Source: Ruditapes philippinarum (taxonomy: Eukaryota). From it: DNA of 64,000 bases. The notes beneath the pieces were generated by a model, which worked only from the letters and a program-made list of their open reading frames with translations, did no database searches and was not told the origin of the DNA. Made by a program: the position numbers and the translations under genes. This document shows, one piece after another, positions 1 through 64,000 of this stretch. Position 1 is the stretch's first letter, and each line of letters starts with the position of its first letter. Location: NCBI RefSeq assembly GCF_026571515.1, contig NW_026860464.1, positions 372,001 to 436,000 on the forward strand, in the 5' to 3' direction.

Positions 1-445
1 TTTCACTTTTTCATCATCGTATAGTTTACTTTTCACCATCGTTGTTTCGTTAATTCGACTTTTCAGCATTGCACTTTCGAGTTTTCATCATCGTGATTAC
101 ACTTTTTTACCATCGCACTTTCGAGTTTTCATCATCGTGGTTTCGACTTTATATCATCAAAGTCTCGTATTTTCATCATCGTACTGTCGATCATGAAATA
201 TCGTGGTTTGCTATTTTAAATTTTCACCATCGTCCTTTCAATTTGTCATCATAATCATCATATGCTTTACTTTTCAACATCGTTGTTTCGTTATTTAGAT
301 TTTCCACCATCGTTCCGAAATAAGGAATCCATGTTTGTGAAAGGTCGGAAGTGCGAAAGTGAAATAATATCAAGTTTTCACCAACGTGTTTTGTTATTTA
401 GACTTTTCTCAAGTGTACTATCGACTTAAGAAATAAGGGAGCACC
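1..445. repeat. Degenerate ~22-bp tandem array (core TTTTCAYCATCGT), truncated by window start; probably the interior/end of a non-autonomous DNA element
   Basis: TTTTCA(C/T)CATCG(T/C)-like cores recur roughly every 22 bp from 1 to ~310, with degenerate copies to ~420. Confidence 0.7.
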
Positions 446-854
446 TTTATACTAATTTTCAATTATTTGAAAAACATTCACAATGCACGTATTCAGATTT
501 GCATGAGTTTGTAAATTTCTATTAAATGTAAACTATCTTGCTTATTGGTCTGGTGTTATAGTTATTGTATTTGATGTCTTATCAGAGGAGGAAACACAAG
601 AGAAGATCTGTCATTAAGCAGCTTAAAGATTTCTTATTTTTCATAATTCTTTCCCATAACCTGAAATGATTGATATTGTAGCTTAAAGCAACATGCCTCA
701 AGATTGTCATGAAAATTTTGAAAATGTTTTTAAAAGTAGTCTTTCGTTTAGTGAGCTTTTGCAGTGCAAATAGCACTTACAATCCACGTAAATTACAAAA
801 AAAGTAACACTATGCAAAAGTAACCCTTACTGCGTGATTCACGCAAATATTGTG

Positions 855-1048
855 ATAAATACTGGAAAAATCAGTTATTAATCGCACAAAAAATGTAAAT
901 CATTACTTCAATCTTGAGGGTTTTTTTTTTACTTTTCTTAAAATCATAGTATATTTTTCTCAAGATTGATTTTCTTCAAAATATTTGGCTAATGGGATAT
1001 GAGCAGAAAATTATGTCACATATGACAAATGATGTTAGGCCTTTTAAA
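855..1048. mobile_element. End of a TTAA-type MITE, partly shared with 34068-34220
   Basis: aaatactggaaaaatcagttattaatcgcaca...ttacttcaatcttga aligns with aaatacttaaaaatcagtcattaatcgcaca...ttacttgaatcttga; both end in c/t-rich terminus + TTAA. Confidence 0.5.
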
Positions 1049-1958
1049 TGACGGTACGTAATGCTAACCCTCATTCGCTTTTATATACTGAAAAGCAGCA
1101 CAGATTGTATAAAGTGTCTATTACTCTATAAGCAGGGAAATATTTAAAATTTATTAAAGTTAAAGACATTTTATTAATCGGTGTAGATACGGATGCTTGC
1201 TTATATGCGCAAAACTAGGATAGGAACATTTTTATTGGTGATCACTTTTTTACAAATAGGATTGTTTTTAATCAAGTTCACCATATTTTCTGATTTTAAC
1301 TATTTTATATATTAGAGAATAATACTAAGAAAGAAAACATAAAATAAATAGAATATTGATATACCTACTACATGTCCGCACCTATATTGTTATAGGCAAC
1401 TGTACTGATCTTTTGTATAAAGGCTTTGCTAGGTTTAAAATCCTTTAAGTATAGCACGACCTAAAATACAGTCACAAACTTATGAAACACATCACCAAAT
1501 CTCTTAAATTGTTATAGTATTTCATAAATGGTCAAATAACCGACAGGTTTCTGTAGAACAGCTACAGATGAATACTTATATATTTAGCGTCAAGCTGTAT
1601 TTGGCTTCATTTATATTCTCTTTATAAAACTACGACTATTTGTACGAACGTGGTACTATGAAGAACTGTGAAAATTAAAATAGAAGGCGAATATGAACAG
1701 AATTTCATATAGTATCGACTTTTGTTCTTCTGTGAAAATTAACACAGAAATGTTTTAAGAAATACAACTTTTTAATTGGATGAAAAATAAAGGTGAACAT
1801 TAAGTATATGTTTGAATAACTTTAATTTTTGTGTACGTTTGTGTAATACTGCTTACGAAATACGATAGTATATGTGGGCGTAAATATTTATATAATGATA
1901 CCAATACTTGTAGTTATCAATAGGTGTGTAATAAAGCCATTTAATAAAAGATAATAAA

Positions 1959-2100
1959 ATAGAACATTGTATTTGTGAAGATTTAATACTAAATCTATTG
2001 AACTCGTTGAATAAAAACCAGTATTATGCTCGCCAGATGATTCTATTCAACTCGTTCAGTATATTTAGTATTAAACCTACACTCATTCAATATCCTCTAT
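1959..2100. mobile_element. Short palindromic MITE; related fragment near 55300-55350
   Basis: Imperfect inverted halves (aatactaaat.tattgaac..gttgaata / tattcaac..gttca.ta.atttagtatt); tattgaatgagtgtaggttaaatactg at 55307 matches the reverse complement of its right end. Confidence 0.5.
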
Positions 2101-3550
2101 TTATATAAAACATATCCTATGACATGGGACGTTTCAGTCGAATATTTTTAGTTTAATAGTTTATTGTCTCATTCCAAGCATGTCATATATACAATACATC
2201 ACAATGTTCAATCATATTAAAAAACATGTTGGACCAATCTCGATAGATTTATAAGAGACATTTAAAAACATGATGATACTGGTAAAATATATTCTATAGC
2301 TAAAAACCAATTTACTTTATAACCAAGTTACATGTATATATAACAGACATTTTTGCTTATTCCTTCATGAAAAAACAATATACTTCAAAAAATAATGCCC
2401 AGAATATTTGTGACAATACTACTGCAATTTACTTGTTATGTGAGTGAGGCCAAATATGTTCATACAAAAGTGTAAGTTTAGTGCAGCATACATGTATTGT
2501 AAATAAAACTTGCTATGTCGGTTAATAGGTAAGAAGCTTTGCAAAATGCTTTTAGCTAGTCGTTCTACTAACCAGTTATGAAATTATATCACTGCTGCTC
2601 CGCATTACTTCAAAGGTTTAACAAAATACCTCTGGGCGAGAAAATAAAATAACCGGTGTATGTGTAGCTCGTCAATGATGTAAGCAAAGTCTATTGTTGA
2701 ACCTCTATGACCTCGTGAAAGTATGTGTTATTTGTTGGTCGATTAGCCGGTGAAATATTTTGATATTCTGTACGAACGGGGTATATGTTATTTTCATGTA
2801 ATAAGGTGTGGCAGGAAATATTGTCCGACATCCACGAATGTGAGTAGCTTGTAAAATATATATCGTTATATTGTAATGTTCATATTCAACATATATTATT
2901 ATCTATTTATTTATAACAGAGTAAGTATTTTATTGCACGCTTCGTTGCTATTATTTCATAAGATTTTGTAGTGTATTTTGAAATATATACACAAATGTAT
3001 CAATAAACATGTATATGATGATAAAATATACACTATTGGTCGTTAAAAGTGATACACTTAAATCAGTGTATGATATATTTATATGATTTCGAAATAACTC
3101 TGCGTTTGAAGTTATATATCCCTAATTATCACAAGTGGGACATTTGACACCGGATAGCTGGCTTGTCTTAAAGTAAGTTTTCTTAACTTTATTTATGCAC
3201 TCTTGTTTCTGTAAAGTAAAGTTTCTTATTGTTTCTTTCTTATTGTTTCTTTAAAAATTTGATAATGATGATAACAATTTTTTTTAAAGTTATGACTTTA
3301 TCGAAATTATATATATCATACTTTAAAAATGAAATATCGGGATAACAAAAAAATAATAATATGCATATCGTTCAATCTGTGATGTTAATTTGCAACAGTA
3401 TCATGTATTATGGTTCAAAGGAAGGGTAGATAATTATTGGCTCCTATCCGACATCTTATAATTAACTAAATATTTCCTGATGCGTTCATCCGCCATCCGT
3501 TACGATGAAGGTAAAATTATTATACGAAGTGTAGTTTAGCTTATAGAAAT

Positions 3551-3720
3551 NNNNNNNNNNNNNNNNNNNNNNNNNNNNNNNNNNNNNNNNNNNNNNNNNN
3601 NNNNNNNNNNNNNNNNNNNNNNNNNNNNNNNNNNNNNNNNNNNNNNNNNNNNNNNNNNNNNNNNNNNNNNNNNNNNNNNNNNNNNNNNNNNNNNNNNNNN
3701 NNNNNNNNNNNNNNNNNNNN
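3551..3720. other. Assembly gap (170 N)
   Basis: Run of N. Confidence 1.
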
Positions 3721-3867
3721 CTTTTGATTATTCGTCAACATCAACATTATATTTTGTACTTATGCCGATAATTTTAAAGATAACTGGTTTATCATTTTAG
3801 AACAAACGACTTCCCATGTATCAGTTGCTACATAAATCATAGATTAATTTGTTATTGATGTTGCACT

Positions 3868-4314
3868 TGTCGTAAACACAATGAAAATAAGAGAAACACT
3901 TTTTCGTTTCTACTTTTAATATTCAATTTTTAAACACTTTTTTATCTTTACTTTTACAATCCACGAGTTTTTATCTCTCTAACACTTTTTTACTATTAAA
4001 TGTATTTTACATCAAAATCCTTTTCATATCTCAATCACTTTCCTTCTTACAATACTTTTTAACACACACTAAACTTCTGTGACCATGCGGTCGCTATTTA
4101 TACAATGTTATCATGAAAAGCACGTGAATATGTTTGTGGCGGGAATTCAATGGCGGGAAAGTTAAAAGGAGCAATGTAATATAATAAGACTTTGGCGCGA
4201 AAACCAAAGGAGCAATAAACGGAGTATCAACATACAATAAAGTTTAAAGGAGCATATTCAAAGAACAGCATTTAAATACCAAGTATTCATTACATAATCG
4301 CTATGTTAGCGACG
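3868..4314 (-). repeat. 3' LTR of BEL/Pao element
   Basis: 447 bp, about 98% identical by eye to 10322-10768; ends ...TTTACGACA on minus strand; first base is C rather than T (CGTCGC). Confidence 0.96.
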
Positions 4315-4323
4315 CTCCCGCCA
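4315..4323 (-). other. Polypurine tract
   Basis: TGGCGGGAG directly abuts the 3' LTR on the minus strand. Confidence 0.75.
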
Positions 4324-4579
4324 TAGAAAATGAGCATACAATATTTATAGTAGAAAACACAATATGTATGTTTTTAAGAAAAATGATTAACTAGAGCTAA
4401 TTATTAAGATTTAGAAACATCTATTAACAATGCACATTGTTTAATGTCAAACAATTAAAGACTGTTTTCGTGTCTCTATTCGATTCAGGATGTATTGTTT
4501 AATGATTTAGAAACTAAACATATATTTATTTTATGAAATATCATCGTTATTTACATCATTGATTTTTTTTTTATAATTT

Positions 4580-7500
4580 TTACTTAAAATAGTTTTTAAT
4601 TTTTTGTTTTGCAATTTCCGCTGCCGTTCTGTTTGATACTTTATCTGGTTTCTTTTCACTTTTCTCACTGTTCGTATCCCCTTTGTCATCAATAAATGTG
4701 AGATTTTTATCACATTCAAGAAGATAAAGTAAGTTTAAAGGTCTGCCTATCAGTCTCTTCGGAGGTAGCTGTACTTTAGCAGATCGAATTTCTCCATCAT
4801 TACTAGTCACTAACTCCACAATGCGACCAATTTTCCAACTTCCTCTAGGTAAGTTTTCCTTTATTTGCACAACATCACCCATACTCGGTATTATTTTGGC
4901 ATTAATCCGTCCTGATTTTAATTGAGTCTGAAGGCGCTCTCTTAAACTCACAAGGTACTGATCACGCCAAATTTTCCAGAACTCATTCAGTAATCTTTGT
5001 CCTTTTTTCCAAATCTTTAACAGTTTTTCAGTTGAACTTTCGACAGGTAAATAGTTTTCATCACCATCGTCGTCTTCTAAGTCTGGTACACCGGTGTTTG
5101 GATTTAAAGTTAAAAAATGCCCAGGTGTCAAAGTGATGTTAGAAGATAAATCATTTTCTTCGTAAACTAAGGGTCTCGAATTAACAACGGTTTCCACTTC
5201 CTTGATAAGTGTTTGAAGTTGAATCATTGTAAGAAGTTTTCGTCCTAATGATTTTCTTAGTGCACTTTTAACTACCCCAACTAACCGTTCACAGAATCCC
5301 CGGAGCTAACTCAACAATGAAATTCCAACGAATGCCCTTCGAAGCTACGTATGACATTACTTCATTACTTTGCACTACGTTTTTCCATATATGATTTATG
5401 ACTTTACTTGCAAGTTTAAACTGAGCAGCGTTATCAGAAACAATCTCGATAGGAGTGTTTCTTTGTGAAATGAATCGTTGCAAGCACATCAGGAATTCTT
5501 CTGTACTTAAATCCTGAATCACTTCCAAATGAATAGCACGTGTTGTCATACACGAAAATAAACATATCCAGACTTTTCTATTACCATTTGATGTTTTAAT
5601 GTTCAAAGGTCCAAGATAATCTAATCCAGTTCGTGAAAATGCACTTGACTTTTGTACTCTTGAACTGGGAAGTGGGGCCATAACAGGCATTTTGTATGGG
5701 CCTCCATCGTAGCGGCGACACACATTACACTTATTTAATGCTGCTTTGACCGCTGAACGACCGCGAGTTATCCAATATGTTTGTCTTGTTCTGGATAGCG
5801 CATGTGATATTCCATAATGCATACACTCTTTATGTGCCCTTTGAATCACTAGTTCAGTAAACTTTTCTTTGTGAGGTAGAAGAATAGGTTGTCTTGCTCC
5901 TTCTGATAAGCAAGAGTTCCCTAAACGCCCAGTACAACGCAATAATCCATTGTTGTCGATAACCAGTCCAAGTTGTCTTTGTAGTCCGGACGGCTTTTTC
6001 TTTTGAATATTCTTATAGTCCTTATTATAAATATTCCTTTGAACATAAACTATCCACAAATTTTCAGCTTGTCGTAAGTCGTCACAAGTTAGATATTTTG
6101 CATCATCCTTTACATTTTTGAGTTTCCTAATGAACTTTAAGACAAGAGCTGTAACACGCAACAACTTTGTCAACGTTGAATATCTTTGAATGTCAATTCC
6201 ACAAGGTGGTACAATATCATGTTTTGTTTTGCTTTCATTTTCTTCGACATGCAATGAAACACATAGTTCTTTTTCATCTTTTTCTTGCTTTAATTCCATG
6301 TTAATAATATTGTCGTGATTTGTATTCCAGTTTCGTGGACTTTCACAACACCAAGTGGGACCGTTCCACTAAAAAGAATTGTCCTTTAAATCACTCACCG
6401 ACGAACCTCGAGTTGCACCGTCAGCTGGATTATCTTTTGTGTCTACATGAGCAATAATCACACAATTATTGTTTTTGATTTCTTTAACTCTATTTTTCAC
6501 AAATACGGGAAGTTGCTTTTTACTATTAATCCAGTCTAATGCTACCTGAGAGTCGGTCCAAAGGTATTCGTGAGATATTTCTATCATTAACTGTGTCTTC
6601 ACAAATTTCAAACACCTAACACCTATAAGCACTGCCATTAGCTCTAGTCTTGGAATAGTCATTTTCTTGACTGGAGCAAGACGTGTTTTGGCAAAGATCA
6701 AGTTTGATTTCACATAAGTTACATTTTCTTGCTGTAGATAGATTGCAGTGGCATAAGCCTTTGACGAAGCGTCACAAGAACAAAGCAAATTGTATTTTAC
6801 ATATTTGTCTTGAGAAACGATACTCAGGCGTATTTTGATGTCAGATAACAACCTTAGCTGATCGCTGATAAATGACCACTTATCGAGCACATGTTCGTCT
6901 GTTATCTTTGTATCCCAGTCGAAACCACTTTCCCACATTTCTTGAAGCAACATTTTTCCATGAAGAATGACTGGTGACACAAGACCCATGGGGTCAAATA
7001 CTGATGCTATTCCTTTCAGTACGATTCGTTTTGTCACTAATGAACGGTTTATATTCGAACATACAGATTTTACTGACAGAATATCTGATTTTATGTCCCA
7101 AACATGTCCTAGAACCTTAGTTTCAGTTTCAGTGGATCTGTCAACCTCTGGAATAAGACTGTTTACTTTTTCACTACTTGAACTCCACTCCCGAAGATTC
7201 ATTGAAGCGTCTTTAAACATGCTTTTCGCTTCTTTATACAAGTCTACAGCTTGTTCATCGCTGGATGCTCCGGTTATAATATTGTCAACATAAATGTCAT
7301 GTTTCAGCTGTTCTGATAGTTTAGTGTCATAAGCATTCAAATGAGCCTCAATCGTTGCACTCAGAAGAAAAGGGCTTGAAATAATCCCAAACGGTACTCT
7401 ACAGAAACGATAAATTTCGATGTTGTTTGGAAACAGTGATGGTCTTTTTGTGTCTTTAATCCAAAAGAATCTGGTTACATCGCGTTCTGAGTCTTGCAAA

Positions 7501-10151
7501 CCAACTTGAAGAAACGCCTTTTCGATGTCCGCAACCATTGCCACTCTATGTAAACGAAATCTCATAAGTAGCCCACACAAGTCCTTGAGTAAAACAGGAC
7601 CTCGAAAAAGACACTCATTCAAACTCTTTGATTCTGGTGATATTTTTGCCGACGCATCGTTAACAATCCTTAGCTTTGTTGTTGACTTTTGTGGCATGAT
7701 AACCGCATGATGAGGAATATAGTGATGCATATATTCCTTGCCTTTCCCCGAGTCTTGAACCTTCTCAATAACTCCTTTTGACCGTTGGTCTTTTATAACA
7801 TTGTTGTATTTTTCTAGCAGGTCAGGTTTGTTTTCTAGTCTTTTCAAACACGACTTAAGTCGTCCAATTGCAAGTCCTTTGTTTTCGGGTAAATCTGGAT
7901 TTTCTTCTTTCCATGGCCAGGTAACACTGTATCTACCATCCTGAAAGGTGAGTGTGCTTTTAAACTTTCTCATTGATAACTCATCATCATTCATTTTGTC
8001 TTTGTCACAAATGCCTATAACCTCTTTGTTCCTAAAATCCTCTAGATCTTGAATCGAGTTTTTACAAGAATCGATACCACAGAATATTCCTTTGTTTATA
8101 GTTGAATTGTTAACACTTCCGTGTGTGAGAATGAGCATGTTTGGTTCCTCTTTCTCTTTTAATTCTGAGTATGACCTTCCTGTTAGAATCCAACCGAGTT
8201 TAGAACACATCAGATACAATCCGGGCTGAACTTCAATCTTTTGTTGAAGTTCAATGTCTAGGTAATGATCATTTCCGATCAAAAGTTCTATTTGAGATGT
8301 TTCATTTTTGTCGGGAAACGTATCAGCTAGATCCAAATTTTCTGCAATATCTCTGAATTCTTTCAGGACTTGTTTATTCAGTGACTTTCTATGTATGCTT
8401 CCACTTATCACTGGTACAATGTTTGCTTTAAGACATAGCTTTTGTCCATTTCTTAACTTTAAATTGATGGAAGTCACGTGTGTCTTTATCACTCTAGCAT
8501 CTTTACTGCCAAATGGAAACACATGTAACTCTTCGACATACTGCTTCTTTAGTCTTAATTTGTCAGCTAGTGACTGTGTGATATATGTTCTCTGAGAGCC
8601 ACAGTCAAGAAGAATTCTTGTCTTGACACTTTCGTTAGATGTTGGGTTTTGAATATCAGTTAGCGCCGTCTGCATAAACACAGATTCTCCGTGAGACAAC
8701 ATAGCATTTTGTTCATTTTGCTCCATCGGTGAGATATTATTGATTTGCTCCGTTGCACTCATCTGTGATTCTTCTTGTGTTGTTTGTTTATATTTCTTAG
8801 GACACAGACTTCTATGATGTCTATTGAATTGATTACAGTACACACACTTTTTATTTGATTTGCATTCACGAATTCCATGACCATCCTTTAGGCAACGATA
8901 ACAACTATCTCTGATTCTGTTTTTCCGTTCTTCCAATGTTGCGAATCGAGTACACATGTCACTCCAATGATTCTCTGCACACTATCTACACACTGGCTTG
9001 TTATGAACAGTTTCATTGGCCACAAATGTGTCGGCACTGCTACGGAATTTCTGAAAATGATGTTGAATATGAAAATCTTTATTCCAAGTATTCGTTGGCA
9101 ATGCTCCGTCTTTCTTTATTCTCCTGTTCACTGAATTAAATTGACCTCCATGCACTCTATCACTCTTTCCTTTGTCAGACTTTTCACAAGCGGTAATGTA
9201 TTCTCGTAGGTGATCACGCAAACTGTCAACAGTCCACTCATTCTTTGCTCCTTTTATTATTTCCAGCTGCCGGAGCACATCCTCTGGCAGCTTTGTGCGA
9301 ATCATTGAAACAAAAACGTGTTGATTCACATTTTCCTTTAGTATCTCAAGACTGCGTAAGGTTTTTTCAACTTTATCCAAAAAAAATCGCAGGATTTCAA
9401 CCTTTGTAGTTGGTGAATGAACATTAAGCATTTCTTTGTAATGAAGATCAATAATCTCTTGTTTGTTGCCGTACCTCTCTCGTAGAATTCCGACTGCAAT
9501 AGAATAATTGTCGTTAGTACGCGCAAGTCCAGCTAATGCTCTCTTCGCTTCTCCGTCTAGTTTGCTTAGCAAATAATTAAACTTTTCTATGTTGGATAGT
9601 TTGGTGTTTCTGTGCACAATGGATTCAAAAGAGTCCCAAAATTCCCACCAGTTTATTTTGTTTCCGTAAAACATGTCCAAATCAAGTTTTGGTAATTTAA
9701 CTGCACTTGTATTTTTTCTGTCCGTTTGCATCTGCACCATCATTTGATGTTGCTGTTCAATTTGTGTCATCATCATCTTTTGCATTTGTTCTTGATATGT
9801 CTCTTTTTCTTTCTCATCATGTTTCAATGGTACAATTGACTCACAAAATTGGTCTAAATCAATGATACAATTTTCTACCTCGAAATTCAAATTGCAATCT
9901 TCATCTACAATATGTTGCAAATATTCTGAATCACTTTTAGTTAAACGTTCTGATAGTTTATCCATTTGACTCATCAATTTCTCAGAATAGGATTTCAATA
10001 GACTTTTACACCTTTGAACATCTTTTAAAAACTCAATATTTGACACTGCACTCACCTCACATTTCAGAAGGTCGTTTGCTTTTTGAAGCTCAGTTATCAC
10101 CACTTTTCTGTACTTCGTTCTCACTCCTTTCAATGAAGCAACAGTTGGCAT
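4580..10151 (-). pseudogene. BEL/Pao gag-pol polyprotein with two nonsense codons and one frameshift
   Basis: Starts MPTVASLK at 10151; Pao gag motif (KLPKLDLDMFYG..WWEFWDSF); three Zn knuckles; protease LLDCGSQRTY; RT DIEKAF/YVDN; RNase H CDAS/WTDS/DNPAD; integrase H..H..C..C, LDYLGP, SDNA. In-frame TAG at 8982-8984 (CR*CAENHWSDMC) and 6369-6371 (F*WNGP); small-deletion frameshift near 5300 (ELAP/GFCERLVG). Confidence 0.95.
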
Positions 10152-10296
10152 TTTGAATATATATTCAGGTTGCACAAACACAATTTTATCAGAACACTTA
10201 ATCGAGTAAAGAAATAATCCACTTTTGAAATGCACTAAACACCTTTTGTCACTTCTCAATTTTTATTTTCACTTCACACTTTACATCCACTTTCGT

Positions 10297-10314
10297 ATCC
10301 GGTTCGCGGGACCA
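10297..10314 (-). other. Primer-binding site, tRNA-Tyr-like
   Basis: TGGTCCCGCGAACCGGAT, 7 nt after the 5' LTR; resembles the complement of the tRNA-Tyr 3' end (TGGTCCTTCGAGCCGGA..) with mismatches. Confidence 0.75.
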
Positions 10315-10321
10315 TTTTCAT

Positions 10322-10768
10322 TGTCGTAAACACAATGAAAATAAGAGAAACACTTTTTCGTTTCTACTTTTAATATTCAATTTTTAAACACTTTTTTATC
10401 TTTACTTTTACAATCCACAAGTTTTTATCTCTCTAACACTTTTTTTACTATTAAATGTATTTTACATCAAAATCCTTTTCATATCTCAATCACTTTCCTT
10501 CTTACAATACTTTTTAACACACACTAAACTTCTGTGACCATGCGGTCGCTATTTATACAATGCTATCATGAAAAGCACGTGAATATGTTTGTGGCGGGAA
10601 TTGAGTGGCGGGAAAGTTAAAAGGAAGATGTAATATAATAAGACTTTGGCGCGAAAACCAAAGGAGCAATAAACGGAGTATCAACATACAATAAAGTTTA
10701 AAGGAGCATATTCAAAGAACAGCATTTAAATACCAAGTATTCATTACATAATCGCTATGTTAGCGACA
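10322..10768 (-). repeat. 5' LTR of BEL/Pao element
   Basis: TGTCGC...TTTACGACA on minus strand (TG..CA, TGTCG inverted termini), followed by PBS. Confidence 0.96.
10549..10656 (-). promoter_or_regulatory. Putative LTR U3 promoter: three E2F-type sites, E-box, TATA
   Basis: TTTGGCGCGAAA 10645-10656, TGGCGGGAA 10592 and 10606, CACGTG 10576-10581, TATAAATAG on minus strand 10557-10549; the same set is in the 3' LTR. Confidence 0.5.
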
Positions 10769-11075
10769 GCACTGTATCCTAAGATTTGTTTGTTAATAAC
10801 ATGAACTTTTGGTGCTTAAAAAACATTGTTGATTACGGATATGTAAATACTACTTCCAGCTCTCTTTTTATTTACAGAAATTTGTGTATGCCTTGAAAAA
10901 TTCAGACATGACACCTAAAATAATAAATAAAATAAGCTGGTATTTCTAATTGTAAGCTTTACTAAACGAACTACTAACAGTGGTAACATGTTTGTATATA
11001 GTTATCTGAACTTTTGCAGTTACTAGTAGTTCATAAAAAGGTTATAAGAGGTACAACTAACCGATCTATGAAGAA

Positions 11076-14000
11076 ATGGCTAAAGGCAAAGGTGGAGCTC
11101 TTGATTGCTGCGCGGCATGCGGAGCTGCAGGTAAGTTGTTTATTTTTAGATGTATCAATCTTAAAGCATTCTTTATAAATGCATTATGTAGATATTTTTT
11201 AATCTGTTTTTATATGTTTCAAATATTTAAACAAAATGTGTAACACCTCGCCTGTTTCCATTGATGCCATTGATATAAGCTTTCCATGTAGTTTTGGTGC
11301 AAGTTTCATAATTGTAACTAATTATTTATTAACCTACCAGTAGATAAATCTGAAATTCTTTTAATAATGCTCAGCATTGAAAGATCGTAACATTTATGAC
11401 AATAATAGAATAATGAACTTTCGAAGTCCTGTAATTCATTAAAAACTGTTTAATTTACAACGAGTTGTTTTATTTTTGTTCCAGCATGCTGTTGTTTCAT
11501 TGTGCTCATAGTTATTGCTTTAGCGGGTTTGGGCATAGCAAAGATTGTCATGGGTGAGTACATTGTTTATACTAACTACAAAACTATGATTACTTTTATG
11601 ATAACGTTGATAAATAAATAATTACTTAAGATAGATCACAATTAAGTAGTGATTATACAAATTTATTACAACGTTTTATATGAGACACATGTTAAACATC
11701 TTTCATTACTTGACGACCTTTATTCATAAATAATGTTATTCATAACATAACATAACATAAATTTATTGCATAAAACTCTTTTTCAAAGTTTATAGCAAGC
11801 ATTACATACAGGCAGGTACATGAAAACGTGTTTTCAGAAAAGAAAAAACAAGTTAATTAAATTGACTTATGAATACATAGTATTTTGCACATTTTAAGAA
11901 AGTTCAGTGTATTTTTTCTAACATGTCAAAATAAGAGCATACAGTATTATGGAGGTGTATGGACAAATTATGAAATTCTTATTCTATTGGCAAAATATAT
12001 ATATTTCGATAAATTACAAATATATTTTTTAGATGTGGCATTCATTAATTGATCAAATTTATGTATAGATGGCCAACGACAAAAATATTGCCGAAAATAT
12101 TTGGTTCTCAATTCGCGATATTTAGGACATACTAAAATAAAGTGGAATTCAGTCTCAACTTTTCTCATATTACATGATTTACAAAGCCGTTCTTCTCGTG
12201 CGATATTCTCGTAACGTCCGGTTTCTATAAGTAAACTGTGCGACGATGTTCTAAGTCTTGATAGTGCAACCCTATACTTGTTCTCTTTAATACAATCTAA
12301 ATATTGTTCTGTTTGAAAATTATGCTTAAATATACAGTAAGATTGAAGGCGTGGCGAATTATTTATGTCTGAGTACCAGCGTTGATAATATGTATCTAAT
12401 ATGCGTTGTTTTATCAACTGGAACGGTATATTATTCACATCCGTTTGTTGATTCCAGACATAGCTTAATCCATGTACATCTAAAATACTTTTCACTTGAG
12501 CAGCCCAATTAAGACCACGATACTCACGACCGCTATCAGCGTCAGCTTTTAAAAACGTATAGGTCTGCTTTATTAATGAAGAGTCCGCGTGCCTTAATAT
12601 TTTAATCCAATATTTAATTATGTTTATTTTTCTGAATACGGCTAGTGGTACGCGCCCGAGTTCTCCATAAAGTGCGGAAAGGTTTGTTGAGCGTTTCACA
12701 CATAATACGCGACGTAAGAATTTAGTATGTAACAGTTCTATGTCAGTCGCTTCATGCATACCCCATATTTCAGAGCCAAAATTTAGAATAGAACCAACCA
12801 AACTGTCAAATAAGCTTACTTTTTGTTTAATTGGTAACTCGATATTATTAAAGATGGTGAACAGGCTATATAATGCACGAGACGCATGCTGTGCAATACA
12901 TTTTTGACTGCGATACCAGTTTCCATTTTTAAATAATGTAATACCTAAATATTTAAATGACGTAACTACTTCTAAGGGTGTATCTTCAATATAAAAGTTA
13001 TGTTGAGAGTGACGTCCTCTTTCGAATATTAATATTTTAGTTTTTGTAGTGTTGATTGTTAGACCCCACTCCCTACAATACGTTACAAGATCATTTATCA
13101 TAGACTGTAATGCTTCCGGGGATGTAGCATAAAGTACTTGGTCATCAGCATACAATAATAAAAAGTATTTTACTTCGTTAATTGTAAATATATCATCAAT
13201 ATTTGTATTAATATTGTGTGTGACGTCATTTACGAAGTACATAAATAGCAGAGGGGAGCTCGGGTCCCCTTGTTTCAATCCGATGTTAGAGGTGAAGAAG
13301 TCTGATGATTCTGAATTGAACTTTACACAGGACTTAACAATAGTATACATTGCTTTTACGGCCCGTACAAATTTACTACTAACTTTTTCTGTTATAAGTT
13401 TTTGACATAAATATGTTCTATTAATTCTATCAAAACACAACATATAATCAACAAAACAGCAATAAAGTTTTTTACCCAAGTCTAAAACTTTACTTAATAC
13501 CGAATGTAGGACAAAAATACAATCAATGATTGACTTCCCCTTTTGGAATCCGAATTGATTTTTGTCAAGCGTATCGTATTTGTTCGACCATTGAGTTAAT
13601 CTATTTAAAAGCAACTGAGAGTAAATTTTTACAAGTACATTAATAAGACAAATGCCTCGATAATTCTTAGCATCATTTATGTCCCCTTTTTTAAAGATAG
13701 GAGTAATTATTCCTAAACCCCAAGAATTAGGATATTCACCACTGTTAAATATTCTGTTATATATTTTCAACAAAAGAGGTGAAATTAAATCATAGCTCGA
13801 CTTAAACAATTCACTTGGAAGATTGTCTAACCCCGGCATTTTATTATTGTTTTGGTGGAAAACTGCGGATCTAAGTTCTTGTTCTGTAAAATAAATATCT
13901 AGGTCAGCGTCGGTCTGGTCGTTCTGCGGAATATAGTCGTCATTTTCACTACTCGGCGGTTCCTCACCAAACATGCCTTTAAAATGGTTAAACAGACTAT

Positions 14001-17000
14001 CGATATTAAGATTATCGGCCTTAAGTGGTGCCTTTTTAAAAGATTTTCGAATCTTTTTCCAAAACTGTCTAGGTTGAGATTTAGCTAAATTGCTAACTTT
14101 CTGGCCCTGTCGAATTTTGTATATATTGTATGCTTTCTTCTTCACTTTATTATACTTAGTCCTAGCACGCGTGAACAATACCCTGTTTTCATTTATTTTA
14201 TTACGATTAAAATTATTACGTGCGCGTTTAAACTCATTTTTTGCGGTAGCGCAATTAGCGTTAAACCAATCTTTGCTGGTTTTCCTTGTGTTTATGGTTA
14301 CATGTTTTGTGTAAGATTTACCGAAGACTGAATGTGCACTATCAGATATTAATGTCGTAAATTCGTTTACTACGTCATCAATTGGTGCGTGAGGTGCGCG
14401 TTCGATAATGTGATTAAATGAATCTTGTTTAATAGTGAGCTGTGCACGAAAAAGATGTACTTTTTTATCATCCCATACTATTTTAGAAGTCGTGGGAGCT
14501 GGGTTAACCGGTGAGTTCGTGCACGTGCTAACGTTGTCGTCTGCTAAGCGTAGCGAAAATTTAAACTCGATCGGCGCATGATCTGAGTGTTGATTAAATT
14601 CTGAAATAATGAACTGAGACACAATTTCAAAGTCTGAAAAATTTAATAATAAATAATCTACCGTGCTTAGACCGCGGTGAGAACAAAAAGTAAAATTTCC
14701 GGGTTCGTTATTTAAACGGCCATTTGCAATTAGTAACCCAGTAGATTGACATAGTTCTATAAGTCGTCTACCGTTGTGATCAATAACTGTATCTTTATTC
14801 ACTCGAGGTGGAATAGAGACGTTTGTATTTAATAAATCTAAGTTTTCATCTAAATATTTGTCAAAAACAATGAAATCTTCTGCATTTGAAACTCTACTAT
14901 TAAGGTCCCCAGTTATGAAAACTTTACCTAAATTATTATACTTCAAAATATCAGTTTCAATTTGATCAAAAAAGTCAAAATCAGAGGCTTTAAAAACCTT
15001 AGAGTCACTTGGTGGAAAATATGTAAAACAAATATAAATATCATCTCCATCAACAAACAAATCAGAAGAAATTTTCAACCAAATAAAACCTTTTTGATTT
15101 TGTTCAATAATAGTAATAAAACGTTTATACTTGTCCTTAATATAAACTGATAAACCTCCGCTGAATCTACCTTTAGATATGTTTTTCTGTTTATTTCCAG
15201 ATAAATGTACACTTTTATAACCTTGAATGTCAATGTCAAGTGCATTTTTGGCAGAAGTCCAAGTTTCGCTTAGCAGAACTAAGCTAAAAGTATTTATATA
15301 ATCCAAAAAATCTGTATCTATAAGTTTCCGCACTAAACCATTGACATTCCATGAGAGAACACTTAATGTTAACTCTTCCTGACAACCCTAATCACTTGTA
15401 GCACTATCTGAATTACCAGGTCTGTACAACTGACCATCAATGAATAGCTGCTTTCCCACGAATTTGACGGGTTTACCTGCTTTTTTAGCATCATTTATAG
15501 GACCGTAAAGTGATTTCCTCGCTTCACGAATTGCTTTCGGCAACTGGATTCCGATACCCCATCCTTTGGCTTTCAGCTCTCCCGACTTATCGTAAGATCG
15601 CAGACGGACAGCTTCACGTTCAGAGAAATAACGGTATGTGACTAAAATGGGCCGTGGTTTGCTACCTCGTTTTGGTCCAACTCGTCTTACACTTTCAAAC
15701 AAGTGAGTATTAGCGTCCGGCATGTCCAGTATATCGGTACATACTGTTTTTATAATAGCGCCACAGTCCTCATGTTCGTTTTCTGCGAGACCGTAGTATA
15801 GTAAATTCACTTTCATAGATCTAGCATCCATATCATCGAATCTACATTCCAGTTTTTCTCTTTCTTCTTTAAGTTTTTGTGCACTAGAATCCAACAAATC
15901 ACATTTTTTTCGTAGTTTTTTTATTTCATTACACGAGTTTTTGATATCCTCCTTAGCAGATTCATACGCACTGGATTGAAACGCGCACGCATTTTCCGTT
16001 TCCGTAACACGTGACTCTAGTGATTTAAATCTATTCTCCATTTTACTCATTTTTGTGTTTATTTCTTTCACAGTATTTTCAATAAAATCCATATTTTTCA
16101 GTTTAACTTTTAGTTGTTTAACTTCTGCTAAAATCTCTGTCGCCCAAAGAGGGGTGGGCATCGGCGGCATAGAGGAGAATCCAAATGGTGGTGAATTGCT
16201 CTGAATAAAGGCTGGTTGAGACATAGAGTAAGGGCTCATAGAGCCTGGTTGGCTAAAAGACATACCTGTGTATTGTGTAAAAGGCGATGTCATTGATGTG
16301 TTAGTTCTGTTTACCTTAGCACGTTTTTTCTTCCTACATTGCACTTGTTTATTTAGTCCACGCTCAAGGCTATTATCGACTGTGTTGAATATGGTTTCCC
16401 TAATATGGTAAAAGTCCGTGCACACGTCCACGTTGTCATTCAATGGCGAATTCGCTGGTCGTTTTTTATCGTTCAATTTTACATTTATTTCCGAACTGGT
16501 TGAACAAATATCCTCTTCTGACATTAGCACTTGTATTCATAATTTATTTTATCCAAAAATTTTGATTAAAAACGTGTATTTAAATACTTTTTAAATCCAT
16601 TTTTGAGAGATCCGAAAAAACACGTTTTCACCCGCCAGCTGTTATAACGGTAAAAAAAAAAATTCATACGACACAGTGAAACTGAATCAATGTATAATGA
16701 GCCTTGCCGATAGAGTCCCCTTACCTGTCCCTCAGTTACCGCCACTTTTGTTTTCTTTCTACCCTAATGTCCTGCGATTCCGATGTTCATCAATGTGCAT
16801 ATAAATTTTGCCCTAATACATTTAAGTAAAGCGCAGATAATAATTACATGCACTAAATATTATTGCAGAAAGCTTTTACGGCAAGTAAACATATGATGAC
16901 ATGGCTGACAACGCCATATATTTTCGCGTCATTTGTTTATTAGTTACAAGTTTTGGCTTTTGAATGTTCGCAATATTTTGTCGTCATCAAAATAGAGAAA

Positions 17001-18971
17001 ATATGTAGCCTTCTTGCGGGAAGTGTAGATCTAATTAATATTATTATCGTGGTAACGGTTAAAGAACGCCCAAAAGACAAATACATAATATGACAGATTG
17101 TGGTGTATTATTAAAGGGACTCCACTGAGGTTTTTTAACATGACCGGACTGGAAAAATTATTTTTTTGAGATTATTACTCCATTTGATGTAGATCTATAC
17201 TAATAACTTATCTGCAAAATATCAGATCATTAGCTCGCTCCGTTTTTCCACAATAATTATTATAATAGTGAAAAATGACCCAAAAGTGAAAAGCGTTTAA
17301 AACCTTTTCACTCAAATCGGACTGAGCATATCACAAAAATATGATTTTCAATGTATGTCTTTTGTATATTTCTTGGTTATATTTCATTTGTATTTCTGTT
17401 TTAAGTGCTAATGTTTATCTATGTGAAAAATTAAAATTTTATGTTTTTAGGCATGTAAACTTCAGTGGAGTTCCTTGAAAGGCACATTATGTCTCAGAAA
17501 TAAATTTTTACTTCTTTAGAAATAGCAAAAATGATTTTTTTATGTTTAATTAATGGTTTTAGAGAATGTCTGATGCTTGTTACTTGAAGTAAAATAAGAT
17601 AAACGTGAAATAATTTGTCATAAAAGTAGTAAAATGCAAACAACGAACAAATTTCACTTCCATACAAAAATCCTTGCCAAAAAGCCAAAAAGCACAGAAG
17701 AAAACGATCGATACGTTATTGGCCAATGAGTAACCTTCTGTATTCTAAAATAAAAATGCGTTTTAGAAATAAAAAAATAAAAGTATTTCTCAGGCATAAT
17801 AGGCATTTAAGTAAAGGTATTAGGTATGAACAATTAGCTTTACGGAACCGAAAGTGATTATCGTTTATCACTAGTATAGTGGCAAGTCAGCATGTACATA
17901 CGTGCACTTTAATCAGGCTTAATAATGTTTGCTGACCAACTTCACACTTTCAAAATAGTAACTCTAAATTTGATAATGGAACAGTTTTAGAAAATGGAAG
18001 CTGGATAAGTTGGTTAAGGGAATTCGTCAATTTGAGAGATTAACATCTGACAAAAAGCAAATACTTCGGTAACAAAGAAATCAAGATATAGAATAAATAA
18101 GACACGTTGTAGCTTGGGTTGAATAAATCTTTTATAACAGAAAAAAGGCAACATCTCTCACGCCCTCTAGCACCAGGTCAGCTAGCCTTAAATTTGTAAT
18201 TACATTGTATATCTTACCATAATAATTTTGCAGGAGCAATTCACTTGGACGACTGCAGTATTGAAAAACTTATACCAATCTGGCTTATTGTAAGCGGCTG
18301 CGCTCCAATCCTGTTTGGTGGAATGGGTAAACAGAGTGGTGAGGACGGAGGGGATACCAACCCATGCGCAATAGTCTGTGGAGTAATTGGATTCCTTTTC
18401 AATCTAGCATGGCTTATCTGTGGTAAAACCAACTTGTTTATTATAAATGTATTTATGGGAAAAAAGAATATTTTCTTCTTACTTTGTCTGTATTGTTTGA
18501 ACAATGATAACATTAAAGGTTTTGATTATCACATGTTCAACATAACACATTCAAATGAAATGCAATTTAAGACGTTAACGTCATAATTAAAAATGACATT
18601 CATTGTTTAACCCCTTATACTAAAATATTAATAAACAACGCATAATTGTAATCTCCAAGAAGTAAAAAATGATTGTCGTTTCGTCGACGTTTACTTAAAC
18701 TCATGTTTCACGATGATTAACAGAATATACCGATTTGCTTAAACCCATTACTATTTACCTTGTAGGAAGTGTTTGGGTGTACCCTAACTACAACACAGTT
18801 ACGGCGGACGACTATGTACAATGTACCGCCAACATAACAACTGGTTGTACGGAAGGGAATTGTGACAAAAATCTTATAACTTTTGCATTTGCGATGGCCA
18901 CTCTCGACTGGATATTCATGGGTCTTTGGATCGTTCTTATCGGGTTTATAATTTGCAGAGCCTGCAAATAA
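11076..18971 (+). CDS. TMEM272-like transmembrane protein, copy 1, 172 aa; exons 11076-11130, 11485-11553, 18234-18422, 18766-18971
   Basis: GT-AG phase-1 junctions join in frame: MAKGKGGALDCCAACGAA/ACCCFIVLIVIALAGLGIAKIVM/GAIHLDDCSIEKLIPIWLIVSG...FNLAWLIC/GSVWVYPNY...CDKNLITFAFAM...CRACK*. Motifs G..Y/HL.DC....IPIW/YL.V.G, W.I.G..WV and CD..L..FAF match my recollection of the TMEM272 family. Confidence 0.88.
11968..15387 (-). CDS. LINE ORF2: APE endonuclease + reverse transcriptase + CCHC finger; no ATG start
   Basis: Open from the ORF1 stop: GCQEELTLSVLSWNVNGL, LSETW, GDLNSR, TVDY, SDH; RT QFGF, GLKQGDPSSPLLF, YADD, YLG; CKSC..ETEFHFILVC. No stops or frameshifts. Confidence 0.95.
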   Translation of the reverse strand, partial: GCQEELTLSVLSWNVNGLVRKLIDTDFLDYINTFSLVLLSETWTSAKNALDIDIQGYKSVHLSGNKQKNISKGRFSGGLSVYIKDKYKRFITIIEQNQKGFIWLKISSDLFVDGDDIYICFTYFPPSDSKVFKASDFDFFDQIETDILKYNNLGKVFITGDLNSRVSNAEDFIVFDKYLDENLDLLNTNVSIPPRVNKDTVIDHNGRRLIELCQSTGLLIANGRLNNEPGNFTFCSHRGLSTVDYLLLNFSDFEIVSQFIISEFNQHSDHAPIEFKFSLRLADDNVSTCTNSPVNPAPTTSKIVWDDKKVHLFRAQLTIKQDSFNHIIERAPHAPIDDVVNEFTTLISDSAHSVFGKSYTKHVTINTRKTSKDWFNANCATAKNEFKRARNNFNRNKINENRVLFTRARTKYNKVKKKAYNIYKIRQGQKVSNLAKSQPRQFWKKIRKSFKKAPLKADNLNIDSLFNHFKGMFGEEPPSSENDDYIPQNDQTDADLDIYFTEQELRSAVFHQNNNKMPGLDNLPSELFKSSYDLISPLLLKIYNRIFNSGEYPNSWGLGIITPIFKKGDINDAKNYRGICLINVLVKIYSQLLLNRLTQWSNKYDTLDKNQFGFQKGKSIIDCIFVLHSVLSKVLDLGKKLYCCFVDYMLCFDRINRTYLCQKLITEKVSSKFVRAVKAMYTIVKSCVKFNSESSDFFTSNIGLKQGDPSSPLLFMYFVNDVTHNINTNIDDIFTINEVKYFLLLYADDQVLYATSPEALQSMINDLVTYCREWGLTINTTKTKILIFERGRHSQHNFYIEDTPLEVVTSFKYLGITLFKNGNWYRSQKCIAQHASRALYSLFTIFNNIELPIKQKVSLFDSLVGSILNFGSEIWGMHEATDIELLHTKFLRRVLCVKRSTNLSALYGELGRVPLAVFRKINIIKYWIKILRHADSSLIKQTYTFLKADADSGREYRGLNWAAQVKSILDVHGLSYVWNQQTDVNNIPFQLIKQRILDTYYQRWYSDINNSPRLQSYCIFKHNFQTEQYLDCIKENKYRVALSRLRTSSHSLLIETGRYENIAREERLCKSCNMRKVETEFHFILVCPKYRELRTKYFRQYFCRWPSIHKFDQLMNATSKKYICNLSKYIYFANRIRIS
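15388..16524 (-). CDS. LINE ORF1, 378 aa: coiled coil + L1-type RRM/CTD RNA-binding protein
   Basis: Starts MSEEDIC at 16524; heptad-rich middle; NLLYYGLAE, RRVG..PRPILV, IREARK, LFIDGQLY motifs typical of L1-like ORF1p. Confidence 0.88.
   Translation of the reverse strand: MSEEDICSTSSEINVKLNDKKRPANSPLNDNVDVCTDFYHIRETIFNTVDNSLERGLNKQVQCRKKKRAKVNRTNTSMTSPFTQYTGMSFSQPGSMSPYSMSQPAFIQSNSPPFGFSSMPPMPTPLWATEILAEVKQLKVKLKNMDFIENTVKEINTKMSKMENRFKSLESRVTETENACAFQSSAYESAKEDIKNSCNEIKKLRKKCDLLDSSAQKLKEEREKLECRFDDMDARSMKVNLLYYGLAENEHEDCGAIIKTVCTDILDMPDANTHLFESVRRVGPKRGSKPRPILVTYRYFSEREAVRLRSYDKSGELKAKGWGIGIQLPKAIREARKSLYGPINDAKKAGKPVKFVGKQLFIDGQLYRPGNSDSATSD
17115..17475. mobile_element. Kolobok-like MITE family A
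   Basis: TIR AGGGACTCCACTGAGG / CTTCAGTGGAGTTCCT, flanks TTAA / TGAA; second copy at 42275-42630. Confidence 0.85.
17480..17806. mobile_element. Kolobok-like MITE family B, abutting family A
   Basis: Imperfect TIR AGGCACATTATGTCTCAGAAA / TTTCTCAGGCATAATAGGCAT followed by TTAA; inverted relative at 34897-35199. Confidence 0.7.
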
Positions 18972-19185
18972 ACAGTATGTTAAATATATTATTTTTTTTC
19001 CATATTTTCTGTTCGTGTGTCAATATGGTGAAAAATAATGCAAAATCAGTCACTCATTGTACATAACATGTACATTATTACTTGAATCGTTTAATCTTTT
19101 TTATCTTAATACATCTTTGCCCTCTTGTTTTAATTCATTATGGGTATTTATATTTGAAGGAACACATTCTTAATTTATATTTCAG

Positions 19186-19240
19186 AGAGGTCAATATGAC
19201 TAGCTGGTCAGCGGTTTGACAAAAGAGGTCTTTGTGTTGC
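19186..19240 (+). other. Start of probable 3' UTR exon of copy 1
   Basis: Donor gtatgt at 18975 and acceptor atatttcag at 19185 correspond to copy 2's last intron; the following sequence (tagctgg..tttga..gg.ctttgt) resembles copy 2's last exon. Confidence 0.6.
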
Positions 19241-21051
19241 TGTGTTGTATTATCTGTCCTGCTGCAATATTGTTTTGTTTTATTTCATAAGATTTATATA
19301 CATTTATATAATTGATATTTATTTAAACATTATAATTGTTATCTATATCCTAAAGATCATGTAACTCATTTTTATGGTTTGATATCATAAATATGATGCT
19401 CAAATGAAGACTCATCAATATTGTAAGTTCCAAAAAGCATTATTTGTAAACATATCAACGAATTTACATTTCGTGCAAATGAAGGGAGGTAATTAGAAAT
19501 TTATTTTCGATAAAGTATAAGCCAAATTTTTCAATAAGAAATGAATGCATATATTTTAATGATTACTTTTAATGCATATAAACATTTGCAGTACATATTT
19601 AACATATTCTTGGATGTTTGGAAATTGTTTTAGAAGAATATTATATACATATATAAAACTTTACTTCAAGTGTTGGTACATAATTAATTACAACATACAG
19701 GATCTTTAAAGTATATGAATGATTCTTTCAGCATACATTATAATTGTTAAGTGATATATATAGATTATAATTATTATTTATTTGTTAAAGTATATATATC
19801 ATGACTCTTTCAGCATGCGTTGTTGTAGCTTTAAACACTAGTGCACAAAATGTCAAGCTCATTAAAGGACATTCAATAGCTTAGGTGACAAAATATATAA
19901 AATGAAGCGGCTAATGAATTCTTGAAAACAGTTGACATTTTCAGTCTGATCGTAAAAAAAGGTATAACATGCTTAAAATAGTCAACATCTAGACTATTTC
20001 GACAATAAACTCGATAAACGGCGTAAATTGTTTTCTCAGTTGCTTATGTTTTAAAGAAATAAGATAAATCAATAAAATCAAAAGAAAAAGCAAATCACTT
20101 GTCACACTTAAAAAGGTGTTATTGCTTTGAAGCACTCACCATTGCTTAACAAAGACAGATTGTTTTTACTTTTATTTACATTTGTTGAAACCTTGTTTCT
20201 TAGTTTTTTTCTCTAATTCATTGACTATTATACACATGTACTGTTCAAGTAGTTGCTTTCCTTTTATTAGTATGTTCAGTATTTTTTCGAAATATTCAAA
20301 TTCATGAAAAGCCTTTGACCAACAACGTACTGTATACAACGTACATACATGTACACCATCGAATTTGTTTTTATCTGTGATATACAATAGAAGAAAAAAA
20401 TAATTCCCGGATGTTGTAAATGTCTGTTCTGTTTCTATTCTGTTAACACTTATTATGGTAATTGTTCTCATCCATAATTTACGCCTACGAAAACAGAACA
20501 AAGTTCGCCGCAAAATGATTGTGAGTACTACACGCAATTATATTTAAGTCTCGTGACGTGATAAAACATTTAGCATGTGATACAAGTGCTATAATTGACA
20601 ATTAAGTATTTAGATATTTTTAAGGCTTGTTTCTTATTTTATATTGTTTAAAGTAGGAAAATATCACACGTTTTCTTTATATAATTTATATTTATGTGAT
20701 TTACCAATGTATTATCCTAATAAAGATCATATGATATGCGATCGTTTTGTTTTATTTAAGAAACACATACGCACTATTTGTTTAAAAGTATATTTACATA
20801 ATTTCGATTTTAAACATTCGGTATTCTTTAAAATTTCATAGATTTTTCTACTAAATATTTCATATCTTAGTTTTTTATCTACTTGTGGGTTTAAACAAAA
20901 TCAACAAATCTGGGTACGGAAAGAATCGGGTAAAGTTTAAATGAATAGTTGGGCATGAAAAAGCAATTGATGGTCTAAAAGGTTAAGAGTGAATCAAGAA
21001 TTGTATAATTTATATGTGATTAAAGCGCTTATTCGTAGGGCTTGGTAGATA

Positions 21052-21331
21052 TACACACACACACGCGCGCGCACACACGCACACGCGCACACACACGAAC
21101 GCACACACACACACACATGTTCTTTGTTCATCTGACTCCTAACTGTAACCCTTACTCTTACCCTAAACTTACCCTAATACGTTCCTAAACCTAAACGAAA
21201 CCTAATATCTATACAATCGTAGGCTCCTAAGCCTTATATGACTCAAAGAGGAACGGTGAAAGCACTTTTTCTACCTCACTTTCCATTGGTTATGTTGACA
21301 ACCTCACCTCGCCAGGTCAGGTCAACTGGCG

Positions 21332-21364
<33 letters not shown>

Positions 21365-21378
21365 TCAAGCACACACGT
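21052..21378. repeat. (CA)n/(CG)n microsatellites flanking a degenerate CCTAAC/CCCTAA hexamer tract (21138-21205)
   Basis: Direct reading. Confidence 0.8.
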
Positions 21379-22540
21379 GCTGATGCTCTTCCAATAGACT
21401 CACCCCACACTCACTCACGCGTGCTAAATCGTTTTGAACTCTTGCGTTCATATTTGCGTATTAGCAATAAAGACTTCTCCCTTGTGTTACGAGTGAGAAG
21501 ATAACAAACGTAACAACAAAAATATAAAATAAAGAATAACTTTATTTAGTATATAAATAAAATGTGAAGAGAGATGCAAGTGATGTGCATTCAATGTGAA
21601 TACTGACTTATTATACAAAACACACATATACACAAACATAAAAACTACATTTTGTAACATTTACTTGAATAAAAAAATGTGTCAACAGCGAAGAAAATAC
21701 AGAAACAAACACAATAGGGTCGTAAGTATTAGAGTATCTTGAATTTATCTAAGTGGATTTTAATAGGCCAGAATCTCACTATATTTACTTTACCCAAATA
21801 GACTTTAATAATCAATGACAAAGAAGACATAAATGTTTAAAGACAGAAGGATTAACATAAAGAACTATTTCTAAAATGCTTTCAATTGAATATGAAAATG
21901 TAAAATTTGAAAAGAGAGAACCTTCCACGGTAGTATGTATGTTTTCTTAGGATAAATGCATCAGTTTTAAGTTCCCTCTTTAATCTCATATAAATCAATA
22001 TTTATTGTACTTAAATGTACATTATGCCTTACAAATAATATATTTTCCCTTAGCCAGGGCAAATATGAGATTTATAACGTTTTAATAATGGTTTACACAT
22101 ATTAGATGCTTGTCACATGAATAAAGTGCAATGTATTGCTGAATGTGAAACTATTTGCAATAAAAGAAGCAAAAGTAAACATAGTAGTATTTGGACTTCC
22201 ATACAAAATAATAATCACTATAACTGTACTTAATTTCAACGCTTTCAATAAAATCTGCCAAAAAACGCATAAAAATCGGTTGAGTACATTTACATAGTAC
22301 GTATTGTATAGTTTTCCATCTTAACTGCACCAACTTATTGAAGAAAGTAACTGCGCCAACTTATTGAGGAAAGAATTTCAAAGTTTATTATTTTAGGATT
22401 TTATACCTCACTGAAGTTCCTTTAAAATATAATAAAACAATATCTCACACAATAGTCATTAAATGCATGTATGTGATGGCTAATACGATAGAGTGCCGCA
22501 AAAGAGGTAATACAAAGGCCATTCTTCAAACCAGCTAAAC

Positions 22541-25191
22541 TTAGGCACGACTCTGAAATGAAATATGAGACAAATGTTTATTCGTTTCTGTAGCAAACTG
22601 TCTAAACAAAGTTATCAAATATGTTGTGTGAAAACTAAAAAAAAAAGCTTATTTTTGAAATATACCTTTGCACAACCGTCTCACAAAGTGTCTAAAGGAC
22701 GATTTTAAAATTTATAAAATAATAACAAATATTGTTCCACGTACCACTCTGTAACAGAATGGGAAACTATCAATTAAACGAAAGGCACTAAAATAAATAA
22801 GATACAATGAAATGAATAAATACAACATACACTTCCTTGGCACGCTCTACAAATCATACATCCAATGATGACGATCCAAAGACCCATGAATATCCAGTCA
22901 AGAGTGGCCATAGCAAATGCAAACGTTATAAGACTTTTGTCACAATTCCCCTCCGTACAGTTTGTTGTTATGTTGGCGGTACATTGTACAAAGTCGTCCG
23001 CCGTAACGGTGTTGTAGTTAGGGTACACCCAGACACTTCCTGGAAATTCAAAATGTAAATATCTGATATAAACCTGAAAGTCGATAAATTTTTATGATGA
23101 ACATGTAATAATCGTTTAGTGAAGAGGACCAACAAACATCTGTTCAGATGAGCGCTCATCTATTATACATGGATTATCATATTCTTTCTACGGTCATTCG
23201 AACTGTACATCTGTTTTGACTTGTACAAAAGTACCGGTAATAGCAGCTTCTGCTTCTTGCTTCTGGATCTACCTTATAACATGTAGCAGTTCAGTTAAAC
23301 GCAAATATACTAACAAAACAACATACAATAATACTGTTGTTTGAAATCAGATGATTTTACATAGATACTGTTTCAGTCTTAATTGAAATAGACATTTTAC
23401 CACAGATGAGCCAGGATAGATTGAAAAGGAAACCAATGGCTCCGCAGACTTGTGCGCACATATTTGAGTCTCCATCCTCATCATTACTCTGTTTACCCAT
23501 CCCACCAAACAGGATTGGAGCACAGCCGCTTACAATAAGCCAGATTGGTATAAGATATTCAATGCTGCAGTCGTGAAGGTGAACTGCCCCTAGAATATAA
23601 TTTAAAAATATAATGTTCAATATCTTTATTATTGGCATTAATCTTGGACAAAATATAACGGATCAAGCAACTACTGAGTGGATAAATGTCAAATTGACCA
23701 CCGATAGATTGGTAAACGTGGTGTTTAATTAATATATCAAAGCCATTATTGTAAAGAAGAAAGAAAAACGCCGACGAATTTTAATAAAATCATATAAACA
23801 TCATTTAAAGGCAAATATTGCCTCAAAAATCTATCAAAGTTATTTAGGTTATTTATAAATAATTATTGTTATGAAAAAGTTGATTTGCTAGTATGCGCAG
23901 CTTCATTGTGATAAAACGAATATTTCTTCTGGCACGATGCGCAAACCGAGTCAAATATAGGTTTTGCAGCTGTGTACGTATCGAACAGAATCTGTATTGT
24001 ACTCAATAAGCTGAAATGACCTCTTTCACATTTACCAATATTTTGACATTTAGCAAAACTTTGTGATTTAGTACTACAAGGATTTCTATTGGAGATTTTG
24101 AATTTTTCAAAATATAACATTTTGAGCGGAATACAATTATAGTGATTTTATATGTATTTGTGGACTCGGCAAATGAAAATAGACTTGTTAGAAGGCAATA
24201 ATGATTGGATATATATTTTTTTGGACTTGATAAATATAAACGAGTGGATCCTTTAATGATTTATATTGGGATATCAAAATTGTGGGATCATATCACATTG
24301 TGAAAATGCTTGAAAATGATTGATTACTTTTAATAAGTTTTGAAATAAATAAATAAATTTATAAATAAATAAATAAATAAATGAATAAAAAGGAAATAGA
24401 TAAATGAATAAAATAGATAAATAAATAAATAATTGTCATTTACAGAATACATACCCATTACAATTTTTGCTATGCCCAACCCTGCCAACGCAAGCACTAA
24501 CAGCAAAACAAAACAACAACATGCTGGAAAAAATAAAAAGTCCATAGTAAAACAGTCTGCATTGTGTACTAGTTCCATAACATAGTTTATTTACGAGACT
24601 AAAATGTCGCAGCCTTTTTGCTTTTTGGTTGGGTTTCACACCAACACAGAAGAGGTCATATTTACGTTTGGAAACAAAACTCAGTTCTACTTCTGTGCAT
24701 TATTTCATTCACGAGCATGTACATGGGTAGAACCACTGACGTTCCGTAAAGCGTGCTAGATAGCTTCCTCTCATGAACGAATCATAGGTCCCTAGAGGAA
24801 TTCGTACCCATAATGGTGAGAGGCATGTTCTTTGAAGTTGATTCCTATGCATTACTGTGATTAGTTACCTTTGTAAGAATTAGAAAATGCTTTAAAAAAT
24901 AACAATTAGTAAGAAAACAATTTCATCATAAACGATAGGACTAAATCACAACTTCACACGTAATGAAAGTCTCAGTTAAGATAGAAATAGAGAAATACGG
25001 AAACATTAAACGGAATATTACCGGAACAATTGTTCAGTTCATTCTGCCATTTTGTTTTCATTTCTGTCAAAGGAAGGGACGATATTTGTTACATAACAAA
25101 GATTTTAAGTTAAGAAATGTTTTAAAAAATACCTACCTGCAGCTCCACAAACTTTGCAGCACTCTAGACCGTCACCTTTACCTTTACCCAT
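22541..25191 (-). CDS. TMEM272-like transmembrane protein, copy 2, 177 aa; exons 25191-25137, 24523-24455, 23589-23401, 23039-22831, 22552-22541
   Basis: Exon sizes 55/69/189/209 match copy 1; GT-AG junctions; MGKGKGDGLECCKVCGAA...IAKIVMGAVHLHDCSIEYLIPIWLIVSG...CRACQGS/SRA*. Confidence 0.88.
24345..24431. repeat. (ATAA)n microsatellite
   Basis: Direct reading. Confidence 0.9.
24622..24841 (-). mobile_element. Degraded tRNA-derived SINE, same family as 52415-52740
   Basis: tgggtagaaccactgacgttccgtaa..gcta.atagcttcctc.catgaa aligns with 52605-52657. Confidence 0.7.
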
Positions 25192-25287
25192 TTCTATCCT
25201 GGTAGTCACTCAAATGTTAACTAATGTTTTCTTTTTCACCAACTGAAAACATATTAAAAATGAAACGCATCTTCATTGTCTAATTTT

Positions 25288-25735
25288 GCTCAACTCTCAC
25301 GTAAGCCGTATACTATGTCATTCACGCACGTAAGCTGTATACGTTGTCAAGAAATGTGCTCGACTCACGCGCGTAACCTGTACACGTTGTTAAATAACGT
25401 GCTCTACACGCGCACGTGAGCTGTATACGTTGTTAAGTTACGTGCTCAACATGCGCACGTAAGCCGTATACATTGTCAAGTAACTTGCTCAACTCACGCG
25501 CTTCAGCTGTATACGTTGTCAAGTATAACTTGCTCAATGCACGCGCGAAAGCTGAATACGTTGTCAAATAACGTGGTCAACTCACGCCCGTAAGCTGAAT
25601 ACGTTGCCAAGTAACGTGCACAACTCACGTGCTTAAGCTGCATACGTTTTCAAGTAACGTGGTCAACTCACGCAAGTAAGATGTAGCCGTTTACGTTGTC
25701 GAATAACATACTTTACTCACGCGCGGAAGCTATAT
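25288..25735. repeat. 43-bp minisatellite, about 10 copies
   Basis: Consensus ~CTCAACTCACGCGCGTAAGCTGTATACGTTGTCAAGTAACGTG; period 43 (e.g. gtgct ends at 25360 and 25403). Confidence 0.9.
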
Positions 25736-28700
25736 AAGCCATAAAAACTAAACAGTGCAATTGAAAACAACTATAACATAATGATTTAAAACATACAACA
25801 TCACAAACCAAAACATATAAATTCATAAAAATGAAAAAGAAATGACCAAAAATCAAGCGTTCATTGCAAATTGTAAATAAATTACCGTGCTACTGAGTAC
25901 ATGTAGCTCTATTTAACAGAAAACAATTTAACGCGTTCTGAAATAGTTAGTTTGTACTTCAAATACGCGAAAATGTGTATAATGCACGGCAAATTAAATC
26001 AACTTATGTGAATGTATCATCAGCATTTTTCTTCTAAAAATAGTAAATGTTTCTTAAAATAGAAATTTGAAATGGGAAACCGAATAATCATATGACGTGA
26101 GTGCATTGTTTTTTCGAAAATGGCTACCAAGGTAACACAATATCCAATCTCCATTTCCAAAACGAGAGAACATTTGTTTAACAAGAGGTATTCCTAATAT
26201 CCAGCAAGGTAAAATGTCAAGATACCGAGATATATTTATGTGAACAATTTACACGGTTTTCTTTTCTTATTTATATTGTAATAACAAATGTATATATCGT
26301 TGTACACAAAAACTGTACACGAAGACTGGTCGATATTTCCTTTTATTTTATAATTTAAAGTGCAGTATACTGCAACCCATTGTATCACTTTGTTAAAATA
26401 TGATAATGCTTAAAAATATATTTGTAAATTAAATATAATTATAACGAATCTTATCTATTTAAATCTGTGCTCGCAAAAGCGAATGGTATGTTAAATGTTG
26501 CTTTATCTTCAAATTATTTACAAAACAAGGTGAATAATGTTAAAATGATATATATTAAAATAAAACAACTGTCATATCAAGCTTAATTTTTAATTCGAGT
26601 GCGTGTCAAACGTTATGTTCCTTGAAGAAATTACTGTTCCTTTAGTTCCAAAATCACATTTCAAAATAAATGTAATGTATAATTGTATAACTGGTACTAG
26701 ATTAATATTGATATCACTGGTAAACGTGCCAATTTTTTATTTAAGACAATAAGTATAAAAACACGACACGACATATCTTAACATAGCACGGAACAACACA
26801 ACACGACACTACAAATTAACATGCCACGAAACGACACGAGAATATGATATCAATGACAAAAAAGTAGTAATATTAAATTTACGAAATATGATATACCTTG
26901 TCGAAAAAACACGATATCTTATTAATAAATACTTATTGATGAATATATCATTAAAGAGCACTATTGAACACGTAAAGCTGTGTTTACAAAACGAAAGTGA
27001 GTTTTTAAAAAGGATTGGAAAATATACTTGCAAAAGTTTAAATTATAAATTATCACTAACCTCCGATTAATTGTAAGAACTTTTCCCAAATACTTATTTA
27101 ATTTCTTCACCCGTTTATAAATGAGATTTAAAAGTTTCTTAATCTTAAACTTATTGTCCGATATATTGATTTTGGATATATACCGAACAAGTCATAATAA
27201 CTAAAAATAGATTATTGGATTCCCACATCAATTTCTTTATCATGGTCGCACCTTGTACATAATATTATTCAATTAGTTAAAACTATACATTATGTGATCT
27301 TAATCTTAGATTATATAAATCTCTTATCATTTTCAGTTAAATTTATACTATGCTAATATTTTATTGCAGAAATTTATTGAAATGTAGTAAATTCTCCCTT
27401 GATATGTCTGATTTGAATAAATGAATGTATAAATTATGTTTGTGAAGCTGCATTACCTATTTCTTGTCAAATTAATCTGGTCCATTCTTATAAAAACTGC
27501 CAGGTTTTTTTTAAATGACACTATGTAATCATACTGTGATTACCTGTAGTGTGTAAAGTTAAAAACATAATTATTGTAACTTCCTTTTGTGGATTCAAAA
27601 TATGTTTATCTTATGTTTCAAAAGAAACTATAGTAATTATCAGATTTTTTATTCAGATTAATACAAGGAAGAAAAACATTGACCGATAAACCAGTGTGTA
27701 TAGCACATACTTTCACAAGGTCACGAATGTTCAAAAATATACCTCAAGATTGCTTCATTGTAGGTATATACTATAATTAAACACTAAAATTAGTTCGGTC
27801 GTAACACTGTTAAAGGTTAATTGGTACAGCTAGAACGGCTCGTAGTATAAACACTATCACTTAATTTATTCACTACTTGAAAGGGAAATGTGTTATAAAC
27901 ATTAAACTCAATATTGCTTAAATGGATTTGTCCTGTTTTCAATTTGGGGCAGTCCATTCATAATTAAGGGGAAATCAATATTTAAGCAAATAGTATCTTT
28001 GAATGGATACTCGGACGAAGAAAAACTGCTGCACATTTTTCCGGGGGGGGGGGGGTCGTGGATGTTTTTGGTCGTCCGGTCATTTTAGAATGTCATTTAT
28101 AACTCTGTAAATTCTTATGTTGAATTAGATATTCACCAGAGAATTAATGAAAAAATTCAAAGCAGAATATAATATTTTTTAATATTTATTGGGAAGAAAT
28201 TCACAGATCTCAGCATCGAGTAATTTAACTAGAAAGTGTGTTTCCGATACTCCTTTACATTTTATTATAATTTGGACGTGTAGATCATTATACTAATTAT
28301 AGAATGGCCCCAGAGAAGTTTCAGATTTCAGTTTGCAATGGCCAATGAAAGTCCTGCTAATATTCAGTTCTTCCCTGAAAGTTTTACAAAAAGGCAAACA
28401 GATCTCACACGGACTTCGTCCGGAAGATACAGAAAAGCATATAGCATGGATATAGGCCCATTTTTGCGACGCATTAGAAGTTTAAAGACAATTCCGAGTT
28501 AGTTTAAGGTAAAAAGAAATAGAAAATAATAGAAAATAGCCTTTGACAAAACACATAAGGTGCCTGTATAGCTTTTTGGCCAAGATTGCCATAAAATGCA
28601 TGGAAAGGCGATTGTTTTAGAATTGTTCGATCACGGACCTGGTTTTGAGACAGTTGTTATGAAAAATGAGGAAATATATCTATAAGCAAATAAAGAATGT

Positions 28701-30653
28701 TTAAATAGTTCATATAAAAACTAAAGAAATTTTATAACATGAAATCGCGGCTAATCGTCATTTTGATAAAAATCAGAACAAGTGATGATGCATTTTTGTT
28801 TTCAGTTTATCCGATTTGACTGTGATGCCAAACAGAAAATCCAATAAATATACATAAATGATGTTTCAAATTTTGAGAAGTTAAGAAGGGAAGCAAAACC
28901 ACACATTGTTTATCCGCTGCCTCGTAACACATTAAAATGCACATCACACTATATGTCGCTTCACAAAATTAATAAACATTGATGATATTGATATTTGTAA
29001 AAATTACTTGAATTATGATTTTCATAATTTTACTTGATTAACTATCATGTCTTGGTAGGTTGAATGATATCGAAAACTAGTAGGGAAAAACAGACATACG
29101 GTCACGTGTCTATCTGTTTGACTGTGTCAATCCATAAAGAAATTGCAGCACTTTGAAAACAGATTTGATGGAAAAATCGACGCAAAATATTGATTTTGGG
29201 CAATTTTGAGATATCCCCTCGTTGCCATGGTAAAGGAAATTCAAGATAACAAAAAGTTTGAACAGTATTGAAGACTTTTTTTAGTTTCATAGCAATTTGA
29301 ACTTGTAATAGGAGGCTATTCAATAGAAACAGTCATTCAACACAAAATGCTCATGACGTAATGGGTTTATACTGTATTTTGTTCGATTTATTTAAGGCAA
29401 GTGGTGCCGTAAATAAGGAACGCATAGATTAAAACTAAATCATCGTTATATATCCTCCAGATACTTGAATTTAAAACCCAAAATATGGATACCTGAAATA
29501 AATTGTAATTAGTCGTTCTCAAGAACAAGTTGTTCATTGTTTTAGAAGATTCCAATTCATTTCCAGTTAATATTGCTTATATTTGAAAAATAAACAAATA
29601 TATAAGGACTTAATCTCTGCATTTTTGTGTGTGCGTGCGAGCGCGCGTGTATGTGCATGTGCGTGCTTGAGGAAGCGTGCGCATAAGAAAGACTAATTGT
29701 AAAGAATAATGTTAACAGAATAATATTGCAAGAAAATTGTATACCAGTTAATTATTTTAACACCTTAGTACTGCTCCCCCCATCCCTTTCCCCCGGATGA
29801 ATAATGGAAAAAATTCCAAAATAAATGTTCAAAAACTTACACTGAATGAAAAATAACATATTTTAAAGGTACAGAACTGCTGATGTAGTATATCGTTAAA
29901 ACAATCTTCTGTTCTTCCCCCTTGACTAGAACAGTAAGTGAAATATCCACCCTCCCCATTGATACATCTGCTTATCATATACACAGGTCAACCACACCTC
30001 GGTACATGGTTTGTTGTAAACGTGGGAAGAATTTTATTTCTGTTAACTTTGACAAATAAAATGTCACTACATTTGTAATGCATGAGAACCTCTGAACATT
30101 CGGGAAAAAACTCGCCAGTCACAAATACTATGAGTTTGACCATATTTTATTGCCTGTATACATAGTTTGAGCGACAATCAATTACTATAACAACGCATTC
30201 GTATTCTACGTCTTCTCAAGTGTAACTTTAAGTGTAACTTTAAAATGTTTGCTAAAGTTAAATAATACATTATCCATTCATACTGTTTTTTATATATAAC
30301 AGATTCGTACTTACTATACAATTAACATTTGAATATAATAAGGGCGACAACCCTGGCATGTCATCATAGTTATTTTTTTATTACAGTTTTCTCCCTTTAA
30401 AAGTCAGGAATGAAACAATTCTTAAACAGTCGAAAGATTTTAATGTATTTTTAATAAAAGCTTGACTTTCTTGTACTTAAATAAGTCGTATCGTTATAAA
30501 CAATATTAGAATTATCTTTATTTGTTTTTTCTGAGAAATCAGATAACTAAATTTCATTTTCTGTGATACTATTTTATTGTACTATATACACAGGAGTTTT
30601 GTATTTGAAATTTCAAAAACATGATATATACACAAAAGTTCGGGTTTTACGTT

Positions 30654-30825
30654 ATTAAATCCTACGTAGAAGTTAAAAACTCCTAAGTAGGGTTTTCTCT
30701 CCTACGTAGCAGTTAAAAAAAACACAGTTATTAACTCCTATGCCGGACTTTGGAAACTCCTACGCCAGAGATACAAAAGCTTAATTAGGAGTTTAAAACT
30801 CCTTTGTAAGAGTATATTATGAATG
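30654..30825. mobile_element. Degenerate MITE remnant with repeated AACTCCTA(C/A)G motifs
   Basis: ctccta/taggag motifs in both orientations; no clear termini. Confidence 0.35.
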
Positions 30826-31992
30826 ATATCTGAATGACTCATACTTTGGGCATATTTTTGTTTTACTTGTATGGGTTTCTGAAAGCCATCACAAGGATAT
30901 AAACTGGTCCGAATCAATTAAAACCAGTAAAATGTATTTTATTACAACAAATAGCAGTCGTTGACCTGTGTACGTTGACAAGATAAGTAGTCATCAATTA
31001 TTAAATGTATTTATTCAAATGATCTCATAACTGTCAAACATGGAAAAATAAGGGGAAATCTACAGACATTAATTTTATACGTTTTACAGTTCACACAACC
31101 GGCCTTGACCGAAAATTTCCAGCCGATGATTTAAACTGTTGACTGTTTGCCCTTCACCATCGATGGTTTTTAGTCAGGGACTTCTTACATTTGAGGAATC
31201 TATCCAGCAAGCTTGAGCCTACGTCACATTACAAGCAGGACCGTCCGAGAGGGATCGGTGGGACAATGTTGATATTTGAGATCGGAGAGACGGAAAGGAA
31301 AGGGCGGTCATTCACCCTCTGTTGGGGTGTTTTCCGAAAAGTACTCGCCCGGTCACCTGGCATTATACGTGAGGTCGATATAAGTATCGACCAATAAATA
31401 TGATTAATTTAAAAGGTATTTGGATTAATTTTAAGTATTGGGATTGATATACTTTTTTTTTAATCTGGGATATTTTCAAGGTGAGAAATGGTCTCGAAGT
31501 AAATTGAATAAAAATATATCAAAAAATACTTGTACGTTTTTTTTAAGTAAAAATCAAGTCGCAAGTTAGAATATCTAAAAATTTCCCTCAACATTTTTAT
31601 TACATGACTGCATTTCCATTCATTGTTCATGACTGTACGAGTAAGGCATTAACACACCTGATATTTTATGTGTTCTGTTAGTAAAATATCGGATGAAAAA
31701 AGAAGATGATTTCACCACTATTTTTCTTTTAATTATTGCGAGTCATTAATATTTGTTTTACATTTTAAACATATGTCTATTTGACTTACGGCAACATGTA
31801 CTCTCGTAAAATCTCATATCAGAATTAAAGGCAATTTGATAATGTCGTCGCAATTCCTTTACAACAGAAATCGTGTTTAAAGACCTCTTTTGAAATCAAA
31901 GACCATGTGTACAAATATCCTCATCATTATATATTTTTTAGAATACAGTACAGATAACTTAAGTTGTTTTAATCATATATTTTTATAATATT

Positions 31993-33250
31993 CCGGGTTA
32001 ACTAATTATATACAGGTTTAACTAATTCTACGGTTTAACGAATTCTATACCAGTTTAACTAATGCTCCACCGGTTTAACCAAAAAAATATTCTATACTGG
32101 TAACTATATATATACCGGTTTAACTAATTATGTTCATAATTCTCTACTGGTTAAACTAAGTATGTGCCGGTTTTACTTATTATGTACAGGTTTAATTAAT
32201 AAAATGGCAGTTTAACTAATTATGTTCAGGTTTAACTAATTCTATACCGGTTTAACTAATTCTATACTGGTTTAACTTATTCTATACCGGTTTAACTAAT
32301 TCTGTACCAGTTTAACTAATTCTACGCTGGTTTAACTAATTATACACCAGTTTGAGTTATTATTTGAGGTTTAACTAATTCTATACCGGTTTATCTCATT
32401 CTGTACCGATTTATTTACTTACATGTATATACCGGTTGCACTAATGCTGTACAAGTTTTTACTAAATATATACAGGTTTAACTAAATAAATACAGGCATA
32501 ACTAATTATATGCCGATCTTACTGATTCTATACCAGTTAAGCTAATTTTGTACCGGTTTTACTAATTCAATAGCGGTTTTACTAATTCTCTATTGGTTAA
32601 ACTAATTTTGTACCGGTTTAACTAATTCTTTGGGGTTTTACTAATTCTGTACCGGTTTAACAAGTTCTGTGCAGGTTTAACTAATTATATACAGGTTTAA
32701 TTAATTCTATGCCGGTTTTACTAATTCCGTACCGGTTTAACTAATTCCGTACCGGTTTATATAACTAATTCTATGCCCGTTTTACTAATTATGTACAGGT
32801 TTTATTAATTAAATGCCAGTTTAACTAATTCTATAGCGATTTTACTGATTCTATACAGGTTAATCTAATTATATACAGGTTTAACTAAATAAATGCAGGT
32901 TTAACTAACTATATGCCGGTTTTAATAAGTCTATACCGATTAATCTAATTATTTATATACATGTTTTACTCAATAAATACAGGTTTAACTAATTCTATAC
33001 CGATAACTAATTCTATACCAACGAGTTTAACTAATTTCATACCGGTTTAACTAATTGTATACAGGTTTAACTAATTCTCTACCGGTTTAACTAATAATGT
33101 GCATGTTTAACTATTTTTTTACCGGCTTAACTAATTTTTCACCGGTTTAACTAATTATATACCGGTTTAAATAATTATATATCAAATATATACCGGTTAA
33201 AGTAATTCTATACCTGTTTTACTAATTATATACAAGTTAAAGTTTAGTTA
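31993..33250. repeat. 20-bp minisatellite, about 60 copies
   Basis: Consensus CCGGTTTAACTAATTCTATA; exact period 20 visible at 32229-32350. Confidence 0.95.
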
Positions 33251-34232
33251 AAAAAGAATACGTGTATGTTCCAGTTAGAACTCTATTTGTTGTGGATGAA
33301 TTTTTACCGATGACTACAACATATACCATATTAATTAGATTGGTCTGGCTGCAATGTATGTTTTGATATAACTTCATAGTGTCTTTAATATTCGTAAACT
33401 AAAGAAATTAAATTGCCTTTTAACTTGCCTTTTACTTGTCTTTCACTTGCCTTTCACTAATAAATGCTATTTAAACCGGTGATTTACCGCAGATAATAAT
33501 TGTCAGTTGATAAATATTTTTCTTTTCTGTTGAGAATCATACTGTTTAAGGATCAAACGATTGTGGTTTTAAATTAATATTATAAACCACCAATAGATGA
33601 ATGAATAAACTTGATAACACTCTCCGTTAAGTGTCGAGATTACTAAAAAAAATCGCAATAAAGAGCGCAAACCGGTCGACTCTCGAGGCCCTTATACGAA
33701 AAATGGACCGAAAATGTGACGGTTTTCTTTCTCGTTTCTCATAGCACACAGAAAAATGTTTATGTTTATATGATCCAGAGACATTGAACACTCGAAAATG
33801 TACTTTCAGAAGCAATGACGTTGGTGACATTTTTAATTAAATTTTGTCGTTACTAACGTCATTTTGTTTTACCATTAGCGTGCGCCGGATTGCGTACCCT
33901 TTGTTATTTGAAATCTTCACAGAATTGTTATTTGTAAACATATTGTGTTAATTTTTTCACTGTATGTTAAGGACATGTTCCATTATTTGTCTCTTTTAAA
34001 ATCGTGTACGCAAATTAAAAAATGTGAACAATAAAGCTGCAGTTCACGAACTTTTTGAACAGCCCTCGTAAATACTTAAAAATCAGTCATTAATCGCACA
34101 TAATATTTAAAATATTACTTGAATCTTGAAACTTTTTACTTTTCCTTACATCTTAGTACATTTTTCTCCAGTTTTATTTCATTGAAATATTTTGACTCAG
34201 CTGGAGGCATGTAGCTTTAAAAAGACGCTTAA

Positions 34233-34564
34233 AGTGACATTATTTCAAGTTTTGCTGAATTTACTTTATTTTTCAAAAGATTGACTGTCAAAATGGTGTT
34301 TGACCAACAGTTGATATTGGAAAAACCTTAGGATAAAATTATATATCTGCCTAAAATTTAAAAGACTGCCTCACTCTTTTTATAAAATAAGCGTTATAGG
34401 TAAATTCTTATGGATATTTACAGAAATTTTATTTGGATATGTGCCTTATTTATTGTTTATGCGAGCTTAATTATTAAATTAAAAGGAATTGTGGCAAAAT
34501 GAAAACTTATTTTGATTTTCACCCGTTTACACACTATATACCCTTGGATGGGCATAATGTCACT
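34233..34564. mobile_element. Kolobok-like MITE family C
   Basis: Perfect 11-bp TIR AGTGACATTAT/ATAATGTCACT, TTAA on both sides; a related end occurs at ~53669. Confidence 0.8.
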
Positions 34565-34812
34565 TTAAATTAAGGTCGACGTTAATTAGATGTCTTAATT
34601 TGATGAATTAATTGCGTGTTTACATAGGTTTGCGCGACCTTGTGGTTTTTAGGGGAATTTTCTTGTTTGTATCTGACGCAATGTGTGTTAATATATTATA
34701 CACATGCGCAGAATGTATTCTAAGGAATACACGGTATTTAAAGAGATGAATTATTTTTTTAAAGAGCGTCAGTTCTTTAAGCTTAATTAATGGTGACAAA
34801 TATCGGGAGCAA

Positions 34813-37800
34813 ATGGAGGAAGAAAAATATGATGTGAAGGAATGTTGCAAAGCTTGTTGTTTAGCTTGTAAGTATGAAATATCTTTTGAAACATAAAGGC
34901 CCATTATGCCTCATAAAATGTTGGTGTTTTTTTTTTAGTTTCCCTAGAGCCTTTTAATTTTAGTGTACTTACTTTTCGCCTGTTGCAATTTTTACAGTTA
35001 TAATGAATAAGTATTTTGTATGGAACTACTTTGATAACATTTTGCTACTTATATGACAGGTAATGCTACATTAATCTCTACTTTCTTCAAGTAACAAGCA
35101 TATAACTTTCTCTTAAATTATTATTTAAACATTATAAAACTCATGTTTGTCCTTTCCAAAGAAGTAAAAAATTAATTTGTTTTATGGCATAATGAGCTTT
35201 TAATGAAATTTGGAAATAATGATAATGGAAAACGATGAATATCCATTTTATAAGAACATGTATATGTATAATTGTAACCACCAAGTGGTGTTGATCAAAT
35301 TTGCTACTTATAAATTAACTGTCAAATAAAAATAAGAAATGCGGCTTATTCTATTGTAAATCAGATGCTTAAAATAATACTGCATTTAGAATATGCAATC
35401 TGCTTCATTTTGATTAATTTTATGTAATTTCAGTTTGAACTATAAGTAAATGCATGAGAAAAACATACAAATAAAAATAACTTGGCATAACATTTCATAA
35501 AGACCTTTTTGTTTGGTAAATTTTTTCTTTAGACACCTGAATATCCAATGACCTTTCGTAGGTAATTATCAGATTCCGGGGGAAATCATACGTATTTTAA
35601 TATAATTATGATACAAATGTATAACAGGACATACGTATAATTTGATATCATTAGTTTATACAAATTTATTTTAGTTCGATTGTGTTGGAAGCTATAAGCT
35701 TATTGAAACACTCTCGTATACTTGAGTTTTAGCCTCAATATAGTTACAGTGTCTAAGAATTTCAAATCCGAATCTTATAAAATGTGTAGTTTTTTTTTTA
35801 AAATATGTTTTCTTACATATTTTTTATTGTATATACACGTATAACTACAAACGAGGTTTTTACACGGACACGTAAAATGGCAGCGAAGGAATGTTCACCT
35901 ATGCGCTAAACCGAACAAAATGCAATATTAACGAATGTCTTTTTCGATTTGCGCAGTTGTGAAAATTGAAATAAAAGGGGAAGCGTAAAGACACAGAAAT
36001 TCCATTATGTTCATACATGTACTCGTTTTATGTACAGTGACGAGCCGGGTACGCTTTAGTCAATACCGTAAGGAAAGCTAAATTATAACTGTACAGAATG
36101 AATCCAATGTTAAACATTTACCCTTCAAATGGATATTGCATAAAAAATCAAAAATCCCTGTCGGGATTCGAAACCACAACTGTGAGGGGCAAGAAGTTTG
36201 AAGTCAACGACATTAACTTTTCGAACGCGGACGTTCGTTTTTAACAATTTTTTAATGTTTTAGTATACATGTGTAAAGTTAACAAAATGTACCATGTAAA
36301 AAAGTTGTAAACACTACATGTCATAGTCTCTCATAGTTTATTATTGAACGGTTTAATACATTTCTTTTTCTTTCTTAAAAGACATGCATAGAAGTGAGTT
36401 TTAAATAAAATATTTTTGTTGTTGCTTTTGTTGTTGTCGATTAGTTATTATTTTTTGTCGTTGTTTTTGTTATTGTTGATTCAACCATTTTTGTTAAAGT
36501 GTTTTACCTACATTTTATTGTAGCATGTGGATGCCTGATTACCGTTATAGCCATCGGATTAGGTGCCCTCGGAATAGCCAAGATTGTTATGGGTAAGTTA
36601 TTAGCAGTCATCAACCTTTAGAAGATATAGTTTGTATTTTAGCTGGTAACATGCTCCGTAAGTAGAGAGATGAATGTCGATTTTGGACATATAATATAAT
36701 TACGTTTTTAACTTTTCAAAAGAATATATCCAATAACTGTGTATCTTAGTTTGGGGACCTTTCTCACGCCCGTTTAACTCACAACGAGTGTAAAATGTCC
36801 ATCGGTAACAATGTTGTGAGCAACTTCCGTTCCTCGTTGTGAGCACCCACCTAGGACGTGTGACACGATAAACAAGGTGAATTTTTCATAATTTTTGAAG
36901 ATTGCAGACATTTATGTAAAAATATCGGAATGCAGTTAGCTAGCGATGTGTTTTCCGAATATGCACATGTAAAGATATTGCCTGTTGGTAACCAATTTGA
37001 TGGAAGTACCGTGCGACGCAGTCACTCGGGGTAGCTGGAAAACTGGAGACAACTTCTCTCCGGACCAAATTTAACATTGAAAACGTCGATTCTGGTGACG
37101 TCTTGTGCATTCTAACCTAAAACAGATGCCCACAAGTCTTCAGCGTAAATTATTACCTGAAAGTCTTTATAGAATCGAAGATATACCCTTTTTTGCTTTA
37201 ATCCTCAATGTGAGCACCATAACCTCGAGCGCAGTGCTTGTCTGGTTTTAATATGTAATTCAGATGGTGAAAATATAATTTTCAATCTACCAAAGCAATT
37301 AAAACGTTTTTGCACAGCAGCATTTCTTTGCAAGACGTTGTGCATACCCCGAAGGGAGGCATATTAGTTTTGAACTGTCCGTCAGTCCGTCCGTCCGAAA
37401 ACTTTAACATTGGCCATAACTTCCTTACTAGTAAACGGATTTGATTCATATTTGAACACAACATCCCTTAGCACAAGACCTTCCTATGGACCTGTTTTTT
37501 TTTACATTGACCCCTGAATGGCCTTTACCTTGAGGTCAAATTGTCCAAAAACATTTAAGATTGGCCATAATGACCTTTATATTAGTAAATCAATTTAATT
37601 CATATTTAGGCACAACACCTCTTTGGACAAGGCCTTCCAACTGACCTATATTCTTTTGACCTTGACCCCTGAATGACCTTCACCTTGAAGGTCAAATTGT
37701 CCAAAAACTTAAAAATTGGTCATAACTTCCTTATTAGTATACGGATTCTACTCATATTTGGACACAACACCCCTTTAGACAAGACCTTCAAACTGATCTG

Positions 37801-40800
37801 TATTTTTTTACCTTGACCCCTGAATGACCTAGAACATCCAAAAACTTTAACATTGGTCATAACTTCTTTATTAGTAAGTGGAATTAATTCATGTTTGGAC
37901 ACAATGCCCCTTTGCATGTATTTATCCTGAGCTTCATTCATGTAAGACTGGCCAAGTTATGTAGAAAAAGAAGAACTATTGCAAAGAAAAACTATTGTGC
38001 AAAAACGTTTGATTGCTTTTGGTAGAATGAAAATTGTATTCTCGCCATTTGAATTACATATTAAAACCAGACAAGCACTGCGCTTGTCTTGCTCACAACG
38101 ATGTTATGGTGCTCATAACGAGGATTAAACCAAAAAGGGTATATTTTCGTTTCTATGAAGACTTTCAGAAAATAATTTACGCTGAAGTCTTGTGGGCATC
38201 TGTTTTAGGTTAGAATGCACAAAACGTCACCAGAATCGACGTTTTCAATGTTAAATTTGGTCCGGAGAGAAGTTGTCTCCAGTTTTCCAGCTACCCCGAG
38301 TGACTGCGTCGCACGGTACTTCCATCAAATTGTCCACCAACAGGCAATATCTTTACATGTGCATACTCGGAAAGCACATCGCTAGCTAACTGCATTCCGA
38401 TATTTTTACATAAATGTTTGTAATCTTCAAAAATTATGAAAAACACACCTTTTTTATCGTGTCACACGTCCTAGATGGGTGCTCGATCACAACGAGGAAC
38501 GGAATTTGCTCACAACATTTTTACCGATGGACATTTTACACTCGTTGTGAGTTAAACGGGCGTGTTTCTGTTGAAAATGTGACACAGTTAAATCGTATAC
38601 ATATACATGCACAGTGCGTTAACTGGAGTGCAGGTATTAGTTACCCGCACTCCAGAGCATGCCCATTGATTGGTTCATTTTGTCCGGGGTTTACATATTG
38701 TGACGACAGAGAAAGGGATAGCGATGGAAATATCATATTCAGATGCTCGTTCATTGGTTACTTTTTGTGGGGTTTCATATTGTGGTATCAGGGAACGTGT
38801 TTTTATGTTTGACTATGATACAAAAGAAAAAGAACATCAAAACACTCGGCAATCTGATTTATACTCGGGGGCTACAACCCTCGTACAAATCAGATAGCCT
38901 CGTGTTTCGATGCTCTTTCTATTACTTAAAGTAAGATATTTTATACACCAGCGCTGTACTGTCAAACAATTTTTGTACGTTCATATTTACTAGTTTTGAC
39001 GGCAAAGGAAAACGTTTAACAAACTCTAGTATAAACAATTCGGACAAAAAAGTACGTACGCTTTTTTTACAATAGATTGAGGTTATAATAATATATTATC
39101 GAGTGCAATACTGAATTTAATGGACAAGAACACAGCTTTCAAAACTATATATATACTCGTATATATAGTTTTATATAAAACTCCGCTTTAAGGGGAGCTG
39201 TGGCCTACTGGTTAAGGTGTCTGCCTCTCAACCTAGAGATTATGGGTTCGAGCCTAACTCGGGTCACGACCATGTTTCTTCACGTGACACCAGTACTTGA
39301 CACCAGTACTGGTTGATTCCAGGAAGCGGACTCGAAAGTGATTAGAACTTGTTTCGCAATCGAGCTTAATAAATATGTTTAAACCAAAACTATATTGAAC
39401 AAGGCGCTAGCCGATTAGGGTGTAGTTCTTACAGCTCAGCTGTGTGCGAATCCAATAAAATCAGTATTGTTCTCAACCAATTTTTTGACATTTTGACAGT
39501 TACGATTTGATATGGATTTTGGACTCTTAAAACATGGAAACGGGTCTATAAGGGATATGGATTTGATATTGACTTTTCGGACTTAAAAAGATCGCGATGG
39601 GGCTATTTTGAATTAATACTAATTGATCCAATACTGATTTCTAGTGGAACATTGTGATGCAAATGCTTAAAGAGCATTTGTTACATTTTATTAGGTGTGA
39701 AATAAATCATTATACAGTTTGAACAGCAAAATAACCCTGTTTTAACAATGCACACATTATACAGTTTTGGTAGCAAAAAAAAAAAAATTACAATAGATAC
39801 ATTAATTTAGTGTTTTGACAGCAGAAAAGCTAACACGCTTTTTGACAGTACAAATATCATATAGTATTGACAGCAAAATATCGTTTTTTACAATGAATAT
39901 ATTTGTATACAGTTTGACAGCAACATGGTGCTTTTTGGACAATACATACTGTACTTAATGCAGTTTAGACAACAAAATAACACTTTTTGGAGTACATACT
40001 TTATACATTTTGGACAGCAAAATAAGTGTACAATGTAAATAACTATTCAGTAGTATGGACAAAAAATTACCAACATCACCAATATAAACATACACTCAAA
40101 ACAGCTGAAACAGGTGACGATGTAAAATATTGATCTGAATATTAAGAAATTTCAGTTGTTTTATAATATATTATGTTTACATTATTTGTAATTTTACAGG
40201 TGCTATTCATTTGCATGACTGTACCATTGAAGATTTGATTCCTATTTGGCTGATTGTAAGTGGATGTGCTCCAGTTTTGTTCAGTTGTTTCCGTGGACAA
40301 AACAACGCTGCTGGCGAAAATAGCTTTGACCTTGCCGGGGCAATCTGTGGGGCAATAGCTTTCCTCTTCAATCTGGCTTGGCTTATATGTGGTATGAATA
40401 TCATTTATCATTTTATATCAAAATTGCTCGGCTACTTCCGTAAAGCGCCGGATTATTGTTATCGGCATTAACCGCCCCTAAATGAACATTTGTTATTTAG
40501 ACTTTTTGAAAAAGTAAGGATGTTGACTCTAGTATAGGGATGACTTTATCGATAATTAATTTCTACCATAAGTAACAGCACCCGATTATTTAATCCACGT
40601 AAACAAAACGATATTTTAGCGATGTCGATTATCGAAGACTGAACAGCGCGTATTACACAAATAGATCTGACTGACGAGTAGTGAAATATATACATGTCGA
40701 ACTGTTTGGGCGAGAAGATTTTCGCTAAATTATTTACATCTTTGTTAAACAACAGGTTTCACCGTGAACAAAATTCCTCGAAATTAATAAGGATTACAAA

Positions 40801-43800
40801 TACTAAATGGAAATTCTAAAGTTAGAATGATAAGGATTTATTTATGCCTACTTTGTATAACTGCCCCGTGGTCCAGTGGTAACGCGCTCGTTTAGGGTGT
40901 GAGATGTATGGGGTTCCAATTCCAGTCGTGGCTACTTTTTTTTTTCAAACTCAGTATTGCGAAAAATGTACTAACATTTTAAGAAAGGTAAAAACATTCA
41001 AGATCCAAGTTATATTTTACATGTTACGCTGTTTAAGACTGATTTTTATTTGTTTGGGTCGTCAGACCAAACAAATAATGGTAGCGAAATTTCAGACCCT
41101 GCTGCTGTTAATTGCAAATGCCGAAAGTAGTCCGCTATTCTGAAGCGGTTACTTCCCTTTATATGTACACTAACGCCGAAAAATTCAGGGGAGATCACTT
41201 CGTAAAGATTGTCAAATGACAGGCGCATTAATTTTTAAGCAAAACAGTTTCCGGAGTGTCGAAGATTTCTAATATTGTTTTATTCTTTATAGATATACAT
41301 GCTTATATTAAGCTCCATGATTATTTACATCTGTGTTAAACAACAGGTTTCGAAATAATAAGGGTTACAAACCCTAATTTAGAATAATGTGGTTTTCTTC
41401 AGGGCGTTACCATATAACTTCACCTTGGCCGAGGGGTTTGCACGCTCGCTTAGGAAGCATGATGTCTGGAGTTCAAATCCCAGTTAAGGCAACACATCTT
41501 TTTAAAAATTGTTTAAGTCAAATAAACATTTAATTGAATAACAGTGTTGCAATTAGTCGTATAGCCAATTTACTACAGTTAAAACACTGGAAACAGCATT
41601 GGTGGCACTGTACATAAACAAATTGGTTTATAATCTCACAACCTTCACCTTTCTGACATTCTGAGACCCAAACAAATTCAGTGCCTTCTGTGCTTTGATT
41701 CATTATTTTATTATCCATATTTTTATTTTATAAGGGCTGACTTTGCATAACTGTTCTCATGTTATTGAGCGAAAATCGATGCAACTGAGGGACATACGGA
41801 TGGACGAAAAAACGACAGAAATTTCTATCGGGAGTATGAAAAAAAAACATGCAAATATACAAGCGACTAATTAACCTAATTATAAATGTGGTGATGATAA
41901 AGTATTAAATATTTTGGGAATGTTATAAGTGAATAAAACGGTATTTGCTCATGCGGATCAATGCAAAACATTAATTACTAACATTTAATTGTAGTAAGGG
42001 GATTTTACGAAGAACGCTTTATCATATAGATTTTATTAAAGTTTAAAAGATACCTAAAGTTGATGAATTTATGGTTTAACTGTAGTTTAGCTGGCGGAAA
42101 TTTTGATCGAGTGGTTTGCCGTATATGTCCGAACAGGCGTGTAGGTGTTTTCCCTACGCGCATTAATTTAGGTCCTTCTTAGAAAAAAATAAACCGCAAT
42201 TTAGTTGATAAAATTTATGCAGATAAATTATAGTTACTCAAGCATTTGTATGACACAGGATCATGAAGTATTAAAGGGACTCCACTGAGGTTTGTTGACA
42301 TGACAGGACTGGAAATAATTTTTTGAGATTATTACTCCATTTGATGTAGATCTATACTAATAACTTATGTGCAAAATTTCAGATCATTAGCTCGCTCCGT
42401 TTTTCCAGAATAATTATTATAATAGTGAAAAATCACCCAAAATTGAAAAGCGTTTAAACACTTTTCAATCAAATCGGACTGAGAAAAGCACAAACGTACG
42501 ATTTTCAATGTGTTTCTTGTATATTTCTTAGTTATATTTAGTTTATATTTCTGTTTAAAGTGCTCATGTTAATTTATGTAAAAAATTAAAATGTTATGTT
42601 TTTAGGCTTATAAACCTCAGTGGAGTTCCTTTAAAGTTTTTTAACAAGATGACTGTACTACGAGACTTTTTGTGATCTGCGTTGGGCGGAATACCAATAC
42701 ATTAGACGGTCCTGGTACTATATGTCTGTCATATTGTTTTATATTTGATTTTTTTCTATGACATAAAGTCCGTTGATTCCAGTGAGTAATTTCACTTAAA
42801 GGCCCATTTTGCCCGAGAACTGCTTTTATTTTTATTTATCAACAGCTCTTTCTTTTTGCTGTCCTGTTTACGTCAATAAATAGTTATATTCGGTCAATTA
42901 CATGAACCATTTTATGCTTCTGTTGCTTTTTGGCAATTAGTATAATTATAGAGCTCTTCTATTGAAGCCAAAATACTGTTTTGTTTATGTGACAGGCACC
43001 GGTCACATATTCACGAATAACGCCACGGAAGAGCTACGGTCTAACAATTCACGGATTATTGCGGCAAAATGAAATTCCGTAGTCCGCTACGGTAACAGTA
43101 CGGAAACACAACGGTATGAGTACGGAGTTCGATGGATGTATCGCAAAAATGTAGATAATGCCCCGGTCACATATTCACGGATAATGCCACGGAAGAGCTA
43201 CGGTCTAATCGTTCACGGATTACTTCGGAAATGTGAAATTCCGTAGTCCACTACGGTCCCAGTACGGACACACAACGGTATGAGTACGGAGTTCGACGGA
43301 TTTACCACCAAAAGCCCCGGGAGAGACACGGATTGTTACGGACCGACACGGTTTGGTACGGAGCGACACGAATCAGGACGGATGCACTACGGATACACTA
43401 CGGTCTGCTACGGTATAAGCACGGGTTAGTACGAATTAGTACGGGTCTGATACGGAGAAGAACGAATTGATACGGAGAAGAACGTATTGCCACGGACCTA
43501 TACGGACCTATTATATCCGTCCACAACCTCTTGCATGCTCATTTTCAAAATGCCTCACAAGAAAAGAACACCTAGAAAACGAATTGCAGAGTTCAATGAT
43601 TTTGGCGGAGAGGATTCGGCCTCATCGCGTCCGACCCCCGAGACATATCAGGTCCGATTAAAGTGAATTTCGTGAAAGACGCCGAATCCTCAACAGGTTC
43701 GGCCATGAGAACCTCATTCTAAACATGAAGGGGTCTTCGTAATAGTCCATCTCTAGTCCATCATCTCCTCTTACCTGATTAAATATGGGGTGGTAATCAT

Positions 43801-46750
43801 TAAAGAAAAATGTTGATCAATACTGCTTCTCTTTTGATTTTGAAATTTGCTGTTCATTTTACAATAACATTAATTATCGTGAATGTTTATGTTTTAAAAA
43901 TATGTAAAAAGCTTGTTAATTAATCTTATTATCACTCAAGGGCCAGCGTCCGAGGCTTACTTCGTTTTATGTACATATTTACTCCAATTTCACGATCCAA
44001 ATTAATGTTTGTAAAATATGTAACATTAAATGCTATTCTATTACTTATGAATTGTAGTACGATATTAATATATGTTTACCTCTATGCATGTCATCAAGAA
44101 GCTCGACCACTGCCTCCGCATTCTGAGCTATTTCAATATAAAATTGGTGCCAGTAAATGGCAATTATCATTTATTGAATGTTCACGCAAATATGTCTATT
44201 TTAACAAGAAGGTAGTATTTATACCCTTGAAAAAGCACATGATACTATTAAAATATCCCACATATGTAATATAAATCCGTGTTTATCCGTACTAAACAGT
44301 TGTGGACCGCACCATTCCGTACCGTTTCGTGTTGCAACGCAATAAACCGTATAAGACCGTGCTAATCCCTGCCTCTCCGTAGTACAACGTATTACGATCG
44401 TAGCTTTCCGTGACAATGCCGTATTAATCCGTATTAAAACCGTAGCTTATACGTAGGGTAACCGTACAAATACGTAGTTCTCCGTACCAAACCGTGGAAA
44501 TCCATAGCATGTTGAGGCCTACGAATCAGTACGGACTAGTACGGTTTCCGTACGGACCAGTACGTATCAGTACGGTTTAATACGGACTAGTAGGGATACG
44601 CTACGGTTGATTTTTCCGTAGCAAATTTTTGTGCATGTTTAAAAATTGTCAAGGATCGCTACGGATATACAAGGTCTACTACGATTGATTACGGTTACAA
44701 TACGGAGAGCTACAGACCAGTACGGGTAGCTACGGACGATGCCGGAATTAATCCGTGGCTCTTCCGTGTGCGTATTCCGTGAATATGTGACCGGGGTATA
44801 AGGCTCGGGAGGTACACGGATTGTTACGGTCCGACACGGTTTGATACAGAGCGACACGAATCAGGACGGACACACTACGGATACACTACGGTCTGCTACG
44901 GTATAAGCACGGGTTAGTACGAATGAGTACGGTCTGATACGGAGAAGAACGAATCGCCACGGATCTATAGATACGGACCTAATATTACCATCAATAACTT
45001 CTTGTGTGTTCATTTACAAGAAAAGAACATCTAGAAAACGAATTGCAGAGATCAACGATTCTGGTGGAGAGGCCTCATCGCGCGAGGCTCCTGAGACAGG
45101 TCCGATTCTACTGAAGTTCTTGTAGGACGCCTGATCCTCAGCAACAAGTTTGGCAATGAGAGCTTTATACTGGCCATGAAGGGGTCTTCGTAAAAGCCAA
45201 TCTCTAGTCCACCAGCTAGTCTGTCTTATCTTACCTGATTAAATATGTTATCATTAATGAAAAATGCTAATCAATAAATACTGCTTCTCTTTTGAGTTTA
45301 GAATTGGCTGTTCACTTTATAATTACATTAATAACCGTGAATGTTTATGTTTTAAGAAAATGTAAACAGCTTGTAAAACCTATTATCACTCAAAGCCAGC
45401 GTCCGAGGTTATGAGACACTTCGGTTTATATATATATTTACTCCAATTTCTTGAGCCAATGTTTTGTAAAATGACCTTAATGTTATTCTATTACTAATGC
45501 ATTGTAGTACGATAATATACTTTTTACCTCTATGCATGTCATCAAGCAGCTCGACCACTGCTTCCGCATTCTGAGCAATATCAATATCCAGTTGCAGCCA
45601 GTTAATTGCAAACATCTTTTATTGAATGTCCATGATTATGTTCGCAACATGGAAACGCAAAAATATCTGTTTTTAACAAGAAGGTAGTATTTATACCCTG
45701 GTAAAAGTACATGCTACTTAATTTATTCATACTAAACAGTGGTGGACCGTACCATTTCGTACAATACATAAAACCGTATAAGACCGTGCTTATCTCTGTC
45801 TCTCCGTAGTACAAAGTATTACGATCGTGGCTTTCAGTGACAAAACAGTATTAATTCGTTTTAAAACCGTAGCTTATACGTACAAATACGTAGTTCTCCG
45901 TATCTAACCGTGGAAATCCTTGACAAGTTTGGGCATACGAATCAGTACGAACTGGTACGGTTTTCGTACGGAGCAGTACGTATCACGGAGTAGTTGGGAT
46001 ACGCTATGGTTGATTTTTCCGTAGCAAATTTTTATGCATGTTCAACAAAAATTATCAAGGATCGCTACGGATATACAAGGACTTCTACGATTGATAACGG
46101 TTACAATACTGAGAGCTACTGAAAAATACGAACGATGCCTGAGTTAATCCGTGGCTATTCCGTGGTCGTATTTCGTGAATATGTGACCGGGGTTTTACAT
46201 TTTGCTACTTTTGTGACAAATAATTTTACATCCAGCGCTATTTTATTCAGGCGATAAGCATTTAACATTCTCTAAAACCATTATTTAAACGTTATCAAAT
46301 TCATATTTACCATTTCTTAAGAAGGAAAAATAAATGGTATAGTGTACCTTTAAGGAAAAATATTGATACTCTCCTTATACATTCTATTGGTTTTCCGCCC
46401 ATCGACAATCACAATCACAAAAGTCACGTACGTGGTATAAGCAAGTATAATTTGAATTCTTATGACTTTTTATAGATAATTACAATTTTGTTTCATATTT
46501 TGAAATCGCTATTCATGTACGATGGAAATGTTGTACTTTTTCAGGCAGCGTTTGGGTATATCCCAACTTTGGTACGATAATTGCAGACGACTTCATGCCA
46601 TGTACTCCAAAAGTCACGTCAAATTGTACACAAGGGAACTGTGACAAGAGCCTAATAACGTTTGCCTTTGCGATGGTTACGGTTGACTGGGTATTAATGT
46701 GCATCTTGATCATTAATCTTGGTTTATACATTGTCAATAAATTCATGTAG
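34813..46750 (+). CDS. TMEM272-like transmembrane protein, copy 3, 173 aa; exons 34813-34867, 36524-36592, 40200-40391, 46545-46750
   Basis: Exon sizes 55/69/192/206, GT-AG, in frame: MEEEKYDVKECCKACCLA/SCGCLITVIAIGLGALGIAKIVM/GAIHLHDCTIEDLIPIWLIVSG...FNLAWLIC/GSVWVYPNFG...CDKSLITFAFAMVTVDW...NKFM*. Confidence 0.88.
34897..35199. mobile_element. Kolobok-like MITE family B, second copy
   Basis: AGGCCCATTATGCC...GGCATAATGAGCTT+TTAA; interior matches the reverse complement of 17480-17806. Confidence 0.65.
35990..36235 (-). mobile_element. Degraded tRNA-derived SINE
   Basis: gggattcgaaaccacaactgtgaggggcaagaagtttgaagtcaacgac resembles the head of 52415-52740. Confidence 0.55.
36765..38564. mobile_element. 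Non-autonomous foldback DNA transposon with ~570-bp TIRs, CAC...GTG termini and a 5-bp TSD (Transib/RAG-like signature)
   Basis: Arms 36765-~37333 and ~37978-38564 are reverse complements; TTTCT at 36760-36764 and 38565-38569. Confidence 0.9.
37341..37912 (+). mobile_element. Helentron-associated element (HINE; CvA/pearl-like) nested in the foldback, 3'-truncated
   Basis: 5' hairpin ataccccgaagggaggcatat, (GTCC)n microsatellite, then ~3.5 tandem units of ~150 bp with gaccttga/aggtcaa motifs. Confidence 0.8.
39192..39390 (+). mobile_element. tRNA-derived SINE (Meta-core-like, from recollection)
   Basis: A box TGGCCTACTGG, B box GGTTCGAGCC, body gacaccagtactgg..ccaggaagcggactcg; homologous to 54894-55098; 13-bp internal duplication. 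Confidence 0.85.
39710..40070. repeat. Degenerate ~45-50-bp tandem repeat
   Basis: Recurrent cagttt(t)gacagcaaaata...acaat motifs. Confidence 0.6.
40863..40932 (+). pseudogene. tRNA-Pro(AGG)-derived sequence, degenerate
   Basis: tggtccagtggt..ctcgtttagggtgtgaga..ggttccaattcc resembles eukaryotic tRNA-Pro; followed by a T tract. Confidence 0.6.
41422..41491 (+). pseudogene. tRNA-Pro(AGG)-derived sequence, second degenerate copy
   Basis: ttggccgaggggt..ctcgcttagg..gagttcaaatccc; T tract follows. Confidence 0.55.
42275..42630. mobile_element. Kolobok-like MITE family A, second copy
   Basis: TTAA-AGGGACTCCACTGAGG...CCTCAGTGGAGTTCCT-TTAA; colinear with 17115-17475. Confidence 0.9.
43159..44798. 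mobile_element. Non-autonomous PIF/Harbinger element, family H1, inner copy
   Basis: TIR T(G/A)CCCCGGTCACATATTCACGGA; TSD TAA (43156-43158, 44799-44801). Confidence 0.9.
45095..45630 (-). pseudogene. 5' fragment of an intron-containing Harbinger transposase gene (more decayed equivalent at ~43630-44180)
   Basis: Donor after 45528 and acceptor before 45234 splice in frame: ...VVELLDDMHRG-KIRQTSWWTRDWLLRRPLHGQYKALIAKLVAEDQASYKNFSRIGP, resembling Harbinger transposase N-termini (W.R.WL.RR...G.Y..L..EL..ED...F.NF.R). Confidence 0.75.
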
Positions 46751-48297
46751 GACTTAGAAACACAGCTGCACTTTAATAGTCTAATTAGACATGCATTCAG
46801 TGTAAAAAATAAAATCATGGCAAAAGATTATACAAGAAGTTTCTATTGTTATTTCAAACATGCACATTTTAATTAAATGCCATCCCTAATATAATGTAAT
46901 TTCGGCATATTTCGCAATTTTCATATTAAATAAGGAGCAATGCAACACTTAACAGGCCATCTCTAAAGCCTCATGTTCAGAAAAAGTACTTAGTAATTTT
47001 TTATCAACTCACTTCAATTAGTAAAGTTGTTGACCCGGAATTTGACTAAGAAGCTTGGGATTTGCGGAGTTACTTCTTAAAATGACCAATGTAAACAATT
47101 CACATGAATTGCTATTTTCTTAACTCTAATTATTGTTCTAATGAAATAATTCATTTCTAAATGATTTGATTGAAAAAATACGTTTTTATTTATTTATTTA
47201 TTTATTTATTTATGGTATATTTTTTATTAACATAGCCCTTTTAAATGACTCATCGCTACTGAAATATCGCCCTAGCGCAAATATAATTATATTGATAGCA
47301 TTTTATGACTGCCCCACCCCGCAAAAGTCGTACGAATACGAATATGGAGTCTAAAAATTGCATGGTGGTCCAATATTTACCCATAGTGCAATCACTGACA
47401 ATTTCATAAATAGAGAAAGTCATACTTTGACATTTTTCCGCAAATTCAAAACTTCTGACACGTTTTTAGCAGCTATCATTTTTCGATATTTAACATGGAG
47501 GATCACAAATGCGTACAAAGCTATCACATTCTTTTAAAAATGCTGCTCATTTCCTACTCACAAACAAGAAAAGAAAAACAATCAAACAAACATATCAGAA
47601 GATTTCAAAACACCGTGTTAGAAATAATATTTCACCAGGGCCAAATAAACAATACGTCTAATTAATAATAGATGAAAAATTATTGATGTTAAGGTGATAC
47701 TTCATTCGGAACAGGTTGCCGACTACCCATCATCATTACTAGAAGATTAACGTAACAATTGACGAAAAATTCAAATTTAGTTATCTTATTCATAAGGATT
47801 ACAGGCCTAAATTAAAATCATTTGGTTTGCCTCTGACTTTTGCCACGTAACTATATTGAAAGCCTGTGGTCAATCCGTCACGCTTGCTTTGGAATGAACT
47901 TGTTATACAGTCGCTACACTGAGATAATACATAGCCACTGGTTGACCTGGTTTGCACAAAAGAACACGTGCTTATGTTTGTGAGCAGTAGACCTATATCA
48001 ATGAATGGAAAAGGTGTGGCTAAATGTTCCGCTACGAAAAACCGGAACGGTCCAAGAGTCCATATCTTTCAACTATTATAGCGTATATAGTTACCACTTG
48101 TTGATTGTGATTAAAGTTTTATTTCATGGATACAAAATTAACAAAAAGATTGAGATTTTACATCTATATATAAGTATGTGAACTTATCTTTTATTACATT
48201 TTTCTAATATTCTCTTTCAAGTTTGAGACAACGGAGCTAAGTCCGTATGTCATATTTGTGATATCATTTCAAGAGTTGTGTTTCTTCTATCATCCAA

Positions 48298-48386
48298 TAG
48301 ATAAATACAGAATCCCTAAAGAAAGCCCAACACGGCAAAATTGAAAATGTTGCAGGCTCGGTTTGATTGAGCCTGTTCATGGACGG
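48298..48386. other. 89-bp templated insertion, an inverted copy of 50354-50442, flanked by a 13-bp direct repeat
   Basis: TTCTATCATCCAA at 48285-48297 and 48387-48399; 86/89 identity to the reverse complement of 50354-50442. Confidence 0.85.
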
Positions 48387-48571
48387 TTCTATCATCCAAC
48401 ATTCGTTTTCATTTACTGTAAAGCAAACGCAATAACAATGCTTTGATAACAAAAACCTTTATTTATATATTTTTTAAGTAAAATACTTAGTAATACAACG
48501 CTAAACACATAGGCACAGAAGATCAAATAGTTTTTTAAGAAATTGTATTGTGCCGGCCAATGTCGTCTTTA

Positions 48572-50768
48572 AGCTACAGTCTCACTGACATCCCGGCAGA
48601 GCCCCGGTAGACGTCCGGGTGATCCGAGAACGACGGGGCACGACCGGGAACAGCCAGGGTACATCCGTAACTCTGCCGGCAACGTGCGGGATGATCAGGG
48701 AACATTCGGCATTCGACCCCGGATGGAATAAAATATTCAATATCACCGGGGTGGTCCGGGATGATCCGGGAGGTACATAGCTTTGCCGGCTTCATCCTTA
48801 ATTAGCTCTGCCGGGAACGACCGGGGTTACACCGGGGAAGCACCGTAGCTCTGTCGGCACTAACCGTTTATGATCCGGGGTATGATATAGCCGGTAGAGC
48901 TACGGCGTTGATGATCCGGATTATGATATAGCCGGTAGAGCTACGGTAGAGCCCTTGTGAATGCCGACAGAGCCCCGGTGAATGCCGGCAGAGTCCCGAA
49001 GGATGCCGGTAGATCCCCGGAGGATGACGATGGAGCTATGGTTGATCCCGGTAGAGCCCCGGCAAATCCCAGTTCATTTAAAGCTACCGTCACACTAACA
49101 TCCCGGCAGAGCCCCGGTAGACGTCCGGGGTGATCAGGGAACGACCGTGGAACCACCGGAGTACATCCGTAACTCTGCCGGAAACGTCCGGGATGATCTG
49201 GGAACATCCGGCATTCAACCCCGGATGGAATAAAATATTTAGTATCACCGGGGTGGTCCGGGAAGTACTTAGCTTTGCCGGCTTCATCCTTAGCTCTGCC
49301 TTGAACGACCGGGGTTACACCGGGGAAGCACCGTAGCTCTGCCGGGGATGATCCGGGGCATAATATAACCTGTAGAGCTACGGTAGAGCCCCGTTGAATG
49401 CTGGCAGAGCCCCGGTGAAGGCCGACAGAGCCCCGGAGGATGCCGCCAGAGCCATGGAAGATGAAGAGGGAGCTACAGTTGAGCCCGGTAGAGTCCAAGC
49501 AAAGCCCGGTTCATTTAAAAAGAATCACGACAATTTGCGATGATTTCACTTTAAAGCCCTTCCCATTTCCCTTTTATCCAGTCTTGCATAAGGATTTTCA
49601 TAAGTCATCATGAATTACTGTTTTGGATCAATAGATATAATATTAAATAAATTTTATGTATCAATGTAATCATTCTTGCGGGTTTTCAATCCACCGGGGT
49701 TCTACCGGGACTCTGCTGGATCGCCCTGGGCTCTGCCGGGGCTCTGCCTGGATCGACCGGGGCTCTGACTGAGTCAACCGGGGCTCTTCTGGCGTCATCC
49801 AGGAACGACCGGGGAAGCACCGGCATAAACCGTAGCTTCACCTGGGCTCTGCCTTGATGATCCGGAGCGCATCCTGGGTGGTTAGTCGGGAATTGCCATA
49901 GTGCTGACCGCAACAACAATTTCACCCCGGATCGTCCAAGATCATCCCGGTAACTTACCGGGGTGTTCCTGCGCTCTGCCGGGAGTAAGTGAGACCGCAG
50001 CTTAAAAAGAATCTCAACAATTGGCGATGATTGCAATAATTTGTATTAAAACCCTTCCAATTTCCCTTCTATCCAGTCTTTCATAAGGATTTTTCAGAAA
50101 ATCATCATGAATTACTATTCTTGAACAATAGATATTATATCAAAAACAAAATATGTATCAATGTTATCATTTTCGCGCGTTTTCATGGAATGGAATGGCA
50201 CTACTGTGTCACATTGAAGGTTCCATGATAACCGCCGTATGAACACATCTGCGGATGTTTCTAAATTCCAAATTTTACCATTTCATGTTTAAGTGTTGAA
50301 TTCTGCTTAAGCCGGTGCTAGGGGGCGTGGACGGTAACATGCACTTTCCAGTACTGTCCGTGAACAGGCTCAATCAAACCGAGCCTGCAACATTTTCAAT
50401 TTTGCCGTGTTGGGCTTTCTTTAGGGATTCTGAATTTATCTATTTCAATCCACCGGGGTTCTACCGTGGCTCTGCCTGGATCGTCCTGGGCTCTGCCTGG
50501 ATCGACCGGGGCTCTGCCTAGGTCAACCGGGGCTTTTTCGGCGTCAACCGGGAACGACCGGGGAAGGACAGGCACGAACCGTATCTTCACCTGGGCTCTG
50601 CCTTGATCCGGAGCGCATCCTGGGTGGTTAGTCGGGAATTGCCATAGTGCTGACCGCAACAATAATTTCACCCCGGATCGTCCCTGATCATCCCGGTAAC
50701 TTACCGGTAATCCCGGTAACTTACCGGCATGGTCAAGGGCTCTGCCGAGAGTAAGTGAAACCGCGGCT
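48572..50768. mobile_element. Non-autonomous PIF/Harbinger-type element, family H2, outer copy
   Basis: Imperfect TIR AGCTACAGTCTCACT..CCCGGCAGAGC / GCTCTGCCG..AGTGAAACCGCGGCT; TSD TTA both sides; CCCGG/CCGGG-rich subtermini. Confidence 0.85.
49082..50002. mobile_element. Non-autonomous PIF/Harbinger-type element, family H2, inner copy
   Basis: TIR AGCTACCGTCACACT.. / ..AGTGAGACCGCAGCT; TSD TAA (49079-49081, 50003-50005). Confidence 0.88.
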
Positions 50769-52414
50769 TTACGTACAGTCGACTCCGCCCAGAACAAACT
50801 CGAATCGTTCGTTACTTCCGAGGTTAACTTAATGCTTGTGTGGGCAAATTTGTCATCGAAAAGACATAACTTACCTGTGCAATCACTTGATTAAATAATT
50901 ATCAGATAGCGGTATTTTGTACGGTACTGATCTTTACTGGAGCGCATGACGATATTTCAATTATAAATAGTTTGTTTAACCGAGGAAATTAACGTGTTTT
51001 TCGCTGTTTAGACTTGAAAAATGGTTTGCTATAGCGGAAAGAGTACGTATTAAGCGATGTGTTTTAATATAACCTAAAAACGAATCGGCCGGGGATTTCC
51101 AGATTTAGTTTTCTATTAACGAGTATTCATTATAAGCGAGTCCGTAATAAGTGGAGTCGACGGTATTATACAAACTAAAATCTACATAAGTAAAAAAAAT
51201 AAACAGATCATAGAGCGGTTCTATAACGAAAGGAAAAGAAGGACTTAATAGAAAAGAAAAAACAACGCGTGAGAGATTCGCTCATCAAATGCATTTTGAA
51301 AGTTCGTTCCAAATGGATTCCGTTTTCTTCTTAAGCGAAATACCTCTATGTTCTTGTCATTGATGTATTGGGCTGTCTATCTAGTGTTCTATTTCGTTTA
51401 AATGTCATACGATTTTTTGTCACTTTATATGAAGGTTTCTGTCTTATATTCATTTAAAGACCGATATTTTAAAATATTTTGTTGCTCGGTTTTATAACAT
51501 TGTGTATGAAAGAAACATGTTCTGATTTAAAGGTACATTAGGTCTCAGAAATTCATATATCTTTTATTCTTCAGAAATGTCATAATGTTAAAATAATGAA
51601 TTAAGATCATGTTAGATGTTTAACAAATCAATGCAATATAGTTCAATTATAGTAAAATAGTATAATAAACTCTTACGTTTGTACGTTTGTCAAATTGCAA
51701 CATTTAATATCTGTTTAATATATCATCCTTTTAATTCTTGTTTTATCTCAATGTTTATTAACTTATTGACATTCTTTCTGACTTTCATCTCTTCCGACTT
51801 TGTATAAACTTATGCGCCCTTAAACAACAAAGGTTACGATCGATACACTTACATTTAAGATATTGTTTTAACTTTTTACTGAAACACAAATCATGCAATG
51901 TTTTCAAACAATCAAATTTAAAAGAATTTCTAATTTTATTTATTTACATGATTCCATTAAGCTTTCAGCAGTCTGTCAACAATATTACGTTTTTTTGACA
52001 GCACTTTACTTAAGAAAAGGACGGATCGTGATAAGATGTTTAAAGTATGAAACACTGATACCTTAATGGTATCTCGGGGGAACGTCAATTGTCTACCATC
52101 GTAAAAATTGTAATAAACGTAAAAGGGTCTTCCACTCTAGACTCTAGTGATGAGCCGTTTTTGAAGTAAACTGTCATTTTGTTTTCATTTTTCTTTCTTA
52201 TTTTTATTCATAAAACCAATTGATCATTCTTCCCATTAGAATATTGTGTGCTAGGCATAAAGTAATACATCTTTTTGATGCTTTGAAACACTGTAATTAA
52301 ATATAACGGTTCTTGATTTGTATTTGTAAAGTTTATGTTTGGAATTTATATCTGAGAAAATTAAAAAGAAAGATAGAGAGCATAGCGACGTCATTTGCTG
52401 CAAAGACACTTGAA

Positions 52415-52740
52415 TTTTTTTTTTTTTTTTTTAATGCGTTTATTTAAGGTCGCCGCCGGAAAGCCCATATGGGCGACCGTACACTCAAGTCGGGCCATCC
52501 TAGAGCGTCCCGTCGAGATTTTTTCGTCGGTTTTTTCCAGCTTTATTGGTGGAGGAAGACCCCAAGTGCCCCTTCGGGCATTATTTCCGGCACGAGCGAG
52601 CACCTGGGTAGAACCACCGACCTTCCGTAAGCCAGCTGGATGACTTCCTCACATGAAAGATTTCGACCCGAGTGAGGATCGAACCTACAGCGGTGAGGGA
52701 CCTGTGATCTCAAGTCAACGACCTTAGCCACGGAGGCCCC
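52415..52740 (-). mobile_element. tRNA-derived SINE (Deu/MD-type core, from recollection) with poly(A) tail
   Basis: Head ggggcctccgtggc..aggttcgatcc; core catccagctggcttacggaaggtcggtggttctacccaggtg; AATAAA then A18. Confidence 0.85.
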
Positions 52741-54893
52741 TAATTGAAATAAACAATATTTATAATAATATATCTCTTTTTGATGTTGTATGTGTACGGG
52801 GGTGCATGCGCATGCGCGTTTATTGAGAGTGCGTACGCATTTTGTTGATTTTTTTATATGAAAACAACGAAAACGTCTTTTGTGTCGCAAATCTAAAGAA
52901 ATATCCAATAGCAAAAATACACTTGAACAATGTCTAAGAATTCAATTACTGTAAGTTATTCAGTTATATTCAAAATAAGAAAGAAAATACAATATTTATT
53001 TCTTACATTACTACGTAATGAGTGTCGTTCAAAATATAATAACTACCTAATAACAGAAAGACTATCATTATTAACTAATATTTCAAAATCTCTCTTCATA
53101 ATTATTTTATAATTGAAAGAAATCGGAATTTCATTTTAAAATGTTCATATACTAACTTTTTTTGCTGTGAAAACAGATCCCGGTTTTTTTCCGAACCACT
53201 GATGTGACACCTGACCTTGGTAAATAAATTATTTGTTCTATTTCTATTGCTACTGCGTTAGTAACGCTAGTAAAGCAGTAGATTACGCCGAGAAGAAACA
53301 TGATATATTGCCGCTTTTTTTAAACTGTTTTTCTTGAATAAAGATGTCAGTAATAATGGATGTACACATTGAACCATACTTATTCAGTATTGACCGTTTA
53401 CTTGCACTTTTCTTTCTTTCATTATTTTTCTTTTCTTTTCATTTTTTGTCATTTAACCATCTGGAGGGGAATGGCTTCACAGTTTTATGACATCGCTTAT
53501 ATTGTTGTTGCTGTTGTTCGTTCACATTCTCTCTCGTGTCTTTCTAAGATTCTGATTTAAATATTGTTAAACCATCCATAAACTATGTCAATTAGGTAAT
53601 AGGACGTAAGGATCTTCATCAGCATATCTGGTCGTTAACTTCATATTTTCGAAAAAGGTTAGCTTAAAAGTGACATTATGCTCATCGTTTTGTTGTATAG
53701 TTGAACGGAATTTAAAAAAAAAATAACTATTTTAGCTGGGATTCAAACTCACCAAGCGTTGACAACCTTGTTATATAGATATTTCTACATGTACCTGCAA
53801 ATTTTACTTTTAAGTATAGAAACATACTGATTTGTTGCATGCAAGTAAGACGTTTTTTCCACCCCGAAACCATATGAATCGGTAAACATCGCCCAGTGTG
53901 GAGTCAATCGGAACGTTTTCGGCTATTATCTATAATAATAATCTCGGAGTTAACACGAACTGAAAGTAATTCTACCACGTGGTTTCGAATGTAAACAGAA
54001 ACAGATAGTGTTATCTTCAAAAAATGTAAAAAGAATCTATATATTTGATATCCAAGGGAAATAATTATAGTCTTTTTTGGTACAATTATGATTGAAAATA
54101 TGTCTGAGACCCATTTTTAATTTAAATATGCACACTGATGTACAATTTTAAACAAACCGACTTAATGTAAACAGATTGGCATTTTGTACTTTCGGTTTCT
54201 ACAACCATAATAATAATAAATACATATATAATGTATTGCTTGCTTTTGCATCATCTATGAATTCACTTATTTTAAGTGGAATTTTAGTTGGTATGTTTGA
54301 AATAAACTAGTCAATAACTCCCAGCATTAAATTACTGTTTGTTTAGACCGAAATACGTATCCGTTCTGTGTATTTATCCTATTGTGTTCGAGGTCCTTAT
54401 CCGAAGACTTACGAGAAGGGCCGAAAAGTTGCGATTGGTGTCGGATGATATCTTGATAAGTACGCTTGTGTCACGTGAGAAGGTGTTTTAATGTTACGTC
54501 ATAATTTGAAAGAATACCAATATGGCCACTCGCATTATCCGTTATGCAGTTTAGATTTGAAAAAGACAAATAAAGGGTCTGTAAAATTTAAATAAAGGGT
54601 CTGTAAAATATATAAACACCCCTACTATACAGTGGCTCTTTTCTGTTTACATGAAAGCCCCAACACTTCCGTTGTAGAGCCATCGACCAGACAAAGCTGA
54701 AAGAGGTAAAGACACCTTCTAAAAATATCCGTTTTCTAGAAATATGCTTGCTTTTCAAACATCGAATAATGCTGTGCCAGGTCAAACATTTTTCTGATCA
54801 TTATGTATGCAATTTCGATACGAAATATCACTAGAACTTTTACCAAATATAAACTTGACAATGTGTGTTTCTATTACGTTGGGTCACGTCTTT

Positions 54894-55098
54894 GGTTTAA
54901 ACATATTTATTTAAGCTCGATTGCGAAACAAGTTCTTGCAACTTATAATAATCACTTCCGAGTCCGCTTCCCGGAACCAACCAGTACTGGTGTCATATGA
55001 AGAAACATGGTCGCGACCCGAGTAGGGCTCGAACCCATGATCTCTGGGTTGAGAGGCAGACACCTTAACCACTAGGCCACCGCTCCTCTCACTAGTCA
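54894..55098 (-). mobile_element. tRNA-derived SINE (Meta-core-like) with TSD
   Basis: A box TGGCCTAGTGG, B box GGTTCGAGCC; 15-bp TSD TTG(G/A)GTCACGTCTTT at 54879-54893 and 55099-55113. Confidence 0.9.
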
Positions 55099-58000
55099 TT
55101 GAGTCACGTCTTTATTGATTTCAGCCCATTATCCTAACATTTTCTTTCAGCACAAAAAAAATCACAAAATTGGCACAAAATAAACAAAAAAAAAACATTT
55201 TTTCAAATGTGATCGGGCCAAGGACCTGGTGCTGGCGCCATCGATAATATTAAAGAGACCTGGCAAATGTGATAGAACCAACACAACCATTCAATAAACA
55301 GCTGATATTGAATGAGTGTAGGTTAAATACTGATTTTATTGCACGAGTTGAATTGATTTATATTATGCGAGCCTTTATACGTGCTTAACGCCACACTTCA
55401 ACATTGCATGAAAGTAAGTCTTTTATCAACTCATGAAATGTTGTCTATTTATAAATATTATTCGCCAATATTCCATAATATCGACACTAATTAAATCCAT
55501 CAGATTTGCTAGGGCTATTTCACTTTGCCGACGGCGCCAACACCTTGTCGATTGTTCGATCGATCACTTTTGAATGATATACTTTATCTTTAAACAATAT
55601 TTTGTGTTGAGCCAAAGGTGAGGTAGGCACAATGTCACATGCAAGATTTCGTATCGTAACTGCATTCCAAATGATGTGAAACGTGTTCTACGTGGCAAAG
55701 CATTCTTCGATTTTGAAAAAACAATCATGTTCTTTTAAAACATATATTTGTATTAAGTGTGTTTACCTTTTTCAGCTTTGTTTTGGTTGATGGCTCTGCA
55801 ACGGAAGTGTCGAGGGCTCTCTTTTAAACAGTTGAAATAGTGAGTATAGTTTAGCCTGACTTCTTTTTTCAAAACTTCCAAAAAATGAAGTAAAACTGTT
55901 AAGTAGGGGTGTATTTAAGGAAGGAGTTAAGAAGAAAAAACGAGACAGAAAGAAGTATTTGTTTTACTGATTGTGTATTAAAAAGTTTACGTGATAAAAA
56001 TTCAGTTAGAAATTCAGTGCAAGTATGCACCTTATTAGTTACATAGTAACACGTACTGTGCATAAAAATCATTTTCAATCTAATCAAACAAATTTTAGTT
56101 TTTTATCAATATATTTTTACAATGCTTAATAGACCATGGAGACACTAGACTATGTCGTGAAATTCAAACATTTTTACAAATATAAAATGAATAAACTCAT
56201 TATAACTGTTACCTTTGTTCTCAATGATATTATAATAATGTTTGGATTGGCCTTTAAAAAATGGCATTTCTATATTGTTACAATGTCAAATATATGGCAC
56301 ACAATATGAGATTTACAGGAAAATACTGCATGAGTTGTATTCTGTGTTTATACATTTTTTTCCTCCTTTTACGTGTATAATGCATGTACAAATAATGATC
56401 ATTTTGCTATTTATAGCAAGAATAAAATTGCCTGGAGTATCAAACTAACAGTAATTACTTGTCAAACAATGTAAAAGACATTCAAAATCTGTACAAACAC
56501 ATTGCTATTTATATTCTTTTGGTAACATCCTAAAATTCAATGATATTTTAATAAAAAATGTTAATTGTTACTTATCGCACATGACATATATGTAAACATG
56601 TATATTCTTCGTTCAACAAATTGTACACTTGGTTACCTAATAATTAATAATGTACATGTACTTGTGTACAATATTGGATCATTTGGTATCAAAATATGCA
56701 GAAATGTATAGACCTCACAATGATTTACTTTTAACAGAAACTTGATTATTATTAAAATTTTGGTTACGTGTAAACAACGGAAGAGTGAAAAGTACAAGTT
56801 GCAGAATTGTTAACTTTTATGTCTTGTTACATGTACGAGACCAGGATCTGTGGCGTCCATCTCGTCTAGTAATCAACACCAGACTACAAGAACGTATGAA
56901 CCTGACGAAAGTGTCATATGGAGTCGGCTGAACCGGTATTCCATTAAAATATTCAAGTATTTAAAGGCAAAAACGCATTAACAAAAAGCATATGCAACTT
57001 TTATGTTTTCGCTCTCAGCCACTTACTCGTAAAACATTTTTTATAAAAATCGAATTTCAATCAATTGCAAACTATCGTGAACATGTAATAAATATATTTT
57101 TGCAAATATTTGATACCAGATATGCTAACATTTTATTTAAATAAATATAAAAAAAATCCATGCAACCAAGTGCACACTTTCTTTTGCAAATGTGTATTTA
57201 ATAAGACACCAAAAAGTTTAAATGCAATTTTCAGAAAATCTAGTTTTGTGCATGCGCCACCTGCTGCATACGAAAATTACAAACGTCACTTTTTCGATAT
57301 GTGAACTATTGTATAAAGAGTCAAAGGTAGATTAACTGACCAATCTGTAGTATTTACCAATCACCTGTGACAATGCCCGCTGGTGAACTTGTAATTAAAT
57401 TTACTTAAACATTTTCTTAAAAACCTTTTCAGTTTTTTAACATGATATCTGATTGCTATTTGTTATCATTAACCGTAAGACACGCCAATGGTCATAAATG
57501 GAATTGTCACCAAGGAAGGAGAAATTGTTATCGGTCAACTTCAATCCTTTCAAATGTGTTTAGATATTTTGCAGCAATACGATACACTTGTCGAAATGCA
57601 AAATGTTTTATCGATATTGCAACAAATATAATGAATACAAAGAATATATTGAAACAATTATAATATAATTTCATAAAATAAGAAAAAAATATTATGAAGA
57701 AGGTGTGCATTTGCAATTAATTCTATATTTGTTTCTTTCTTTGTTACTTTCAAGAACAAAACAATAATATGTGAAGTGAAAATTGTTTACTCCATTATTT
57801 ACATTATCGATAAACATACGTTTCTTGATTGTGAAACCAATTCAATTAAAACTGAAAGCATATTATTCCCTATGCATTTACTTCTCAATCTCTTTCATTT
57901 AAAACTGAATTTAAAACTGTTATTATCAAATTTCGTAATCACGTCTTACTTGAAAATCTGTGCATCTGTATCAAGCAGCAATTCTAATGGATTACCTATC

Positions 58001-58764
58001 TACATTCATGTAGATTCTATTACAAATCATTAACAAAACTAAAACAACTAAAACAGTAGGGTCCTTACATTTGTGACGGTTTTTAAACATAGTCCATTTC
58101 ATGCTTTAAGACAAATAATGAAACATTTCATTGTGTGAATGTTTTAAAAGGCCATGACAATGTGGGTTCATCAATTTTCAAACGACTAACCAACATTTCA
58201 TTATCACGAAAAAGTACAAATACAGAACTTTTCATCACTTGCGTTGTACATATGACAAATAGGCAGACAGACAGATAGACGGATGAGAAATGGTGTTGAT
58301 TTATGTAATGGTATAGTGCTTGTTGATGTTGAATGCGATTACAGCCCCATTTATCACTGCCACAGTAGCTTCAATATATTTTGCATATTACTATTTCACC
58401 GTCATTATCGTCATTGCTGGCTTCAGTATAAAATTTTGATTAAAACCGCTTTTCTAAATATCTTATATCAAACTGGCGCCAAAATGCAGCAAACATTTTA
58501 TTTGTTGTCTCTTTTCGTGTGTCTCGCCTCATCAATCATACACAGGACATTTTTCACGTTTTTCACGTGATGTTTCTGTTGCCATAGACATCTCTTGTGA
58601 AGTGGGTTTTTTTGTAAACGATTTAATCTTTGAAAGTGAATGTATATTTCAATGGCTTTCCATCAACTGACTCATCCATCGTTCCTCCTTCATTCGACAT
58701 CACCTTAACTTTGCAAGACCCGTTTATCAAATTCCAAAAGCCCAAAAACATTTACAAAATAAGA

Positions 58765-61700
58765 TTAATTCACTTCAATAGAACCTTCAAAAACGTCACT
58801 GTCAACCTGTCTTACTTTGTATTCCGCCAACACATAGAACATTATGGCAACAACCAGTAAAATCATCAAGATATATAACTTAAAAGAAACACATAAAAAG
58901 GTGCCGCTGAGAAATCCAATTGTCAATCCAAAACTTTGTAAAAGTCTGTAATTTGCAAATGCCACTTCAGCATCCTCCGGGCAAGTTATACAGATTAGAG
59001 CTGTAATAGAAAGAAAATAATTGTGAAAAAGGAATCAATGCCAGTGTATAATTAATACTAAATAACAATAAACATTTAAAGGGAAATTCGTGGTTGAGTG
59101 TTTAAGATCGTCTCATCCACTCCGAATTGCATGCGCCCTGATTTGCTGTGTGTTCGAATCCCGCCCCGTATTTTAGAAAATTTCATGTAATTAAGCTATC
59201 TTATAGGTTCCTGACAGGCCGGTGGTTTCACTTTAGTCCCCCTTCGTGGTTGAAGTAGTTTGCACAGAAACATGAGAGGTCTTCCTTCTCCAAAGATGGG
59301 CGCCTTAATATGATAATTACATTGTCAGCAGGACTTGCATCATTGGTTACGGCAAGTTAGTGTTGAAGATTAAACACCACTTAAGCCGGTGATGGGGAGA
59401 GGGGTGGTATTGTGCACCATTAAATTATCTCTCGTGAACAGACTCAATCTAACAGAATCTGCAATTATCATATAATATTGTTGCTTCCATTTCTTCCCAG
59501 CTTCATCCCTTTTCATATTTTTAAAAAAAGATTCTATCTTATTCAGTCGCAAGAAAAGGGATTTCGAAACGATACCAACAGAATTTCCTACAACTGCGGT
59601 GTTATAATTCAACGAAGGTCATCCATATTAAACGCACCTCAAAAAGAAATACGATCGGATACATTATGCTTTATAATAAAGGTAATTATACAATATAAAA
59701 TAAAATTCGACATTGCTACAACAAAAACAATGTGATTTTCATTTCTAACAACAACAAAAATAAACTTTGGTCCCATACAAATTAAATATGGAATCTGCTG
59801 GTGAAACAAAACCAAAACAGCAAGATCAGAATTTCACACATTCCATCACAATATTTGTATTTTCTGAGATAAAAACAATTTTTATTCTTAACATAATTTT
59901 TATTCTCTACAGCGTAACCTATGTAGAGCAACGCCCTTTAGGAGAAGTATACTTTGGTTGTTGTGTAAAGGTGTTGCTCTTCATTGATAAAATATCATTC
60001 TTTCTTTCAAACTGTAAGAAATATGTAAGATGTAGGAAATTGCTCTTCGTATAGCACAATAAGTACTATTTCCGCATATGTATACTATCAGTGTTATATA
60101 CAGAGGATCGCAATGCAGAGGTTATTCTATATTTAATTTTCTTGGAACAGTTTTGAAAAAAGAAGTCAGGCTAAACTATACTCACTATTACATTGCGTCT
60201 GCCATACGGCATCGCAAACACCCCACGATGCAGCCATTACAAAGAAAATGACTAAACGTGTGTCTGGAATCCAAATCAGTAGGCCGATCATTAAACCCAT
60301 GTGGATTATTCCCCCTATCCCAAATACAACCTCTCGAGCTATCACATTGGCACACACTGCCACGAGAACTGCGCTGATGACATTAGCCAAACCCAAAATT
60401 ATCATACAATAGCCGATGTATTCTTCCCCAATAGTACACGTGATATAAGCCTGCAAATATAGCAAATATAACAGTGAATATACGTGTCGTGTACAAGCAG
60501 TAAATGATACGTATATGTACATGTGGTTTATAACAAGTACAAATGTTGCTGCAATGCAGCAATTGAGAAGCTCCGCGCAAAAAAAAATGCGCTCATTACA
60601 GATACCTTACCAAATTATTCCTACGCACAGGTCATGTTATATATTCAGATTAAGTACTATTGAAGATTTTTTCCGAATGTTTTGTAAACCATTGTTTGCA
60701 TAATTATACTTATCTTATGCACTGTCCATAATTAAAAAGAGGGGAAAGATATTTAATATAAAAAATGCTTTCACTGATGCCTACCTGGTCAGGAAAGTAA
60801 TTCCATTGAATACAAACAAGACTTACAAGACTTGTAAATGTTATGTGACATGACTGTACTGTGTTCTGTTTGTGTCACTACTGTAGTCAGTAACATAAGA
60901 TGATAGAATATCAAAGACTGTTTTTGTATTATTAAAATTGTAACAAATATACAAATAGTAACAAAAGGGACTTATATTATAATATAGCAATATAACATGT
61001 ATTTTTCATGTCAAATTAAAAAAAAAAGTTTCTTTTAATACTGAAAGTAGAACACACTCTGGAATGAAAAAATGGGATGAAGTTCAAAAAGACCAAATTC
61101 AGGTTTTTTTTGTTTGTTATACACGCGTCACATGGTGATACAGTATTTATCAATATAATAGAAGACTGTTACTTGAGTTTTAGGCAGGTTTGAGGAAATT
61201 CACTAACATCATGTTCGTGCGAGTCAAAGATATAAAAGCTATTTGACATTTTGACATTGGCGAAATATAAAAAAAAAACTATTGTAAATTGATTTATTGG
61301 GAGATCAATATACTTTTTTGTTGAATTGCTTTAGAACTATTCATAAAAACATTACACTTCATGTTCAACTGCAGATCAAAGTTTCTGTCATCAATGATGC
61401 TATCTATCTATAGCCTATGCTTAATGAGGGTCCATCCGCTCGTAAGGCCACAAAATGCAGCTTTTGTCACCTGACATACCCTTTGAAGCTGAAAGTCATA
61501 CCCTTTGAAGCTCAAAGTGGTATGCAATACCAATGACACCAATGAAATGTAACCTTATATACTAAAGTTTAATTATTTCAAAATAACCAATATATCAACA
61601 TGTTATTATTAAACATTTAATTTCATAAATATAAATTAAGAATAATTATCAAAAGCAAAATTATTAAAGTCTTATGTCTGAAATCTTCATTATATTGACA

Positions 61701-62828
61701 AATTCATTCACTAATAGTATACTTGATATGCTGTGTGTAAATGTAATTCAAAATGTAACAAATTATAATTTCATGTACTACTAAAAGAGGGAAATAACAA
61801 ATTTATAACCTAAGTGTCAAAAATCAGAAAATTTATAGCTATTTATAGCTTTCGAATTCATGTACAGCAGAACTGCTTTCCGGTTCTCATTCATTAATAT
61901 GACATGCTGCGAATCACCGAAGGGGAAACCAATATAGAAATCGAAAGGAGTTCTTGAATGCGGATTTATTTTTAGCTGTATATCGAAGGGATTAATTGAT
62001 CAAATCCGGGCCCATGGACAAAAAAAAGTAAACACAAATAGCTCCGCGCCTGTGGGCGCGGAGCATTAATATGTAGTTCATGTAGCTTATTACATAAAAC
62101 ATGTAGTTATGTTAGGTAGAAAAAATATTACACCTGCATCAGACAGTGTAACCTTGTCGCAGTAGTTAAACTAGTAGGTAGGGAGGGACATTTTTGCCTT
62201 TTCTGTTCGGCCGTATATATCTTAGCGAACAGCCTGCTGGCGACTACAGTTTCTACACATGTGACACGTGCACGCGACACGTGCAGACCAAGATCAGAAT
62301 GCACACCCAGTCATGAAACTTAATGACACTATGTGTTCACACTGTGCTTACCCATAGTATGGAGAGTTTATAACATTACACATTTCTGTGTTAATTTTAC
62401 ATTAACAAAGAGATTGTATAGAAATTATCAGTATTTTCAAATATCAACCTTTAGCTTAATATATCTTGGAAAAATGACTTGATTTACTATAATAAACATT
62501 TGGTACATTTAAAAACAACATTAATTTGAAATATATATTTAAAAGTTATGCATAACATGACAAATGGATACTTTTTCTAGTAAAATTTATAATTCCATTC
62601 GGAACATCTCGCCGATTATACGAGGAATGACGGAAAGGGCCGAAAATGTACGATAGTCATTATCTAATAAATAAATGCAAACAAAAACATGAGAATTTTA
62701 TATACTAAACGTACCTGTGTAAAATCCGAGAAAACAAAAGCTTGTTGCAAACCACTAAATATAAGTAAAGGTATAAGAAGACGGAACGTTTTGTGGGTCA
62801 ACATTAACTGGACGTGTTCCACAACGAT
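58765..62828 (-). CDS. UNC93A: UNC-93-like (UNC93A-type) MFS membrane protein, last three coding exons 62828-62715, 60450-60186, 59000-58765; 5' part not identified in this window
   Basis: GT-AG, in frame: LLIPLLIFSGLQQAFVFSDFTQ/AYITCTIG..IGYCMI...WGVCDAVWQTQCN/TLI...EVAFANYRLLQSFG...FLCVSFKLYIL, which are UNC-93 family motifs; orthology to UNC93A itself is not established. Confidence 0.85.
59080..59335 (+). mobile_element. Degraded tRNA-derived SINE (Deu/MD-type)
   Basis: gtggttgagtgtttaagatcgt..gttcgaatcc..tttcatgt..ggccggtggttt..ggtcttcct colinear with 52415-52740. Confidence 0.6.
62041..62070. mobile_element. GC hairpin + ATTAAT, probable Helentron-type terminus
   Basis: GCTCCGCGCC-tgtg-GGCGCGGAGC perfect 10-bp stem followed by attaat. 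Confidence 0.5.
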
Positions 62829-62874
62829 CTGAAAATACAAAACATTCATTGTTGATAATAATAATATCTTAATT

Positions 62875-63143
62875 GGTAATGGTGGTGTTGGTAGTTTTCA
62901 CTCCAGCAGTAAGCTATATTGAATTTACCAGAGCACTGTTCAGCCACACATCGTTCCAGGACAGGCTGTCAAGCAGTTTACCAGTACCATAGCAGTTTCC
63001 TTCACTTTTGCAAGGAACTGAAACTTCTGTACATACCAGAGCAGAGGTACGGTACAAATGACCTTAGAAGGATCTCATGATCTATCACAACGAAAGTGAC
63101 TTGCGCCGTCCGCGAACTCTACCTATTGAGCTAACCGGACGCC
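62875..63143 (-). mobile_element. tRNA-derived SINE with V-domain-like core, head partly deleted
   Basis: ggttagctcaataggtagag (A box); gatcatgaga...ggtcatt...cagtt...gtactggtaaactgctt..agcctg.cc.ggaac; (ACC)n-like tail. Confidence 0.65.
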
Positions 63144-63173
63144 ATCTTAATTGATAAAGCAATAGGAAGGTTC

Positions 63174-63207
63174 TTTATAAGTCGCCGGTAGAAACCGGCG
63201 ACTATAT
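63174..63207. mobile_element. Hairpin typical of a HINE/Helentron 5' end
   Basis: tttata-AGTCGCCGGT-agaa-ACCGGCGACT-at. Confidence 0.5.
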
Positions 63208-64000
63208 TTGTAACAGTTTAATATTATACCTATGGTAGGAGAAGGCTTTAAAATCTGAAAATTAAAGCATATCAATTACTGAACTATTAAAGACTACTAT
63301 TGTTTTCAGTAATCTCAAAAATTCAAACATACAATAACGTTGCTCAATGAAATGAAATATTCAAATATTGACATCTTAAAAAGCAACATTACAATTTTCA
63401 TAAAATGAATTAATAACGTATCCCTGTGGAACAGTCATTGAATTTAGGGATACATTTACCTCTTTTTAAGTGTCAATCGTTGCTATTTTATGATTGATAA
63501 ATCATGAATGATATTGGAAATGACACAGGTTGTTTATATCTTATGACACATATTATATTTCATTATTTTATCTAATTATAAACAGATTCTCCCTGTTCTG
63601 TTGTAAGAATCAAGTGACTACACGTTGTATGTTAGTGTTATAAAATCTATTAATAGTAACAGATTGCTGATAAGACATACGGGTAACTTGTGAATAGTTG
63701 GCAAAAAGTATGGCGGCTAATTAGATGCAAATGTATAAATAATTACAAGGTTACCTTCCATTAATCAGTTTCATATTTTACATCATTAGAAAGTTCTGTA
63801 TACTCCTAATTTACACATTACAGAATAAGTTTTCAAAACCATTTCAATTTTTCTTTGTAAAGGGTTAAACTTGGCCCTTTCTGTCAACGTTTAATAGTTT
63901 AGTTTAGGTTGAACATCACAAAATAGATTTATGCTAAAGAGGCACATTTATTGAAATAAATAGTGGTAATCGTCGTCTTCGTTATATTCCGTCGATTTCC

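What the first reader, a model, noticed from the sequence alone, without database searches (positions are those of the whole stretch)
15334..15393. LINE ORF1 and ORF2 in one frame, separated by a single TAG in a gammaretrovirus-like readthrough context
Seen (minus strand): ...GCT ACA AGT GAT TAG GGT TGT CAG GAA GAG TTA ACA TTA AGT GTT CTC TCA TGG AAT GTC AAT GGT. There is no spacer, overlap or ATG; the first endonuclease motif (SWNVNG) starts 12 codons after the stop. The ORF track's GTG start lies downstream of this motif, so it cannot give a complete enzyme. An imperfect hairpin (GAG-tt-AACA/ttaag/TGTT-CTC, extendable by TTGTCA/TGTCAA) follows the stop. Established: MuLV-type gag-pol uses UAG-G readthrough (GAC UAG GGA GGU CAG) aided by downstream structure, whereas studied LINEs (L1, SART1) make ORF2 by termination-reinitiation. 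Inference: this LINE may express a 1518-aa ORF1-EN-RT fusion by programmed readthrough, which would tether the enzyme to the ORF1 multimer and fix stoichiometry. I do not know whether this is already noted for the clade.
Basis: partly seen in the sequence, partly recalled or inferred. Interest (0 to 1): 0.8.

Follow-up and report, generated by a model that had tools for sequence, protein, structure and literature searches.

The report
Jumping genes with conserved leaky stop
A large group of LINE jumping genes joins its two genes in one reading frame across a single stop codon followed by a fixed short sequence, so their copying enzyme is probably made by ribosomes reading through that stop, a route little described for these elements.

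Summary
Observation confirmed, and clade-wide. A 4.9-kb LINE (16651-11738, minus) has an L1-type ORF1 (378 aa), one TAG, then EN-RT ORF2 (1139 aa) in frame; first in-frame ATG is codon 472. All 76 readable families from this genome (EN identity down to 26%; 16 further clusters unreadable) keep a single in-frame stop: 73 TAG, 3 TAA, no TGA or sense codon, 9-110 codons before the first EN motif. Ten metagenome loci from other families agree. The context is constrained at nucleotide level: G at +4 (61/76), GRRR at +13..16 (57/76 versus 2.7% background), and, in the window's sub-clade only, GUC at +8..10, matching the MoMLV type III spacer. Best reading: low-level programmed readthrough giving an ORF1-EN-RT fusion (about 0.68). 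Main rival: AUG-independent reinitiation, as in human L1. No protein or valid RNA evidence was obtained. Readthrough was already suggested for Paramecium LINEs, and this scan noted similar junctions in other genomes.

The parts
11738..16651 (-). Full-length non-LTR retrotransposon (LINE), about 4.9 kb
   Evidence: Near copies L263 and L264 (96-98% identical) end at window 16648-16651 and 11736-11741
16525..16651 (-). 5' UTR (about 127 nt)
   Evidence: Between the shared 5' end and the ORF1 ATG
15391..16524 (-). ORF1, 378 aa, LINE-1 ORF1p type: coiled coil (about 16137-15817), RRM (about 15807-15547), CTD (about 15546-15421), then a short low-confidence tail
   Evidence: Profile of 46 ORF1s hits human L1 ORF1p 2yko at E 2.4e-10; AlphaFold2 model pLDDT 94.8, low only at the last residues; Foldseek top 11 hits are all L1 ORF1p
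15388..15390 (-). Single in-frame TAG between ORF1 and ORF2
   Evidence: a stop at this place in 76 of 76 readable families, TAG in 73
15373..15387 (-). Conserved post-stop context +4..+18: G at +4, GUC at +8..10 (15383-15381), GRRR at +13..16 (15378-15375)
   Evidence: GTC 25 of 35 versus 12.4 expected from the amino acids; G at third position of codons +4 and +5: 35 vs 14.2 and 37 vs 10.6 in 62 families; GRRR 57 of 76
15337..15354 (-). First endonuclease motif SWNVNG, with no ATG upstream of it in ORF2
11968..15387 (-). ORF2, 1139 aa: APE-type endonuclease (about 15357-14578), reverse transcriptase (about 13692-12934), C-terminal Cys/His motif (about 12183-12127), stop TAA
   Evidence: Pfam PF03372 E 4e-5, just under its curated cut-off, and PF00078 E 4.5e-37; nearest solved protein is human L1 ORF2p, E 1.6e-23; Cys/His motif read from the translation
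11741..11767 (-). AATAAA followed by a (TTATG)4 tail
   Evidence: AATAAA plus short tandem repeats also ends several other full-length families

Best explanation
The element belongs to a large LINE lineage whose ORF2 has no initiation codon. Shown: ORF1 and ORF2 lie in one frame across one stop; the stop is UAG, rarely UAA; a primary-sequence context is conserved at fixed distances from the stop (G at +4, purine at +5, GRRR at +13..16, plus GUC at +8..10 in the window's sub-clade); no conserved RNA structure was detectable. Inferred: most ribosomes terminate and release ORF1p, while a small fraction decodes the UAG with a near-cognate tRNA and makes an ORF1-linker-EN-RT fusion (1518 aa here). 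The +4..+11 bases would lie in the mRNA entry channel and GRRR at its mouth, where they or a purine-binding factor would tune termination. The fusion would carry a coiled coil able to join ORF1p trimers on the same RNA, giving many ORF1p per enzyme. Whether it is later cleaved is unknown.
For: 1) A search with EN alone gave 125 distinct loci in 36 clusters. 35 were readable, all with an in-frame stop 9-14 codons before the motif (33 TAG, 2 TAA). By locus: 107 TAG, 4 TAA in register, 14 disrupted. 2) Sister groups: 27 of 29 new clusters TAG. Distant group (26-32% EN identity): 14 of 27 clusters readable, 13 TAG and 1 TAA, 14-110 codons before the motif and still in frame. 3) Stop identity is held: 73 of 76 TAG, whereas the ORF2 terminators of 12 full-length copies are 6 TAA, 4 TAG, 2 TGA. 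4) GRRR stays at +13..16 while the distance to EN varies tenfold, with Glu/Gly exchange and GAG favoured over GAA, so it is tied to the stop and to the RNA. Synonymous sites further into EN are close to random expectation. [quoted passage not shown] A at -2 in 44 of 62 fits the 5' adenines noted in PMC3159437. 6) 24 of 62 families have an out-of-frame ATG between stop and motif, which would trap a scanning reinitiating subunit. 7) Ten metagenome loci of other families agree, 8 TAG and 2 TAA. 8) Basal readthrough of premature stops in L1 ORF2 was the authors' explanation for low-level Alu mobilisation, so a low rate may be enough (PMC4176336).
Against: No fusion protein, ribosome data or valid RNA test. 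Type III contexts are reported to be weak without a downstream structure (PMC13517186), and none was found here: mean z about 0 or positive, empty RNAalifold consensus, own versus cross-family duplex energies equal. GUC is absent from sister groups (1 of 27). No natural single-ORF fusion was found (weak test; 0 of 76 families), although such flux is common at other readthrough sites. Human L1 ORF2 is translated AUG-independently (PMC11485995). In Candida Tca2 an in-frame stop junction alone did not direct readthrough in yeast (PMC2194720 abstract). Families are related, so the P values overstate independence.
Confidence: 0.68

Rival explanations
1. AUG-independent termination-reinitiation: the ribosome terminates at UAG, releases ORF1p, is held by the purine-rich context and restarts in frame at or just after the stop, making free ORF2p.
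For: Human L1 ORF2 translation is AUG-independent and SART1 uses coupled reinitiation (PMC11485995; PMC5972666). UAG-G is a context of efficient termination (recalled). No structure is needed or found. The stop sits about where gene callers place the start of ORF2 in distant relatives (those starts need not be ATG). 2 of 14 distant families have an in-frame Met in the gap.
Against: It does not explain why the stop is UAG in 73 of 76 families and never UGA, why no ATG was gained in 643 codons between stop and motif in 62 families (7.5 expected at the ORF2-wide rate; weakened because Met is also scarce in EN N-termini of distant relatives), or why frame is kept over gaps of 9-110 codons. Only 9 of 35 families have an in-frame CTG/GTG/TTG/ACG in the gap; 24 of 62 have an out-of-frame ATG there.
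Confidence: 0.2
2. RNA processing removes the stop: either the TAG|G is a 3' splice acceptor with a purine-rich enhancer, or ADAR edits UAG to UIG (Trp).
For: TAG|G fits an acceptor and UAG is a preferred ADAR triplet (both recalled). G at +4 in 61 of 76 and a GAR-rich run downstream.
Against: T is only 0.22 of the 17 nt upstream, so there is no pyrimidine tract. TAA arose at least three times on the tree and is fixed in intact families. Among the copies compared with their family representative in the 62 families, none breaks at the TAG|G boundary (5' breaks at 15, 17, 20, 23, 33, 42 and 44 nt from the stop). No duplex covers the stop beyond the cross-family control. One contig of run X1, only guessed to be RNA, spans 14651-15764 unspliced with none of its 11 differences at the stop; contigs drop rare forms, so this is weak.
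Confidence: 0.07
3. A host amber suppressor tRNA or altered genetic code reads the TAG; or the stop is a shared nonsense mutation in dead copies.
For: TAG dominates. Nothing else.
Against: TAG ends ORF2 in 4 of 12 full-length copies, and those 12 ORF2s run more than 1100 codons without an internal stop, so TAG is an ordinary stop here. The stop is shared by families only 26-60% identical in protein with saturated synonymous sites. A pattern search for one amber anticodon arm gave 5 hits against 12 for the control and none was a tRNA (narrow test).
Confidence: 0.05

Closest known systems
Gammaretroviral (MoMLV) gag-pol UAG readthrough, Beier and Grimm type III
   Same: Structural ORF and enzyme ORF in one frame across a single UAG. 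Context UAG GGR NGU CAG with G1, G2, G5, U6, C7, A8 important (PMC13517186); the same positions are G 26, G 19/A 14, G 29, T 28, C 29, A 20/G 10 of 35 in the window's group. UAA tolerated in both.
   Different: Non-LTR element. No pseudoknot or stem-loop at +12 detected. The clade-wide element is GRRR at +13..16, and GUC is limited to one sub-clade. No protease follows the stop.
Paramecium tetraurelia LINE Group 3
   Same: Non-LTR element with ORF1 and ORF2 in one frame; read-through suggested from consensus sequences (PMC5405496 passages).
   Different: Ciliate-specific clade with a zinc-finger ORF1. The passages seen give no context motif and no test. Here the ORF1 is L1-type and the stop is UAG with a defined context across 76 families.
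Human LINE-1 (ORF1p trimer; ORF2 by unconventional termination-reinitiation) and SART1
   Same: ORF1p fold, APE-RT ORF2, bicistronic RNA.
   Different: L1 has a 63-nt spacer and an ORF2 AUG; SART1 has an overlapping UAAUG stop-start with downstream structure (PMC5972666). Here there is no spacer, overlap or AUG.
Candida albicans Tca2 (LTR retrotransposon, gag-UGA-pol)
   Same: Single in-frame stop that must be bypassed.
   Different: LTR element, UGA; its junction did not direct readthrough in a yeast reporter (PMC2194720 abstract), a caution for this case.

Membership tests
APE-type non-LTR retrotransposon (LINE) | ORF2 with APE endonuclease and non-LTR reverse transcriptase | tested here: met
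   Pfam PF03372 (E 4e-5, 23.9 bits against a 24.5 cut-off) and PF00078; best PDB hits L1 ORF2p and R2
APE-type non-LTR retrotransposon (LINE) | Dispersed copies, 5' truncation, no LTR, 3' poly(A) or tandem-repeat tail | tested here: met
   Six copies of this family on different contigs, one lacking its 5' end; (TTATG)4 tail; no long direct repeat flanks it
LINE-1-like ORF1p class | Coiled coil, L1-type RRM and CTD | tested here: met
RTEX clade | Placement with RTEX references in an RT-domain phylogeny | not testable with these tools
   No Repbase or Dfam references available; a search of the supplement of PMC11203168 for labels and motifs gave 0 hits. The resemblance of the C-terminal motif and tail to RTEX is recalled only.
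Type III (gammaretroviral) readthrough site | UAG followed by G, in frame with the downstream ORF | tested here: met
   G at +4 in 61 of 76 families, TAG in 73; window has TAG-G
Type III (gammaretroviral) readthrough site | Spacer GGR NGU CA | tested here: inconclusive
   GUC in the window and 25 of the first 35 families, but 1 of 27 sister families
Type III (gammaretroviral) readthrough site | Stimulatory pseudoknot or long-range structure starting near +12 | tested here: not met
   The methods do not model pseudoknots directly, but no synonymous-site peak or helix signal was seen. Not filed as a member.
Type III (gammaretroviral) readthrough site | Demonstrated fusion protein with an amino acid at the stop | not testable with these tools
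   Needs reporter, proteomics or ribosome profiling
SART1-type coupled reinitiation | Overlapping or adjacent stop-AUG for ORF2 | tested here: not met
   No in-frame ATG between stop and motif in 62 of 62 closer families

The most novel reading that the evidence does not exclude
A widespread LINE lineage makes its reverse transcriptase as an ORF1 fusion by programmed UAG readthrough driven by a structure-free signal not among the three described types (UAG-G, then GRRR fixed at +13..16 at the ribosome's entry mouth), and one sub-clade converged independently on the exact gammaretroviral spacer.
Probability: 0.45. Interest if true: 0.85.

Novelty: new variant of a known kind. Interest (0 to 1): 0.7.

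Why it matters
How LINEs make ORF2p from a bicistronic RNA is still incompletely understood, and the studied cases use reinitiation. If true, this is a retrovirus-like solution in a non-LTR lineage with at least 76 families in one genome, and it physically links the enzyme to the ORF1p coat. The families form a natural mutagenesis series for a stop-codon context, giving exact positions to test (+4, +8..10, +13..16). Either outcome is informative: if not readthrough, it is an AUG-free, frame-fixed restart with a defined signal. In practice gene callers truncate these ORF2s: 20 of the 22 closest database proteins start after the first EN motif.

Tried and rejected
Hairpin or structure after the stop: not supported. 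RNA test: no RNA holder listed. Runs X22 and X23 are labelled RNA but are unstranded, about 60% of laid reads run on into unlike sequence, and loose ends fall at GATC, which looks like Hi-C DNA; depth at the junction was about 3, so they were not used. X24 laid 0 reads. The X1 joint 15763>16181 is a deletion present in genomic copy L265, not a splice. Met depletion in the EN N-terminus was dropped as evidence because distant relatives show it too (0.018-0.023 of aliphatic residues). The count of 39 of 62 out-of-frame ATGs was dropped because it includes the ATG inside the S-W codons; the corrected count is 24 of 62. Search for natural long ORF1-ORF2 fusions: none (weak). Scans of prokaryote genomes and viral contigs: no relatives. 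ESM Atlas: unnamed eukaryotic clusters only. A true negative control, an intact AUG-started LINE clade in this genome, was sought with two distant queries but not obtained: one returned the same clade, the other a distant group with the same junction. Loci L177, L180 and L181 (other EN type, stop 49-63 codons upstream, no ORF1 hit) show that the pipeline does not always return the pattern. Twenty further loci of the distant group were not obtained, so it rests on 50 of 150 hits. PMC4559204, PMC5753468 and PMC3905857 passages held nothing on LINE readthrough.

Full report
Observation. The minus strand holds ORF1 (stop-to-stop 16536..15388) and ORF2 (15387..11968) in one frame with a single TAG between them. 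ORF1 starts at ATG 16524 (378 aa); ORF2 is 1139 aa, its SWNVNG motif begins 12 codons after the stop and its first Met is residue 472. Near copies place the element at about 16651-11738 with an AATAAA and (TTATG)4 tail. ORF2 has APE endonuclease and RT domains. ORF1 is of the human L1 ORF1p type by profile (E 2.4e-10), model and fold search.

Is the stop a private mutation? No. To avoid bias I searched the genome with the endonuclease only (150 hits listed) and read 125 distinct loci upstream. They form 36 clusters at 85% DNA identity. In 35 the majority form is an in-frame stop 9-14 codons before the motif: 33 TAG, 2 TAA. The 36th is one frameshifted copy. By locus, 107 have TAG, 4 TAA in register, and 14 are disrupted by indels or 5' truncation.

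How far does it reach? A second query (70 of 150 hits read) gave 29 new clusters: 27 with TAG 10-13 codons before the motif and 2 made only of degraded copies. Representatives there were chosen as the copy with TAG in register. A third, distant query (50 of 150 hits read) gave 27 clusters at 26-32% EN identity. In 14 the ORF1 C-terminal domain runs in frame to the stop that opens ORF2: 13 TAG, 1 TAA, 14-110 codons before the motif, 2 with a Met inside the gap. That criterion selects for in-frame cases. Of the other 13 clusters, 7 show a stop with a purine-rich fourth codon but no traceable ORF1, and 6 are unreadable; none showed an intact contrary layout. In total: 76 families, 73 TAG, 3 TAA, no TGA, no sense codon. 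Of 32 metagenome loci, 22 include the EN start. Ten show the same junction with ORF1 in frame (8 TAG, 2 TAA), 3 are frameshifted, and 9 are distant with no ORF1 hit. The ten are about 66-71% identical in DNA to the nearest family here, so they are other families.

The context is selected as RNA. Over 76 families: G at +4 in 61, purine at +5 in 73, G at +13 in 65, purines at +14, +15, +16 in 74, 73, 70. GRRR at +13..16 occurs in 57 of 76, against 2.7% of downstream codon starts. It stays at that distance from the stop while the distance to EN varies from 9 to 110 codons, and Glu and Gly codons exchange there. G at the third position of codons +4 and +5 is seen 35 and 37 times against 14.2 and 10.6 expected from ORF2 codon usage in 62 families. 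In the first 35 families GTC lies at +8..10 in 25, against 12.4 expected given the amino acids; Cys, Ser and Gly share NGT there. GTC occurs in only 1 of 27 sister families, and on the EN tree it marks the window's part of the clade, where the TAA variants of that tree also lie (short alignment, many forks open). Further into EN, synonymous sites are near random expectation, so plain inheritance does not explain the motif. The families are related, so the very small P values are optimistic.

No structure. Mean folding z over families is near zero or positive in all windows. RNAalifold on 41 aligned junctions returns no pairs. The post-stop segment pairs with its own element no better than with other families, at short or long range.

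Mechanism. Best supported is low-level programmed readthrough (0.68). It accounts for the kept frame, the absence of a start codon, selection on the identity of the stop, and a context fixed relative to the stop. In the window's sub-clade the context matches the MoMLV type III context UAG GGR NGU CAG, whose spacer bases G1, G2, G5, U6, C7 and A8 are functionally important; the same review puts 11-12 nt after the A-site codon inside the entry channel (PMC13517186 passages). Against it, that review says type III is weak without a downstream structure, and none was found. Nothing here shows a fusion protein. The main rival (0.2) is AUG-independent reinitiation, known for human L1 (PMC11485995 passage). 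It explains the lack of structure but not the UAG preference, and 24 of 62 families have an out-of-frame ATG in the gap. Splicing or editing (0.07) is disfavoured by the lack of a pyrimidine tract, by fixed TAA families, by no copy breaking at the TAG|G boundary and by no duplex over the stop. The RNA test failed: two runs labelled RNA behave like Hi-C DNA, one laid no reads, and one contig of guessed RNA spans the junction unchanged. Tca2 is a caution: an in-frame junction that gave no readthrough in a reporter (PMC2194720 abstract).

Prior knowledge. [quoted passage not shown] I was led to that paper by scan note e1-7495550, which reports an in-frame UGA junction in another animal LINE; note e1-7693723 reports one in dinoflagellate LINEs. 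Both are unchecked AI notes. Ten library searches found no paper describing this UAG junction or motif in animal LINEs. The library lacks most subscription papers, and Repbase and Dfam entries could not be read, so prior mention is possible. Papers seen as matched passages only: PMC5972666, PMC11203168 (plus one supplement search, 0 hits), PMC5009743, PMC8310308, PMC5405496, PMC3905857, PMC5753468, PMC13517186, PMC3159437, PMC4176336, PMC11485995, PMC4559204. PMC2194720 was seen as abstract and outline.

Verdict. A real, ancient and clade-wide junction. It works like gag-pol readthrough on the best reading, but is not filed as a type III site because the defining downstream structure was tested and not found. 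New variant of a known kind; interest 0.7, with a direct and cheap test available.

Noticed in passing
window 3867-10767 (minus): A BEL/Pao-type LTR retrotransposon (family name recalled from the translated motifs) with LTRs at about 3867-4313 and 10321-10767, 98-100% identical. Its coding region is broken by in-frame stops and a frame change. Observed only.
   Followed up: no
L265 (G000:C6517): A deleted derivative of the window's family: it lacks 417 nt of ORF1 (in frame, covering the coiled coil) and about 3 kb of ORF2 but keeps both ends and the junction. The ORF1 deletion also appears as a contig in run X1. Possibly a non-autonomous sub-family.
   Followed up: partly
L186; L182, L183, L187 (metagenome contigs, 54-69% GC): Distant LINEs also show an open upstream frame, one stop and EN in frame without Met in the gap: TGA-CGG (a type II context) 12 codons before the motif in L186, TGA or TAG 22-25 codons before it in the others. 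In-frame junctions may have arisen several times in LINEs.
   Followed up: no
L289 (G000:C9657): A motif-like TAG with a GGA fourth codon lies 402 codons before the EN motif with an open frame between, so ORF2 has a long N-terminal extension.
   Followed up: no
L290-L292: A family whose EN is preceded by 147 to more than 500 stop-free codons of low-complexity, Asn-repeat-rich sequence with no ORF1 hit. Unexplained.
   Followed up: no
window 11738-11744 and 16662-16668 (minus): The 7-mer TATGAAT occurs at both ends of the element and resembles the tail unit; a possible target-site duplication, read by eye.
   Followed up: no
runs X22, X23: Labelled RNA-Seq but unstranded with chimeric ends at GATC sites, as in Hi-C libraries; likely mislabelled.
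   Followed up: no
window 1-450 and 48001-50890: A degenerate 22-nt tandem array at the window start; a GC-rich stretch (48% against about 33%) with two low-complexity open frames near 48941-50890.
   Followed up: no
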